A stretch of DNA of 64,000 nucleotides from an uncultured Holophagales bacterium (GTDB lineage: Bacteria > Acidobacteriota > Thermoanaerobaculia > Multivoradales > UBA5704): contig CAWJGT010000009.1 of the NCBI GenBank assembly GCA_963842525.1, positions 1,728,001-1,792,000 of the forward strand, written 5' to 3'. A program made the translations under genes and the position numbers. Position 1 is the first letter of the stretch, and the number at the start of each line of letters is the position of its first letter. Shown in pieces: positions 1 through 64,000 of the stretch. A model generated the notes under the pieces. It saw only the letters and a list, made by a program, of their open reading frames with translations, had not been told where the DNA came from and made no database searches.

Positions 1-2
1 AC

Positions 3-422
3 GGGGTCAAGTTTGGGGTGGCGATCTGCCATGAGGGCTGGCGCTATCCGGAGACGGTGCGGTGGGCGGCGGTGCGGGGCGCCAAGATCGTTTTTCATCT
101 TCAACATACGGGAAACAAGCAAGAGGGCGTGCGTCTGACACAGTGGGGCTCGGCCGACGCGCCCTACTACGAGAAGGCGATGATGATGCGCAGCATCGAA
201 AACACGATCTACTTTGCCAGCGTCAACTATGCTTTGCCCTTCCAGGAATCGGCGACAAGCCTCAGCGACCCGTCAGGCCGGTGCCAAGCGTACCTGCCCT
301 ATGGCCAGGAAGGCGTGCTGGTGCAGGCCATCAATGTCGAGGAAGCGACCGGTCTGCTCGCCACCCGATACGCACCCGAGCGGTATCAGGAAGCCCCGGT
401 CGGCTATGATGGTGCGAAATGA
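3..422 (+). CDS. Carbon-nitrogen hydrolase (nitrilase/amidase family), 5' end outside window
   Basis: GVKFGVAICHEGWRYPE resembles the catalytic-Cys motif of CN-hydrolases; RSIENTIYFASVN is a typical C-terminal motif. Confidence 0.8.
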   Translation, partial: GVKFGVAICHEGWRYPETVRWAAVRGAKIVFHLQHTGNKQEGVRLTQWGSADAPYYEKAMMMRSIENTIYFASVNYALPFQESATSLSDPSGRCQAYLPYGQEGVLVQAINVEEATGLLATRYAPERYQEAPVGYDGAK

Positions 423-1975
423 GAACACGACTCTCGTCCACCCTGTGCGGAGCTTTTTTCATCCCACTCTTGCTGGCCGGCTGCTCGTTGCGCGCGGAGC
501 CGGCGCCGGTGAAGCCCACGGTGTATGCCGCGTATGTTCTGCTGGCGGAGTCTCCCGCGGGAAGCACCGTCGCCTTTGCGCGCGTCATCGTCGATCCCGG
601 CCTGAGCTGCCCTGCGCTCGTCGGCGCTGGAGCGGAGCGGATCGCGATGACGCCGCGCCGCAATCCGCACGGGTTTGCGGTCAAGGTCTGTGAGGCCCGC
701 TATCCGTTCGGGCGCTCGCTCACGGTCGAGGGCGGCCCGGTGCTCCCGCGGGTGGTCGAAGCGCCTTCGCGCATCGCGGTGCTTGGCGATTCGGGCTGCA
801 AGCCGAAGGATCAGGCAGGGTGCGGGCTCGACGATCCGGAGTGGCCTTTGCCGGTTCTGGCCCGAGCCGCGGCGATGAGCCGGCCCGATCTCGTCCTCCA
901 TGTGGGCGACTACAACTATCGCGGCACGCCGAGCGGCTTCAAGACCGCGGTCGACGGCAAAGAGGTCCAGCAGTGGTATTACGATGCCGGCGATGGTGCG
1001 ACCCCGGCGGAGCAGTGCGGGCTCCCGGGTCCTTACTTCAGCCAGAACAGCACGGGCAATCCGGACGCGGACAACTGGCAGGCCTGGTGGCTGGATTTCT
1101 TTCAGCCGGCCGGTGACCTCCTGACCGCGGCCCCTTGGGTCTTCGCGCGCGGCAATCATGAGCTGTGCAGCCACGCGGGCCCGGGCTGGTTCTACTTCCT
1201 CGACGCAAGCTCCGAGCTGCCCGAGGGGGGAGGCCGGCAGCTCGCCTGCCCTTCGCAGGACGGGGCGGCGGGGCCGGCTCTGCCTCATCTGCAGCTCGTC
1301 GAGCCCCAGGTGATCCACCTCGGTGACCTCGATCTGCTGGTGCTCGATTCCGCCAACGCCTGCGACCAGTTGCCCGGGCTGGTCGATGTCTACCGGCGCC
1401 AGCTCATGGCGGCGGCGGGGAGGCTCCGCGGCCACAAGGCATGGCTGGTGACCCACCGGCCGATCTGGGGGATCGAGGACGCGGGCTCCACGCTCTACGG
1501 CTGTGACGGCCAGCCGGAGAGCGGTCCCACGCTTCCCTATGGAGAGCTCAACCAGACCCTCCAATGCGCTCTGCGAGGCGAAGCCGGAAAGGCTCTGCTT
1601 CCCGTGCTCGACCAGATCATCGCCGGCCACATGCACCGGTTCGAGGCCCTCTCCTTCGCCGCCCCGTCCGGCCGTCCGCCATCGCTCATCGTGGGCAACA
1701 GCGGGGTCGCAGAAGACACCGGACCGCCGGCCGGTGCTTTTGCTCAGGCGATCGACGGCGCGGCGGCCTCGGGCTTCTCGGTCGCACAGTTCGGATACCT
1801 CGAGCTGGCGAAGGACGGCAGCGGCGCATGGCGCGGAGCGATGGTGGCTGTGGACCCCGCGGCGTGGTCGCCCTTCCTGGCTCCCTGCACGCCAGGAGCC
1901 GTGGACCAGGCGTTCTGCGTCAAGCCAGCCACCACGCCAGATCCGGGCACGAAGGCCCGGACTGGCGGCCGCTGA
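419..1975 (+). CDS. Secreted or lipoprotein calcineurin-like metallophosphoesterase
   Basis: Lipobox-like LLAGC; motifs GDSG, HVGDYNY, RGNHE, THRP, GHMH. Confidence 0.85.
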   Translation: MRTRLSSTLCGAFFIPLLLAGCSLRAEPAPVKPTVYAAYVLLAESPAGSTVAFARVIVDPGLSCPALVGAGAERIAMTPRRNPHGFAVKVCEARYPFGRSLTVEGGPVLPRVVEAPSRIAVLGDSGCKPKDQAGCGLDDPEWPLPVLARAAAMSRPDLVLHVGDYNYRGTPSGFKTAVDGKEVQQWYYDAGDGATPAEQCGLPGPYFSQNSTGNPDADNWQAWWLDFFQPAGDLLTAAPWVFARGNHELCSHAGPGWFYFLDASSELPEGGGRQLACPSQDGAAGPALPHLQLVEPQVIHLGDLDLLVLDSANACDQLPGLVDVYRRQLMAAAGRLRGHKAWLVTHRPIWGIEDAGSTLYGCDGQPESGPTLPYGELNQTLQCALRGEAGKALLPVLDQIIAGHMHRFEALSFAAPSGRPPSLIVGNSGVAEDTGPPAGAFAQAIDGAAASGFSVAQFGYLELAKDGSGAWRGAMVAVDPAAWSPFLAPCTPGAVDQAFCVKPATTPDPGTKARTGGR

Positions 1976-1986
1976 GCTATTCGCCG

Positions 1987-3690
1987 TCATGGATTGCCGG
2001 CCGCCACCTGCCGGCCATCCTCGGCCTTGGCCCGGAGCAGCGGGGCGATGCGTTCGATCTCGCCCTGGAGATGGCCGACGATCTCTTCCATCCCTGACCA
2101 TTCCACCCTGCGTCCTCGCGTCTCGAGGTCGTGGCAGATCTTCGCCAGCCGGCGGGCGCCGAGCTGCGCGCCGCTCCCCATGAAGGCGTGGGCGACGAAG
2201 ACGAAATTGAGGTTGTCCTTGGCGGCCAGGGCGAGCCGCAGCTCCGCGAGCCGGCGCGGCGCCTCGGCCAGGAAGCGGTCGATGATCGGCGACACCAGCT
2301 CCTGGCCGGTCCTGGCCTGGAGCTGCCGCAACTGATCGATGTATTTCGGATCGAACGACTCGACGTCGCCGTTGGCACCGGCGGCGGGAGGCGGCGCCGG
2401 CACAGCGGTTCCCTCCCCGCGGCACAACGCCGCGCGCAGATCCTCCAGAAGCACCGGCTTGCTCAGGTAGTCGTCCATCCCGGCGGCCAGACAGGTCTCG
2501 CGGTCCTCGCGCAGGGCGTTGGCGGTCACCGCGATGATCCGCGGGCGCTCTCTGGGCGGACATTCGCTCCGGATGCGCCGCGTCGCCTCGAGCCCGTCCA
2601 TCCGGGGCATCTGGACGTCCATGAGGATGACGTCGTAGTGCTGCCGGCGCAGCGCGGTCAGGGTCTCCTCGCCGTTGGCGGCCACGTCCGCTGCATAGCC
2701 CAGCCGTTGCAGCAGGAGAAGCGCCACCTTCTGGTTGACCACGTTGTCCTCGGCGACCAGGATGCGCAGCGGCGGGAGCCCGGATCCGGCGATCCTGCCC
2801 GCATCTTTGCTCTCGCGCGGGCCGGCTCACTCTCCACCCACATCCGCCCTCCCAGCCCCTGGGCGAGCCGGTGGCTGATGGCCAGGCCCAGCCCGGTTCC
2901 GCCATACAGCCGGCTGGTCGAGGAGTCCGCCTGGCTGAACGGGCGGAACAGGCGATCCATACGGTCTGCGGAGATGCCGATCCCGGTGTCGCGCACGGCG
3001 AAGCGGAAGCTCCGCCAGCTCGCCCCCCGAGCCTTCCGGCGGCGGTGAACAGGCCTCGACCCGGACGAGGACCTCTCCCGAGGAGGTGAACTTGACCGCG
3101 TTGCCCAGGAGGTTGACCAGGATCTGGCGCAGCCGGGTGGCGTCGCTCTCGATCAGGGCCGGCACCGCGGGATCGATCAGGCAGCCGATCTCCAGCCCCA
3201 GCCGGTCCGCCAGGGTGAAAGAGGGATCACGAAGGAGACCTCGACCGGCCCGGACTCGAATCCCCTGGCATCGCGCCCCCAGACGCGAAACCGGTAGGAG
3301 CCTGCCGTGCAGACGGGCGAGGCCGATGCCCGTGGCGAACCACATCGAGCCGTCCGCGCCGGCCAGGATGTCGCGGATGCTGTTTGACTCCTCCCGGTTC
3401 GGCATGTCGACCGTCTTCCAGGAGCGGCCGTTGTAGACCGCCGCGCCATCCTGGGTGCCGGTCCAGAGGTAGCCTCGCGCGTCGAGGGCGAAGGCTTGGG
3501 GCGAGCTTTGGGGCAGACCTTGCTCAGAGGCGAAAAAACGGACGGACGGACGGCCTTCGGGGAGGCGGGGGACGTCGGAGAACCCGATGGCAAGGGCGGG
3601 GGCCGCGGCGAGCAGAGTCAGAGCCGCTCCCGCAAGGAGGCGGAGAAAGATCCGGCCCAGGGCCGCATAGCTCCGCGCAGAAACATCCAT
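1987..3690 (-). pseudogene. Internally deleted paralog of the adjacent hybrid histidine kinase (N-terminus, Y_Y_Y scrap, partial HATPase, REC, Hpt)
   Basis: Pieces are collinear with 3796-8090 but about 2.5 kb is missing at junctions near 3303, 3199 and 2822; REC ([13 protein letters not shown]) and Hpt (AHAFMGSG) remain in 1987-2742. Confidence 0.8.
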
Positions 3691-3795
3691 CGACGAGATC
3701 CGCCCTCTCACACAGGGAGGGGCCTATTGTGCCATGCCGGCAGCACAGCTTCTCATTGCAGACGAGATGAGCTGGATCGTCACCGCACCCTTGCT

Positions 3796-8090
<4,295 letters not shown>

Positions 8091-8148
8091 GATCGCCCTC
8101 TCACACAGGGAAAGGCCTATTCTGCCATGCTGCCGGCACAGCGACTAG

Positions 8149-9576
8149 TTACGGACGGCGGGCGGTCATCCGCGCCACGATCTCCAGGAACTGTGCGTCC
8201 TTCCGCAGCTCCGCGAAAGCCGGCTCCGCCTCCAGGGCCTTCGCATCAGAAAAGCCCTTGTCCACGGCCATGCTCAGGGATTCCAGTGCCTTCTTGTGGC
8301 CGGGCTTTCCCTTGAGGGCGTACAGGGTCGCGATTTCCACCCACGGGCCGGGATCTTCTGGACGGATTTCGGCTCCGACGGACAGCATGAAGATGGCGCG
8401 GTCGTACTGCTTTTTCGCGACGAGCGCCTGCGGCTGGTAAAACCGTAGCTGGCCCAGGTACATGTTGAGGACCCGCTTGGCGGCGAGGCTCTCCTCGGTA
8501 TCGGCGGCATGGGCCGACTCCATGCGCTTCTTGAGCTCCGGGATCTTGAGCGCGGCGGCGACCTGCGCCACGGTCACCGGCTCGTTGCCCGGACTGGTGC
8601 GCATCAGGATGCCGGGCGCGTTGGCGAGGATCTCCTTGTCCCGGCGGTCCCGGGCTTCGCGGTCGCGCAGCTCCTGCTGGCAGGCCGGCGAGGCGGCCAG
8701 GGCCGCCGCCTCGCGTTCGGCCTCCGACACATCCCGTAGACCGGCATAGTCGACGGCCATGGCCGACCAGGTGTGGAGGGCGTCCCCTGGATGGACCGCG
8801 GCCTGCGCCCGTGCCCGCTCGCGGTCCGCGGCCCATTCCGCCTCGATCAGCGCGGGGCTCTTCTCCCGCAGCCCCTTTTTCATCGCCTGAAGCTCCATCC
8901 AGCCGACCGCTCTGCTGGCGAGCTCCACCGGCGGCCAGTCATGCGTGCCGGCGAAGCCCTCGATGCGGTGCGGGACGGCGAGCGCCGCGAGCGCCTGATC
9001 GAGGTCCCGCATCTCGTAGTAGTTGAAATCGCGGTCGCCATACGTGCCGTAGAAGACGAAGGGGTTGTCCCGCTTGGGCTGCGATCCGATGGGGAAGCCG
9101 GCGCTGGCTCCGATGACCCCGGCGATCGACCCGGGCGCCGTGAGAGCCAGGACGCAGGCGAAGCGCACCGTGCCCGAGTAGCCTGCCGCGTACACGCGCC
9201 GGTCGTCGATCGAAAAGCGGGCATGGGTGTCCGCCCACAACGCCTTCATGGCCGCGAAGTTACCCTCCATCGGCCGGTCGCCCCCCACGTCGCTCGCCGT
9301 GCTCCAGGAGCTGACCACGATCCAGCCGTAGGTCTCGGCAGCCCGCTGAAACAGCTCAGCCACTCTCTTGCCGTCCCCGCGCGCGTCGAAGGCATAGAGG
9401 ACCGGCCACTGGCGCTCCGGGGTGTACGTGGAAGGAAGATAGAGGGCGTATGCCTGGTCCGGCTGTTTCTCGCAGACCACCCGCTCGATCACCGTCCCCC
9501 GTGGCAGCTCGGCCGCGGTGGCGCCGGACGCGAAGAGGTGGAGGAGGGCCAGGAGGAAGGTCAGGGTGCGGGGCAT
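8149..9576 (-). CDS. Secreted alpha/beta-hydrolase (esterase-like) with C-terminal TPR region
   Basis: Signal peptide MPRTLTFLL; YALYLP, RVYAAGYSGT nucleophile-elbow-like motif, GTHDWP; helical C-terminus. Confidence 0.7.
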   Translation of the reverse strand: MPRTLTFLLALLHLFASGATAAELPRGTVIERVVCEKQPDQAYALYLPSTYTPERQWPVLYAFDARGDGKRVAELFQRAAETYGWIVVSSWSTASDVGGDRPMEGNFAAMKALWADTHARFSIDDRRVYAAGYSGTVRFACVLALTAPGSIAGVIGASAGFPIGSQPKRDNPFVFYGTYGDRDFNYYEMRDLDQALAALAVPHRIEGFAGTHDWPPVELASRAVGWMELQAMKKGLREKSPALIEAEWAADRERARAQAAVHPGDALHTWSAMAVDYAGLRDVSEAEREAAALAASPACQQELRDREARDRRDKEILANAPGILMRTSPGNEPVTVAQVAAALKIPELKKRMESAHAADTEESLAAKRVLNMYLGQLRFYQPQALVAKKQYDRAIFMLSVGAEIRPEDPGPWVEIATLYALKGKPGHKKALESLSMAVDKGFSDAKALEAEPAFAELRKDAQFLEIVARMTARRP

Positions 9577-9701
9577 CGGAGCATGATAGCGGGTGGTCGC
9601 CTGACAGTGGAACAGCGTGAGCTGTTCTCGCCTTGCAAGACGGCTCGACTCCTTGCGAGGGGCCTTCCGCTCCTTGCTAGAATTCACCCGAGGAGGATGC
9701 G

Positions 9702-9770
9702 ATGGAAACCGCTGTTACCAAGAAAGGCCAGACGAATATTCCGGCGGCGATCCGCAAGCGGTATCAAGAT
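9702..9770 (+). pseudogene. Remnant N-terminus of an AbrB/MazE-type antitoxin
   Basis: AGGAGG RBS at 9691, then METAVTKKGQTNIPAAIRKRYQ (AbrB-like KGQxxIPxxIR), after which the sequence runs into the opposite-strand gene. Confidence 0.6.
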
Positions 9771-11040
9771 CCTCTTTCGCGCGCCCCGCCTCCAGCCAGA
9801 GCACCGCCAAGTCCAAGCCCGAAAGGGCTGCGTCGTAGGGCAGCTCCTCGGCGGTGAAGACCCGTTGCACCTGCTCCAGCCGCTCCATGGCTTCCCGCTT
9901 CTGCCCCAACCCGGCCAGGGTCTTCGCTTCCAGCCGGTCGAGGCGGGTGAGGTCCAGCGCGTTGCGCTGCTGTTCCGCGAGCTCGCGTACCTTCGGCAGC
10001 AGCTCTGCCGCTTCCGCGTAGCGTTCCATGTAACAGAAGTTTCTCGCAGTCTTAAACCGCAGCGAAAGAAGCAGGTGCGGATCGCACGACGCTTCAACAG
10101 GAGCTTCAGCTTCATCCAAGACGGCCAGCGCAGCTTCAAATTCCCCCATCTGATCGAAGACGCGCTCTTTTTCAAGCAGGATCATAGCGGCCGCCGATCT
10201 GTCGTCGCCACGGCTCGCAAAAGCCTGGTCGAAGAGGACCAAGGCTTTTGAAAACTGCCGTTGCTCCCGCCGCAGGGCAGCTTCAAAAAGGTGCAACCCC
10301 CATTCGGGGAGCAACCCTTCGGGGTCGGTTCCGGACTTCCAGAGGTCCCTGGCCATGGTGAAGGCCTGATCGGCCCCCTCGAAGTCATTCGCGACGCGGC
10401 GTGCGTTGCCGATGTGAAGCCAGCAAAAGCCTAGGAGCCGGCGTTGGAAGCTTCCCTCCTCTGCCACCCGCTCGGCGATGAAGAGGGCCAGATCCGCGAG
10501 ATCTAGCGCCTCGTCGGTCTTGTGGGCGGCCGCCCGCACGCTTGCCGTGCACACCCGCACGGCCAACGCCCAGCTCCGCGAAGCCCGCAGTGCAAATCCG
10601 AGCAACCGACGCCGCTTGCGCATCGGCAAGGGATCCAGCGCCGCCCAGACCTCCTCGGCTTCCCGCAACGCCACTATAGAAGACTTGCGGCCCGGTGCCG
10701 CAACTCCCTCTTCGATCCCATCAGAGGCTACCGAAAGCTGCGCGATGTCGAGGGTCACCTGCGCAGGATCCGCGGCGGCAACTCTGTGGCGAGCGGCGGA
10801 AATCAGCGCAGTGTAGAAGCGCCGGACGTGCACAACCAGGGACCACTCAAGGCCCGCGGTCCTCGCCATCCGCCGGAGGGCAGCTTCCGGCGGAGCCTTC
10901 TTGCCTGCCTCATAGTCCGAGAGGTCGCTCTGCGACACCCCGGCCTTCTCCCCGAAATCGTTCTGCGACTTCCTGCCGGCGTGGAAGCGCAGGAAACGGA
11001 CCACATACTTCAGAACCTCGGGATCACCCCTCTTCGCCAT
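9715..11040 (-). CDS. XRE helix-turn-helix regulator with C-terminal TPR-like helical repeats; 3' end probably truncated
   Basis: SQNDFGEKAGVSQSDLSDYEAGKKAP HTH; helical repeats such as HIGNARRVANDFEGADQAF and EAALRREQRQFSKALVLFDQA. Confidence 0.8.
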   Translation of the reverse strand: MAKRGDPEVLKYVVRFLRFHAGRKSQNDFGEKAGVSQSDLSDYEAGKKAPPEAALRRMARTAGLEWSLVVHVRRFYTALISAARHRVAAADPAQVTLDIAQLSVASDGIEEGVAAPGRKSSIVALREAEEVWAALDPLPMRKRRRLLGFALRASRSWALAVRVCTASVRAAAHKTDEALDLADLALFIAERVAEEGSFQRRLLGFCWLHIGNARRVANDFEGADQAFTMARDLWKSGTDPEGLLPEWGLHLFEAALRREQRQFSKALVLFDQAFASRGDDRSAAAMILLEKERVFDQMGEFEAALAVLDEAEAPVEASCDPHLLLSLRFKTARNFCYMERYAEAAELLPKVRELAEQQRNALDLTRLDRLEAKTLAGLGQKREAMERLEQVQRVFTAEELPYDAALSGLDLAVLWLEAGRAKEDLDTACGSPPEYSSGLSW

Positions 11041-11153
11041 GCCTCTCACCCCTCTGTGCTGGACATGAGCTATGGTCGTTTGGTGCACTTTTGTCCAAAG
11101 AGGCGCCCGCACGGCCATGGGGGCCGCGCCGGAGCGCTCTCCCGGGAGCCATC

Positions 11154-11414
11154 ATGCTCAGCACCTCTCTGCGTCGCAAGGTCATCCTTCTCCTGTTAGT
11201 CGCGGTCCTTGCCGTTCCCTGGGCTGCTCTGGCCGGGCCACCGACCGGGCACCTTCGGGCGGTGGAAGCCAACGTCCCCGTACACCCCGATTTCTTCGGC
11301 GGGCTCTGGAGTTGGCTCACGAGGCTGTGGAGCGAAACGGGCTGCAGCATCGACCCGCTCGGCCACTGCATCCCCGGCACTAGAATAGGACGCGCCAAGA
11401 CCCGCTTCCAATGA
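11154..11414 (+). CDS. Small secreted protein (86 aa) with Trp-rich helix and C-SIDPLGH-C loop; candidate propeptide
   Basis: GGGAG RBS; MLSTSLRRKVILLLLVAVLAVPWAALA signal peptide; LWSWLTRLWSETGCSIDPLGHC; stop overlaps the next start (ATGA). Confidence 0.7.
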   Translation: MLSTSLRRKVILLLLVAVLAVPWAALAGPPTGHLRAVEANVPVHPDFFGGLWSWLTRLWSETGCSIDPLGHCIPGTRIGRAKTRFQ

Positions 11415-14130
11415 CCGATCAAGAACGCTCCTCCCCTGGCAAGGACCGGCCGGCTTATCTCGGCGCCTACCGGTTGGAGCGCCCGCTGGGGCAGGGTGGA
11501 ATGGGGGAGGTGTTCCTTGCTTGGGACGACCGGCTGGGACGGCGGGTGGCGATCAAACGGCTCCGTCCTGGCTCCGGGGATCCGGAGGGACGGGAGCGAC
11601 TCCGCCGCGAGGCCCGCGCAGCGGCGGGCGTCTCCCATCCGGCCCTGGTGCAGGTCTACGACGTCGTCCTCGATCCGGCGGGCGATGCGGTGGTCCTCGA
11701 GTATGTCGAGGGGCGGACCTTCGCCGAGCTGCTGGCCGGCGGGACCTGCCCACCGGGGCTTGCTGTCCGCCTGGGGAGGGAGATCGCCGAGGGCCTCGCG
11801 GCCGCCCACGCGGCCGGCCTGGTCCACCGCGACCTCAAGGCCGAGAATGTGATCCTCACCCCTTCCAGCCACGCCAAGGTCCTCGACTTCGGCCTTGCCC
11901 GCCCGGTGGGGCCGGAGGCGCAGCGGCTCACCGATCACGGGATGCTCCTCGGGACCTATCACGCCATGTCGCCCGAGCAGGCCCGCGGCGCCGAGCTGGA
12001 CGGGCGCTCCGATCTCTTCTCGCTGGGCGTCCTGCTCTACGAGCTTCTGACCGGCCGCTCGCCGTTCCGGGGCAGCGACCCCGTGGATACCCTGCAGCGG
12101 GTGACCTCGGCCGAGCCGATCCCGCTTGCGCAGCTACGGCCGGACCTCCCCCCTGAGATCGGTGCGCTCGTCAGCCGCCTCCTCGCCAAGGACCCTGGAG
12201 CACGGCCGGCGAATGCGGGCATTGTTGCGCGCGAGCTTGCGGCGATCAGCGAGCTTCCTGCCCTTGCCGGCTGTGGCGATGAGGCGTGGGGTGGAGGCCT
12301 GTGGAGCGACCTGCCGACGGCTGGGCCTGGACCGGGATTGCCGGCGATGTCTGCGATGGGGGCGACGCCGGCGACCGCCCCAGCCCTTGCCCCTGCCGCG
12401 GGTCCCAGGATCTCCGGAAGCTCGTTCGCACCGCCGCGCTTCCGTCTTCGCCGGCCGGCTGTCTGGGTGGCGATGGTCCTCGTGGGGCTCGGCCTCCTGG
12501 GCAGCCTCGCCCTGCACTATCGCGCCCGGCCGCCGCGGCGCGTGGTGGTGCTGCGGCCGGTCGTGACTTCCGGATCTCCAGAGACCCCGGAAATCACCGA
12601 ACGGCTGTCCCTCGCTGCCTCCGGGGTCCTCGTCGCCAGCCTGGCCGGGCTCACGTCGTTTGAGGGCCTGGCTCCTCTCGATCCGTCCCAGGCTGGAACG
12701 GCTGGAGACGCCGCCGGCTCGCTGGCCGGCGCGGCGCGGGCGGCAGCGGCGGACGAGGTGCTCTCGGCGACTCTCGAACGAACGGAAGGCGAGCTTGCCC
12801 GCCTCACTCTCCGCCGGGTTGCCGCGGATGGGCAAGTCTTGTGGGCCGAAGGCTTCGAGATCCCCACGGCGCCGGCCGATCTCCACCTGCTGGCCGACGC
12901 CGTCTACGTCCATCTCCGGAGGGCCTGGCCGCAAGCGCGACGGCGCGACGGCACTCCCGACCTCGACGCGCGCGACGAGGACTACGCGGCCTTCCTCGAT
13001 ATCCGCCGCCGGATCGATTCGGGTCGGTCGCCGCTGGCGCCGGAGCTCGTCCGCCTGGAGGAGATCCTTCGCCGCTCGCCGCGCTTCCTCGAAGCCCAGC
13101 TCCAGGCGGCGCGCTGCGCTGAAAGCCTCTATCAATCGAAGCGCGATCCCGATTTCCTGGTCCGTGGCAACCGCTTCGTGGCCGCGGCGCGGGAGATTGC
13201 TCCCAACGATCCCCGGCCGCTCGCCGAGCTTTTCCGCCTCTCCGTCGCCTCCGGCCAGACAGCAGAGGCTCGAGAAGGCCCTGGCGGAGCTTGCGCGGCT
13301 CCAGCCGGCAGACCCCGAGCTTGCGGTCCTGCGTGCGAGCCTCGCCGAGAGCCGCGGCCGGACGGACGACGCGCTCGCCGAGCTGCGCGCCGCGGTGACC
13401 CAGGTGCCGTCCTGGAGGAACCTCTATCGTCTGGCCGACCTCGCCGCCCGGAGCGGGCGCGTTGCCGAGGCACGCGGGCATTTCCAGGCGCTCCTCGCCC
13501 GCTCGCCCGGCAATCTCTGGGCGCGCGAGAAGCTTGCCGAGATGGAGCTGCTCTACGGCGATCTGCCCCGCGCCGAGCAGCTTTACTCGGACCTCCTCGC
13601 CACCTCGGACCAGCGTAGCTACTGGACCAACCTCGGCCTCACCCGATTCCTCCTTGGCCGGCCGGCGGCGGCGGTCGAGGCCTATCGCAAGGCGCTCGGC
13701 TTCGATCCCGAGCACGTCTACGTCCGCTTGAACCTGGCCGATGCCCTTCTCGCCCTGGGCCGGGAAGGGGAGGCGAAGGACCTCTATGCCCGGGTCCTCG
13801 GCGCGCTGGAGGCGAACCGGAAGGCGGCGCCTCCGAGCGCGGTCGACGAGATGACCCGCGCTCAGTGTCTGGTCCAGCTCGGCCGCGCCCGCGAGGCGGT
13901 CGAGCTCACCCAGCAGACGCTGCAGGCGAACCCCGGCGATCCTCAGGTGGTCTATCTGGCGTCGCTCGTCTACGCCCTGGCCGGCGACCGCGCCTCCGCG
14001 CTCGTCAACGCCGAAGCCGCGCTCGACAAGGGCGTCCAGCCGCGCTGGTTCCGGCTCGCCGCCTTTGCTCCGCTCGCGGGCGACTCCGAGCTTCTCGGCG
14101 CGGCTCGCCGGCCACGATCAACGGCACTAA
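11411..14130 (+). CDS. Hanks-type Ser/Thr protein kinase with TM helix and TPR region; frameshifts near 13270 and 14100
   Basis: LGQGGMGEV, VAIK, HRDLKAEN, DFGLA, MSPEQ; TM VWVAMVLVGLGLLG; TPRs continue in ORF 12660-14267. Confidence 0.85.
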
Positions 14131-14136
14131 CCCGCC

Positions 14137-14883
14137 CTAACCAGGAGGGCCACCGTTGTCGATCACCGGGTCGCCGGTCGCCAGCGTCTCGCCGCCCGCG
14201 CCCACGAGCCTCATGTGGTAGGTGTACTTGCCTAGCGGGGCCCGCCACTGGCCCGCTCCGACGATGAACTGGCTCGCCCCGGAGTCGCTGCCCGCAGAGC
14301 GCAGGCTGGTGAGGCTCTGGAAGGGGCCGATCAGCGGGTGCCGGGCACCCTGCGGGCCTTCGGAAACGTACAGGTAGACCGACCCTTCGGGTGGAAGATC
14401 ATAGAAGGTCCAGAACGGAGAGTCGCCGTCGTTCAGCCGCAGGGTGAAGGGCTCGGCGATCAGGAGCCCTTGCTCCCCATCGTAGCGGACCCTCACCTCG
14501 GGGGTGGTGTCGACGCGGGTGGCGTGGTTGTCGAGCGTGGCAGCCGAGCGGGTGGAGACGGTCTGCGGGGCCTCCTGCGAGCCGAAAACGAGCGCGGCAT
14601 GGTAGGTGTGAACGCCACCATGCTCTGGACCGGCATTGCCCTTGCCCACCAGGGTGAGGAGGTCCGGGGAGGTCTGCAGGACGTGGAAGGGGCCGAGTCG
14701 GCGGTCGAAGCGCAGGGCCGGGACGGCTTGGAGATCCGCGGGAACGTCGAGGAACTTCCAGACCACCCGTTGATCGTCCTGCAGCTCGAAGCCGGGCGGG
14801 TCGATGACCAGAAACGGTCCTTCGGCATCCTCCTGATAGGAGACCTCGACGACGAGCTTCTGAGGCATTTCCTGATTTGTCAT
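14137..14883 (-). CDS. Hypothetical protein made of two related beta-rich domains ending ATLDN and DPVIDN
   Basis: Purine-rich RBS before MTNQEMPQ; internal duplication (W.F.D.P, GPF..L, TYH..LV). Confidence 0.65.
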   Translation of the reverse strand: MTNQEMPQKLVVEVSYQEDAEGPFLVIDPPGFELQDDQRVVWKFLDVPADLQAVPALRFDRRLGPFHVLQTSPDLLTLVGKGNAGPEHGGVHTYHAALVFGSQEAPQTVSTRSAATLDNHATRVDTTPEVRVRYDGEQGLLIAEPFTLRLNDGDSPFWTFYDLPPEGSVYLYVSEGPQGARHPLIGPFQSLTSLRSAGSDSGASQFIVGAGQWRAPLGKYTYHMRLVGAGGETLATGDPVIDNGGPPG

Positions 14884-14932
14884 GTTTCCATCCCTCTCCC
14901 TTGGTAACTCGAAAGTCATGCGCGAGCCCTGG

Positions 14933-15119
14933 TCCCTCACCCCCGGCCCCTCTCCCATCCGCACTCCCGACCACCGGGAGAGGGGAGCCCACCGCCCAAG
15001 CCCATGCCCAGGGTTTACACCCTGGGCTACCGAATGTCGCCCTCCGGGCTCGCGAGAGCCCGGGATTCCAGAGCCCGGAGGGCGAAACTGGGTAGCCCCG
15101 GGTGTCAACCCGGGGCGAG
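14933..15119. repeat. REP cluster: CCCTCACCCCC...GGGAGAGGGG hairpin plus a 110-bp palindromic element also found at 21235-21344
   Basis: cccagggtttacaccctggg...gagcccggagggcg...ccccgggtgtcaacccgggg, near-identical second copy. Confidence 0.8.
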
Positions 15120-15186
15120 CAGGGCGTCCCGGTCTGGCAAGCTTGCCATCGCATAGACTCTAGCGCAGGGGGGCTCACGACCAGCC

Positions 15187-17181
15187 ATGCCGGACACAGA
15201 GACGCCGCGCCCGCGGCTGATCGCGGTTGCCGGGCCGCGGGCCGGATCGGTCTTCAAGCTTGGGGACACGGAGCTGGTCATCGGCCGGCAGGCCGGCTGC
15301 TATGTCCAGCTTCGGGACCTCGAGGTGTCGCGCCGCCACTGCTCGGTCACGAGGATCGCAGGAAGTGCCGCAGGAAGTGCCGCAGGAAGTGCCAGCCGTT
15401 TCGTCGTGCGCGATCTGGGCAGCCGCCATGGCACCTTCGTCAACGGCTTGGCCGTGACCGAACGCGAGCTGGTGGAAGGGGATGGGATCGGCGCCGGCAG
15501 CTCGCTGCTCATCTTTGCAACCGGCGAGGAGCCGGCCGGCGAGCGTTGCGCGGTCCAGCTCGACGAGGGCGCGTGGACCGCCGACACCTCGGTCCAGCTC
15601 GCGCCGCGCGAGAGCGCCTACCTGCGGCCGGCGCCTTCAGGGTCTCCAGTGCCGGCGATATTGCCAGAGGCCGGCTCGCGCCTGCTGCGTGACCTCTCGC
15701 TGCTGGTGCGGGTCAGCGCGGTCCTCCAGTCCTTGCCGGCGGTCGAGCCGCTCTGCCGCCGCCTCCTCGGCCTGCTCTTCGAGGCGATACCTGCCGAGCG
15801 CGCCGCCTTTCTCCTCCTCGACCGGGAGGACGGCGAACCGGCTCTCGCCTACACCCTCGAACGCCGCAGCGGCTCCGCCCGGCCCTTCAAGGTGAGCCGC
15901 ACGGTGGTTGCGCGGGTGCTCGGGGAGCGGACCGGCCTGCTCGCCAGCGATTCGCTGCGGACCTCCGACCTGGGAGAGGCCGCGAGCGTGCGGGCGGCGC
16001 GCCTGCGCTCACTCCTCGCCGTCCCCGTGCTCCACCTGGACCGCGCTCTGGGGCTCATCTATCTCGATACGCCCGAGAGCGGAGACGCGGTGCGCTTCGA
16101 CCGCGGCCACCTGGAGCTGGCGACCGCGGTGGCCGGCCTTACCGCGCCGGCCCTCGCCAACGCCCGCCGCATCGAGCGGCTGGAGGCGGAGCGGCGAGCC
16201 GCTGCCGCGGGAGCCCTTGGCCGCGGGCTGGTGGGGAAGAGCCCGCGCCTCTTCGCCGTCCGCGGCTTCCTCGCCCGGGTGGCGCCCACCGACTCGACCG
16301 TCCTCCTCCGCGGCGAGAGCGGCACGGGCAAAGAGCTTGCGGCGCGGGCGATCCATGAGGGGAGCCCGCGCGCCGGCGGCCCCTTCGTCGCCATCAACTG
16401 CGCCACCCTGTCCGAAACCCTGCTCGAAAGCGAGCTCTTCGGCCACGAGAAAGGGGCCTTCACCGGCGCCGTGGCGCAAAAGATCGGCAAGCTCGAAGCA
16501 GCGGAAGGCGGCACCCTCTTCCTGGACGAGGTGGGGGAGATCCCGGTCCACCTTCAGGCCAAGCTCCTCCGCGCCCTGGAAGAACGCGAGCTGGTGCGGG
16601 TGGGGAGCACGCGCGCTATCAGAGTCGACGTGCGGGTGATCGCCGCCACCCACCGCGACCTCGAAAAAGGGATCGCCACCGGGACCTTCCGCGCCGACCT
16701 CTACTATCGCCTGAACGTCCTCGCCTTGGAGCTGCCGCCGCTGCGCGACCGGCGCGAGGACATCCCACTCCTGGCCCGGCATTTCGTCGCCCGCCTGGGA
16801 CCGCGGCTCGGCCGCCCTGCCGCCGCCTTCACCCCGGAGGCCCTGGACTGCCTGTTGCGCTACCCCTGGCCGGGCAACGTGCGCGAGCTCGCCAACGCCA
16901 TCGAGCGTGCCCTGGTGCTGGGGGACGGGGACTGGCTGCGGCCCGAAGACCTCCCCGAAGCAGTGGTCGAGGCCGGCGGCCGGAGCGCAGGGCGCGAAGC
17001 CGGCCCCGTCGCCCCCTACCACGAGGCGCTCCTGCGTCTGAAGGAAGACCTGGTGCTCACAGCGATCGAGCAGGCCGCCGGCAACGTCACCCGGGCCGCC
17101 GAGCTCCTGGGCATCCACCCAAACTACCTCCACCGCCTGATCCGTAACCTCGGCCTGCGGCCCCGTCTCGGGCTCTCCTGA
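15187..17181 (+). CDS. Sigma54-dependent enhancer-binding protein: FHA, GAF, AAA+, Fis HTH
   Basis: FHA ([14 protein letters not shown]), [42 protein letters not shown]. Confidence 0.95.
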
Positions 17182-17200
17182 CAGCTCGTTGACCGCCGCC

Positions 17201-17290
17201 ATCCGATCTCTTCACCCAAGCCGATCGGCTCGTGGCGTCTATCCGATCGGCTAGACCGGGCGCTTCCCGGTCTCTTAGCCGATCCTGCAA
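17201..17290. promoter_or_regulatory. Repeated CCGATC(GG) palindromes; candidate upstream activator sites
   Basis: agccgatcggct 17219-17230, atccgatcggct 17241-17252, partial copies near 17201 and 17278. Confidence 0.45.
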
Positions 17291-17339
17291 TCCCTTTGTT
17301 TGCAGGCGGATAGGAAAACAACATCCCTTCTCTCCCGGC

Positions 17340-17354
17340 TGGCACCGAACCTGC
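17340..17354 (+). promoter_or_regulatory. Sigma54 -24/-12 promoter
   Basis: TGGCAC-CGAAC-CTGC with exact GG-N10-GC spacing, just downstream of a sigma54 activator gene. Confidence 0.6.
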
Positions 17355-17499
17355 CTTGGACAGGGTGCGAAGTGAACAAACCGCGCTACCGCGCGCCAAC
17401 CCAGGAGGAAGACACATGGCCAGCACCGTCATCGATTGATTCCGCCCGCGCTCACCCGAAAGGCCTTGAAACATAACGGGTAGGAACTCTGAGAGGAGA

Positions 17500-18624
17500 A
17501 TGATGATGAACCGCTGCAAAAAGATCATGTTTCCATGCCTGCTTGCCTTCGCCGCCTCCCTGCCCATGCTTCCAGGGGCAGCCGCAGCAAGGACTCCATG
17601 CCTGGCGCTCGTCTCCGATCAGGAGGCGAAGACGCCGAAGCCTCTCGAGCCGAGCGGCATGGTCTGGGACGGGAAGAGCACCCTCTACATCGTCAGCGAC
17701 AACGGCCAGATCGTATCCATTCCCGTCGCGGCTCCGTACACGACGGATCCGACCCAGTGGACGATCCTCTACCAATGGGACAAGAAGGGCTCGGGAGACA
17801 AGGAGAAGGCGGCCAACGATTTCGAGAGCGTCGCCAGAGTGCCGGGACGGGACGACTTTCTCTACGTCGGCATCGAAGGCGACAACTGCTCGAAGTGCGA
17901 CGGGTCCACGATCAAGGAGCTCTCCATCTCCGGCAAGAAGTTCACGGGCAATGCATGGCTGCTCGGGGGCACCAAGATGGAATCCATGACGTTCATCCCC
18001 GACGCCGCGGTCGACCCGGAGGGCTTCAAAGGGTATTTCCTGACCGCGGCTCAAAACAGCGGCACGGTCCACCGCTACGACCTCGAGTTGGGAGGCAAGA
18101 AGACCGTCACGGAGAACACGAACGTCCCGACTTTCACCCCTGCGATCGAGCCCAAGAATTCCGATTTCCAGTTCTCTCCGGGCAACTCCGTGTTCTATGC
18201 CGCCTATGACGACGACAGCGAACACGACCCGGCCAAGCCAGGGAAACAGCGGGTCGTGCAGTACACCAGGTCGGGCAACACTTTCGTCAACGGCATCACC
18301 ACGTATCTTCCCTACAGTCGTGGCGTCGAAGCGGTTGCCGATGTCTTGAAGGGAGGGACGGTCAGTCTCTACATCGGCATCGATCTGAGCTCCAAGCAAA
18401 GGCCGTCGGCCAATGCCCCCAATCGGGTCGACCTGTATGCGCCATTTCCGAATTACGACGACTGCCCCTGTGCGGCCCAGACGTCGTGCGGTCTCATCAA
18501 GGGTACGAATTGCGGCTGGTGCGCCTCCCTTCATCGGGCCCTGCCGGGTACGGAGGACGGGGGGCCGAGCGTCGGGACGTGCGTCAATTGGATCTGGAAG
18601 TCCTCGAGCTGCAAGAACAACTGA
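17500..18624 (+). CDS. Secreted beta-propeller-like protein (SdiA-regulated/YjiK-like) with C-terminal Cys-rich PSI-like domain
   Basis: GAGGAG RBS, signal peptide; EPSG, DFESV and MESM blade motifs; CPCAAQTSC...NCGWC...C...C. Confidence 0.65.
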   Translation: MMMNRCKKIMFPCLLAFAASLPMLPGAAAARTPCLALVSDQEAKTPKPLEPSGMVWDGKSTLYIVSDNGQIVSIPVAAPYTTDPTQWTILYQWDKKGSGDKEKAANDFESVARVPGRDDFLYVGIEGDNCSKCDGSTIKELSISGKKFTGNAWLLGGTKMESMTFIPDAAVDPEGFKGYFLTAAQNSGTVHRYDLELGGKKTVTENTNVPTFTPAIEPKNSDFQFSPGNSVFYAAYDDDSEHDPAKPGKQRVVQYTRSGNTFVNGITTYLPYSRGVEAVADVLKGGTVSLYIGIDLSSKQRPSANAPNRVDLYAPFPNYDDCPCAAQTSCGLIKGTNCGWCASLHRALPGTEDGGPSVGTCVNWIWKSSSCKNN

Positions 18625-18693
18625 GCCGGGCTTCCCTACCGTGCGACTGGAGGAGCGGCTCCCCGGGGCCCCAAGCCGGACCGCTCCCCTCGT

Positions 18694-18772
18694 CGTAAGG
18701 ACGACCGCACAGGTCAGGCCGTCGAGGTCGCCGCGGGTGACGAGAAGCATAAGGCTGGCTCCCGGTTCGAAG
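18694..18772. repeat. 79-bp direct repeat of 21088-21166 (5' end and upstream region of the DHH gene)
   Basis: One mismatch in 79 bp by visual alignment. Confidence 0.9.
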
Positions 18773-18867
18773 GCAGTCGTGGAGCCGGCAGAGTGCTTCC
18801 CAAGCACTCTACTCCGTTGTAGCATTGGAGCGGCGCTGCCGCTTACCGGCATCCCCGTGACTGCCGC

Positions 18868-19170
18868 ATGACAACCACAGCCTCGCGGGCACGATTCGAA
18901 GTAACCGACCACTTTGAGCTCAGCGGTCGCGGCGGCTTCGTCATAGGGCATATCAAAGACGGTGTGATTCGCCCAGGAATGCTCGCCCAAACGGGCACAG
19001 ACCCATCGACGTTGACGATCAGCGGAGTTGAGTTCCTGGACAACCTTGCCGAGAAGAGGTTCTGGAATGCGCTAGTGTTTGCGGAGCGCCCCGCCCTAGA
19101 CTTTGTCAAGAGGGTGTTCCCACTCGGTAGCATTATCGAATTGGGGGCCGCGTATGAAGACGGAAACTGA
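18868..19170 (+). CDS. Small protein resembling stand-alone EF-Tu domain II
   Basis: FEVTDHFELSGRGGFVIGHIKDGVIRPG resembles the EF-Tu D2 pattern EDVFSISGRGTVVTGRxExG. Confidence 0.55.
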   Translation: MTTTASRARFEVTDHFELSGRGGFVIGHIKDGVIRPGMLAQTGTDPSTLTISGVEFLDNLAEKRFWNALVFAERPALDFVKRVFPLGSIIELGAAYEDGN

Positions 19171-19460
19171 CGACGCGCGTGGAGTCCTGAGTGGTCGATT
19201 GGAACCTGCTGCGGAGAACGTGGTGAGATTCCTTGGTGCACTGGTCTTGATTCTGTCGATCGCTCTGCTTGGCTTCTCGATATACGCCCTCGGAGCCGCC
19301 AAGGCCATGGCCGGTCGTTTGACTGTGGTCGGCGACGCATTCGGCCAACAACTCGATGCGAGGGATTGGCAGCGCCACTGGGTCGCGGCGTCGATCATCA
19401 ACGGCCTCCTGGCAGCGATAGGCGTTGCCGCCGGCTTCGGCCTGCTAACTCGGCGCTCCG
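19154..19460 (+). pseudogene. Truncated membrane protein fragment
   Basis: MKTETDD start, two hydrophobic segments, then abrupt transition into MOSC-coding sequence. Confidence 0.4.
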
Positions 19461-19998
19461 CGGTCTCGACGAGAGTACAGGCGAGCCCCTGCCAACTCAC
19501 GTACGCACGCCGGCCGGAACGCACGTGGAGCTTCGCAGCGTAGAGCTCCAGAGCGAGGTCGCCGAACGCTTTGGGAGCAGCGTGGAACTGATGATGCTCA
19601 AGCACGGGATCTTCGATGATGCCTCCGTATCGGTGATTAGCCTGGCGACCATTGCTGGCATTGGTGGCGAGGCGGGAGTGAACCTCGATCGCGGGCGCTT
19701 CCGAGCCAACATTGTGCTCGAGACTCGCCACTGCGAGCCGTTTCTCGAGGATGCGTGGGTAGGCGGGACACTGGTGTTCGGCAACACCGAGCCAAAGCCA
19801 GCCGTGAGCGTGACGGCCCGTGACGTGCGATGCATGATGCTCAACCTCGATCCGGACACGGCCACACAAGACAAGCGGGTGCTGAAGACAGTCGTACGTC
19901 TGAACAAGAACAACGCGGGCGTCTATGGCACGGTGGTGCAAAGCGGTACAATCCGCGTTGGTGAGCCAGTGAGCCTCATATTGGACGCGCGGCGCTGA
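19460..19998 (+). pseudogene. MOSC-domain protein lacking its N-terminus
   Basis: RFRANIV, FLEDAW, RCMMLNLDPDT, AGVYGTVVQSGTIRVG. Confidence 0.7.
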
Positions 19999-20251
19999 AG
20001 ACGCGCAACACGCTCAACAACTCCTGCAAGGGGACTTGCTTCCCCTGTGCGACGTTGCTGACCTGTACCGGTCAAAGCTGCGTCAGTTGCCCAAACTGCC
20101 CAAGCGGGGTCGAGTGCTGACACGAATGCGATGAATTGGAAATTGGAGGGCTTCAGATTTTTCCGAAGCCCTTCAGAACCTTCCTAAGCCTTCGAGAACC
20201 GACGAATCAGCCGCCACGCCGAGGAGCTTGCTGCGGGAGGGGCGTCCTAGA

Positions 20252-21144
20252 TCAGCCGTTCGCCTTCAGCTCGTTGATCACCATCTGGATCTGCTGGTCC
20301 GGATCGTCCATCAGCGGGATGCTGCCCGCGCCGCGGTGGCCGCCGCCGCCGTAGCGGGCGGCGAGCTCGCCGACGTTGGTCTTGCAGGTCCGGTTGAAGA
20401 TGCTGTGGCCGATGAGCAGCACCGGGAAGGAGCGGTTCGGCCCCCAGTGGACGCGCGTCGAGACGTTGACCTCCGGAAAGAGCGCATAGACCAGGAAGCG
20501 GTTGCCGATCGGCGGGTAGTCGAGGTCCCGGAAGTCGGTGATGACCACGTTGCCGTCGACCCGGCTGTGGCTGCGCAGCTCGGTGCGGAAGCTCTCGTCC
20601 TGGCTGTCGAGGATCTCGCAGCGCTTGCGCACGCTGGGGTCCGCCAGGACCTCCTCGACCGGAGGGCCGGACTTGAGCAGGTCGACGAGGTGCATGAAAT
20701 AGCTCTCGAAGGTGCCGAGCCCGGTGCGGCCGTCGATGGTGAAGCCGAGCTTGATGTAGCCCTGGGGAGCGAGGACGTCCTCGGGCCTGAGGTTTGCCGA
20801 ATCGAGGCGATCGGTCTCCTCGACGAGGTCCATGAGCTGGGCATCGCATCCTCGCCGCCGTAATACTCGTAGACCAGCCGCGCCGCCGACGGGGCCTCGC
20901 CGAAGGCGCCCTTGAACCCACCCATGGGCACGTTGGGGGTCGCCGTGTGCAGGTGGTGGTCGAACCACATCGAGCATGCGGGGTGGTAGGGGAGGTTGGC
21001 GATGATGTCGCCTGACCGGATCTCGGCCCGTCCGTCGGAGATGTCCTGGGGATGGATGAGCTCGATCTTCTCGATCGGCTCGTTGAGCGTAAGGACGACC
21101 GCACAGGTCAGGCCGTCGAGGTCGCCGCGGGTGACGAGACGCAT
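20252..21144 (-). CDS. DHH-family phosphoesterase (NrnA/exopolyphosphatase-like); frameshift near 20845
   Basis: RLVTRGDLDG, WFDHH, APSAAR, GGGGHRGAG. Confidence 0.85.
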
Positions 21145-21234
21145 AAGGCTGGCTCCCGGTTCGAAGTTCCCGGGAAGGGTACCAGATTCCGGGGCGGGAG
21201 CGCCGAGGCGCTCGCTCCGCAGCGCGTTTCCTTG

Positions 21235-21344
21235 CCAGGGTTCACACCCTGGGCTACCGAATGGCGCCCTCCGGGCTCAAAAGCCTGGGATTCCAGAGCC
21301 CGGAGGGCGGAACTGGGTAGCCCCGGGTGTCAACCCGGGGCGAG
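21235..21344. repeat. Palindromic REP/MITE-like element (copy of 15007-15119)
   Basis: Near-identical sequence with internal inverted repeats. Confidence 0.8.
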
Positions 21345-21423
21345 TGGGCCGGGGGTGAGGTTTCTTCGCCACGGATCGCATACTCTCTCTCCGTCAAGCC
21401 GTTCGGATCTCAGGAGACCGTCC

Positions 21424-23910
21424 TTGCCCTTCACCCTCCCCGCCCTCCGCCCCCTCGCCCGCCTCGATTCTCCGGAGTCCGGGGTTCGTCGTTGTGCCGG
21501 TGTTGACGCTCGCCGTCGGCATCGGGGCCAATGCGGCGATCTTCAGCGTGGTCGATGCGGTGCTGATCCGTCCCCTGCCGTATCCGGAGCCGGAGCGGCT
21601 CGTGTCGATCGGACACACGGCGCCGGGGCTGGGGATGGAGAACGTGCCGCTCTCGGATGCGTCGTATGTCCTCTACCGCAAGAACAACCGGGTCGCTCGA
21701 AGAGCTGGGGATGTATTGGGCGACCTCCGCCACGCTGACCGGCGCAGCGGGACCCGGAGCGGTTGAGCGCCACGCATGCCACGGGCTCCCTGTTCACGGT
21801 GCTGCGGGTTCCGGCCGCCTTGGGGCATGTGATCCAGGAGGCCGACGAGCGGCCCGGGGCGGACAAGGTGGTGCTTCTGTCCCATGCTCTCTGGCAGCGC
21901 TGGTTCGGCGGCGACCCCGGGGTGCTGGGCTCGTCGCTGCGGGTCGACGGCGAGGTGCGGCGCGTGATCGGCGTCATGCCCGAAGGGTTCCACTTCCCGG
22001 ATGCCGAGACGGAGCTGTGGATCCCGGTGACGCTCGACCTGGCGGGCCTCCAGATGGGGAACTTCAACTTCGGAGGGCTGGGCCGGATGCGCTCCGGGAC
22101 CACGGCCGGGCAGGCCGACCGCGAGCTCTCGGCTCTGGTCCAGCGCATCCCGGAGGCCGGCGGCGAGGAGCAGGGGATCACCCGCGGCATGCTCGAGCAG
22201 GCGAAGCTCTCCGTCGTCGTCGAGCCGCTGCGGGACGCGGTCGTGGGGGATCTCGAAAACATCCTCTGGACGCTGCTGGGCGGCGTCGGGCTCGTCCTCC
22301 TGATCGCCTGCGCCAACGTGGCCAACCTCTTCCTGGTGCGGGCGGAGTCGCGGCAGCGGGAGATGGCGGTGCGCTCCGCCCTGGGAGCCTCGCGGCGCGA
22401 GATCGCCCGTCTCTTCCTGGCCGAGAGCCTCGCGCTCGCTTTGGCCGGCGGCGCCGTCGGGATCCTCCTGGCCGCCGCGGGCGTACGCCTCCTGGTGAGA
22501 CTGCGGCCCCAGGGCATCCCGCGCCTGGAGGAGATCGGCGTCGACGGCTCGGTGCTCGCCTTCACGGTCCTGCTGAGCCTGCTCGCGGGTGTTCTGGTCG
22601 GCGTGCTGGCGGCGTTCCGCTTCAATGCGCCGGACCTGATGCCTTCCCTCAAGGAAGGAGGCCGCGGCGGCGGTATGGCGGGGGTGGGCCGTGCGCGCCA
22701 TCTCGCCCGCCACGTCCTGGTGGCCTTCCAGGTGGCCTTCGCCCTCATGCTCCTGGTGGGAGCGGTCCTCATGGTGCAGAGCTTCTGGCGGCTGCGCGAT
22801 GTGGACCCGGGGCTGCGGCCGGAGGGAGTCCTCACCCTGCGCCTCGACCTGCCCGCGGCCAAGTATCAGGACCCGCCGTCCGCCGCCCGGTTCGTGACGC
22901 AGCTCCTGGAGCAGGTGCGAGCCCTTCCCGGCGTCGCGTCGGCGGGCACGGTGTCGGAGCTGCCGCTGACCGGCCGGCTGACGGGCGGCGGCCATGTGAT
23001 CGAGGACCACCCTCTGCCTCCCGACACCCTGCCAACCCTCATCGGCTACCGCACCGTCAGCCCCGGCTACTTCGAGACCATGGGGATCCCCTTGATCGCG
23101 GGGAGGACCTTCGACCGCCTCGATCCGGACCGGCCGGCCGACGGGGTGGTGGTCAGCGAGGCTGTGGCGAAGCGCTTCTGGCCCCAGGGGAGCGCCCTGG
23201 GGAAGCGGCTGTCCCCCGGTGATCCGGAGGAGCCGAGGTGGTTCACCATCGCCGGCGTGGTCGGGAGTGTCCGGGAGCAGAGGCTCGAGGAGCCGCCGAC
23301 CGAGGTGGTCTACTACCCGGTGCGCGCGCGTGCCGCCGGAGCACCGGCCGATGCGGAGGCGGTATCGCGGAGCTTCAGCCTCGTCGTCCACAGCACGTCC
23401 GGCAGGCCCGAGTCGCACGTCCAGCCCATCCAGAAGGTGATCCGGTCGCTCGACCCGAGCCTGCCGCTCTTCGAGGTCCGCACCATGCAGGAGGTCGTGG
23501 ACCGGTCCATGGCGCGCACCTCCTTCACCATGCTGCTGCTGGTGATCGCCGCCGCCATGGCCCTCCTGCTGGCCTCGGTAGGGCTCTACGGCGTCATCTC
23601 CTACGTCATGAGCCAGCGCACGCAGGAGATCGGTGTGCGAATGGCTCTCGGGGCGCGCCGGCTGGACATCGTCCGGATGGTGCTGCGGGAGGGGCTGGTT
23701 GTCACGCTCGCCGGCATCGCCCTGGGTCTGGCCGGCGCGTTGGGCGTCACGCGGCTGATGCGCGGCCTGCTCTACGGCGTGGAACCGGCCGATCCTGTGA
23801 CCTTCTCCCTGGTGCCCATTCTCCTCGCCGCCATCGCGCTCTTCGCGAGTTGGCTGCCCGCCCAGAGGGCTGCCGAGGTCGAGCCGCTGGAAGCGATCCG
23901 CTACGAATAG
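21424..23910 (+). CDS. ADOP-type duplicated MacB/FtsX ABC permease; frameshifts in the 5' part
   Basis: [55 protein letters not shown]. Confidence 0.9.
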
Positions 23911-23968
23911 CATCCGCCTGTAACGTTCACCCTGTTCCCTTCGTAGTGGCATCCGAGGAGGGACTCTC

Positions 23969-26443
23969 ATGCTGTCAGCCATTCCAGTGCTCCGCCCGCT
24001 GGCCCGGGCGTTCGGCCGCAATCCGGGTTTCGTGTTGATCGCCGTGCTCACCCTGGCCGCCGGGATCGGCGCCAATGCGGCGATCTTCAGCGTGGTCAAT
24101 GCCGTGCTGATCCGCCCGCTGCCGTATCCGGAGCCGGACCGGGTCGTGGCGGTCTGGCATACGGCGCCGGGGCTCGAAATGCCGCAGTTCGAGCTGTCGG
24201 ATGCGAGCTACCTCCTCTATCGCCAGCGCAACCGGGTGCTCGAAGACCTGGGGATCTATTGGGATGGAGCGCAGACCCTGACCGGCGACGGCGAGCCCAA
24301 GCGGGTCGGCGCTTCGGGCCTGACGGCCTCGGTCTTCTCGGTGCTGCGGGCGCAGGCCGCGCTCGGACGGACCCTTCAGGCCGCCGACGAGCGCCGGGGT
24401 GCTCCGAAGGTCGCCGTTCTCTCCCACGCGTTGTGGCAGAGCCGGTTCGGCGGCGATCCCGAGGTCCTCGGCAAGACGCTGCGCCTCGACGGTGAGCTCT
24501 ATCGGGTCGTGGGCGTCATGCCCGAGATCTTCCACTTCCCGGTGGCGGAGACCGAGCTCTGGGTGCCCATGACCCTCGATCCCACACGGCTCGCTTCCGG
24601 CAACTTCAACTACAACGCGGTCGGGCGGCTGCGGCCCGGGGTCTCTGCCGAGCGGGCCGCCGGCGAGCTGTCGCAGCTCGTCTGGGCCCTGCCTGAGGTC
24701 ACTACCGATGAGGGCATCACCCGCGGCATGATCGAGCACGCGAAGCTCGCGTTGCTCGTCCGGCCGCTGCGCGACGACGTCGTCGGGGAGGTCGAGCGCG
24801 TGCTCTGGCTCCTCCTGGGCAGCGTCGGCTGCATCCTCCTGATCGCCTGCGCCAACGTGGCCAACCTCCTGCTGGTGCGGGCCGAGAGCCGGCAGCGCGA
24901 GGTGGCGGTGCGCACGGCCCTGGGAGCCTCGCGCGGCCAGATCGCCCGGCTGTTCCTGAGCGAGAGCCTGGCTCTTTCGCTGCTTGGCGGGGCGCTGGGC
25001 CTGGCCCTGGCCGCCGCGGGCGTGCGCCTGCTGGTGAGCCTGCGGCCCGAGGGCATCCCCCGCCTGGAGGAGATCGGCATCGGCGGCTCGGTGCTCGCCT
25101 TCACCCTCGCGGTGTCCCTCCTGGCCGGCCTGCTGATCGGCGCCCTGGCCGCGCTGTTCTATGGTTCCCCGAACCTGATTCCTGCGCTCAAGGAAGGGGG
25201 CCGCGGCGGCACGGCCGGCCGCGAGCGCCACCTCGTGCGCAACACCCTGGTGGTCGCCGAGACGGCCCTCGCCCTGGTCCTCCTGGTGGGAGCGGGCCTC
25301 ATGGTTAAGAGCTTCTGGCGATTGCGCAGCGTCGATCCGGGCTTCGACCCGCGGGGCGTGCTCACCGTGCGCCTGGATCTCCCGGAGGCGGAGTACCGGG
25401 ACGCCTTCGCCAATGCCCGGTTCGTCCAGCAGCTCCTCGAACGGGTGCGGGCGATCCCCGGGGTGGCCACGGGGGGGACGATCAGCAACCTCCCGCTGTC
25501 CGGCAACAACTCGAACAGCACTTACACCTTCGAGGACTTCCCCCTGCCGCCCGACACCGTGCCGCCGGTCCTCAGCACCCGCTTCGCGAGCCCCGGTTAT
25601 TTCGAGGCCATGGGCATCCCCCTGATCGAGGGGACGGCCTTCGAGCGTCTGGATCCGGCCAAGCGCGCCAATGGAATCGTGATCAGCGAGGCCCTGGCAA
25701 AACATTACTATCCGCAAGGGGGAGCCCTCGGCCGCCGCATCACCGCGGGGCTGCGGGACAAACAGCCAGCCTGGTACACCATCGTCGGCGTGGTGGGGAG
25801 CGTCCGCGACCAGGGCTTGCACACCGCTCTCACCGAGGCGATCTACTTCCCCGTGCTGCGGCTCGGCACGAAAGACGTCGAGGAGGAGGAGTGGGTGCCG
25901 CGCAATTTCACCCTCGTGGTGCGCAGCCGGGGCGCGGCTCCGGAGGCGCTGGCGCGGCAGGTGCGCGAAGCCATCTGGTCGCTCGACCGGAACCTGCCCC
26001 TCTCCCGGATCGCGACCATGGACGAGCTCGTGGAGCGCTCCATGGTGCGCACGTCGTTCACCATGCTGCTTCTGGTGATCGCCGCGTCCGTGGCGCTCCT
26101 GCTCGGCGCCGTGGGGCTCTACGGCGTCATCTCGTATGTGGTCAGCCAGCGGACGCAGGAAATCGGAGTGCGCATGGCCCTCGGTGCAGGCCGGCGGGAC
26201 ATCGCCCGCATGGTGCTGCGCGAAGGGCTCGGCCTTTCCCTTTTGGGCATCGTCCTCGGCCTCGCCGGCGCCTTTGCCGTCACGCGGCTGATGTATGCCT
26301 TGCTCTTCGAGGTGAGCGCCACGGACCTGGCGACCTTCGCGGTCGTCCCGATGCTCCTCGCCGCAGTGGCCCTCCTCGCCAGCTACATCCCAGCCCGCAA
26401 GGCTGCCGGGGTCGATCCGCTGGAAGCGATCCGCTATGAGTGA
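23969..26443 (+). CDS. ADOP-type duplicated MacB/FtsX ABC permease (tandem paralog)
   Basis: Same motif set; intact 824-aa ORF. Confidence 0.93.
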
Positions 26444-26600
26444 GGCGCGAGAAGGAACCCGACCAGGCCCATCAGCAGGAAGAGCACGGCGAACCCGGCC
26501 CTGAGCAGGGCCAGGCCCCATAGAACTGCGAACGAGTCGACCTCCGCGGGGTCGTACCGGACCGCGACCGCCTCGCCGACCTCGAAGCCCTGGAAGCCGC
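26434..26600 (-). pseudogene. C-terminal remnant of a DUF3592-like membrane protein
   Basis: FEVGEAVAVRYDP followed by a TM helix; no 5' part. Confidence 0.45.
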
Positions 26601-26601
26601 G

Positions 26602-26748
26602 GTGGCCGAGGAGCCGGAGCAGAAGCTGGCAACGGTGACGATCCAGCAGCCCGGCTCTTGGAACGAACAGGGCGTCGTCGCCTTCGGAGAGCTGGACCCG
26701 GTGGTCTTCAGCGAGCTGGTGCGGGACGTGGAGTCTCTGCGGGGCTGA
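26602..26748 (+). pseudogene. C-terminal remnant of a third DUF4132 paralog
   Basis: EEPEQKLATVTIQQPGSWNEQGVVAFGELDPVVFSELVRDVESLRG* matches the C-terminus of 31611-35060. Confidence 0.8.
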
Positions 26749-26862
26749 CCCCCTCACCCCCGACCCCTTTTCTATCGCCCCCGAGGGCAATCCGCAAGTC
26801 GCAGAGCCGCGGCCGCGTTTCCCAGCGCATGTGAGGGTCAAGGGGCAATACCGTTCGATTAG

Positions 26863-27145
26863 TTTGTCAGATTGCCGCAGAGAGACTGAGCCCCCGGAGG
26901 GGGCGACGGCGTGTAGCCCAGGGCGTGAGCCCTGGGTAAAAGGCCCGAATAATTTCTCCGAGCCCCGGTAGGGGCGACAGCGCGGGCGAGGGGCGCAAGC
27001 CCCGAAGGGCGTGGAGGAAGGTGCCGTCGCCCCGCTGGGGCTGGGGGTCAATCGGGGACCGCAGACCCAGGGCTGACGCCCTGGGCTACACGCCGTCGCC
27101 CCCCTCCGGGGGCTCAGAATCTCCTCTACCCAGCAATCTGACAAA
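26863..27145. mobile_element. MITE-like nested inverted-repeat element
   Basis: Terminal IR tttgtcagattgc/gcaatctgacaaa; inner IR of about 50 bp (ctgagcccccggag...ccctgggt) and a third inner IR. Confidence 0.65.
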
Positions 27146-27267
27146 GTAGAATTAGGGCTCGTCACGAAATAAGGCCTTCTAGCGAGCTGACAAGGTCTGT
27201 CCTGGGACCCCAGACCCGTCGTGTCATCCTGAGCATAGCGAAGGATCTGGGGGCAGGGAGGCTGCAC

Positions 27268-27500
27268 GCCGCGGGACCACTGCGAGCCACCGCAGTGAGC
27301 GTCCATGGTCCCGCGGTGGCTCCCGCCGGTGCCGCGGGACCACAGCGAGCCACCGCAGTGAGCGTCGATGGTCCCGTGGTGGCTCCTGCCGGTGCCGCGG
27401 GACCACAGCGAGCCACCGCAGGGAACGTCGATGGTCCCGTGGTGAATCCTGCCGGTTCCGCGGGACCACTGACGCGAGTCTCCACGGGGACCACTCGCGT
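27268..27500. repeat. 63-bp tandem repeat (about 3.5 units), each unit a hairpin
   Basis: Units start at 27268, 27331, 27394, 27457; ccgcgggacca...tggtcccgcgg. Confidence 0.85.
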
Positions 27501-27585
27501 GCCGAACAGCATTGGGTCAAGGGGGGAGGCTCTTGCGATAGAATCATTGCAATTTTCCACGTGAGCCGCCGCCTCGGAGGACGGA

Positions 27586-30500
27586 ATGCCGAGATACGAG
27601 TACGTCGAGGGGACGTCTGCGAAGTTCTGGGAGATCGAGGTCGATGGCGCCTCGGTCACCACGCGCTGGGGGCGTCTCGGCACCGCGGGGCAGGAGAAGA
27701 CCAAGGCCTTCGCGAGCCCCGACAAGGCGCGGGCCGAATACGACGGCCTGATCCGGGAGAAGGTGGGGAAGGGCTACCAGCAGGCCGGCGAGGTCGAGGG
27801 GAGAAGTCCTCACCCCCTGTCCCCCTCTCCCATCTCCCTTCCACCCCCCGCCGGGAGAGGGGGAACGCATCCGGAGCCTTCCAGCGAGCTCGCCACAGCG
27901 GCATCAACAACGTCCCCCCTCTCCCGGGGCAGGGAGGGTGGGAGATGGGAGAGGGGGACAGGGGGTGAGGACCAGCCTCCGCTACCACGCGACTACGTCA
28001 TCGCCTGGACCGACGCCCTGCGCCGCAAGCTCCACCCGCGCCGGGGCTCGGGCATGCGGACGGTCCCCCTCTCGCCCAAGGCAGCCTTCGCGCGCATGCG
28101 GGCGCACTGGGATTTGCACGCCGGGCTGTGGAAGAAGGCACCCCAGGACCGGGAGCCGTCGCTGGTCCTCGCCCTGGAGGCGGTCCGCCGGCGCTTCAGC
28201 GGGCCTCCGGACGCCGTGCCGCCTCCCGCCGGGGCCGAGGTGGAAGCGGCCACCTTCGCCGTGTTGAGGCATTCCAGCCAAGTCCGTTTGCGTCAGGCCG
28301 GGGACGTGCACGACGAGGTGGTGGACTTCTGGGCCGGCACGTCCGGACTGGCCGGCGCGGTCCGCTTCCTGCTGGCATCCCTTGACGTCGCCCCTGTGTC
28401 TCTCGGCATCCCTCCGGCGGTCTGGCTGGTCCGCCCGGACGCGGGGGTGTCGGAATCGTGGTTGTTGCAGGCGTTCCCCGGCTCCATGCCCGCCCTGGCG
28501 GCCGCACAGGGAAAACCCCCGGCCATGGTGAGCGCTCTCGTGGCCGCCCTGGCGAGCGGGGTGGAACGGGACCTCCATGCCCGCCTTGGCGGTTTCGCCC
28601 AGGCACGGCTGGAAGGATGGCTGCGCCTGCGGCGGCTCCTGGCCTCGGCGGACGAAGCGGCATGGCAGGAGGCGCGCGAAGAGGCGTCCCGGCTGCGGGA
28701 GGGAGCGCCGCTGCTGCGGCGCGCGGCGCTCTCCTATCTCTTCCCCGATGTCCTGGAGTGGGCCGAGGAGGATGTGCGAGGGGCCCTGGGCATGAGCCTC
28801 TTCCCCAAGTATGCGGGGTGTCTCGCCACCTGCCTGCGCGATGCCGACCTGATCGACCGGATGATGGCGAACAATCCTTTCTATATCCTGCCCTGGACCG
28901 GCAGAGGTTGGGACGTGACGGGCGTGGCGCTCTCCCTGGTGGAGGGATTGGGGGAGGCGGCGGTACCGCGCATCGTGCGCTTCTTCGATCCCCGCTTTCC
29001 GGCGGAGGATCGGAAGGCGGCCGCGGAGGCGCTGGCCATCGTCCCTGCCGCGGAGGCCGCCACGGCGCTGGCTGTGCGGCTCGACGACAAGGCTGTGACC
29101 GGCGCGGCGCAGACCTTCGCCGCGAGCTTTCCCCGGCTGGCCCTGCCAGCTTTCGCCGCTCAGCTCGGCCGCGGCCCGGGCGGCCGGACGGCCGAGTCGC
29201 TGCTGGCGGGGATCGCCGGTGGAGACCCGGAGCTCGCCGCGGAGCTGCTGCCCTCCCTGCCCGAGCCGTCGCGCCGCACCCTGGAGGCTTTGCTGGCGCG
29301 GACCGCCGCTCCCGAGAGGGAGGCCGGCCCCGGCGAGCTGCCGCGGGTTCTGGCCCATCCCCCCTGGACGGAGAAACGGACGCGCAAGCCGCCGCGGATC
29401 CTGACCCTCGAGCCGCTGCCGGACCAGGAGTCGATGGCCTGGAAACCGGGGCAGCGGGAGCGGTGGCTCGCCATCCGTTCGTCCTGGGACCTGGGGCCTG
29501 ATCTCTCGTCGTACGACCGGGACGCCCACGTGGTGTCCTCGATCCTCGGCCCGCAGGCGATCATCCCGGTGCCGCAGGCGATGAGCGACGAGGTGCTGCG
29601 GCGGCGCATCGCGTGGGAGCTGTCCTCCGGCCGGAAGCCGTTCTGCGCCTATGTGGGCCTCCTCGCCTCGGCCTCGCCCGGGCTGGCGCTCGCGCTGTGG
29701 GAGATGATCCCCCCGGAGTTTTGGTCCCTCAGCCAGCAGCGGCTGGAGCGGTTCGTGGCGCAGCACGGGCTGGCGGCCTTGCCCGGGCTCCTGCGGTTCG
29801 CCCAGGCGCACCTGACGGCGGCTCTGGAGGTCTGCCTGCCCTTCCGCTCGGCGAGGATCGCGCCTCTGGCGGCCGACGCACTTGTCCGTCTCAAGGCGGC
29901 TCGCCCGGCCGCGCAACGCTGGCTCCTCGCCCACGCCGAGACCGCCGCCTTCGCCCTGATCCCGCCGGCGGTCGGGCCGGCAGGCCCGGCGCGGCAGGGC
30001 GCAGAGGCCGCGCTCCGCATCCTCGCCGCCGAGGGCCACGAAGAGGTCGTCCTTGCCGCGGCGGCGCGCTATGGCGGCGAGGCGCGGGAGGCCGTGGGAG
30101 AGCTGCTGGCCTTCGACCCTCTCGACCTGTTCCCGGCCAAGCTGCCGAAGAGGCCCGCCTTCTGGCAGCCGCCGGCCTTCGCCCGGCCGCTGCTGCGCGA
30201 CCGCGCGACCGCCCTGCCCCTCGGCGCCATCGAGCATCTGGGTGCGATGCTCGCCTTTTCACGGCCGGACGAGCCCTACTCCGGAATCGCTCAGGTCAGG
30301 GAGGCGTGCGATCCGGAGTCGCTCGCGGCCTTCGCCTGGGACCTCTTCTCCTCTTGGCTGAACGCCGGCTCGCCCGCCAAGGAGGGGTGGGCCTTGCAGG
30401 CGCTCGGCCTCCTGGGCGACGACGGGTGCGCGCGGCGGCTCGCGGCCCTGATCCGGCAGTGGCCGGGCGAAGGGGGCCACGCCCGCGCTGTCGCCGGCCT

Positions 30501-31592
30501 CGACGTCCTGCGGGCCATCGGCACCGATGTTGCCCTGATGCACCTCCACGGCATCGCCCAGAAGGTGAAGTTCAAGGCGCTCCAGGAGAAGGCACAGGAG
30601 AAGGTCGGCGAGGTCGCGGAGCAGCGGGGCCTCACTCCCGAGGAGCTGGCCGACCGCCTGGTGCCCGACCTCGGCCTCGGCCCGGACGGCTCCATGGCCC
30701 TCGATTTTGGAGGGGGGGCCCCCGCGCTTTCCGCGTCGGCTTCGACGAGCATCTGAAGCCCTTCGTGCGGGACGCCGCGGGCAAGCGGATCTCCGATCTG
30801 CCGAAGCCTGGCAAGGGGGATAATCCGGAGCTGGCGGCGCGGGCGCAAGAGGCCTGGAAGGCGCTCAAGAAGGACGCGAAGACCGTCGCCTCGCAGCAGA
30901 TCCTGCGCCTGGAGCGGGCGATGTGCGACCGCCGGCGCTGGCCCGAGGAGGTGTTCCGGCCGTTCCTCGCCGAGCACCCGCTGGTCCAGCACCTCGCCCG
31001 CCGGCTCGTCTGGGCAACGTGGGATGCAGACGGAAAGCTCGAAAGCACGTTCCGGATCTCCGAGGACGGCAGCTTTGCCAGCGCCGCCGACGAGGCCTGG
31101 GAGCTGCCTTCCGGCTCGACCCTGGGTCTGGTTCACACCCTCGACCTGACGGACGACCTCGCGGCACGCTGGGGCCAGGTGCTGGGCGATTACGAGATCC
31201 TCCAACCGTTCCGCCAGATCGGCCGCGAGGTCTACGCCATCTCCTGGGCGGAAAAGGAGGCCCTGGAGCTGCACCGCTTCGACGGAATGAAGGTGCCCAC
31301 GGGGAAGATCCTGGGGCTGGTGGCGCGGGGCTGGGTGCGTGGCGACCCGCAGGACGCCGGCCTCGTTTTCTGGGTCGAGAAGCCCCTGCCCGGCACCGGC
31401 CGCGTGGCCCGCCTGGAATTCCTGCCGGGGTTCCCCGTCATGGACCTCACGGACTTCGAGGAGCAGGAGATCCATCGCCTCACCCTGGAGGAGCCGGGCG
31501 GTTGGACGGAGGGAGGGGCGCTCGCCTTCGGCGCGCTGGAGCCGATCCTCTTCAGCGAGCTGGTGCGGGAGCTGGAGATGCTGCGCGCCTGA
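27586..31592 (+). CDS. WGR-domain plus DUF4132 protein (MolR/YehI-like); frameshift near 30715
   Basis: WGR (KFWEI, RWGRLGTAGQ, KVGKGY); DUF4132 region (ELADRLVPDLGL, HPLVQHLARRLVW, LQPFRQIGRE). Confidence 0.85.
27808..27970. repeat. REP doublet inserted in frame in the WGR-DUF4132 gene
   Basis: cctcaccccctgtccccctctccc...gggagagggggacagggggtgagg, translated as PHPLSPSP...WERGTGGE. Confidence 0.85.
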
Positions 31593-31610
31593 GGCCGGCG
31601 AGGGTACACC

Positions 31611-34600
31611 ATGGAAATCGACACCTTCTGGACCGACGCGCTACGCCGCAAGCTCCATCCGCGCCGGGGCTCGGGGGTGCGGACCCGGCCGCGCAAGCCG
31701 GCGGAGGCCTTCGCCCGCATGCAAGCGGCCTGGAAGAGCCGCGCCGAGGCCTGGGCCGAAACAGCGCAGTGGAAAGACCCCGGGACGCGGCCTCTCTTTG
31801 CGGCGGCTCGCGACAAGCTGGCCGGGAGCGCCGAGGCCGTTCCGCCGCCCGGAAGCCCCGAAGAGGAAGCGGCGGTCCTGGCGGTCCTCTCCATCAAGGA
31901 GGGCTGGGACCCTCCCATCGGAAGCGAAGTCGTCGATTACTGGCTCGGGACGGCCGGCCCGGCATTCGCGGTGGAGGCGCTGGCCGCTTCCCTGGAGATC
32001 CATGTGGAGCACGGCAGCCTGTCGGACCGCTGGCTTCGGAGATCTCCGGTGCCGCCGGCCACCTCGGAGGGCCGCGGCCTCGCCTACGGCATCCTCGGCC
32101 CCTGGCTGCGTCTGCGCCGGCTCCTGGCCTCGGTGGGCGAGGCCGAGTGGGAGCGCGCCCGCGAGGCTGCGGAACGGCTGCGGGGGGGCTCCGACCACCT
32201 CGTCCTCCGCGCCGGCCTTGCCTATCTCTTCCCCGACGTCCCGGAGTGGGCCGAGGAAGAGGCGCGGACGACCCTGGAGCTGGGCCACGCGCTGGCCCAT
32301 GCCGGTTGCCTCCTCACTTCTGTGCGCGACGGCGATCTCCTGGAACGCCTGATGGGCCTCCACCGCCATCCCCACACCCTCGTGCCCCGGGTGGACACGG
32401 CCCAGGACGAGCCGGACGTGGCCGGCGTGGCGCTCTCCATGGCGGAGGGGGCGGGGCCCGCGGCGGTGCCGGCCCTGGAGAAGCTCCTTATCCTGTGCCC
32501 GAACGCGCCGCAGCGCCGGGCCTGCGCCGAGGCCCTGGCCCTCCTGCCGGACGCGCGGGCCGTCGCCGCCCTGACCAGACGCAGCGACCTCAAGGAGGTG
32601 GTCCCGTCGGCGACCGAGGCCGCCCAGCGCTTCCCGCGGCTGGCCCTGCCGGCGCTCGCCGCGGAGGTGGCGCGCGGCGGCAAGACGGGCAAGGCGTGCG
32701 ACCCGGTGCTGCGCCAGCTCGTCCTCCAGGACCCCGGCCTCGGCCGGGAGCTGCTCCCGGCGCTGCCCGAGGCCGCCCGCCGCCTCCTCGAGCCCCTGCT
32801 GGGACGGGTTGCGCTCGCGGTCGTGGACGCTCCCCCCGAGGCCCTGCCGCCGATCCTGGTCCAGCCGCCGTGGATCGAGCCGACGCCTCGCAGCACCGCA
32901 GTGCAGGAGCTCCGCCTCGATCCCCTGTCCCTTCCGGACACCATGGCCTGGAGAGAGGGGCAGCGGGAGGAGTGGCTCGCGGCGCCGATCCAGACCGGCG
33001 ACATGCTCGCGACCGTCGTCGGAGGTTCCATCGCCCGGGAGCTGCGCGGCATGACCGACGAGGCGGCGCTGCGGGAAAAGATCCGGAGCCTCGCTCCCAC
33101 TGTGCAGTCGCGGCGCTATTGCAGCCCGGGGCCCCTTGCCCGGCTGCCTGCGCCGATCGGCGTGATGCTGTGGAACGAGATGCCGTCCGAAATCTGGTCG
33201 TTGACGGACTGGGACCGGATCGAGCGTTTCCTCGCGAGGCGAGAAATGGAGGCGCTTCCGGGGCTGCTCCGCTTTGCCGCCATCAAGCCGGTCCAGGGTT
33301 TTCCCCTGCTCCAGCCCTTCCGTGCGCAGACGATCGCGCCCGTGGCGGCGCGGGCCCTCTCCGGCAAGCAGGGACGGCTGGCGGCGCTGCGCTGGTTGCG
33401 GCTGCACGCCGAGCACGCGGCTGCGGCTCTGATCCCGCCGGCGGTCGGACCCGCGGGCGAGGAGCGGGACGCGGCTTCCGTCGCTCTGCAGCTCCTGGCC
33501 GGCCAGGGGAAGCGGGAGGTGGTCCTGGAGGTGGCGGCGCGCTATGGCGAGGAGGCGCCGGCCGCCGTGCGCGAGGTGCTCGACGACGAGCCCCTGTCCC
33601 GGTTCCCCCGCAAGCTGCCGCAGATGCCGGGCCTCTGGCAGCCGGAAGGCCTGACGCGGCCCCGGCTGCGCGGAGGTGACGCGGCTCTCCCCCTCGCGGC
33701 CGTCGGGCATCTCGGCACCATGCTCGCCTTCTCGCGCCTGGACGAGCCCTACGCCGGGCTGCGGCTCGTGCGGGAGGCCTGCGAGCCCTCCTCGCTGGCG
33801 GCCTTCGCCTGGGATCTGTTCCAATCGTGGCTGGCCGCGGGAGCGCCGGCCCAGGAGGCCTGGGCTTTCTACGCTCTGGGGCACCTCGGCGACGACGCCT
33901 GCGCGCGCCGGCTCGCGCCGCTGATCCGCCAATGGCCGGCCGAGGGAGGGCACACCCGCGCGGTCATGGGCCTGGACGTGTTGCAGGCGATCGGCACCGA
34001 CGTCGCCCTCATGCTCCTGCACGGCATCGCCGAAAAGGCCCGCCATCAGGGGATTCAGAAGGCCGCCGCGGAGAGGATCCAGGATCTCGCCGACCAGCGC
34101 GGCCTGACCGCCGAAGAGCTGGCCGACCGCCTGGTGCCCGACCTCGGGCTGGGGGCGGACGGCTCGCTGGTCCTGGACTTCGGCCCGCGCTCGTTCCGCG
34201 TCGGTTTCGACGAGCACCTGCGGCCCTTCGTCCGCAATACCGAAGGCAAGCGGCTGCCGGACCTGCCGAAGCCGAACAAGGAAGACGATGCGGGCAAGGC
34301 CGCGCAAGCCCAGGAGGCCTGGAAGGCGCTCAAGAAGGACGTGAAGGCATTGGCCGCTCTCCAGCTCCTGCGGCTGGAGCTGGCCTTGGCCGGACGCCGG
34401 CGCTGGGAGCCGGAGGTGTTCCGCGTCTTCCTCGCCGGGCACCCCCTCGTCCAGCACCTGGTGCGGCGCCTGGTCTGGGGCGCCTATGACGCGACAGGGG
34501 GCCTCCTGGGCACCTTCCGGGTCGCCGAAGACGGCAGCCTGGCCGATACGGCGGACGACCCCTGGAACCTTCCCGCCGGTCTGAGCGTGGGCGTGGCCCA

Positions 34601-35060
34601 TCCTCTCGAAATGGAAGCCAGCCTCGTGCAGCGCTGGGGCGAGGTCCTCGCCGACTACGAGATCCTCCAGCCCTTCCCGCAGCTCGGCCGCGACGTGTAC
34701 CAGCCCACCGACGAGGAGCGCACGGCGAAGAAGCTGCTGCGCTTCGAGGGGCTGGAGGCCTCGACGGGCAGGGTGCTCAAGCTGGTCGACCAGCGGGGGT
34801 GGCGCCGCGGCCCGACCGGCAACAAGGGCTACATCTGGTACTTCGAAAAACCGCTGCCGGACAGGATGCACCTGGTGCGCCTGGAGCTCCAGCCCGGAAT
34901 CAGCGTCGGCTCGCCGATGGAGGAGCCGGAGCAGACCCTCGGCCCGGTGATCGTCAACCGGCCGGGCGCCTGGGTGGACGAGGGCACGCTCGCCTTCGGG
35001 GAGCTGGACCCTGTAGCCTTCAGCGAGCTGGTGCGCGACCTGGAGATGCTGCGGGGGTGA
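31611..35060 (+). CDS. DUF4132 protein (YehI-like), paralog without WGR
   Basis: Collinear with the upstream gene from WTDALRRKLHPRRG to FSELVRDLE. Confidence 0.88.
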   Translation: MEIDTFWTDALRRKLHPRRGSGVRTRPRKPAEAFARMQAAWKSRAEAWAETAQWKDPGTRPLFAAARDKLAGSAEAVPPPGSPEEEAAVLAVLSIKEGWDPPIGSEVVDYWLGTAGPAFAVEALAASLEIHVEHGSLSDRWLRRSPVPPATSEGRGLAYGILGPWLRLRRLLASVGEAEWERAREAAERLRGGSDHLVLRAGLAYLFPDVPEWAEEEARTTLELGHALAHAGCLLTSVRDGDLLERLMGLHRHPHTLVPRVDTAQDEPDVAGVALSMAEGAGPAAVPALEKLLILCPNAPQRRACAEALALLPDARAVAALTRRSDLKEVVPSATEAAQRFPRLALPALAAEVARGGKTGKACDPVLRQLVLQDPGLGRELLPALPEAARRLLEPLLGRVALAVVDAPPEALPPILVQPPWIEPTPRSTAVQELRLDPLSLPDTMAWREGQREEWLAAPIQTGDMLATVVGGSIARELRGMTDEAALREKIRSLAPTVQSRRYCSPGPLARLPAPIGVMLWNEMPSEIWSLTDWDRIERFLARREMEALPGLLRFAAIKPVQGFPLLQPFRAQTIAPVAARALSGKQGRLAALRWLRLHAEHAAAALIPPAVGPAGEERDAASVALQLLAGQGKREVVLEVAARYGEEAPAAVREVLDDEPLSRFPRKLPQMPGLWQPEGLTRPRLRGGDAALPLAAVGHLGTMLAFSRLDEPYAGLRLVREACEPSSLAAFAWDLFQSWLAAGAPAQEAWAFYALGHLGDDACARRLAPLIRQWPAEGGHTRAVMGLDVLQAIGTDVALMLLHGIAEKARHQGIQKAAAERIQDLADQRGLTAEELADRLVPDLGLGADGSLVLDFGPRSFRVGFDEHLRPFVRNTEGKRLPDLPKPNKEDDAGKAAQAQEAWKALKKDVKALAALQLLRLELALAGRRRWEPEVFRVFLAGHPLVQHLVRRLVWGAYDATGGLLGTFRVAEDGSLADTADDPWNLPAGLSVGVAHPLEMEASLVQRWGEVLADYEILQPFPQLGRDVYQPTDEERTAKKLLRFEGLEASTGRVLKLVDQRGWRRGPTGNKGYIWYFEKPLPDRMHLVRLELQPGISVGSPMEEPEQTLGPVIVNRPGAWVDEGTLAFGELDPVAFSELVRDLEMLRG

Positions 35061-35080
35061 TGTAATCATCGGAGAAGCCC

Positions 35081-36196
35081 ATGCCCAAACCGAAGCCCGC
35101 CCCCACACCCGCGATCCCGGACATCCAGCGGCCTCCCGCGGAGATCCTCTATGCCGACGAGCTGGAGCGCCTGAGGGCGGCCGACGAGGGACCCCGGCCG
35201 CCGGGATGGCAGCTTTCGCTCCACGGGGTGCGCCGGTTCGTGCTCGGCGACGAGAAGCTCCGGATACGCCGCAAGCTCGTGGGCAACCCGTCGCTCGTCG
35301 ACCGCGCCATGGTCACCCTCGCCACCAACCGCGGCCTGATGCTGGTGGGGGAGCCGGGCACGGCCAAATCGCTCCTTTCCGAGCTGCTCGCCGCGGCCGT
35401 CTCGGGGTGCTCGACCCTGACCATCCAGGGCGGGGCGTCGGTCACCGAGGACCAGATCAAATATTCGTGGAACTACGCCCTCCTCGTAGCTGAGGGACCG
35501 AGCCAGCGCGCCCTGGTGCCGGCTCCGCTCTACCTGGGCCTCAAGCTGGGCCGGATCGTCCGCTTCGAGGAGATCACCCGCTGCCCGCTGGAGGTCCAGG
35601 ACTCGCTGCTGGCCGTCCTCTCGGACCGCGTCCTCGCCGTGCCCGAGCTGGAGGGGGCGGACGGCATGCTCTTCGCCCGCGACGGATTCAATCTGGTGGC
35701 CACGGCCAACACGCGCGACCGCGGGGTCAACGAGATGTCGAGCGCCCTCAAACGGCGCTTCAACTTCGAGACGGTCTTTCCGATCGCGGACTACGAGACC
35801 GAGCTGGCGCTGGTGCGGGAGGAGACGGAGCGGCTGCTCCAGCGCTCGGGCGTGCCCGTGGCGCCGGACGACAAGATCCTCGAGGTCCTGGTGACCACCT
35901 TCCGCGAGCTGCGCTCCGGCGAGACGCAGGACGGGCAGGCCATGGAGCGGCTGAGCACGGTCCTGTCCACGGCCGAAGCGGTATCGGTGGCCCATGCGGT
36001 CGGTGTGCGCGGCTGGTTCCTGCGCGGCGGCCCGGGGGAGCCCGCCGACGTGGTCGAGTGCCTCGCCGGCGCGGCGGCCAAGGACAACCTGGAGGACCTG
36101 AAGCGCCTGCGCCGCTATCTGGAGCAGCAGGCCAACCGGCGCCAGGGTGACCACTGGCGCCAGTTCTACGAGGCGAGGCACCTGCTGCCGGGGTGA
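35081..36196 (+). CDS. yehL: MoxR-family AAA+ ATPase (YehL-like)
   Basis: GEPGTAKS Walker A, RFEEITR Walker B, ATANTRDRGVNEMSSALKRRF. Confidence 0.9.
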   Translation: MPKPKPAPTPAIPDIQRPPAEILYADELERLRAADEGPRPPGWQLSLHGVRRFVLGDEKLRIRRKLVGNPSLVDRAMVTLATNRGLMLVGEPGTAKSLLSELLAAAVSGCSTLTIQGGASVTEDQIKYSWNYALLVAEGPSQRALVPAPLYLGLKLGRIVRFEEITRCPLEVQDSLLAVLSDRVLAVPELEGADGMLFARDGFNLVATANTRDRGVNEMSSALKRRFNFETVFPIADYETELALVREETERLLQRSGVPVAPDDKILEVLVTTFRELRSGETQDGQAMERLSTVLSTAEAVSVAHAVGVRGWFLRGGPGEPADVVECLAGAAAKDNLEDLKRLRRYLEQQANRRQGDHWRQFYEARHLLPG

Positions 36197-36203
36197 GGCC
36201 TCG

Positions 36204-38636
36204 ATGGCCCTCCACATCATCGGCGTCCGCCACCACAGCCCGGCCTGCGCGCGCCTCGTGGCGCACGCGATCCGCACCCTGCGGCCCCGCCATGTCCTGA
36301 TCGAAGGCCCGGCCGACATGAACGGCCGGCTGGACGAGCTCCTCCTCGGCCACGAGCTGCCGGTCGCCCTGTTCACCTTCTACCAGAGCGAAGGGCGCAA
36401 CCACGCCTCCTGGACCCCGTTCTGCCGGCACTCGCCCGAATGGATCGCGCTGGACGCCGCCCGGGAGGTGGGAGCCCAGGCCTGGTTCATGGACCTGCCG
36501 GCCTGGTCCGAGGCCTTCGCCGGAATCCGCAACCGCTACGGCGACCACCCCCTGGACGTCCGCGCCGAGCAGTACATCCGCGCCCTCTGCCGGCGGTTCC
36601 AGGTCGACGACTTCGACACCCTCTGGGACCATCTCTTCGAGCAGCCGATGCCTCTTTCCGAGCTGGCGGCGCGGCTGGAGGAATTCTTCGAAGGCGAGCG
36701 GGGCGAGGGGGAGGCGGACGAGCGCGACAGTCCGCGGGAGGCCTTCATGGCGCGCTGCCTGAGCTGGGCCCTGGCCGACACGGAGCGGCACGGGGGCGAC
36801 GTGGTGGCTGTCTGCGGCGGCTTCCATGCGCCGGCATTGCGGAGCCCTCACCCCCGGCCCCTCTCCCACCCGCACTCCCATCCCCCGGGAGAGGGGAGCC
36901 CCCACCCAGGAGTATCCGAGGAGGTGCATTTTCCCCCCTCTCCCGGGGGGCTGGGAGGGCGGGTGGGAGAGGGGGGCCAGGGGGGTGAGGTTTTCCCTGC
37001 CCCGCCCGCCCCCGAAGTAGCCGCCCGGCACGGCACCTACCTCGTGCCCTACTCGTTCCAGCGCCTCGACAGCTTCGCCGGCTACGAGTCGGGCATGCCG
37101 TCTCCCGCCTTCTACGACGCGGTCTGGGAGCGGGGACCCGAGGACGGGGCTGCGCTGCTGCTGCGGCGCTCCGTGGAGCGGCTGCGGGCGAAGCGCCAGC
37201 CTGTCTCGGCGGCCGACCTGATCGCCTGCTCGACCCTGGCTGCCGGCCTTGCCCGGATGCGCGGCCACGGCTCGCCGGCCCGCACCGACCTGCTGGACGG
37301 TGTGGCCGGCGCGCTCGTCAAGGACAGCCTGGAGGCGCCGCTGCCTTGGAGCTACCGGGGGACGCTCCGGCCGCGGACCGACCCGCTCCTGGTCGAGGTC
37401 ATGGCCGCCTTTTCGGGCGAGAAGGCCGGCCGGCTGGCCCTCGCGACCCCGCGCCCGCCGCTGGTGGACGACGCCGTGCGCCAGCTCGCCGAGCACGGCC
37501 TGACCCCCGAGCGCGTGCCCCGCACCGTGGAGGTCGATCTCACGGACGAGGCCGGCCGCACACGCAGCCGCATCCTCCACCGGCTGCGCGTCCTCGGCAT
37601 CCCCGGCTTCACCCGCCTCAGCGGGCCGGAGCCGGCGACCGGCGCCGAACTGAAGGAAACGTGGATGATCGAGGACGTTTTCGAGCGCGAGTCCGCCCTC
37701 ATCGAGGCCGGCGCCTGGGGGGCCACCCTGGAGTCGGCCGCGACGGCGCGCCTGGAGGAGGCACTGCTGGACGCCGGCGGACAACTCGCCGTGCTCGCCC
37801 GGTTGCTGACCGAGGCCGTCTTCGTGGGGATCGCCGGCCTCGGCCTGCGCGTCCTGGAACAGGTAGCCAAGGCGGTCCACCAGGAGCCCTCCTTTGCCAT
37901 CCTGGGCCAAGCGGCCGGCCTCCTCCTGGCCCTCTGGCGTCATGACGTCCTCCTGGGAGCCCGTGGCGCCCGACAGCTCGGCCTGATCCTCGAAGCGTCC
38001 TTTGACCGCGGCCTCTGGCTGGTCGAAGGCCTCCAGGGACCCACCGCGCCGGCCGACCCGGAGGAGCTGAAGGGTGTGGCCGCCCTGCGCGACCTGGTCC
38101 GGTTCGGCGCCGGCCGGCTGGCCGTGGACGGTGGCCGGGCCGCGGCGGTGATGGAGCGCCGTGCGGCCGACTCCGAAGCGCCTCCTGCGCTACGCGGTGC
38201 GGCCATCGGCTTCCTCTGGAGCCTCGGGCTCTTCGCCGACGAGGCCGAGGCGCAGGCCCAGGCCGAGCGGGCCGTCCGCAGCGCAGCGCGGCCGGAATCG
38301 TTCGGCGACTTCCTGGCCGGGCTCTTCGTCCTGGCGCGGGAAGAGGTTCTGCACGCCGAGAGGCTCCTGGCGGCTGTGGACGCCGCCCTGTGCGGCTTCG
38401 GACAGGAGGGCTTCCTGATCGCTCTGCCCGCCCTGCGCCTGGCCTTCTCCTTCTTCCCACCCCTGGAGCGCGAAGCGATCGCCCAACTCGTCCTGACCCT
38501 CCATGGCAGCGATCCCGCCCGGGCCGCCGGGATGCTGAAGCTCGACATACCCGCCGAGGAGGTCGCACGTGGCCTGGCCCTGGAATCCGAGGTCGCGCGC
38601 ATTGCGGCGCGGTATGGGTTGGAGGAGGAGGCGTGA
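36204..38636 (+). CDS. yehM: DUF5682 protein (YehM-like)
   Basis: GVRHHSPACA, VLIEGP, WDHLFE, VCGGFH, LVPYSFQRL..GY.SGM.SP. Confidence 0.85.
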   Translation: MALHIIGVRHHSPACARLVAHAIRTLRPRHVLIEGPADMNGRLDELLLGHELPVALFTFYQSEGRNHASWTPFCRHSPEWIALDAAREVGAQAWFMDLPAWSEAFAGIRNRYGDHPLDVRAEQYIRALCRRFQVDDFDTLWDHLFEQPMPLSELAARLEEFFEGERGEGEADERDSPREAFMARCLSWALADTERHGGDVVAVCGGFHAPALRSPHPRPLSHPHSHPPGEGSPHPGVSEEVHFPPSPGGLGGRVGEGGQGGEVFPAPPAPEVAARHGTYLVPYSFQRLDSFAGYESGMPSPAFYDAVWERGPEDGAALLLRRSVERLRAKRQPVSAADLIACSTLAAGLARMRGHGSPARTDLLDGVAGALVKDSLEAPLPWSYRGTLRPRTDPLLVEVMAAFSGEKAGRLALATPRPPLVDDAVRQLAEHGLTPERVPRTVEVDLTDEAGRTRSRILHRLRVLGIPGFTRLSGPEPATGAELKETWMIEDVFERESALIEAGAWGATLESAATARLEEALLDAGGQLAVLARLLTEAVFVGIAGLGLRVLEQVAKAVHQEPSFAILGQAAGLLLALWRHDVLLGARGARQLGLILEASFDRGLWLVEGLQGPTAPADPEELKGVAALRDLVRFGAGRLAVDGGRAAAVMERRAADSEAPPALRGAAIGFLWSLGLFADEAEAQAQAERAVRSAARPESFGDFLAGLFVLAREEVLHAERLLAAVDAALCGFGQEGFLIALPALRLAFSFFPPLEREAIAQLVLTLHGSDPARAAGMLKLDIPAEEVARGLALESEVARIAARYGLEEEA
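36846..36990. repeat. REP doublet inserted in frame in the YehM-like gene
   Basis: cctcacccccggcccctctccc...gggagaggggggccaggggggtgagg. Confidence 0.8.
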
Positions 38637-38640
38637 GGGA

Positions 38641-39165
38641 CCTCACCCCCTGTCCCCCTCTCCCATCGCCCCCCCACCGGCCGGGAGAGGGGGGACGTGG
38701 TTGGTGCTCTGAGAGAATAGCTGGCAGTTGCTTCTCCGCGCGGGCTCGCGCTTGCCCACAACCCAAGCCTTCCAGGCCGGCCCAACGGGCCGGGAGACTC
38801 CAGCCCAGGGCTGAGGCCGAAGGCCGATGCCCTGGGTCACAGGGCCCACGTTCAGGCGGCCTGAAAGGCCGCGAGACCTCTGGGCTGAGCCGACTCCGGC
38901 AGCCACTCTCGCGGGCCTTTCAGGCCGCTGGGTTTGATCACCTCTCTGCCCAGGGCATCGGCCTTCGGCCTCAGCCCTGGGCTCCGTTCTCCCGGCCCGT
39001 TGGGCCGGTGGAGAAGAAATTTGCGCGCCGCACGAGGATTCCCGGATGTAGTAGCTCAGAGGCTCTCCGTTTAGAGAGATCCTCGACCTCGCCTCAGAGC
39101 ACCAACCACGTCCCCCCTCTCCCGGTGGAAGGGGGGGCGATGGGAGAGGGGGACAGGGGGTGAGG
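38641..39165. repeat. Nested palindromic element: outer REP doublet enclosing a second inverted-repeat element (38777-39008)
   Basis: About 70-bp outer IR (38641-38713 and 39092-39165); inner IR ccggcccaacggg...cccagggctgaggccgaaggccgatgccctggg. Confidence 0.8.
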
Positions 39166-40287
39166 TCTATTCCACCCCCCCTCGAGCGCTGGCGCCTCGT
39201 CCTCGGCGCACCCGCCGATCCGGCGCTCGGCTGCCCGGCCGGCGACCTCCAGGCCATGGACTCCGCTCTCGGCTGGCTCTACGGCCGGGAGAAGGGCCTC
39301 GCGGCGCGCGACGTCGACGAACGGTCCGGCGGGCGCGAGCCTTCGGCCCTCTCCGTGCCGGAGTGGATCGACGAGGTCCACCGCCTCTTCCCCAAGGAGA
39401 CCATCGAACGCCTGGAGCGCGACGCCATCGAGCGCTATGGCATCGACGAGGTGGTCACCAACCTGGAGGTCCTCGAAAGGGTCGTGCCCAACGAGACCCT
39501 GCTCGCCGCTGTCCTGCGCACCAAGCACCTGATGAACCCGGACGTCCTCGCCCAGGCGCGCCGGCTGGTGGCCGAGGTCGTGCGCCGGCTCCTGGAGGCG
39601 CTGGCGCGCGAGGTGCGCCAGGCCTTCGCGGGCGCCATCGACCGCCGACGCCGCTCGGCCCAGCGCTCGGCACGGAACTTCGACGTCCGGCGCACCCTGC
39701 GGGCCAACCTCCAGCACTGGTCCCCCGAGGAGCGCAAGCTCTACCTGGAGAAGATCTGGTTCTTTGCCCGCATCCGCCGCTTCACCGAGCCCTGGCAGAT
39801 CGTCCTGCTGGTGGACCAGAGCGGCAGCATGGCCATGTCGGTGATCCATTCCGCGGTGACCGCGGCCTGCCTCTGGGGCCTGCCGGGCATGAAGACCCAC
39901 CTCGTGGCCTTCGACACGTCCGTGGTGGACCTCACCCACGACGTGAGCGACCCCGTGGAGCTGCTGATGAAGGTCCAGCTCGGCGGCGGCACCGACATCG
40001 GCCAGGCGGTCGCCTATGCCGAAGGCCTCCTCGAAACGCCGCGGCGCTCGATCGTCGTGCTGATCACCGACTTCTACGAAGGGGGTCATCCCGACCTGCT
40101 GATCCGGCGGGTCAAGGCTCTCTGCGAGCAGGGCACGAAGGTGCTCGGCCTGGCCGCGCTCGACCCGGACGCGAACCCGGTCTACGACCGCGACTTGGCG
40201 GAGCAGCTCGTCCAGGTGGGCGCACAGGTGGGCGCCATGACCCCGGGCGAGCTCGCCGGCTGGATCGCGGAAAAGGTGCGGGCATGA
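39160..40287 (+). CDS. yehP: VWA-domain (CoxE-like) protein (YehP-like)
   Basis: ERWRLVLG, VDQSGSM MIDAS motif, GGGTDI, ITDFYEG. Confidence 0.9.
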   Translation: MRSIPPPLERWRLVLGAPADPALGCPAGDLQAMDSALGWLYGREKGLAARDVDERSGGREPSALSVPEWIDEVHRLFPKETIERLERDAIERYGIDEVVTNLEVLERVVPNETLLAAVLRTKHLMNPDVLAQARRLVAEVVRRLLEALAREVRQAFAGAIDRRRRSAQRSARNFDVRRTLRANLQHWSPEERKLYLEKIWFFARIRRFTEPWQIVLLVDQSGSMAMSVIHSAVTAACLWGLPGMKTHLVAFDTSVVDLTHDVSDPVELLMKVQLGGGTDIGQAVAYAEGLLETPRRSIVVLITDFYEGGHPDLLIRRVKALCEQGTKVLGLAALDPDANPVYDRDLAEQLVQVGAQVGAMTPGELAGWIAEKVRA

Positions 40288-42320
40288 CTCCTGGCCGTAC
40301 CGACCTGCTCGCCCTCACGCCCGAGAGCCTGGCCGCCCTGGCCAACGTCGGCCTCGTCAAGCGCGCCCAGAAGGAGCTGGAGCAGGGGAGGGGGCCGCAA
40401 CTCTCCGAAGCGCCCAACGGCACCGTCGTCGGGACCTTTGCGGACGGCGTCGATCGCCCGCCTGCCGCCGGGGGTCCCTCTGCGCGAGGCCCCCTGCACG
40501 TGCGGCGCCGTCACCGTCTGCCGCCACCGGATCGCGGTCGCCCTGGCCTACCGGGCACAGCACGGCGGAGAGCCGCCGCCGGCCGAGGAGAACGCCGCGC
40601 CTCCCTGGTCTCCCGGAGAGATCGACGACGCCACGCTCCTCGCCCGGCTCGGCCGGCGGACGCTCGAACGGTCGCGGTCGCTGCGGCGGTCCGGCTGCAT
40701 TGTCGAGGTCCGCCGTCCGGGATTGCTCGACCCGGTCGCCACCGCGGTCCTCCCGACCTGCACGGTGCGTTTCCTGGTCCCCCGCGACCTCGCCTACGCC
40801 CGCTGCGACTGCCAGGCGCAGCAGGACTGCGAGCACGTGGCCGTTGCGGTCTGGGCCTTCCGCGCCGCCGATGCGCGGGACCGCGAGGCGCAGCAGCTCC
40901 TCGTGCAGGTCGCCGACGAAGCCAGGGGTCGATCCGTCCGAAGGCGACCCCGGCCGACCCCGCGCTGGAAGCGTTGGACAGCGCCATCCGCCTGGGCGAG
41001 GAGATTCTCCTGGAAGGGGTCGTCCATGCCCGCGACTCGCTGGCCCAGACCTTCGCCCTCGGCCGTCAGGGGCTGCTCCGCGCCGGCCTGACCTGGCCGC
41101 TGACCTTATTGGAAGACCTGGAGGAGGCCCTGGCCGCCTACCGCGCCCGCAGCGCCCGCTATCGCGCCGGCCGGGTGACCGAGCTGCTCGCGGAGCTGAC
41201 CGCCCGCAGAAGAGCCGTCCGCGGGACCGGCGAGCTGCCCGTCCCCTTCGTGCTGGGACAGGGAGAGGCGCTGGAGACCCGGCTCGACCACCTGCGGCTC
41301 GTGTCCCTGGGCGCCCGCATCGAGGCCGACGGCCGGGACCGGGAAGCCGAGGTCGTCCTGGCGGACCCGGACACCGCGATGGTCCTCGTGCTGCGCAAGC
41401 GTTGGACCTTTCCGGAGACGGAAGAGCCGCCGGACGCGACCGGCCTTGCCGCGCGCCGCGTGGCCTCCGGAGCCGCCCTGGGAGCCCTCGCCCAGGGCCA
41501 GATGGTCACCCGAGCCGCCCGGCGCCGCGCCAACCGCAGCCTTGTGTTTGGAGATGCGCGTGGCGGAGCCACCTCGGTCACCCCGCAGACCGGCGCCTGG
41601 GACGTGCTGCCCGCGCCGCTCCGCGTGACCCGCATCGCCGACCTCGCCGCGGCCTGGAAGACGCGTCCGCCGCGGCTGCTCCGTCCCCGCGTGCTCGCCG
41701 AAAACGTCCACGTCTTCGCCATCGAAAGCATAGCCGCCCTCGCCTACGCCCCCGGCGAGCAGACGCTGCTCGCAACCCTCCTCGACGCCGACGGTGAGCC
41801 GCTCCGCCTCGCCCGCCCCTACCGCTCCGTAGCACCGCACGCCCTGGACCATCTGGCCGCGGCCCTCATCGGCGCCTGGGGCTCCGTCCGCTTCATCAGC
41901 GGCGAGGTTCGCCGCCACCTCGGCGGCTTCGTCATCGATCCCCTGGCCGTGGTCTGCGACCGTCTCGTGGTCCCGGACCTGGAGAAGGGGACTGCCGAAC
42001 GGCCGCGCCTGCCGCTCGCCGGACCAAGCGCCGACCTGCCAGTCGAAGCCGCCGCAGCCGAAGCGTCAGGGCTTATCGAAGAGGGCGTCCACCAAGGCCT
42101 GCGCCGCGCCGCCCCCAGCTATCCCGACCGCCTCCGAGCCGGCGCCGCAAAGCTGGAAAAGGCCGGCCTGGCCACCGCCGCCACCCGCCTCCGCCGCCTC
42201 GAAGAAAGCCTCCGTCGCGCAAGGGCCGCGACCGAGGAGCAGGAAGAGAAGTGGAGGCAGGTGTCGACCGCCTGGAGCGACGCCGCCCTCCACCTCGATC
42301 TCGTGCGGGAGGTGGGGTAG
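40284..42320 (+). CDS. yehQ: SWIM zinc-finger protein (YehQ-like); frameshifts near 40452 and 40935
   Basis: LAALANVGLVKRA; two SWIM motifs CTCGAVTVCRH and CDC...CEH. Confidence 0.82.
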   Translation: MTPGRTDLLALTPESLAALANVGLVKRAQKELEQGRGPQLSEAPNGTVVGTFADGVDRPPAAGGPSARGPLHVRRRHRLPPPDRGRPGLPGTARRRAAAGRGERRASLVSRRDRRRHAPRPARPADARTVAVAAAVRLHCRGPPSGIARPGRHRGPPDLHGAFPGPPRPRLRPLRLPGAAGLRARGRCGLGLPRRRCAGPRGAAAPRAGRRRSQGSIRPKATPADPALEALDSAIRLGEEILLEGVVHARDSLAQTFALGRQGLLRAGLTWPLTLLEDLEEALAAYRARSARYRAGRVTELLAELTARRRAVRGTGELPVPFVLGQGEALETRLDHLRLVSLGARIEADGRDREAEVVLADPDTAMVLVLRKRWTFPETEEPPDATGLAARRVASGAALGALAQGQMVTRAARRRANRSLVFGDARGGATSVTPQTGAWDVLPAPLRVTRIADLAAAWKTRPPRLLRPRVLAENVHVFAIESIAALAYAPGEQTLLATLLDADGEPLRLARPYRSVAPHALDHLAAALIGAWGSVRFISGEVRRHLGGFVIDPLAVVCDRLVVPDLEKGTAERPRLPLAGPSADLPVEAAAAEASGLIEEGVHQGLRRAAPSYPDRLRAGAAKLEKAGLATAATRLRRLEESLRRARAATEEQEEKWRQVSTAWSDAALHLDLVREVG

Positions 42321-42422
42321 AGATGGGATGAGAAGGCCACCCTCCCGGTGCGCAGTGCCTTAAAATGGCCCTGCAAACTGGGAATATTTAAGCGCTGGAA
42401 AGCGCAAGAAAGGAGGGTGGCC

Positions 42423-43481
42423 ATGAAGAATGCTATCAGAGTGGAGGTGGAGGCGGTGGTGGGCGTAGACCTTGGGGACCGTTCGAGTCAGATCTGTCGT
42501 CTGGATCGAGAAACGGGAGCGATCTTGGAAGAGAAGCGTCTGTCGACGACCTCGGCGAGCTTTCAGCGCTACTTTGAAGGGGCAAGCCCGTGTTTGGTCA
42601 TCCTGGAGAGCGGGACGCACACACCCTGGGTGCGGCGGTTGTTGGAATCTTTGGGCCACCAGGTGATCACCGCCAATCCCAGCAAGGTTCGGGCGATCGC
42701 ATCGAGCCTGCGCAAAAGCGACGAGCGGGATGCCCGGTGCCTGGCGCAGTTGGGCCGAGTGGACCCAGAGTTGCTCAGTCCGGTGCACGCGCGAAGCCCG
42801 GAGTCGCAGCAAGCCTTGGCAGTGGTGCGCGCCCGGGAGGGTCTGGTCAAGGTCCGGACGATGCTGGTCAACCAGGTCCGCGGGATGGTGAAGTCGTTCG
42901 GCTTTCGCCTGCCGGGGTGCTCGGCGAAGAGCTTCGCCCGAAGTGCGTCGCAGGCCTTGCCGCAGACGCTGAAGGCTTCTCTGGAGCCGCTGTTGGCGGT
43001 GATCGCTGATCTGAGTGAGCGGATCGGGGGCTTTGATCGAGACATTGAGGCGTGGGCGCAGCGTTTTGCCGTGACGCAGCGGTTGCGCCAGATCAAGGGA
43101 GTGGGAGCGCTGACGTCTCTGGTCTTCGTGTTGACGCTGGACGATCCGCATCGTTTTGCTCGCTCGCGTTCGGTGGGGGCCTACCTGGGATTGGTGCCAG
43201 CAAGTCGAAGCTCGGGCAGCTCGACGCCGCAGTTGCCGATCACCAAGCAGGGCGACCGGCTGTTGCGCTGGCTGCTGGTGCAGGCCGCGCACTACATCCT
43301 CGGTCCTTTCGGCCAGGACAGCGATCTACGCAGGTTCGGACTGGAACTGGCGCGGCGTGGAGGCAAAAACGGCAAGAAGCGAGCGGTGGTGGCCGTGGCC
43401 CGGAAACTGGCGGTGCTGCTGCACCGGCTCTGGATCAGCGGCGAGGATTACGAGCTGTGCCGCCAGCCGGTAGCAGCGTAA
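42423..43481 (+). CDS. IS110-family DEDD recombinase/transposase
   Basis: VGVDLG, ILESG, KSDERDA; C-terminal IKGVG, YLGLVP..RSSG, AVARKL. Confidence 0.95.
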   Translation: MKNAIRVEVEAVVGVDLGDRSSQICRLDRETGAILEEKRLSTTSASFQRYFEGASPCLVILESGTHTPWVRRLLESLGHQVITANPSKVRAIASSLRKSDERDARCLAQLGRVDPELLSPVHARSPESQQALAVVRAREGLVKVRTMLVNQVRGMVKSFGFRLPGCSAKSFARSASQALPQTLKASLEPLLAVIADLSERIGGFDRDIEAWAQRFAVTQRLRQIKGVGALTSLVFVLTLDDPHRFARSRSVGAYLGLVPASRSSGSSTPQLPITKQGDRLLRWLLVQAAHYILGPFGQDSDLRRFGLELARRGGKNGKKRAVVAVARKLAVLLHRLWISGEDYELCRQPVAA

Positions 43482-43549
43482 AAAAGCTCAGGTAGGGGGA
43501 AATCTCAGGTAGGAGAAACCACGGTCGATAGGAGCTCGCGTCGAACCCC

Positions 43550-43700
43550 CGCTGCCGGCGACTGCGCTGGGCGTCTTCAGCCTACGAGGCCGCTGTAGAG
43601 ATAGCAGCGCCGCTGCGGTGGAACCCCATCATGCACCGAGTCCAAGCGACGGACTCCTCGAGAGTGCGGATAGAAGACTCGGGGACAGACGCAGCTCTGA
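43550..43700 (+). ncRNA. Predicted bridge (seek) RNA with target- and donor-binding loops
   Basis: Two stem/internal-loop units whose loop segments match the target and the IS-end junction (see findings); transcript ends are approximate. Confidence 0.75.
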
Positions 43701-43885
43701 AGCCAGATAGGGAAGGCCGCCAAGGGCGGCCTTGACATTCGGGGCCTTCTCATAGAAGACGCCCTACCCCGCGACCACTGCCCTTGTGGCCACCACATCC
43801 GCCAGGGCGTCTCCAAGGCCCCCGCCACCACCGATGCCCCGCCCACGCCATGGTAGGATTCGATCGAGTTGTGGAGGCTCCAGCA

Positions 43886-44227
43886 ATGCAAGCACACAGG
43901 ATGCGCGTCGTGGTTCCGGAAGATCATCGAGCGGTGATCGAGTTCCCGAAGACCATTCGCTCCGGCCCGGTGGAGCTCATCGTGCTCGTGCCACCGGAGA
44001 GCGAAATGGAACCGGACCGCAAGCCTGAAGGGCAGGGTCGTATGGCGGCTCTGGTCGATGACCTCGCCAAGGATCCGCGGCCGTTTCGCGAGCTCTCACC
44101 CGACGAACGCAGTGCTCGGCTCGAAAAAGTGATGGGCGTGGGCCGCGGACTGATGTCGACGAGCGAAGAATTCGCCAGACAGAAGCGCGAGGAAATCGAG
44201 CTCGAGGAACAGAAGTTTGCCCGCTGA
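43886..44227 (+). CDS. Putative antitoxin
   Basis: GGAGG RBS; small protein overlapping the PIN gene; acidic C-terminus STSEEFARQKREEIELE. Confidence 0.7.
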   Translation: MQAHRMRVVVPEDHRAVIEFPKTIRSGPVELIVLVPPESEMEPDRKPEGQGRMAALVDDLAKDPRPFRELSPDERSARLEKVMGVGRGLMSTSEEFARQKREEIELEEQKFAR

Positions 44228-44633
44228 CGGGCTGTACGTCTTCGATTCGTGTGCCGTCATCGCTTTTCTGCAGCGCGAGCCCGGCGCCGAGGTCGTAGCG
44301 GAAATCCTGAAAGATTCCAGGAACCGCTGTTTCATCCACGCCATCAATGCCTGCGAGGTCTACCACGACATCTACCGCCGTGGAGGTGAGGAGGACGCCT
44401 CAGCTCTCGAAGAGATCCTGGCAACTACCGGCATCGAACTGGTAGAAACGATTCCCTCCACCCTCTGGCGGACCGCTGGAAAGCTCAAAGCCGAATGGCG
44501 ACGGATATCGCTGGCCGACTGTCTCGCCATTGCCCTCGCCCTCTTGGAGAATGCCACCCTCCTGACCAGCGATCACCACGAGCTCGATCCGATCGCGCAA
44601 GCGGCGATCTGTCCGATCCGTTTCATCCGGTGA
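44217..44633 (+). CDS. vapC: PIN-domain (VapC-like) toxin
   Basis: VFDSCAVIA, NACEV, SLADC, LLTSD. Confidence 0.88.
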   Translation: MPADGLYVFDSCAVIAFLQREPGAEVVAEILKDSRNRCFIHAINACEVYHDIYRRGGEEDASALEEILATTGIELVETIPSTLWRTAGKLKAEWRRISLADCLAIALALLENATLLTSDHHELDPIAQAAICPIRFIR

Positions 44634-44634
44634 C

Positions 44635-44752
44635 GCGACGCCGCCCTCCTCCTCGATCTCGTGCGGGAGGTGGGGTAGAGACGCCCTAGTCCGCGACCAC
44701 AACCCTTGTGGCTACCACATCCGCCAGGGCGTCTCCAAGGCTCCGCCACCAC
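44635..44752. repeat. Direct repeat of 42277-42320 plus 43757-43831 (SWIM gene 3' end and GTAG REP)
   Basis: gcgacgccgccctc...gtggggtagagacgcccta...gggcgtctccaagg. Confidence 0.9.
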
Positions 44753-45072
44753 GAACGCCCGGGACTGGCCTCCACAGCCTGCGGGCACCCCCCCTGGGAG
44801 CGCCGGCGTCCCGCCGGCATCATCAAGACAGTTGGGCCGTAGGCCCGGCCTTCTTGGACTGCGGCGGGAGGCAAGGCGCGAACTCATCGCTGGGATTGCG
44901 GTGCCTATGGCCGGCCGCCGTGGTCGCGGGGGGCGCGGGCCGGCGAGACGCCAGCGCTCCCAGGAAAAAACTGTTCGTCCGGTTCCCAGGCGTTCGTGGT
45001 CGCGGAGGCCGGAGACGCCCTGACGGTGGTGGTCGCCGCGAGGATGGTGGGAACGGACTAGGGCGTCTCTAC
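44675..45072. repeat. Inverted pair of GTAG-type REPs enclosing a second REP doublet
   Basis: gtagagacgccctagtccg at 44675 and its reverse complement ending at 45072; inner ctgggagcgccggcgtcccgccggc / gccggcgagacgccagcgctcccag. Confidence 0.75.
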
Positions 45073-45399
45073 GAAGATTCGCTGGCCGTACCTGTTTCAA
45101 GCCGTTTTCCGGGGCTTCCTTTTTCTCTTCGTGTCCTTGGCCGCTGGGGCTGGTTGCACCCCGAATTCCCGATCCAGCAATTCCATCAAATCGGGCCGCT
45201 TGATACTCGTCCATGCCTCCCGTGCTGCCGCAACGTGTCCTTGGCGCTCCTCGGGAGTCGCGGCAACGCGGGCCAGCCTGAGGTGGCTCCCGCCGATCGA
45301 GTAGCGATTCTGAATGCGGCGGTAGAGGACGAGGGATTCCTCGAACGATCGTTGTGCATCCTCCGATCGCCCCTCCCGGACCGTGATGTCGCCGAGGCC

Positions 45400-46110
45400 C
45401 TGGATGCAGTTGGCCTCGCCGCGGAGGTCGCCGACTTTTCTGTAGAGAGGTAGTGCCTGCTCGTAGCGCTCGCGAGCGTTGTCGTGGTCGGACCTTTCGA
45501 GGGCGATGTCGCCGAGGCTCTGGATGCAGTTGGCCTCGCCGAGGAGGTCGCCGACTTTTCGGTAGAAAGGTAGTGCCTGCTCGTAGCGCTCGCGAGCGGT
45601 GTCGTGGTCGAACCTTCGAAGGGCGATGTCGCCGAGGCTCTGGATGCAGTTGGCCTCGCCGAGGAGGGAGCCGACTTTTCGGAAGAGAGGTAGTGCCTGC
45701 TCGTAGCGCTCGCGAGCGGTGTCGTGGTCGGACCTGTCGAGGGCGATGTCGCCGAGTCTCTGGATGCAGTTGGCCTCGCCGAGAAGGTCGCCGACTTTTC
45801 GGAAGAGAGGTAGTGCCTGCTCGTAGCGCTCGCGAGCGGAGTCGTGGTCGGACCTTCGAAGGGCGATGTCGCCGAGTCTCTGGATACAGTTGGCCTCGCC
45901 GAGGAGGTCGCCGATTTTGCGGAAGATGGGGAGTGCCTGCTCGTAGCGCTGTCGGGCGTCGGCATGGTCGGATCTGTTGAGGGCGATCTCGCCTAGGCGT
46001 GCAATGCAGTTGGCCTCGCCGAGGAGCTTGCCGACTTTTCGGTAGAGGGCTAGTGCCTGCTCGTAGCGCTCGCGAGCGGAGTCGTGGTCGGACCTGTAGA
46101 GGGCGATTTG
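45400..46110 (-). repeat. About six 120-bp tandem repeats encoding 40-aa TPR units
   Basis: tggatgcagttggcctcgcc-type unit recurs at 45401, 45521, 45641, 45761, 45881 and 46001. Confidence 0.9.
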
Positions 46111-46470
46111 GCCGAGTTTCTCCAGGCAGCGCGCCTCCTGCTGTTGGTTTTCCAAGGCGCGAGCCGCGTCCGATGCTCGGGTCAGCGGGCCGACTGAGCC
46201 CAAGCCGGAGACGGTAGAGAATTTCCCCCAGGAGAGTGCGCCCTCAATTGCAGGTTCGGGATTTGGCTGCTCGAGCCGGGAGAGGATCATAGCTTCTACA
46301 TTTCCCGTCTCGGGCGCGAGCCGCTCGACGGCAGCCGCACCTCCTTCCCGCCCCACTTCCTCCCCTCGCAGTGCCAAATCCACATAGAACGCCACGGTCC
46401 GGTCGAAATCCTCCTGCTGCGGAGGATACCGACGCCGAGTGTGCTCCCGTACCGGCGCAAGAACCCTCAG

Positions 46471-48046
46471 AGGCTGTGAAGGAATCGCGGGTCCGAGATT
46501 GGAAGGCGGAGGGCGGTAACAAGGCGCATAATAGATGTGAGGATCCTAAAGCGTGCGCGGTCAGGGGCCACATCGTATCCGACGCGAGCTAAGGCAGCGA
46601 CAAGCGGTCGAAAACAGACTTGGACAGGGGAATTACCCTCCTTTTCGCCGCGAGGCCCTGACCTTTATGCCGATGCGACGCAGCCCGCGCCCAGCGAGAG
46701 GGTGCGCATCAGGTTGTGGGCAATGGCGAACCAAAGCAGCACCGCTCGGGCCTTGTGCAGGCCTCGCACTAACAGACGTTGCAGCCCGCGGTTGCGAGCC
46801 AGAGCGTTGACACATTCCACGCTCGACGCCCGCTGCTTGTAGATCTCTTTGGCCTCCGGTGTGCCCATGCGTTGGCGCCACTGCGCGATTGCCGGTGAAT
46901 CGGTCGACAGAGGCACATACGGATCGCGCGTCTTGTCCTTCGGCTTGGCGACCGGCGCATAGACCGTGGTGCCCAACTCGCTGGCCTTCTCGATATCTTT
47001 CAAACCGGCAAAACCACCATCGACCAAGCTCTCTGGCGGAATCACTTCATAGCGCTCTTCCAGTTGCTCCAGCATCGGCACCAACTGACCCTGATCGCTG
47101 CCGCTGTTGCTGACATCCACTCCCACCACGATCTGCGTCTCGGCGTCGACCGAAAACTGACCGTTGTACGCTGGACGAAATCCTCCATCCCCCATCTTCA
47201 TCACCCGTGCCTCGGCATCCGTCGTCGACACCCGCGCCTGGTCTTTCTTCTCCGCTGGCTTCTTGGCCGCAACCTCTGCCATCTGCGCCAACGCCGCCTT
47301 GACCCGATGCTGGCGGTCCTCCGCCGCGCGCTGCCGGGCTGCCGTCTGACGACGATTCGTCGCCTCCGGGTCTTTCTCCAGCTCCTCGCGCAGGCGTTCA
47401 ACCTGCTCCTGTGCCTCTTGTAGACAGCGCTCCAGACTCGATTGACGCCGAAACGAGGCCGCACCGGCACTGGCACGCACACGGATGCCGTCCTGCGACA
47501 CACGGTTCAGTGTCACCAGCTTCTGCTCCATCAACACCGCCACGCTCTGCGTCAGCACCTGATCGAGAAATTCCTCGTGCTGCACCCGAAAGTCCGACAA
47601 AGAGTGGTGGTTCACCGATACACCCCCCAAGATCCACCGATACGCATCGTGTTGAAGCGTCAGACGCTCCAGGGCTCGCGCGCTGCCCACGCCCTCAATC
47701 GTGGCGTACAACCATAAGGCCATGTAGATCCGCGGGTCGATGGCTGGACGGCCGGCACCCCCCTCCACCGATTGCACCTCCGCGTACAGAGGGCTCAGAT
47801 CCAGGGACTCCACGAACTCCCAGACGGCACGCGCAACGTGATCCGGCGGCAGAAGACTTTCCAGGTCCACGGGGCGCAGTTCCATCTGCGACCGGTTAGG
47901 AACCACCAAACGAGGAACCCCTTTCGCTTTGGCGGGCTCAGCACTCACTTCCGGCGCAGGGATAGGGAACAGAGTGTCGCTCATGCAGTAAGTATCTCAT
48001 GGATACGCTCCGCTACGAACCGCTTACCGGGATTTTTTCACAGGCT
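46471..48046 (-). mobile_element. IS1182-family insertion sequence
   Basis: Imperfect terminal IR aggctgtgaa...ttcacaggct; CTCAG target duplication at 46466-46470 and 48047-48051. Confidence 0.9.
46665..47984 (-). CDS. IS1182-family DDE transposase
   Basis: LLPPDHVAR, GRPAIDP, SLSDFR, QDG.RVRASA, STTDAEARVMK, AYNGQ, YKQRASSVE. Confidence 0.92.
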   Translation of the reverse strand: MSDTLFPIPAPEVSAEPAKAKGVPRLVVPNRSQMELRPVDLESLLPPDHVARAVWEFVESLDLSPLYAEVQSVEGGAGRPAIDPRIYMALWLYATIEGVGSARALERLTLQHDAYRWILGGVSVNHHSLSDFRVQHEEFLDQVLTQSVAVLMEQKLVTLNRVSQDGIRVRASAGAASFRRQSSLERCLQEAQEQVERLREELEKDPEATNRRQTAARQRAAEDRQHRVKAALAQMAEVAAKKPAEKKDQARVSTTDAEARVMKMGDGGFRPAYNGQFSVDAETQIVVGVDVSNSGSDQGQLVPMLEQLEERYEVIPPESLVDGGFAGLKDIEKASELGTTVYAPVAKPKDKTRDPYVPLSTDSPAIAQWRQRMGTPEAKEIYKQRASSVECVNALARNRGLQRLLVRGLHKARAVLLWFAIAHNLMRTLSLGAGCVASA

Positions 48047-49504
48047 CTCAGTCGAGGCCCATCAGGGAGCGCCAACCCGATCTTGCGCAGAGTGGCCGCC
48101 GCCGCATCGCTTCCTTTAGGAAGAAGGGCTGGGAGATCCCCGCGGGCGATGCCGTCCGGCAGCACGCCCAAAAGCGAAAGCAGGCGACGGGCGGGCTCCG
48201 TCATCCGGGGGCCCTGGATCGAAAGCTCCAAGGAGATCTCAAGATCGGTCAGTCGCTGCCCGCCTTCGTCTCTTCGGAGCAAGTTCGTTCGTTCTTCGGT
48301 CCACCGCCGCCTGAGTCCCGCGAGGTCCGGCTCCCCCTCGGCCTGGTAGGCCAGCAGCGTGACCGCAAGCGGCAGACGGTCGACGGCTTCGAGGAGCCAC
48401 TCGAGGTCCGGATCGTTCCGGTACCGCTCGCCAGCGACAGCCAGGAAGGCTTCTCGCGCTGCCGGCAGATCCAGCGGCCCGACCCGAATCGCCTCGCGCC
48501 AAGGCGTCCCCAAGGGGCGTTGCTCTCCCCGGATCGAGGCCACCAAAGCCAGCTTTGGCACGGCGGCGAGTTGGGCGAGCAATTCTTCTGTGGGCAACCG
48601 ATCGCCATCCCATGGAGTTTCGGTGTTGTCGAGGACGAGCAACGCTGGCCCGCGTTCGAGGCTCACGAAAAATCCGGCTTTCGAGGTCGGGTCCGGGCTC
48701 CAGCGCCAAGGAGAGGCCGATCTCGCCCACCAGGGCATCGCGGCTCTTTGCACCTTCGCATCGCACGAAGTATCTACGACTGCCGAACTTCTCGACGACT
48801 TGTCGATGGTGCAGGGCCGCCTGGGTGATCGTCGTCTTTCCGGCCCCTGGGCCGCCGAGGACCGGCACGGGCGGGGGCGGATCGGAGCAGATGGCGTCCA
48901 CCAAGATTCCGACCTCGTCCTCCCGGCCGAAGTATCGGGGCGGGGGAGGGAGGCGGTGGACGGCTTGCTGAGAACTGGTGGGAGGGGATCCCGGAGTTTT
49001 TTCTTGAAGGAGCCCTCGCACCTCGCGCGCAATCGTGGCAAGCTGCTCTTCCCGTTGGTTCCCCCGAAAGCCTGCCAGCGGCTTGGCGCCCGAGGGCCTG
49101 ATCTGCATGGCGGCCAGCCAGGGGACGACCTGCCAGTCGCAGGAGCGCACGATGATCGGGAACACGCGCAGGCCCTGCTCGCTACGGCGTGTTAGAAGCC
49201 GGGGAACCTCCTCTCCGCGAATGAAAGGCGAGGTCAGGAAATCGGCCGAGATGAGGAGCAGGGCGATGTCCGCCGATTCGATCTCCCTGGTGATCTCTTC
49301 GAACCAGCCGGAGCCCGCCTCGATCCGTTGGTCGTCCCAGATTTCGAGCAGGCCCTCCTCGGCGGAAATGCCGAGGTGCTTCACAAGACGGTCTTTCCAG
49401 ACCTCGTCCTCATGGCTGTAGCTGATGAAGACCTTGGGAGGGGGCACACGAAAATTCTAACCTGTTCGGCCCCTGCTCAGGACGCCTGCGGACGTACATT
49501 GTCG

Positions 49505-49638
49505 ACGAGGCCTTGTGCGTCACCCACAAGCTGTCGTACCTGACGCACGACGCCTAGTACGCCACGTACGAGGCCTCGTACGTCACTCACGAGCCGTCGT
49601 ACGTGACGTACCAGGCCTCGTCGGTGACAAACGAGGCC
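49505..49638. repeat. Degenerate 21-bp tandem repeat (about 6 units)
   Basis: acgaggcctcgtacgtcactc-like units in an intergenic region. Confidence 0.7.
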
Positions 49639-49671
49639 ATGGCGGCGGGGTACCCGCCCGTTTCGCTCACT

Positions 49672-51460
49672 CTATTTCTGCTTGCCCTTCGCCCCCGTTC
49701 TGGCTTTCGCCAGCAGCTCCTCGGCTTCCTGGCGTTGGCCGGCGTCGAGGGTGGTGGAGATGAGCTCTTCGAGGAGCTCGACGGCGGCCTTCTGATTGCC
49801 GGCGCCGATGTATTCGATGGCGCGGTTGTAGCTGTCACCGAACTGGTTGTAGTTGAGGACGTAGCGGATCTCGTCGAGCCGGCGCTGGAGCTCGTCGCGG
49901 CGGCGGTCGGTGTGGGCGCGGGGGATCAGGGCTTCGAGCTGCGGAACGGCTTCCGCCAGCTTGCCCTGGCCGATCAGCCTCTCGACCTGCTTGCGCTCCG
50001 CGAGGAGGATGGCATCGCGCGCCCGCTCGACCATGTCGGGAGCGCGCGGCACGAGGACCTTTTCGATCAGCTCTTCGGCTTGGGCGCGCTCGCCGGCCTG
50101 GGCGTAGGCCAGCGCGAGGTTGAAGGCGAGATCGATCCGGTCGGGCAGCAGGCGGTGGGCGGTCTCGAAGACCTGGGTTATCTCGGTGGGCGAGGGGTCC
50201 ATCAGGCTCAAGGTCTGGGCGAGGCGGCCCCAGGCCTCGGCGTAGCCGGGCTGCAGGGCGACGACCCGCTCCAGGGCGGCCCGGGCCTGCGGCAGTCGGA
50301 TGCCGTCGGTGTCGGGCTCCAGGAGGTTCACGGCGAGGCGGAAGTGGACGGCGTAGTCGTCCGGGGCGACGCGGGCGGCTTTTTCGTAGAGGGTGTGCGC
50401 CTCGTCCCGGTGGCCGGACAGCTCTTCGATCCGGCCGAGGCCGGCGAGGGCCCGCGGGTGGTCCGATTTCTGCGCCAGGGCCGCACGGAAGTGCTCGGCC
50501 GCCTCGCCTGTCTGCTGCTCGTTGCTGGCGCGCAGCAGCAGCTCTCCCAGGCGGACGAGGGCGTCGGCGTGCTCCAGGGGGCTCACCTGGATCGCGAAGT
50601 CCGACTCCGCGCGGACCGGCTCGGCGCGGACCAGGAAAACGGCGCGGCGCACGTAGGCCCGCAGCCTCGTCTCCAGCACGTGCTCGTCCGTGCCGAGGAG
50701 GCGGCGGAGAGAGTCCGGCCCGGCCTTGCCGCGCGCCACGTCCTGGAGATAGCCGAGCATCCGCTGCCGCTCGTCCGAGTCCCCGTTCAACAGGTAATGG
50801 ACCAGCGCCCAGGACTGGGCGTAGAAGACTCCCCGCCGGTCCCCTTCGTTGTAGTCCGGCGAGCTCTGGTCCACGGCGAACAGCTCGCGCAGCGGGATCA
50901 TCGCGTGGCGCCGCAGCCAGAGGACGTGCTCCCGGATCGCCGTGCCGATATGCGCTTCGGTCGCCCTGACCTGGAAGGTGCTGTAGTACTCGGACAGCCC
51001 CTCGTTGAGCCAGAGCGGCAGGTCCACATAGTTGGCGCGGAGCACGGAGTGCAGGTATTCGTGATAGGTGATGGCCGTCTCGTCCCCCTTGGGATCGCCG
51101 TTGATGACCATGTAGTTGACTTCCGGGTGGGAGATGAAATAGCCCTGGCCGGCCAGCGGCTTGCCCTGGTAGAGCAGCTTGTAGGAACGGAAGGACGCGT
51201 CGTTGCGGAAGACGTAGATATAGGTGGGCTGGGGCGAGCTGCAGCTCGAGGTCCGGGTTGATCTGCCCCAGGGCCGACCGCAGCCGCTCGAGGTCGGCCG
51301 CGATGCGGCGGGTGTTCTTTTCCCCGGAATTGCTGAACAGCAGGAAGCTCGGGCTGCGGACCTGGATCCAGGGCTCGTCCGGCGACGGCAGGGCGAGGGC
51401 TGGGCAGGAGAGGAGGGGAAGGAGGAGGGCCGCGGCGCGCAGAAATCGTGAAGCTGACAT
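49672..51460 (-). CDS. Secreted DUF1570/peptidase-MA-like protein with TPR repeats; frameshift near 51240
   Basis: Signal peptide; HEYLH, PLWLNEGLSEY, FYAQSWALVHYL; TPRs. Confidence 0.8.
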
Positions 51461-51626
51461 CGATCGGCTCCGGATGAGAAGAGAGATTCGTAACTCCCAT
51501 GAGGGACGGAAAGGACAGCAAGGACTCCAGGGTCAGCAAGGACATGCCGGAGGCTCGCTCTTCGGTTGTTGTCGTTGCAGTCCTTGGTGTCCTTGCTGTC
51601 CTTTCCCCGATGCTACAGTCCCCCTC

Positions 51627-52961
51627 ATGCTCCGCAGAGTCCTCGACGCCTACCGGCAGGCCTATGCCGGCCTGCCCGGGCCGGTGTGGCGGCTTGCCGT
51701 GGCCACGCTGGTCAACCGGAGCGGCACGATGGTGCTGCCGTTCCTGGCCCTCTATCTGACCCGCGAGCAGGGATTCACCACGATCCAGGCGGGACAGGCT
51801 CTTGCGGCCTACGGCCTTGGCGGAGCGGCGGGCTCGTTTCTGGGCGGCTGGCTGTCGGACCGTCTCGCGCCCTGGCGGGTGATGGTGGGGAGCCTGACGC
51901 TGCACGGGATCGGCTTCCTGGTGCTGGAGCACGTGCAGGGCCACGCGGCGATCCTTTTCATGGTCCTGGGCCTCAGCCTCGTCGGCGAAGCCTTCCGGCC
52001 GGCCATGTCGTCGGCCATCGCCGCGGTCACCGCGCCGGACGAGCGGCCTCGCAGCTTCGCCCTCTACCGGCTGGCGATCAACCTCGGCATGACGTTCGGT
52101 CCGACGGTGGGCGGCTTCCTGGCGGTCCATGACTATGCCTGGCTGTTCCGCGCCGACGGCGTCACCTGCCTGCTGGCCGCCGCTTTCCTCCTGCTCTCGT
52201 TCCGCCGCGGTGGGATGGCGGCGCGGGTCGTGCCCGAGGCGCAGAGGGTGGTGGGGATCTCGCCCTGGCAGGACCGTCCCTTCCTGGCCATGCTCGGCCT
52301 GCTGTTCCTGCTGGCGGCCATGACCTTCCAGATCGCCAGCACCTTCCCGCTGACGCTGCGCGATCACTATGGAATGTCGGAGGCGTGGATCGGGCTGGTG
52401 TTCGGGATCAACACCCTGGTGATCGTCCTCTTCGAGATGGTACTGGTCCACCGCCTCGAGCAACGGGATCCGCTGGCGATCGTGGGGTTCGGCGCCTTCC
52501 TGTTCGGCCTCGGGTTCGCGCTCCTCCCGCTGGGCTCGACCTTCGCCTTCGCCGCCTTCACGGTGCTGGTCTGGACGGTGGGGGAGATGCTGAGCTTTCC
52601 CATCGTCTCGGGCGTGGTCGCCAACCGGGCCGGAGAGGCGAACATGGGGCTCTACATGGGTCTGTTCAACCTCTCGTTCGAGGGGGCCTATGTGGTGGCG
52701 CCGCTCGCCGGCACCTGGATCTACCAGCGCTTCGGGCCGCTGGCGCTCGGGCTCGGCTGCGGCGTCCTCGGCCTGGTGCTCTGGGTGGGATTCCAGGCCC
52801 TCTCGAAGCCGATGCGGCGGAGGCCCTCACTCCCCGGCCCCCTCTCCCAACCGCCCTCCCTTCCGCCGGGAGAGGGGGAGGACAGAGTCAACCGATCTGG
52901 GGAGGCGGAGGCGGCTCCTCGTGCAGATGCAGCTTCCGGTAGCCCCGGTTCCAGTAGATGA
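51627..52961 (+). CDS. MFS transporter
   Basis: About 12 hydrophobic segments, GGWLSDRL motif A, NLGMTFGPTVGG; C-terminus reads through a REP at 52824-52880. Confidence 0.9.
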   Translation: MLRRVLDAYRQAYAGLPGPVWRLAVATLVNRSGTMVLPFLALYLTREQGFTTIQAGQALAAYGLGGAAGSFLGGWLSDRLAPWRVMVGSLTLHGIGFLVLEHVQGHAAILFMVLGLSLVGEAFRPAMSSAIAAVTAPDERPRSFALYRLAINLGMTFGPTVGGFLAVHDYAWLFRADGVTCLLAAAFLLLSFRRGGMAARVVPEAQRVVGISPWQDRPFLAMLGLLFLLAAMTFQIASTFPLTLRDHYGMSEAWIGLVFGINTLVIVLFEMVLVHRLEQRDPLAIVGFGAFLFGLGFALLPLGSTFAFAAFTVLVWTVGEMLSFPIVSGVVANRAGEANMGLYMGLFNLSFEGAYVVAPLAGTWIYQRFGPLALGLGCGVLGLVLWVGFQALSKPMRRRPSLPGPLSQPPSLPPGEGEDRVNRSGEAEAAPRADAASGSPGSSR

Positions 52962-53403
52962 GCGGCGGCGCGCCTTCCTTGGGGACCGCGCTGGCCTCGA
53001 CCGCGCCGACGTAGATGGTGTGCGAGCCGGCGGGGTAGCGCGCATGGATGCGGCAGTCGAGCCAGGCCAGCGCATCGACCAGGACCGGAGCGCCGGTGAC
53101 CCCCGTCGACCAGGTCCCCTGGGCGAAGCGGTCCTCGTCCTTGACCCAGGCGAAGCGGTTCGACAGCTCCGACTGACCTTCGCCCAGGATGTTGACCGCG
53201 AACACGGCGTCCTCCTCCTGCAGCAGCGGATAGGCCTTGTGACGGTTTTCGATGATGATCATGATGAGCGGCGGCTCGGCCGAGACCGAGGCGAACGCCG
53301 AAACGGTGAGGCCGTGGATGCGCTCGCCGGCCCGGATCGTCACGATGGTGACGCCCGCCGGGAAGTGGCGCAGGGCATTGCGGAATTCTTCGGACGAGAT
53401 CAC
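52888..53403 (-). CDS. Flavin reductase family protein
   Basis: FRNALRHFPAGVTIVT, SVSAEPP, FAVNIL, AGSHTIYVG, PLIY. Confidence 0.92.
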   Translation of the reverse strand: MISSEEFRNALRHFPAGVTIVTIRAGERIHGLTVSAFASVSAEPPLIMIIIENRHKAYPLLQEEDAVFAVNILGEGQSELSNRFAWVKDEDRFAQGTWSTGVTGAPVLVDALAWLDCRIHARYPAGSHTIYVGAVEASAVPKEGAPPLIYWNRGYRKLHLHEEPPPPPQIG

Positions 53404-53572
53404 GCGCGGCTCCCTCCCCGGGCATGGACGTTTGACTGCGCGGGCGATTCTCCCATACTCTCCGGCCCCCGCGATTTCACGGCCTTCTCAAGTGCCGGCC
53501 CGGCTTTACTGCCGGTCTCTCTCCGTCTAAGCTAGACCCGGTCTTCGGAGGGCTTCTAGGGAGATCGACCGC

Positions 53573-54974
53573 ATGGCCGCTAAGGGCAGGACGCGCGAGG
53601 GGTGTGCCGTTTGGCTGCTGGCTCTGGCTCTGGCTTCGTCCGGGCTCACTGCTGCTCAGGAACCGCAGGAGCCGGAGCAGCCGTCCGAGGAAGAACCCGC
53701 GTCCCTGCGGCCCGGGCTGAGCTTCGGCCTCGAGGTGAAGGCGAATTTCCGCCACAGCGAGCTCAACCGCTTCCCCGTCCCCTTTCCCTTCGAGCCGTCG
53801 CAGCTCCCGCCCGGTGAGACCCGGGGCTTCGAAGAGACGGTGAACGAGGGGTCGCATCTTGAAGTCTCGACCGTGACCCTGCTCCTGGACGCGGTCTGGG
53901 GAGACGGGCTCGTGGCCCACGGCAAGGTGGATTTCATCGACCTCTATGACCGCAATCCCACCTCCGCCGACAGGAAGGTCGACGTGGACGAGGCGTGGTT
54001 CCGGTTCGGCGTCGAGGCCGAACCCGCCACCCTGCCGGCGCGCAGCGGCGTCTATCTGAAGGTGGGGAAGCTTCCCAAATTCGAGCGGCAGGACGACCGG
54101 CACCTGGAGAGCTATGGGCTGGTCTCGACCGCCTTCAACCGCTTCGAGGACATCGGGCTCGAGCTGGGCGCGAGCTTCGGCCGCCATCTCTACCTCAAGG
54201 CCTCGGCCACCCAGGGCAACCCGGTGTTCATCCGCGACCCGAACGCCCTGGCCGGCGACAACGGCACCGACGACCTCATCCGGTTCCCGAACCCGGACCC
54301 GGAGCTCGAAGACGGGCGTGGTGATCCTCTACGACGCCGAGGTGGAGGACGTCGACACCGACGGCGACCTGGAGCTGGGCGGCGGCCTGGGAGTGCGTTT
54401 CGCCGACGAGGCGGGGCAGCGCGGCTTCGACGTGCTGGCCTGGGCCTACCAGCGCAAGCTGGCGGAGACGGTGGAGCTGGAAGGCACCTTCTACGGCGGC
54501 GACATCGACCTGCTCAACGGGCCTTTCGACCTGCCCAGCACCCGCTTCCCCCAGCTCTCGGGCGACGAGAAGCGGGAGCTTGGCGCCAACCTCTGGCTCT
54601 ATTGGGGCGGGCTCACATTCTTTTCCCAGTACGTGGACCAGGAGATCGCGGGCCTGCCGCGGACCGGGATCGAAGGGGAGCTCGCCTGGAGCTTCGACCT
54701 GCCGCTGGTCTGGTCGATCGGCGAGCACCAGCTCTTCACCTTCGTCGCCCCCGCGCTACGGTATTCCAAGCTGGACAACGACTTCCGCAACCCTGCGCAG
54801 ACGCCGTCCCCGAGCCTCAACTGGGACTGGGAGAAGCTCGACGCGGGCGTGCGGCTGGGAATCGTCCCCGGGGTGGAGCTGACGATGGAGTACGCGGACA
54901 ACCGCTTCATCCTCGGCTCGGGGGCCAAGAGGGAGAACAACGAGTTTCTGGCCACGCTGAGGTGGAAGACGTGA
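53573..54974 (+). CDS. Probable outer-membrane beta-barrel protein; frameshift near 54308
   Basis: Signal peptide; amphipathic strands VDEAWFRF, YLKVGK; ends NEFLATLRWKT. Confidence 0.65.
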
Positions 54975-55876
54975 GGCCTCACCCCCTGTCCCCCTCTCCC
55001 ATCTCCCTTCCACCCCCCGCCGGGAGAGGGGGGACGTGGTTGAAGCCGATTGCCGATCTCCCCAGACTCGTAGAAGCACAGCATGCTGCGCCCGAAACGC
55101 CCCACCAGACCGCGACGGACCGGAACCGCCACATCCACCCGCATGCGTCCCCCCTCTCCCGGGGAAGGGAGGGTGGGAGATGGGAGAGGGGGACAGGGGG
55201 TGAGGTCCTTCTCGCCGCCCTCCTCCTCGTTCTCTGCCTTCCAGGTCTGGCCGCCGCCGAGGATCTCCGTGGCACCGTGCAGCTCCTGGCCAAGGGAGGC
55301 AAGGGACCGGCCCGTGGGGTGGACGTGCGGCAGGCGATCGTCTATTTCGAGCCGGCCGGAGGGGCGACGGTGCGGGCGCCGGCGGCTCCCTTCACCATGG
55401 CGACGCGCAAGAAGCAGTTCGCGCCGCGGGTGCTGACCGTGCCGCGCGGCAGCAAGGTGCGCTTCCCCAACGAGGACCCGATCCTCCACAACGTGTTCTC
55501 GGTCTCCCCGGGCAACGCCTTCGACCTCGGCCTCTACAGGCAGGGCGCCGGCAAGGAGAAGGAGCTGGACGAGCCCGGGCTGGTGCGGGTCTTCTGTAAC
55601 GTGCACCACGATATGGTCGCCTATGTCCTTGTGCTCAATACGCCCTATTTCGCCTCTCCGGGAGCGGATGGGACGTTCATCCTCACCGGGCTGCCCAGGG
55701 GGCCGGGCCGTCTGACCGTCTGGCACGAGCAGGCAGATTTCATGACTCTCGATGTCCAGGTTCCGGCATCCCAGCCGACGGTCGCCCGGCTGGAAATCGT
55801 CCGGCCGCGGGTTCCTCCACATCTGAACAAGATCGGTCTGTCGTATTCCAAGCGTGACCGCTACAACCAGCCCTGA
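54971..55876 (+). CDS. Cupredoxin-like protein with carboxypeptidase-regulatory-like C-terminal domain; REP doublet in frame at N-terminus
   Basis: FPNEDPILHNVFS, FDLGLY, VFCNVHHDM (His...Cys-x2-His-x2-Met); start position uncertain. Confidence 0.75.
   Translation: MRPHPLSPSPISLPPPAGRGGTWLKPIADLPRLVEAQHAAPETPHQTATDRNRHIHPHASPLSRGREGGRWERGTGGEVLLAALLLVLCLPGLAAAEDLRGTVQLLAKGGKGPARGVDVRQAIVYFEPAGGATVRAPAAPFTMATRKKQFAPRVLTVPRGSKVRFPNEDPILHNVFSVSPGNAFDLGLYRQGAGKEKELDEPGLVRVFCNVHHDMVAYVLVLNTPYFASPGADGTFILTGLPRGPGRLTVWHEQADFMTLDVQVPASQPTVARLEIVRPRVPPHLNKIGLSYSKRDRYNQP
54977..55205. repeat. REP doublet with arms nearly identical to 27808-27970
   Basis: Same cctcaccccctgtccccctctcccatctcccttccaccccccgccgggagaggggg arm. 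Confidence 0.85.
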
Positions 55877-58497
55877 CCGCAGGTCCGGCCTGTCCCTCGG
55901 GACGCGGATCTTCCTGATCACCTCGCTGCTGATCGCGCTCTCCGTCGGCTCGGCGGTCGCGGTCACCTCTCTCCTGATCCGGCGGATCGCACGCGACACG
56001 GCCCTCGAGGCCTTGAAGAGCAGCGCTGCCGTGCAGGCCACCTTCCAGGACCAGCGATACGAGCGGCTGCAGCTCATCTCTCGCCTCTTTGCCGCGGACC
56101 CCGCGCTGGTCGCCTACTTCGTCGAGGCCGCGGAGGGACAGGACATCGAGTCGCTGCGGGACCTGCTGAACCAAGGGCAAGCAGGATCTCGGATTCGACT
56201 TCGCCATCCTGCTCGATCCCGCCGGCAAGGCGGTCGTCCGTACAGACCGTCTGAATGTGACCGGGCAGGATCTGTCCCAGAGGCCGCTGGTGGCCAAGGC
56301 TCTGACCGAGTTCGAGGCCCAGGGGGTCTGGACGGAGGGGGATCGCCTTTATTACGCCGTGGCCGTGCCTCTCCTGAAGGACTCCACGCTCCAGGGCTTC
56401 CTGGTGACGGGCTTCGCCATCATCAAGCCCGATGCCCTGGAGGTCAACGAGATCAGCGGCGCCGACGTAGCGTTCGTGGCCGGCAGCGAGGCGATGCCGC
56501 GTGTGGTGGCGACCAATCTGTCCCCTTCCATGGAGCGCAGCCTGATGACGGCCCTGGGCTCCAGCCAGCAGATGATGGACCGGGCGATGGAGGGAGGCGA
56601 GAAGCCTGCCGAGAGGGAGCTGGACCTGGACGGGGAGCCCTGGCTGGCCTACGAGACCCCGTTGCTCGACGCCGCGGGCCGCCCGGTGGGAGGGACCGTT
56701 GCGCTCGCGTCGGTCGAGCGGGAAATGGCGGCCTACCGGCAGATCCAGACGGCTCTCCTCGTAGCCGGCCTCGCCTCGGCCCTCGTGGGCGGCCTGCTCG
56801 CCTTCGCCATCGCGCGACGCACGCTCGGCCCGGTGCGCCGGCTGGTTGCCGCTGCCGAGGCCGCCCGTCAGGGCGACTACGGCCAGAAGATCGCCACCGG
56901 CCGCAACGACGAGGTGGGCCGTCTCGCCCAATCCTTCGACGAGCTCCTCGGGGACCTGCGGGAAAAGCGGGACATGGAGGCCTACGTCACCGAGCTGTCG
57001 CGCAACCTGCCGGAGCCGGCGGGGACGCGGGCCGTGGTGGGCGGCCCGCAGAGCCGGGAGTCGCTGCTCCTGGGCATCGAGCTGCGCGGCTACGCCCGCC
57101 CGGCGTCCAACCCCCAGGACACCCTGGAGCGCCTCGGCGCCGACCTCAAACGGGCGACCTCGGCGGTCGGGGCCCAGCGGGGCATGGTCGACGCCATTGC
57201 AGGCCACCGTCTCCTCGCGCGGTTCGAAGGGGAAGGCAGGGCGCGGCGGGCCCTGACCGCCGCGGCGCAGGTGCTGGGAGCGTACCCCGAAGGCGAGGCG
57301 GATGGCGCTCCCGACGCTCCTGCCATCGCCCTGGCCTCCGGCAAGACGGTCACCGGGCCGGTCTCCGTCGGGGAGCAGCTCGAGCGCGCCCTGGTCGGCC
57401 TGCCGGTGCAGCAGATCGACAGCCTCCTGCGCGAGGCCGCGCCGGGCGAGCTGCTGTTGTCGCGCGACGTCTACGAGGAGCTGCGCGGCGCCTTCGAGGC
57501 CGCTGGCTACCAGCTCGCGGAGCGCCGCGGCATCCTGAGCCCGCAGCCCTTGTATGCCGTGAGCTCTTCGATGGCCGTGCGCCTGACCGGCCTGCGTGGT
57601 GTAGGAGGCATGTCCGCAGTCGGCGAGGCCGCGGCGACGCCGGTGCCGGCCGGCGTGCCGACGATCTCCGGCATCGCGCCGGGAGCGCTGATGGGGCAGC
57701 GGTTCGAGATCCTCTCGGTGCTCGGCGCCGGCGGCATGGGCGTGGTCTACAAGGCCCGGGACCGCGAGCTCGACGACCTGGTGGCGCTCAAGATGCTCAA
57801 GCGCGAGGTCATGGGAGACCGCGGCCAGCTCGAACGGCTGAAGAGCGAGCTCAAGCTGGCGCGCAAGATCACCCATCCCAACGTGCTGCGCACCTTCGAC
57901 TTCGGCGAGATCGACGGCCTCGCCTACATCTCCATGGAGTACGTGCGCGGGGTCACCCTGCGCTACCTGCTCGACCAGACCAACCGGCTGCCGTACTCGG
58001 CCGGCCTGCGCCTGGCCAAGCAGCTCTGCGCCGGCCTGGGGGCCGCTCATGCCGTGGGAGTCCTCCACCGTGACATCAAGCCGGAGAACCTGATCCTGGA
58101 GCCCACGGGCAACGCCAAGCTGATGGACTTCGGCATCGCCCGGCCGATCAACCGCCTGACGCCGGGGCAGACCGAGGCGGGCTTCATCGTGGGGACGCCG
58201 CTCTACCTCTCGCCCGAGCAGCTCCAAGGGCGCGAGGTGGATGCCCGGGCGGATATCTATTCGACGGGCGTCGTGCTCTACGAGATCTTTTCCGGTGCGC
58301 TGCCCTTCGACGGCGACGATCCGATGGAGATCCTGTTCAAGCACCTGCGGGAGACGCCGCCGCCGCCGAGCGGCCACTGGCCCGAGATCCCGCCCCGGCT
58401 GGAGGCGATGGTTCTGCGCTGCCTCGCCAAGGAGCCGGACGAGCGGTACCGCTCGGTGGACGAGCTGCTGCACGACCTCGAAGGACTGAGCGCTTGA
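55854..58497 (+). CDS. Membrane Ser/Thr kinase: TM, Cache-like sensor, TM, HAMP, cyclase-like region, kinase; frameshift near 56175
   Basis: DEVGRLAQSFD HAMP; LGAGGMGVVY, VALK, HRDIKPEN, DFGIA, GTPLYLSPEQ. Confidence 0.85.
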
Positions 58498-58516
58498 CCG
58501 AGATGAGGGCATTGCC

Positions 58517-59691
58517 ATGATTGCGCCCGACAGAAGGCCTTCCATTCCTGAACCTGCATTCGACCTCGAACGGAGGCTCGTCGAGCTGGAGATGCTGCTG
58601 GAGATCGGCGCCAGCCTGTCCAGCACGCTCGATTTCCCCACCGTGCTCGAAATGGCCCTGGAGACCGCCGAGCAGGTCTGCAGCGTCGAGACCAGCTCCA
58701 TCTGGGAGCTCGACGAGGAGAAGCAGGAGCTCTTCTTCCGCGTCGTCCGCGGCCGGGCGGCCGGCGAGATCCGCAACCTGCGGGTGCCGGTGGGGCAGGG
58801 GATCGTGGGCAGCGTCGCCCAGACCGGCATCGCCGAGGTGGTCGACGACGTGACCTCCGACGGCCGCTGGCACGGCGACGCCAAGGGCTTCCGGACCCGC
58901 TCGATCCTGACCGTGCCGCTCGCCGTCCAGGGAAGCGTGATCGGCGTGCTCCAGCTCCTGAACCCTGTCGGCCGGGAGCACTTCTCCGAGGGGGACCTGC
59001 GGCGCATGAAGCTGTTCGCCGGCGTCCTCGCGCCGGCGCTCCAGAACGCCCGGCTGCACGCGGCGCAGCAGCGGCAGTTCCTGAGCATGGTCACCGCCCT
59101 GGCCGAGACCCTGGACAAGAAGGACCCCTACACCGGCGGCCACGTGCGGCGGGTGGTGAGCTACTCGATGCTCCTGGGGGCCGAGATGGGGCTCTCGCGC
59201 GGCGAGCTGCAAGGACCTGTGGCTCGCGGCGACACTCCACGACATCGGCAAGATCGGCGTCCCCGACCGCATCCTCGGCAAGCCGGCCCCGCTCGACTTC
59301 GACGAGGCCGAAATCATGAAGCGGCACACGGTGGACGGCTCCGAGATCGTCTCCCACCTCTCCAACCGGAGCATCTTGGCCGGAGTGCGCAACCACCACG
59401 AGAGGCTGGACGGCCGCGGCTATCCCGACGGCCTGAAAGACCCGGAGCTTCCCGCTGGTGGCGCGCATCATCGCCGTGGCCGACACCTACGACGCGATGA
59501 CCACCAGCCGCCCGTACCGGGCCGGCCTGCCGCCGGAGAAGGCGGCCGTCGAGATCATCGCCGCGGCCGGCACCCAGCTCTGCCCGAGGGTGGTCGCGGC
59601 CTTCCGCTCCCTCTGGGAGAGCGGCCGTTTCGACCTCGCCAACAGCGAGCCGGTCCTGCGCTCGGTCTACGAACCCGTGCCGGCTAGGTAG
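58517..59691 (+). CDS. GAF plus HD-GYP phosphodiesterase; two frameshifts
   Basis: GAF (GQGIVG, SILTVPL), KDPYTGGH, LHDIGKIG, HHERLDGRGYPDGL, IAVADTYDAMTTSRPYR. Confidence 0.88.
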
Positions 59692-59702
59692 GCGTCGCGT
59701 CG

Positions 59703-61106
59703 TCAAGGGGTGACGACGATCGTCTCCTCTCCCTCGATCGTGGTGCTGCCCACCTTGACGGTGGCTTTGATCGTCACTGCGCCCGGGGTGGTGCCAACAG
59801 GGGCGATCATGTTCGCCGTCGCCACCTGTCGAGCCGGTGTTGTGGTCGTCGTGGTGCTCGGCTTGACGTCGCGGAACAGCAGACTCTTGCCATCTTTGTC
59901 GACGGCAGTGAACTCAACCACGGTGCCCTCCGTCACGGTGCCCACATCGCGGCGCAGGTCGGCGGTGATCGCAACCTGTGTGGTGCCGTCGGCCTTGATC
60001 GTGCTCGCGGCCGGATTGACGATGATGGATTCGGGCAGTGCCCGTACGAAGGGCAGCGTCGTCTGAGCGGTCGAACCCCCGGCCGTGGCGCGCAGCACGG
60101 CTGTGACGATCCGGGAGTCGGCCCGGAGGTCGACAATGGCCCGGTTGCTGGCGTCCGCCGTGGCGGTAGCCTGCAGCAGAGTGCCTGCGGTGGTCGTGAA
60201 GGTGACGGTACGGTCCGCCTGCGGCAGCTCGGGCGGCACGGTGGCGGTGACCTGAACCACAGTTGCGCCGTCCGCCGGAGCCTGTGATATCGAGGTCGAA
60301 ATCTGGATGAGGCTCGAAGGGCCCGGAGCCTCGAATCGTATCGTGACGCGGTCTACGGCCTCGGCCACGCCGTCGAGGGTCGCCGTCACGATCGACGTCT
60401 CCAGGGTCCTTGAGCTGACCAGGTCGGCCCGTGCGGTGTTGTCGCGTCCCGCGATCACCTCCAGCGTCGAGGGCGGCCCGGCGCTGCCGTTGACCAGTGT
60501 CCCCTTGGTCGCGGAAAAGATGACCTTGCGGCGGTCCGACGGTGTGTCAGCACTGATCGTCGCCACCAGGGTCGTCCGGGAGAATCCGTCGGCGGGAATG
60601 CTTGCCGAGCTGGCGGTGAGCTGGATCGTGGTCGGGCCGGCGGTCACGAACTGGACTTCTGTGTGCGCGGTGACAAGAGTGCGGGTCCCCTCTTTGACCT
60701 TGGCGTCGATCGACGCCGTCTCCGCCTTAGTGGAGCTCTTGAGAGTAACCTTTGCTTCGGCACGGAAAACCCCCTGAGCATCGCGCACCGTAGTGGCCTC
60801 CACCGTCATCGCGGTGGACGTGCCCGTTGGGGCGCCGACGAAGGTGCCGGTCGAGGTGGTGAACTCCACCGTCCGTCGGCCCTCGGCGGCAACAGGGCTG
60901 AGCGTAGCCGTGATCACGGTCGTGGACGAGCCATCAGCGGTGATGGAGGATTTGTCCGGCTTCAATGTGAGTGTGTCGAACACGCCAGGTGCAGTGGGGG
61001 AGAAGGCGTCGGGATCGTACCGGCGCTCGTTGCATCTATTTCCAAGCGACACGACGGCCAGGAGCGACAAGCCGGCCAGGATGGAAAATCTCCTGTTCCA
61101 TCTCAT
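59703..61106 (-). CDS. Exported protein with about four Big_1/invasin-like Ig repeats
   Basis: Signal peptide; repeats SI.ADG...ITAT...R.V.F.TT.GT. Confidence 0.8.
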   Translation of the reverse strand: MRWNRRFSILAGLSLLAVVSLGNRCNERRYDPDAFSPTAPGVFDTLTLKPDKSSITADGSSTTVITATLSPVAAEGRRTVEFTTSTGTFVGAPTGTSTAMTVEATTVRDAQGVFRAEAKVTLKSSTKAETASIDAKVKEGTRTLVTAHTEVQFVTAGPTTIQLTASSASIPADGFSRTTLVATISADTPSDRRKVIFSATKGTLVNGSAGPPSTLEVIAGRDNTARADLVSSRTLETSIVTATLDGVAEAVDRVTIRFEAPGPSSLIQISTSISQAPADGATVVQVTATVPPELPQADRTVTFTTTAGTLLQATATADASNRAIVDLRADSRIVTAVLRATAGGSTAQTTLPFVRALPESIIVNPAASTIKADGTTQVAITADLRRDVGTVTEGTVVEFTAVDKDGKSLLFRDVKPSTTTTTTPARQVATANMIAPVGTTPGAVTIKATVKVGSTTIEGEETIVVTP

Positions 61107-61618
61107 TTCTTGGACATCTCCGAAAGCAGTTTTTCGACGGTTTCGTCGGACGGATTTCCGCCCTGCTCGAGGCGGGAGATCGTCGAGCGTGCCACACCGA
61201 TTCTGTTCGCGAGATCGGACTGGCTCATATTGTTGGTGGCGCGGAAGGCGGCGACAGCGGCGTGGAGGATCAAGACCTGACAAGAACCTCTTTCGGGAGC
61301 GCCTTTCGGGTTACCTGCCGCATCCAGCTCCTGGAGCGCCACATTGATCTGTAAGTTGAATGTGTTCGCCGGATTTCCCGTCGCACTCAGCGAGAGAGAG
61401 TCCGCATAATTATTTCCTGCTGGGGTAACCGGCCTTGGTCCAATCTGCATTTGCAGGCCCCCGCCGGCAAATCGGTACGGCCCATTCAAGGGAAGGGAAT
61501 AGAGGGTGGTGAAACGGGAGGGCGCGTCGCTACTACAGCCGAAAAAAAATTGGACGACCCCTCCCGCTTGGGGAATACTTTCGGGAGTGCACGTGATCGA
61601 ATTGCGATCCAGGTCCAT
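61103..61618 (-). CDS. Protein with beta-rich N-terminal domain and C-terminal XRE HTH
   Basis: GGAGG RBS; MSQSDLANRIGVARSTISRLEQGGNPS. Confidence 0.7.
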   Translation of the reverse strand: MDLDRNSITCTPESIPQAGGVVQFFFGCSSDAPSRFTTLYSLPLNGPYRFAGGGLQMQIGPRPVTPAGNNYADSLSLSATGNPANTFNLQINVALQELDAAGNPKGAPERGSCQVLILHAAVAAFRATNNMSQSDLANRIGVARSTISRLEQGGNPSDETVEKLLSEMSKK

Positions 61619-61641
61619 CACTTCCTCCTTACTAGCACGTG

Positions 61642-63400
61642 TTACTGGGGAAAGACCCCTTGGAACGCCTTTTTGAATGTCCCTGCGATGTTCCAATCGA
61701 TGGAGAGACCGACGAAAGGAGACCATACGAGACGATCGTTGTCCACGAGAGGGTTAGGGTCACGTTCCTTGAAAACCAAGGTGGCCACAGAAAAACGGAG
61801 AAAGTCGCTAAGTCGAAGACCTACTCCTGCGATAGCTGGACGCCTCCGAATCAGCGGTTCGGCGTCCTCCAGATCGATCTCCTGCTGGGGTAGACCTATC
61901 GTCACCGAGAACCGCTTGCGAAATTCCGTCCAACCCTGTTGTCTGAAATCGGCCCAGCGTAGCTGGGCCTTTTTGTTGACCGGGCGAAAGTAGATGTTGG
62001 CGCCCACATAGGCGAAGGCTTCCTCGATGTCCCAAGCCAACCCCGAGCCAAGGTCGGCGCCCACGTACCAGGTGGCCCGGGTCTCGTATTTGGCCACGGT
62101 CGTGGCCCTCAGGTTGAGAGTTTCGAGAAGCAGCGCCCGAGGCTTGCGGCAAGCTTTTGCAGCTCCGTAGAGCTGTTCGGAGCAAGCCCTTGAGGTTGTC
62201 GGCTGGGCCTGGAGGTCGTTGTTGAACGTCGCGGAGGCGGCGTTCGCCAGATTCTCGATCGTGGAAGAAAACGGGGGTAACCGCCGCGAGCCCCGCCTCG
62301 TTGCGGAGGCCTGCGTCGGTACGCAGGGCGTCGGCGAGCTCTTGGAGATCCCCGAGTTGTGCGGACCGCCACAAGTTTGATTGCCCGGCGTCCCAAATCT
62401 GGTCGAGCGTCCCTGTGTGCTTTCTGAGCGGGCGAGGATTGCGGACCGAGAGAGACCGATCAGATCCAGCGCTCCTGGCGCCCGGCGAGGAGCTGCGCAA
62501 CGCGCGGCTGATTGACGTTGGCCAGGAGAGCGGCGGCGGTGATCTCCAGAGCGGGCTGTCGCTGAGAGGTCGTCAGGTCTCCCGAGACGGCCCAGGCCCG
62601 GTTCTGCAGGTTCGTGCGAGTACCAGCCAGGTTTACTTGGAAGCCCAAGAAGGTGGAGACCTGATTCCCCACCGTCACGCCGAATTGCGATCGATCACGG
62701 CAGGAGGCCGTGTCAAAAAAGGAACCCGGCTCCAGCACCAGGACTCTTGCCCGGTCCGACGTCGCCTGAGCAGCAGCGAGCAGGCTCGCGCGCAATTACC
62801 TGGGCGCGCATCGGCCGGCATGAACTGGCCGGGTCATCGGAGTCCAGAAGTTCTGGTTCATCACCATGGTGATGGCCGTATCCGGCGGCCTCGATCGTGG
62901 GCTTTTCCGTCGGGTCCGTGATGTCCGAGAGGTGGTGAACTCGAAGCAGTAGTACCTGTTAGGCTGAAGTGCCGGCACCAACAGCTCGAAGGAGCGATTG
63001 CCCGGATCCCCCTTCGCGGCCCCCTTTTCGGGAGGATTGCAGTTGACCACACTCAGGCTTTTTGTTTGGGCAATCTCGTGATATTCGCCAGGACTTGGTC
63101 GCAACTCGGGCTTCTTGAAGCCGAGGGCTCCGTCCTTCGATAGAAGTCACCGGGTCGCTACCGTGTCGGTCAGGAAGAAGTGGACGTCGAAGGGGAGAGG
63201 GTCCAGCGATCTTGATTCGAGGTCGATCTCGACCGTGTCCGGTTCCACTCCGTCGAACCCCGAGGCCCGAGGGTGTACTCTCCCACCCTGGAATCCCCCG
63301 GGCGCTTTGACGCGGCCAGGCTCGCAACGAGTGGAGCAGAGACTGCAGAGGCTTGAACGAGGAGGACCCGCGCACAACGAGAGCTTCCAACGGCAGGCAG
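61642..63400 (-). pseudogene. Fragmented large exported protein with beta-strand-rich C-terminus
   Basis: Consecutive short ORFs (PLPFDVHF, LQPNRYYCFEF, YVGANIYFRPVN, PFVGLSIDWN) broken by stops and frameshifts. Confidence 0.5.
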
Positions 63401-63579
63401 CGAAAGGAATCCGGGTTCAAGGAGTCTCCTTTTTTCGAAGGATTCGCTGGCACACTATCATCGAGATCCTGATAGAGGTCAATCGCTCGCCTTCCCGAGA
63501 CTGAGGGTGCCGCCCGCCTCGCACCGTTCCAGCAGGTATGCCCGCTGCTATGATGGTCCTCCGAAAGGCCAATCGCACC

Positions 63580-64000
63580 ATGCTGCGCCTCCGTTACACC
63601 TTAGACGGCCAGAGCCGCTACTTTCCCCTCTCCGGCCCCCGGGTCCGCCTGGGACGCGGGAGCGACAACGACGTCGTTCTCTCGGACGTCTCGGTCTCCC
63701 GCTACCACGCCGAGATCCGCCGCGACGGGGATGGCTGGTCGATCTTCGACCTGAAGAGCACCAACGGCGTGGAGCTGAACCGCGCGGCCGTGCAGCGGGC
63801 TCCCCTCCAGGCGGGCGACCGGCTGAGCATCGGCGTCTTCGAGCTGGTGGTCGAGCCGCACGCGGACGTCCGGACGCAGCAGGACGTGGTGGTCACCGCC
63901 CACCCCGAGAGCGGCACGGTCGACCTCGCGGCCCTCACCAATGCGACCATCGTCCGTCCGCTTGCCGATTTCTCCGAGTCCTTCGGCCTCCTCGGCAAGC
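63580..64000 (+). CDS. FHA-domain protein, 3' end outside window
   Basis: RLGRGSDNDVVLSDVSVSRYHA...DLKSTNGV; frame open to the window edge. Confidence 0.85.
   Translation, partial: MLRLRYTLDGQSRYFPLSGPRVRLGRGSDNDVVLSDVSVSRYHAEIRRDGDGWSIFDLKSTNGVELNRAAVQRAPLQAGDRLSIGVFELVVEPHADVRTQQDVVVTAHPESGTVDLAALTNATIVRPLADFSESFGLLGK

Follow-up and report, generated by a model that had tools for sequence, protein, structure and literature searches.

The divergent gene pair at positions 9715-11414 of the window, by which we mean the whole stretch of 64,000 nucleotides analysed here, is one worn copy of a lineage-specific module of two genes, one for a small, putatively secreted peptide and the other for a TPR protein. 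The module exists in about 60 copies per genome, it is kept across genera, and it duplicates and diverges as a unit. By analogy with the RRNPP systems, we propose that it works as a pre-peptide and a cytoplasmic TPR sensor, and that the pair in the window is one rearranged copy of it. We give this reading a probability of about 45%.

Linkage and co-divergence of peptide and receptor genes

By homology, the 86-aa small ORF in the window (P0002; 11154-11414, plus strand) belongs to a family of putative secreted peptides with DPxG repeats. Its codon log-odds score is +17.5 bits (0.20 per codon, comparable to the neighbouring genes). Its relatives in its own 9.95-Mb genome number 23 at the protein level by phmmer, and 64 by iterated profile. 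Amongst the 62 distinct family ORFs, DPxG is present in all 62, and a signal-like N-terminus, according to a heuristic of our own, in 57. The peptides carry from one to four tandem DPxG units (a single one in 24/62). Each unit is an invariant frame enclosing three hypervariable positions, at which the likeness is 0.36 between repeats of one precursor vs 0.16 across precursors. A Trp-rich amphipathic helix is conserved family-wide. P0002 matches nothing in the curated families of Pfam, NCBIfam, PHROGs and PADLOC. A word-indexed homolog search with P0002 returns only P0002 itself amongst 11 candidates, a blank due to the method, since a full HMM scan of public data with the peptide family finds 1,995 representatives (about 2,000 sequence clusters). 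The peptide family is present in 24/24 genomes of the same taxonomic family and in 7/16 others of the order. In the ESM Atlas, the nearest clusters are labelled “hypothetical protein” and are commonest in Acidobacteriota (score 0.89), which we report as a lead only.

The initial annotation suggested looking for peptide homologs linked to XRE-TPR genes, and such linkage to XRE-TPR or other TPR genes is found in each of the samples. In the window's own genome, 55/64 peptide genes have a paralog of P0001, the receptor gene in the window, no more than 1 kb away, compared to a chance mean of 1.8 and maximum of 7 in 200 trials with random positions. Conversely, a family peptide is encoded at no more than this distance from 65/86 of the TPR paralog genes. 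For G024, which belongs to another genus, a TPR-family match is at most 1 kb away at 37/42 peptide loci, and the pairing is kept in 13/13 loci fetched from other genomes. No enzyme or transporter gene recurs alongside the 55 paired loci, and neither does any third gene.

There are two classes of these pairs. Class A pairs HTH-TPR regulators with Cys-loop peptides, and class B pairs TPR proteins that have a probable zinc anti-sigma-like N-terminus with peptides ending in DPxG. An XRE HTH is found in 22 of 71 receptor-family N-termini, every one at a class-A locus, and the Cys loop appears in 14/14 class-A peptides vs 2/23 in class B. The DPxG of class-B precursors is at most 2 residues from the C-terminal end in 18/23 cases, and the class-B peptide gene is upstream of the receptor gene. 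The receptor tree has two clades, which match gene orientation. Class A usually has a second TPR gene; it is missing at the window locus, where an unrelated kinase stands in that place. Covariation of peptide and receptor, another check that the initial annotation had named, is also found: the peptide and receptor distances correlate with a Mantel r of 0.42 for all 37 pairs, 0.70 for class A (14 pairs) and 0.50 for class B (23 pairs), each with p ≤ 0.0005.

The rearranged pair in the window

A signal-like N-terminus, a Trp-rich helix and the motif GCSIDPLGHC had been described for the 86-aa ORF, and all are present in the sequence. The signal-peptide-like N-terminus occupies residues 1-27 (11154-11234, plus strand) and reads MLSTSLRRK, then 12 hydrophobic residues, then AALA/G. 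The alignment places a Trp-rich amphipathic segment, DFFGGLWSWLTRLWS, at residues 46-60 (11289-11333), with LWSWLTRLW at residues 51-59; in the class-A peptides (n = 17) W52 is invariant and W59 nearly so. One G-C-x-I-D-P-x-G-x-C unit follows at residues 63-72 (11340-11369), which in P0002 reads G63-C64-SIDPLGH-C72. Of the initial suggestion that a Cys loop closes a disulfide here, it stands that two cysteines frame the unit in the window, but they are not the conserved core: in an alignment of 30 family members, D67 and P68 are invariant and the flanking glycines G63 and G70 are at least 90% conserved. Judged from the sequences, the invariant core of the family is DPxG rather than the cysteines. 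P0002 ends in an aberrant tail, IGRAKTRFQ (11385-11411), where close paralogs instead have a linker and a second repeat in the alignment, and the 16 residues beyond its last DPxG make it an outlier within the family.

The receptor gene, P0001, runs on the minus strand at 9715-11040 and encodes a 441-aa class-A XRE-HTH/TPR regulator. From the first ATG, the ORF would cover 9715-11118 and 467 aa, but the ATG at 11040 is the likely start, since the closest paralog (C11:116434-117933, phmmer E-value 5.5e-141) has the same one (MARKGDPAVLKY...). The Pfam family HTH_31 matches residues 17-64 (10849-10992) with 32.7 bits, for a cut-off of 27, and HTH_3 scores 28.4 bits, also above its cut-off, which identifies an HTH of the Cro/C1 type characteristic of the XRE family. 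TPR_MalT (163-423) and TPR_12 are both under the Pfam cut-offs. The AlphaFold2 model (mean pLDDT 88.5) predicts the HTH, with helices within residues 7-61, a linker, and repeated helix pairs over residues 121-417. The TPR-like superhelix at residues 121-423 (9772-10680) has pLDDT mostly above 90. The C-terminal part had been expected to fold as a peptide-binding TPR, and it is modelled as a superhelix of that kind. Reading P0001 by eye, we see neither a signal peptide nor a membrane segment.

That the 3' end of the receptor looked truncated had already been remarked, and the comparison bears it out. Paralogs and relatives have 60 more residues beyond ...LEAGRAKE, a conserved C-terminus absent from P0001. 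In the alignments, P0001 has in their place a foreign tail of 18 residues, DLDTACGSPPEYSSGLSW (9718-9771, minus strand), which is the antisense of an antitoxin-gene remnant. The remnant (9702-9770, plus strand) comprises some 22 codons from the 5' end of a gene for an AbrB/SpoVT-like antitoxin, identified by its match to G002, and it marks a rearrangement junction. The block 9629-9772 has 85% identity to G002, whose antitoxin ORF has 76 aa; the Pfam PrlF_antitoxin match has an E-value of 0.032 only. One metagenome contig spans the junction stretch 9670-9876 with zero differences (two soil DNA runs, scattered coverage). No ortholog of the window's pair is found in 5 same-genus genomes, whose loci we compared by blastn, as tblastx synteny drowned in GC-rich noise.

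As annotated initially, the regulator and the 86-aa ORF diverge from a common spacer of 113 bp (11041-11153). A Shine-Dalgarno-like GGGAG at 11144-11148 sits 5 nt upstream of the ATG of the small ORF, and both this site and the start are shared with the C11 paralog. Simple scans of the spacer detect neither a sigma-70-like promoter nor an inverted repeat, and Rfam has zero matches in 9000-12000 of the window.

Proposed function and its alternatives

In the mechanism that we propose, the product of the pre-peptide gene would combine a Trp-rich helix with a Sec-type signal and with one to four tandem repeats, each formed around an invariant DPxG turn, which in class A would be framed by two cysteines. 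The partner gene would encode a cytoplasmic TPR sensor with an output domain that is an XRE HTH (class A) or probably zinc anti-sigma-like (class B). By analogy with RRNPP, the peptide would be exported and cut, releasing the DPxG unit or units, which would be taken up again and dock on the concave side of the cognate TPR domain. Binding would then alter the activity of the regulator at the shared divergent promoter and at other targets. If each peptide is read by its cognate TPR domain, each cassette would be a private signalling channel. The more specific claim, that genomes of this Thermoanaerobaculia family hold about 60 such private channels, with Sec-exported DPxG peptides, their own TPR receptors, and XRE or soluble anti-sigma-like outputs, as an independent or much-diverged RRNPP-like system in a diderm phylum that is not known to have gene-encoded peptide pheromones read by receptors in the cytoplasm, is tentative, and we put it somewhat below an even bet.

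The genome encodes three OppA-type binding proteins, an observation that is permissive only for peptide import. For the intact C11 pair, a predicted complex between TPR residues 115-487 and residues 28-100 of the peptide scores 0.01, to which we give no weight either way. Several points count against signalling. The Trp-rich helix is conserved beyond what a pro-region needs, a hint that the active form may be a larger secreted product. Disulfide loops formed in the periplasm would become reduced upon import. As the host is presumably diderm, an intercellular signal would have to cross the outer membrane too.

Alternatively, the TPR regulator may sense something else and control the adjacent gene, whose secreted product of 50-100 residues would work extracellularly, for example as a mini-protein that acts on membranes, binds metal or mediates adhesion, with no feedback on the TPR protein. 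The family-wide amphipathic helix is in favour of such a cargo, and so are Cys loops that fit an oxidising compartment and Asp/Gly-rich DPxG repeats that, we infer, could bind cations; a dedicated regulator is also compatible with the tight linkage and the co-divergence. However, some 60 regulators for some 60 similar cargoes are hard to motivate, and no immunity, export or modification genes recur nearby. The class-B precursors that end at or within 2 residues of DPxG (18/23) do so like C-terminal pheromones, and the fact that a single TPR family bears either of two output domains, each with its own peptide type, argues that the peptide is the common input. We regard a cargo function as unlikely. 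The type III secretion TPR chaperones that double as co-activators, as in IpgC-MxiE, offer a different model, in which the TPR domain would retain the unexported pre-peptide, e.g. via the Trp-rich helix, and export would free the regulator. The conserved helix adjoins the signal peptide, both partners begin in the cytoplasm, and an import step would be unnecessary. Such secretion-coupled partner switching is nonetheless quite improbable: a Sec signal implies rapid export by the general route, which is not known to require a private chaperone, and the repeated hypervariable DPxG units would go unexplained.

The signalling reading does not extend to the downstream gene, a Ser/Thr kinase with a TPR tail (11411-14267, plus strand) that we place outside the module. 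The initial annotation offered it as a possible second receptor for the peptide, from the overlap of the peptide stop with the kinase start. The overlap is there (ATGA at 11411-11414), with TPR repeats downstream, but only 2 of the 64 peptide genes have a kinase at a distance of 1 kb or less. The other peptide-adjacent kinase (C31) ranks 13 of 62 by similarity, so that the two are not close paralogs, and at 6/6 kinase-homolog loci in the same genus there is no peptide or TPR gene in the flanks. The kinase gene is also frameshifted near 13258-13272; Pfam Pkinase scores 148.6 bits, and the TPR repeats are in a different frame (ORF 12660-14267). For P0003, PADLOC and PHROGs give only generic kinase matches. 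A receptor role of the kinase is thus very improbable. A last question is whether the pair in the window, whatever the family does, is a dead relic of rearrangement, which we consider possible at rather less than even odds. The 60 conserved residues at the C-terminus of the receptor are gone, and what stands there is read antisense from a truncated antitoxin gene. The peptide has a single unit left and carries an unrelated tail of 9 residues, the second TPR gene that class A usually has is absent, and no ortholog is found in 5 same-genus genomes. Against this, both frames are still open, the HTH is predicted intact and so, with confidence, are the TPR helices to about residue 417, the C11 paralog shares the Shine-Dalgarno-like site and the start, and a single DPxG unit is common within the family. 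The copy in the window is a rearranged and probably decaying member, and the chances that it still works are about even.

Relation to known systems

In soil Acidobacteriota, the module repeats an RRNPP-like anatomy some 60 times per genome, and its sequence clusters in public data number about 2,000. If signalling is true, this mode of communication would extend to a diderm, hard-to-culture phylum, the cassettes would be a natural set of orthogonal peptide-receptor pairs, and many unnamed small ORFs and TPR regulators would acquire a function. Even without signalling, the module is a large, unannotated gene family that can be easily tested. In the literature, searched outside supplements, we find no account of this peptide/TPR system. 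The search for RRNPP in Acidobacteria gives nothing, the one for quorum sensing in Thermoanaerobaculia gives nothing relevant by title and abstract, and the one for the IDPNG motif gives nothing relevant.

NCBIfam NF047412 (GCG_CRPN prefix-to-repeats) and Pfam DUF6799 resemble the peptides as short secreted proteins with Cys-containing repeats. Neither has any match in the window's genome, P0002 included; amongst 25 metagenome relatives there are sub-threshold NF047412 matches in 3, and 1 passes the DUF6799 cut-off. The class-B receptors recall zinc anti-sigma factors (ChrR, RslA, RsiW) in their N-terminal domain, where one H and two C are invariant across 18 sequences. Most have them spaced as H-x4-C-x2-C, vs H-x3-C-x2-C in the zinc anti-sigma factors, and the partner to which the domain is joined is a TPR sensor rather than a membrane anchor. 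The profile of this domain finds ChrR with an E-value of 0.006 and RslA with 0.036, one copy alone is above the cut-off of Pfam zf-HC2, and the fold comparisons give Foldseek E-values of at least 1.1 and a VIA Z of 4.9, within the background rows. An adjacent sigma gene is seldom present: by eye, a Sigma70_r2 match is within about 2.5 kb of only two class-B cassettes.

The closest likeness is to RRNPP(A) systems (Rap-Phr, NprR-NprX, PlcR-PapR, Rgg-SHP, AimR-AimP). The passages on definition and scope in PMC10075063, PMC9765709 and PMC11343458 describe RRNPP in Firmicutes, and the survey tool in the first of these is described there as applied to Firmicutes and viruses alone. The initial proposal of an RRNPP-like signalling pair keeps its support from layout, linkage and TPR fold, but no sequence homology to RRNPP receptors is detected. 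No RRNPP-specific family of Pfam, NCBIfam, PHROG or PADLOC is matched, the receptors giving generic HTH matches only (in Pfam also TPR), and RRNPP receptors are absent from the best 60 rows when the receptor-family profile is compared to PDB sequences. Fold searches suggest that the P0001 model resembles peptide-binding TPRs including Rap, NprR and PlcR. In VIA-align, the Z scores are 22.2 for LGN, 21.0 for APPBP2, 20.6 for RapJ (rmsd 3.9, 271 aligned), 20.0 for RapF and 19.5 for NprR; RRNPP receptors thus tie with unrelated TPR proteins, with LGN first, which we count against the signalling model. Large expansions of peptide-receptor pairs within one genome are described for Paenibacillus, where the relevant passage of PMC7425212 gives “more than 25” pairs in some species. 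Those are Gram-positive RRNPP members, unrelated by sequence to the module, and its count is more than twice as high.

The module and RRNPP(A) share a small propeptide gene adjacent to the gene of a cytoplasmic TPR receptor, whose N-terminus is an HTH or, Rap-style, a protein-binding domain, and many paralogous pairs per genome. In both, some propeptides have tandem candidate signal units and others a candidate signal at the C-terminus; RRNPP propeptides with tandemly duplicated pheromones are mentioned in PMC11343458. The module differs in the invariant DPxG frame, the conserved Trp-rich helix and the class-A Cys loop of its peptides, in the class-B peptide gene being upstream of the receptor gene, and in peptide binding, which for the module is a candidate property. 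RRNPP(A) systems belong to Bacillota and mobile elements, whereas the module, with about 60 cassettes per genome, belongs to a presumably diderm lineage of Acidobacteriota, a host that the initial annotation had guessed and with which the nearest named relatives, Thermoanaerobaculia MAGs, agree.

Regulator, small ORF and a rearranged locus

The regulator ORF lies at 9715-11118 on the minus strand. Translation likely begins from the ATG at 11040, equivalent to the start of the closest paralog (MARKGDPAVLKY), and the resulting protein (P0001) has 441 aa. An XRE-type helix-turn-helix (HTH) occupies residues 17-64 (Pfam HTH_31, 32.7 bits vs a cut-off of 27), and TPR_MalT and TPR_12 matches below the Pfam cut-off extend across residues 163-423. 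The AlphaFold2 model, obtained from an alignment of 38 family members (mean pLDDT 88.5), places the HTH in helices 7-61, followed by a poorly modelled linker (103-116) and regular paired helices (121-417). The small ORF, P0002 (11154-11414, plus strand, 86 aa), is found 113 bp from the P0001 gene, with a GGGAG 5 nt upstream of its ATG and a codon log-odds of +17.5 bits, using a model trained on long ORFs of the same genome clustered by codon usage. Its N-terminus has a basic start, then twelve hydrophobic residues, then AALA followed by G; residues 51-59 are LWSWLTRLW, and the loop reads G63-C64-S-I-D-P-L-G-H-C72. The initial annotation is correct in every detail of its description of these features: coordinates, Pfam and the model agree on an HTH/TPR protein divergent from an 86-aa ORF across 113 bp; the signal-like N-terminus, the LWSWLTRLW helix and GCSIDPLGHC are all present in P0002; and the peptide's stop codon and the start codon of a Ser/Thr kinase gene overlap in an ATGA at 11411-11414.

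The suspected truncation of the receptor 3' end is also borne out. After ...LEAGRAKE, the closest paralog and its relatives carry 60 conserved residues (...MxWIFxxQGIxREALAALxLFCEAA...), in place of which P0001 ends in 18 unrelated ones. This tail is encoded on the antisense strand of a block of 146 bp (9629-9772). A same-genus genome has a locus 85% identical to the block, where the counterpart supplies the RBS and the opening codons of an intact AbrB/SpoVT-like antitoxin gene (76 aa). The block end at 9772 coincides exactly with the loss of family resemblance in P0001 (residue 423/424), and the antitoxin 5' remnant (9702-9770, plus strand, RBS kept, about 22 codons) abuts the truncated receptor 3' end. 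A 207-nt soil-metagenome contig covers 9670-9876 with zero differences; because this contig may derive from the original sample, it does not count as independent support. P0002 aligns with its paralogs through ...CIPGTR77 and then departs as IGRAKTRFQ, at a point where the paralogs continue into a second unit, and the kinase stands in place of the second TPR gene usual at loci of its class (class A, below). The window copy is rearranged and degraded, and five same-genus genomes contain no contiguous ortholog of the locus.

A peptide family linked to TPR regulators

A word-indexed search with P0002 returns the query as its sole match, and P0002 has zero matches to Pfam and NCBIfam models. Using phmmer against six-frame ORFs of its own genome (9.95 Mb, 34 contigs), we find 23 matches at E <= 1e-3, which four more profile rounds increase to 64 (62 distinct sequences). 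Identical cassette copies occur near contig ends (C8:907-1215 and C10:32941-33249; C9:3995-4405 and C18:2597-3007), and the assembly seems to be interrupted by the repeated cassettes, so the true copy number may be slightly different. All 62 distinct ORFs include at least one [hydrophobic]-D-P-x-G motif (one unit in 24, two in 21, three in 16 and four in one), and 57 have a signal-like N-terminus by our simple heuristic. In an alignment of 30 peptides, D67 and P68 are the sole invariant positions, with G63 and G70 at least 90% conserved; amongst the 17 closest peptides, W52, C64, D67, P68 and G70 are invariant. Thus, the DPxG turn, rather than the disulfide, is the conserved core. From cassette to cassette, the repeat unit is free to vary at three positions (the one that follows the first Cys, the one that separates P from G, and the one that follows G), and agreement at these positions is 0.36 within one precursor vs 0.16 between precursors.

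The peptides are linked to regulator genes. A phmmer search with P0001 (E <= 1e-3) yields 102 ORF-level matches in its own genome, which merge into 86 genes. A P0001 paralog is found within 1 kb of 55 of the 64 peptide ORFs, and within 300 bp of 48; for the same number of random positions, the count within 1 kb averages 1.8 and never exceeds 7 (200 trials). Conversely, a family peptide is encoded within 1 kb of 65/86 TPR genes, and five more have a motif-level candidate. When the other neighbour genes of the 55 loci are clustered, enzymes, proteases and transporters do not recur. The one neighbour seen repeatedly is a small XRE protein that stands alone, encoded next to the TPR gene at nine loci, mostly of class B (L014, L018, L024, L027, L032, L040, L042, L052, L055); it may be a split DNA-binding partner. 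The last of these loci, L055 (C9:424196-439537), is a 15-kb tandem array of six class-B cassettes, whose peptides each carry one C-I-D-P-x-G unit, divergent in sequence, close to the C-terminus. Separately, a sigma-54-promoter-like sequence (TGGCAC...TTGC-like, spacing one base short) appears in the spacers upstream of the peptide genes at C9:580140 and C10:32941, and the window includes a sigma-54 activator gene at 15187-17181.

The pairing extends to other genomes. Peptide-profile matches occur in all 24 other same-family genomes (4 to 52 each) and in 7/16 genomes from other families of the order; in 120 other genomes across the phylum, with 39 candidates scored per genome, none reaches E <= 1e-5. 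In a four-contig genome of another genus (G024), 37 of 42 peptide loci have a TPR-family match within 1 kb, TPR homologs flank the peptide in 11/11 of the best peptide loci from other genomes, and the pairing is kept at both loci reached via P0001 (a Thermoanaerobaculum sp. MAG and a Thermoanaerobaculia bacterium MAG, 51-52% identity to P0001). ESM Atlas neighbours are unnamed clusters, commonest in Acidobacteriota. When all 1.84 billion representative proteins are scanned with a 17-member HMM profile, 1,995 match at E <= 1e-3 (858 at E <= 1e-10). We compared 25 of the best with curated libraries: three match NF047412 (GCG_CRPN) below threshold, one scores above the cut-off of DUF6799, and one passes that of a fungal defensin model solely via summed 11-residue repeat matches. 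The NF047412 and DUF6799 models find no match in the window's genome.

The co-variation of peptide and regulator that the initial annotation proposed to check holds at the level of distances. For 37 distinct peptide-TPR pairs, pairwise peptide and receptor distances correlate with r = 0.42 (Mantel, 2,000 permutations), with r = 0.70 for 14 class-A pairs and r = 0.50 for 23 class-B pairs (p <= 0.0005 in each case), and therefore the cassettes duplicate and diverge as units. By itself this correlation amounts to unit-wise duplication and falls short of contact co-evolution.

The Ser/Thr kinase does not share this linkage. The gene (11411-14267, plus strand) changes reading frame near 13258-13272, through a genuine frameshift or a fault in the assembly. 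The kinase and its transmembrane part share the frame of 11411, and the TPR repeats that of ORF 12660-14267. The suggestion that it is a second receptor fails on three counts: a kinase is within 1 kb of only 2/64 peptide ORFs, the second peptide-adjacent kinase ranks 13th of 62 by similarity, and none of six kinase-homolog loci in same-genus genomes has a cassette in its flanks. A 323-aa ORF on the minus strand (14137-15108) scores positive for coding and has no counterpart among Pfam and NCBIfam models.

Two classes of module

The 44 full-length TPR partners fall into two clades in a FastTree tree (midpoint-rooted, clades read from topology), and this division matches the layout of the genes. 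Class A (20 proteins, P0001 included) has TPR genes on the strand opposite the peptide, often two per locus, one divergent from and one convergent with the peptide gene, and the two proteins are frequently mutual closest relatives. Class-A proteins carry the XRE HTH, which is present in 22/71 scanned N-termini, every one at class-A loci. In class B (24 proteins), the TPR gene is directly downstream of the peptide gene on the same strand. Pfam gives no match within the first 150 residues of class-B proteins; one copy passes the Pfam zf-HC2 cut-off. An H-x(2-4)-C-x2-C motif occurs in 18/24, with H, C and C invariant in their alignment. This domain is probably anti-sigma-like: its profile against PDB sequences finds ChrR (E 0.006) and RslA (E 0.036), and fold searches with its model (pLDDT 78) have RslA, MucA, ChrR and RsiW at the top, with scores not above background (Foldseek E >= 1.1, VIA Z 4.9). 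Peptide type tracks receptor class. Cys-loop peptides are 14/14 in class A and 2/23 in class B, and peptides ending within two residues of DPxG are 0/14 and 18/23, counts that are not independent events because kin share history.

Comparison with RRNPP systems

The observation behind the initial annotation is confirmed, and its interpretation as an RRNPP-like signalling pair is supported in part: the module stands, as does its likeness to RRNPP in layout, the kinase idea does not, and the window copy is degraded. The predicted TPR fold of P0001 matches peptide-binding TPR proteins, with VIA Z scores of 22.2 for LGN, 21.0 for APPBP2, 20.6 for RapJ, 20.0 for RapF and 19.5 for NprR, and a Foldseek E of 4.9e-4 for PlcR. 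RRNPP and other TPR proteins tie, so the fold singles out no RRNPP; moreover, in a search of PDB sequences with the family profile, no RRNPP receptor is among the best 60 rows. We therefore favor a system that works like RRNPP and do not assign it to that family. The peptide would be exported and then bound by its cognate cytoplasmic TPR receptor, as in RRNPP systems, steps that we infer by analogy. Doubts centre on the Trp-rich helix, which is strongly conserved, on the cytoplasmic fate of a disulfide loop, and on the outer membrane; the three OppA-type binding proteins encoded in the genome only permit peptide import.

Our literature searches on RRNPP in Acidobacteria, the IDPNG motif and Thermoanaerobaculia quorum sensing (the last set judged by title and abstract) found no description. 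Papers on RRNPP assign these systems to Bacillota, which are Gram-positive, and to the mobile elements of this phylum (PMC10075063, PMC9765709, PMC11343458), and the detection tool is described in one of them as applied to Firmicutes and viruses only (PMC10075063). The likeness to RRNPP consists of a small, putatively exported propeptide beside a cytoplasmic TPR protein, the candidate receptor, whose other domain controls transcription. Further shared traits are that genes devoted to export or modification are not needed, that paralogs are many, and that candidate signal units occur in tandem.

Follow-up and report, generated by a model that had tools for sequence, protein, structure and literature searches.

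We are confident that positions 42322-43759 of the 64,000-nucleotide stretch analysed here (the window; positions are counted from its first letter) constitute an insertion sequence of the IS1111 group within the IS110 family, whose recombinase probably works with a guide RNA from the non-coding DNA that follows the gene (Table 1). The DEDD and Tnp domains of the recombinase, the subterminal inverted repeats, the downstream non-coding region and the 2-nt GA core at both junctions led to the group assignment; these hallmarks, as present in the element, are set out in PMC11187229 and PMC11208160. The placement is based on such element features, with about 30% identity to proteins labelled IS4321/IS5075 as indirect evidence. 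In the proposed mechanism, the recombinase (42423-43481) would probably be guided by an RNA from about 43531-43698. The target loop of this RNA would read the target, GUAGAGA forming pairs with the bottom strand where the top strand reads GTAGA-GA. The joined ends of the excised circle would be read by a second loop, in which AUAGAAGA recognizes the right end and CCCAUC the left end, and exchange at the common GA core would place the element between GTAGA and CGCCC with nothing else duplicated. The production of the RNA and its binding by the recombinase, the formation of the circle and the chemistry of strand exchange we infer by analogy with IS621, ISEc11 and their relatives. The initial annotation had read the element as an RNA-guided recombinase with a GA core and a predictable target, and the protein family, the ends, the insertion point and the site specificity support this reading.

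Table 1. Features of the element and of its free target sites in the window
Feature	Position	Strand	Remarks
Left target flank GTAGA	42317-42321	+	precedes 3/3 genome copies and 16/16 close-group insertions
IS1111-group element, 1.4 kb	42322-43759	+	from left GA (42322-23) to right GA (43758-59)
GA core, left copy	42322-42323	+	GA at both junctions; single GA (44680-81) in the uninterrupted paralogous site
Left end	42324-42422	+	terminal TGGG 42324-27; subterminal inverted repeat ATGAGAAGGCC 42328-38; ribosome-binding site AAGGAGG 42410-16
Recombinase gene, 352 aa, DEDD RuvC-like and Tnp domains	42423-43481	+	Pfam, NCBIfam, IS621 alignment
Putative bridge/seek RNA, conserved block	43531-43698	+	aligns with 41 homologous non-coding regions (alignment A1)
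Target-binding stem-loop	43556-43612	+	consensus structure of A1
Target-loop outer helix	43556-60 and 43562-65 with 43604-12	+	A43561 bulged; 99.7% of cells paired
Target internal loop	43566-76 / 43593-603	+	A1 consensus
Right target guide gggcgtct	43569-76	+	reverse complement of A+GA+CGCCC
Handshake-like dinucleotide UU	43576-77	+	matches last AA of right end
Target-loop inner helix	about 43577-83 / 43588-92	+	A1 consensus
Left target guide GUAGA+GA	43595-43601	+	identical to top strand of left flank and core; pairs with bottom strand
Left-end guide CCCA+UC	43625-43630	+	complement of GA+TGGG; weakest of the four guides
Donor-loop inner stem-loop	43633-43667	+	GCACC 43633-37 with G43662 and GUGC 43664-67
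Donor-loop hairpin GAGUCC / GGACUC	43638-43 / 43651-56	+	part of donor-loop inner stem-loop
Right-end guide AUAGAA+GA	43670-43677	+	identical to right end ATAGAA and GA
Perfect 9-bp hairpin AAGGCCGCC / GGCGGCCUU, loop AAG	43713-43733	+	G+C-rich; directly 3' of RNA block; overlaps the -35-like TTGACA
TTGACA, -35-like box	43732-43737	+	position as in the initial annotation
Right end	43743-43759	+	subterminal inverted repeat GGCCTTCTCAT 43743-53; terminal AGAA 43754-57; right GA core 43758-59
Right target flank CGCCC	43760-43764	+	3/3 genome copies
Unoccupied target GTAGAGACGCCC	44675-44686	+	inside 44620-44760, paralogous copy of both element flanks
Second unoccupied target	45061-45072	-	one of 47 perfect genome sites

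The recombinase gene starts 6 nt downstream of AAGGAGG. Its product matched the Pfam families PF01548 (DEDD_Tnp_IS110; residues 13-158, 66.8 bits) and PF02371 (Transposase_20; 69.2 bits) and, with 243.4 bits against a cut-off of 140, the NCBIfam model NF033542, "IS110 family RNA-guided transposase". The alignment to IS621 (8wt6) was weak (35.8 bits, E = 4.4e-8), as was that to ISCro4. Both the D-x-x-D motif (KSDERD) and the S-G serine line up with their counterparts in IS621, as does GLVPASRSSG with GLTPRRYESG; the Tnp-domain motif is given as G-x-x-P-x4-S-G in PMC11187229. The alignment with IS621 begins at residue 61, and the first D and the E of the DEDD motif were assigned directly from the sequence. 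The best protein match in a search of plasmid records had 37.7% identity. The nearest named relatives in these records, IS4321 and IS5075, are likewise directed to the terminal inverted repeats of other repeated or mobile units, but the proteins labelled with these names have an amino-acid identity of just about 29-30% over about 80-85% of the protein. With these values, the recombinase is not a copy of any named element in the plasmid records. That the class is known and the member possibly new, as initially suggested, is borne out: the element is a new example of a kind known since 2024, and standard annotation already calls the protein RNA-guided.

The junctions of the window element read GTAGA-GA-TGGGATGAG on the left and CTCATAGAA-GA-CGCCC on the right. 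Both subterminal inverted repeats have a length of 11 bp and lie 4 nt inside the core (42328-38, 43743-53); for the IS1111 group, a span of 7-17 bp is reported in PMC11208160. The non-coding DNA comprises 278 nt downstream of the recombinase gene (43482-43759) versus 101 nt upstream (42322-42422). In alignments to 44620-44760, the two flanks (left, 42261-42323; right, 43758-43839) overlap exactly on the GA at 44680-81. This paralogous site joins the flanks on one GA, thus the pre-insertion state is visible and only GA is repeated. The intact empty target GGGGTAGAGACGCCC was located at 44672-86, in agreement with the initial annotation. The uninterrupted repeat of about 140 bp with both element flanks, 0.9 kb downstream, includes the last ~45 nt of the upstream open reading frame. 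The stretch between the two flank copies (43886-44633) holds two open reading frames that overlap by 11 nt, one of 113 aa without a Pfam match (43886-44227) and one with a PIN domain (44217-44633; PF01850, 60 bits). Together, they resemble a toxin-antitoxin pair with a REP-like unit directly repeated on either side. The second free target adjoins a gene on the reverse strand (45097-46395) for a 431-aa protein with many near-identical tetratricopeptide repeats (TPR_12, 154.6 bits).

The target is itself a repeated sequence. The genome (9.95 Mb, 68% G+C) contains 47 occurrences of the 12-mer GTAGAGACGCCC, compared to 2.3 expected from the base composition, and at 40 of the 47 sites an inverted partner GGG[CT]GTCTC follows within ~50 nt downstream; the target is therefore the terminal inverted repeat of abundant REP-like palindromic units. 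The 9-mer GAGACGCCC alone was found 326 times. REP-like repeat families with the terminal inverted repeats GAGACGCCC(Y) … (R)GGGCGTCTC are present across the genome, and the 12-mer target was found in at least three types of repeat unit, a short hairpin of ~26 nt and two units of ~50-60 nt.

A whole-element search revealed three copies of the element in the genome. The initial annotation had taken copies at unrelated sites as evidence against its reading; all three copies are flanked by GTAGA-GA on the left and GA-CGCCC on the right, and the sequences farther out are unrelated among the copies. The two other copies differ from the window copy at 6 and 9 of about 1,438 positions, with guides and supported helices untouched. 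The full 352-aa frame is intact in the window copy and in the copy on contig C1. In the third copy (C25:401714-403154) a one-base insertion after the equivalent of position 42514 cuts the frame to 51 aa, and two further single-base insertions lie in the RNA leader. The window copy is without a T at 43540/41 in the RNA leader that is present in both other copies. The frameshifted copy, the missing leader T and the low number of three copies versus 47 free perfect targets may be read as signs of a relic, an authentic architecture in a lineage recently silenced, with an RNA or a recombinase that no longer works. We regard this as unlikely: the differences between copies are confined to the few positions given above, none of them in a guide or a supported helix, two copies keep the frame, and the near-identity at three separate sites points to recent movement. 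The DEDD_Tnp_IS110 domain was matched at 19 places of the genome in total, three of which represent the element described here. The 16 others form at least three sets with near-identical scores (5, 4 and 7 places), indicating several other IS110-family elements that presumably each have a guide RNA of their own.

A scan of one genome per species yielded 128 stretches encoding a relative, of which the best 80 were kept. Nearly all of these 80 are from metagenome-assembled genomes (MAGs) of Acidobacteriota; three are labelled Dormiibacterota, Limnocylindrales and Limnocylindria. Both ends were located in 74 of 83 loci; without the two extra copies of the own genome, 72 elements with 42 distinct RNAs remained, which form alignment A1. 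The left end is conserved across the 74 loci, drawn from the best 80 of the 128 relatives and the genome copies; the right end is conserved within a close group. This close group (13 loci, L004-L016) aligned over the whole element with 77-84% nucleotide identity and has the same ends and the same target: GTAGA-GA is present on the left in 16/16 insertions, and on the right CGCCC in 10/16 and a one-base variant in 6/16. A distant group, with 53-56% protein identity, has the left end GA-TGGGATGAG in common, ends with CATGGAAG-GA on the right and inserts at about TTAYCA-GA-STTRG. Five insertions in three MAGs (L038, L039, L043, L059, L075) have a common long left flank ending in TAAAAGGACA and a left target guide match of 2/6; these may lie within another repeated or mobile unit travelling with the element. 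In the leader between the stop codon and the RNA block, the window copy has a direct repeat of CTCAGGTAGG (43487-43496 and 43504-43513), and similar repeats occur in close relatives. The hairpin behind the RNA block was seen in the single-sequence fold and is kept in the close group; the terminator scan remained silent on it, for no T run follows the hairpin.

The structure of the putative RNA was derived with RNAalifold on the 42 RNAs of A1 and by pair counts per cell. In the consensus, 95.2% of the cells were paired, compared to 88.6% in shuffles and 24-43% with the partners slid. Ten pairs showed compensatory changes, and the covariation score of 0.195 versus 0.085 was reached by 0/500 shuffles. 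Two of the compensatory pairs are in the target-loop outer helix (AU 32 / CG 9 / GC 1 and UA 34 / CG 8), four in the donor-loop inner stem-loop (98-99% of cells paired) and three in a short donor-loop closing helix that is present in the distant group only (A1 columns 139-142 / 222-225). The stems drawn in the initial annotation (gcgctg 43564-69 / cagcgc 43605-10 for the target loop, gctgcg 43612-17 / cgcagc 43690-95 for the donor loop) are complementary in the window sequence. The outer target stem was not sustained by the homologues: 57% of the cells were paired over the 42 RNAs, and the stem is present in 8 close sequences only. It was replaced by a helix shifted by a few bases (43556-65/43604-12). 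The outer donor stem, still a candidate closing stem in this lineage, was paired in 24-41% of the cells family-wide, but in 74.5% in the 8 closest sequences, with one compensatory pair. An alternative leader/tail helix, 43531-36 / 43693-98, competes with it for 43693-95 and was paired in 91.7% of the cells in the same comparison on 8 close sequences, also with one compensatory pair. A helix CCGCC/GGCGG (A1 columns 36-40 / 216-221) was dropped, being paired in 81.8% of the cells without covariation and failing in the close group. Single-sequence folds of 43482-43759 and 43550-43705 were no better than shuffles (z = -0.87 and -0.45) and did not reproduce the loops initially drawn, and Rfam 15 gave no match on 42200-43900 at E values up to 1, a negative of little weight. 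Covariation analysis, the check proposed with the initial annotation, thus brought out conserved helices with compensatory changes, but a target-loop stem in a different register.

G-U pairs were frequent in the consensus, one pair being U-G in 42/42 sequences and a second one G-U in 31. Many of them are valid on the plus strand only, suggesting an RNA in the same orientation as the gene. The target-like and end-like segments are equally present in the DNA, and a comparison of sequences alone cannot show an RNA; the segments could thus act as DNA, either as protein-binding sites or as single-strand DNA guides as in IS200/IS605. This explanation is very improbable, since the helices are kept via G-U pairs, which are C-A on the other strand, and since related IS1111/IS110 elements were shown by experiment to use RNA from this region, as described in PMC11187229 and PMC11208160.

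All four guide segments are present in the window copy where the initial annotation had placed them, and each matches its claimed DNA partner. In the RNA, the top-strand match (43569-75) is 5' of the bottom-strand match (43595-601). This is the order described for seekRNAs of the IS1111 family in PMC11187229, and it holds in both loops. In dinucleotide-preserving shuffles of region 43482-43740, the four segments occurred together in 0/20,000 and two or more in 47; the single segments were found in 144 (8-mer), 583 (7-mer), 977 (6-mer) and 123 (8-mer) of the 20,000 shuffles, with segment lengths chosen post hoc, which favours the observation. At the same A1 columns, the distant group carries other sequences: (C/U)AA(G/C)UC in place of the right target guide GGGCGUC, UUAUCAGG and variants in place of the left target guide GUAGAGA, and AUGGAAGGA in place of the right-end guide AUAGAAGA. 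Each of these fits the target and the right end of the distant group itself. In the right-end guide of the distant group (AUGGAAG+GA) and in its right end (CATGGAAG+GA), the same A-to-G change and the same extra base are present. That the matches arose by chance or from a captured fragment of the REP-like target repeat is hardly credible: the right target guide GGGCGTCT is similar to GGGGCGTCTC, the second arm of the palindromic repeat, but the four segments never coincided in the shuffles, and in homologous RNAs with a quite different target (about TTAYCA-GA-STTRG) the same columns hold the matching sequences.

For a test of covariation, the identity over 6 flank positions was determined in the 69 insertions with both flanks, for the own guide and for the guides of the other group. 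The own match was 5.13/6 for the left target guide, versus 1.42 with the guides of the other group, 3.88/6 versus 1.02 for the right target guide and 6.0/6 versus 1.0 across groups for the right-end guide. The left-end guide scored 4.06 versus 4.64 for the guides of the other group, a comparison that is uninformative because the left end is identical in both groups. Its CCCA is invariant in 42/42 RNAs, yet 11/72 insertions have an uncompensated left end TGAG. Judged from this alignment, three of the four predicted guides covary with their DNA partners across the relatives and the left-end guide does not. The initial claim of four readable guides was thus retained for both target guides and the right-end guide (42 RNAs), but not to the same degree for the left-end guide, which comprises only 4+2 nt and lacks covariation. 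Within the distant group (55 insertions), the right target guide had a mean match of 3.64/6 and several insertions matched poorly. Where the core-adjacent guide base is C, the flank has C in 25 and G in 6 insertions; where it is G, the flank has C in 2 and G in 12. Ten rows with other bases are excluded from this table, and its Fisher p = 4e-5, like the other covariation p-values, overstates the independence of the observations, as the sequences are related. The observed guide match in the distant group was 8.65/12 compared to 7.14 ± 0.23 after shuffling the guide sets among the elements; the observed value was reached in 0/5,000 shuffles. One close-group element with the guide UGGCG instead of GGGCG has CGCCA at 2/3 of its sites.

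In IS621, two bases beside the right target guide, the handshake guides, are described to pair with the donor after strand exchange and to bias the reaction towards insertion (PMC11208158, PMC13626964). In the window RNA, the core complement of the right target guide is followed by UU, and the right end finishes with AA; in the distant group the dinucleotide in this place is CU and the right end finishes with AG. The targets carry GA (window) and CA (distant group) at those places, hence UU and CU do not track the target. The dinucleotide fits a handshake role, as far as can be judged from one change between two lineages. In four insertions of one MAG (L053, L054, L060, L065) and one of another (L070), the left junction has GA and the right junction GC in 5/5 cases, and the right target guide of this family and of L070 has GC in its core positions. 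Such insertions could be naturally occurring examples of donor and target cores that differ. The joint reading, a dinucleotide that tracks the right-end tail across lineages together with naturally differing cores in the L053 family and L070, is tentative, and we give it slightly less than an even chance.

A promoter formed across the circle junction is plausible, though weakly supported. The initial annotation had proposed it from the TTGACA near the right end, and TTGAC[AT] is in fact conserved 22-24 nt from the right end in 35/35 distinct end pairs. The circle would supply GAAGA/T as -10 box at a 17-nt spacing, with the T coming from the left end, but only 3/6 positions match, including A2 and T6. 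The best -10 reading of the distant group is AAGGAT at 19 nt. A promoter scan of the linear element detected no promoter-like site. The contigs of four soil-metagenome runs over 42200-43900, with partial cover, contained neither a circle-junction nor an empty-site joint and are uninformative on circles and excision; loose contig ends of these runs fit other copies or other repeat units.

The element shares with ISEc11, ISKpn4, ISPa11 and ISPst6, as described by Siddiquee et al. 2024 (PMC11187229), a DEDD/Tnp transposase (about 330-350 aa in those elements), subterminal inverted repeats, a downstream non-coding region, the guide order and site-specific insertion; ISPa11 likewise targets a REP. 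It differs from them in having its relatives in Acidobacteriota MAGs and in the target GTAGA-GA-CGCCC. The short seekRNA is described there with target matches only, whereas the window element adds a second loop matching the element ends. The RNA of IS621 (Durrant et al. 2024, PMC11208160; Hiraizumi et al. 2024, PMC11208158) likewise has two internal loops with two guides each, including the core dinucleotide; the bottom strand is bound by its left guides and the top strand by its right guides, in each case with the core (PMC11208160). A handshake-like dinucleotide beside the right target guide that matches the donor and not the target is a further likeness. Unlike the window element, IS621 belongs to the IS110 group, has its RNA in the left end upstream of the gene, a reversed guide order, the core CT and terminal repeats of only 2-3 bp. 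ISPpu9 and ISPpu10 of Pseudomonas putida also insert into repetitive extragenic palindromes, with a small RNA gene (Ssr9) downstream of the transposase (PMC12288879). Extra stand-alone copies of the RNA gene are described for ISPpu9 in the same source. For the window element, the whole-element search of the genome, which gave the three full copies only, revealed no stand-alone RNA copy. According to PMC11208160, 93% of the IS1111 entries are predicted to have such an RNA in the right end.

The window element leaves the knowledge of the class unchanged. It represents a fully parsed natural bridge-RNA recombinase from the Acidobacteriota, far from the enterobacterial and pseudomonad models. Its core is GA, its target has 12 bp, and its own genome offers 47 free target sites. 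Among the relatives, two target specificities, several single-base guide variants and a right end one base longer, with a guide to match, make up a natural series from which design rules for IS1111-type systems could profit; these systems are less studied than IS621 and ISCro4. If the handshake reading is true, the IS621 rule on the bias between insertion and excision would extend to the IS1111 group with the loop order reversed. If the donor and target cores of the L053 family and L070 do differ, these elements would report how core mismatches are resolved. With its preference for the terminal repeat of REP-like units, the element also accounts in part for the repeat landscape of this genome.
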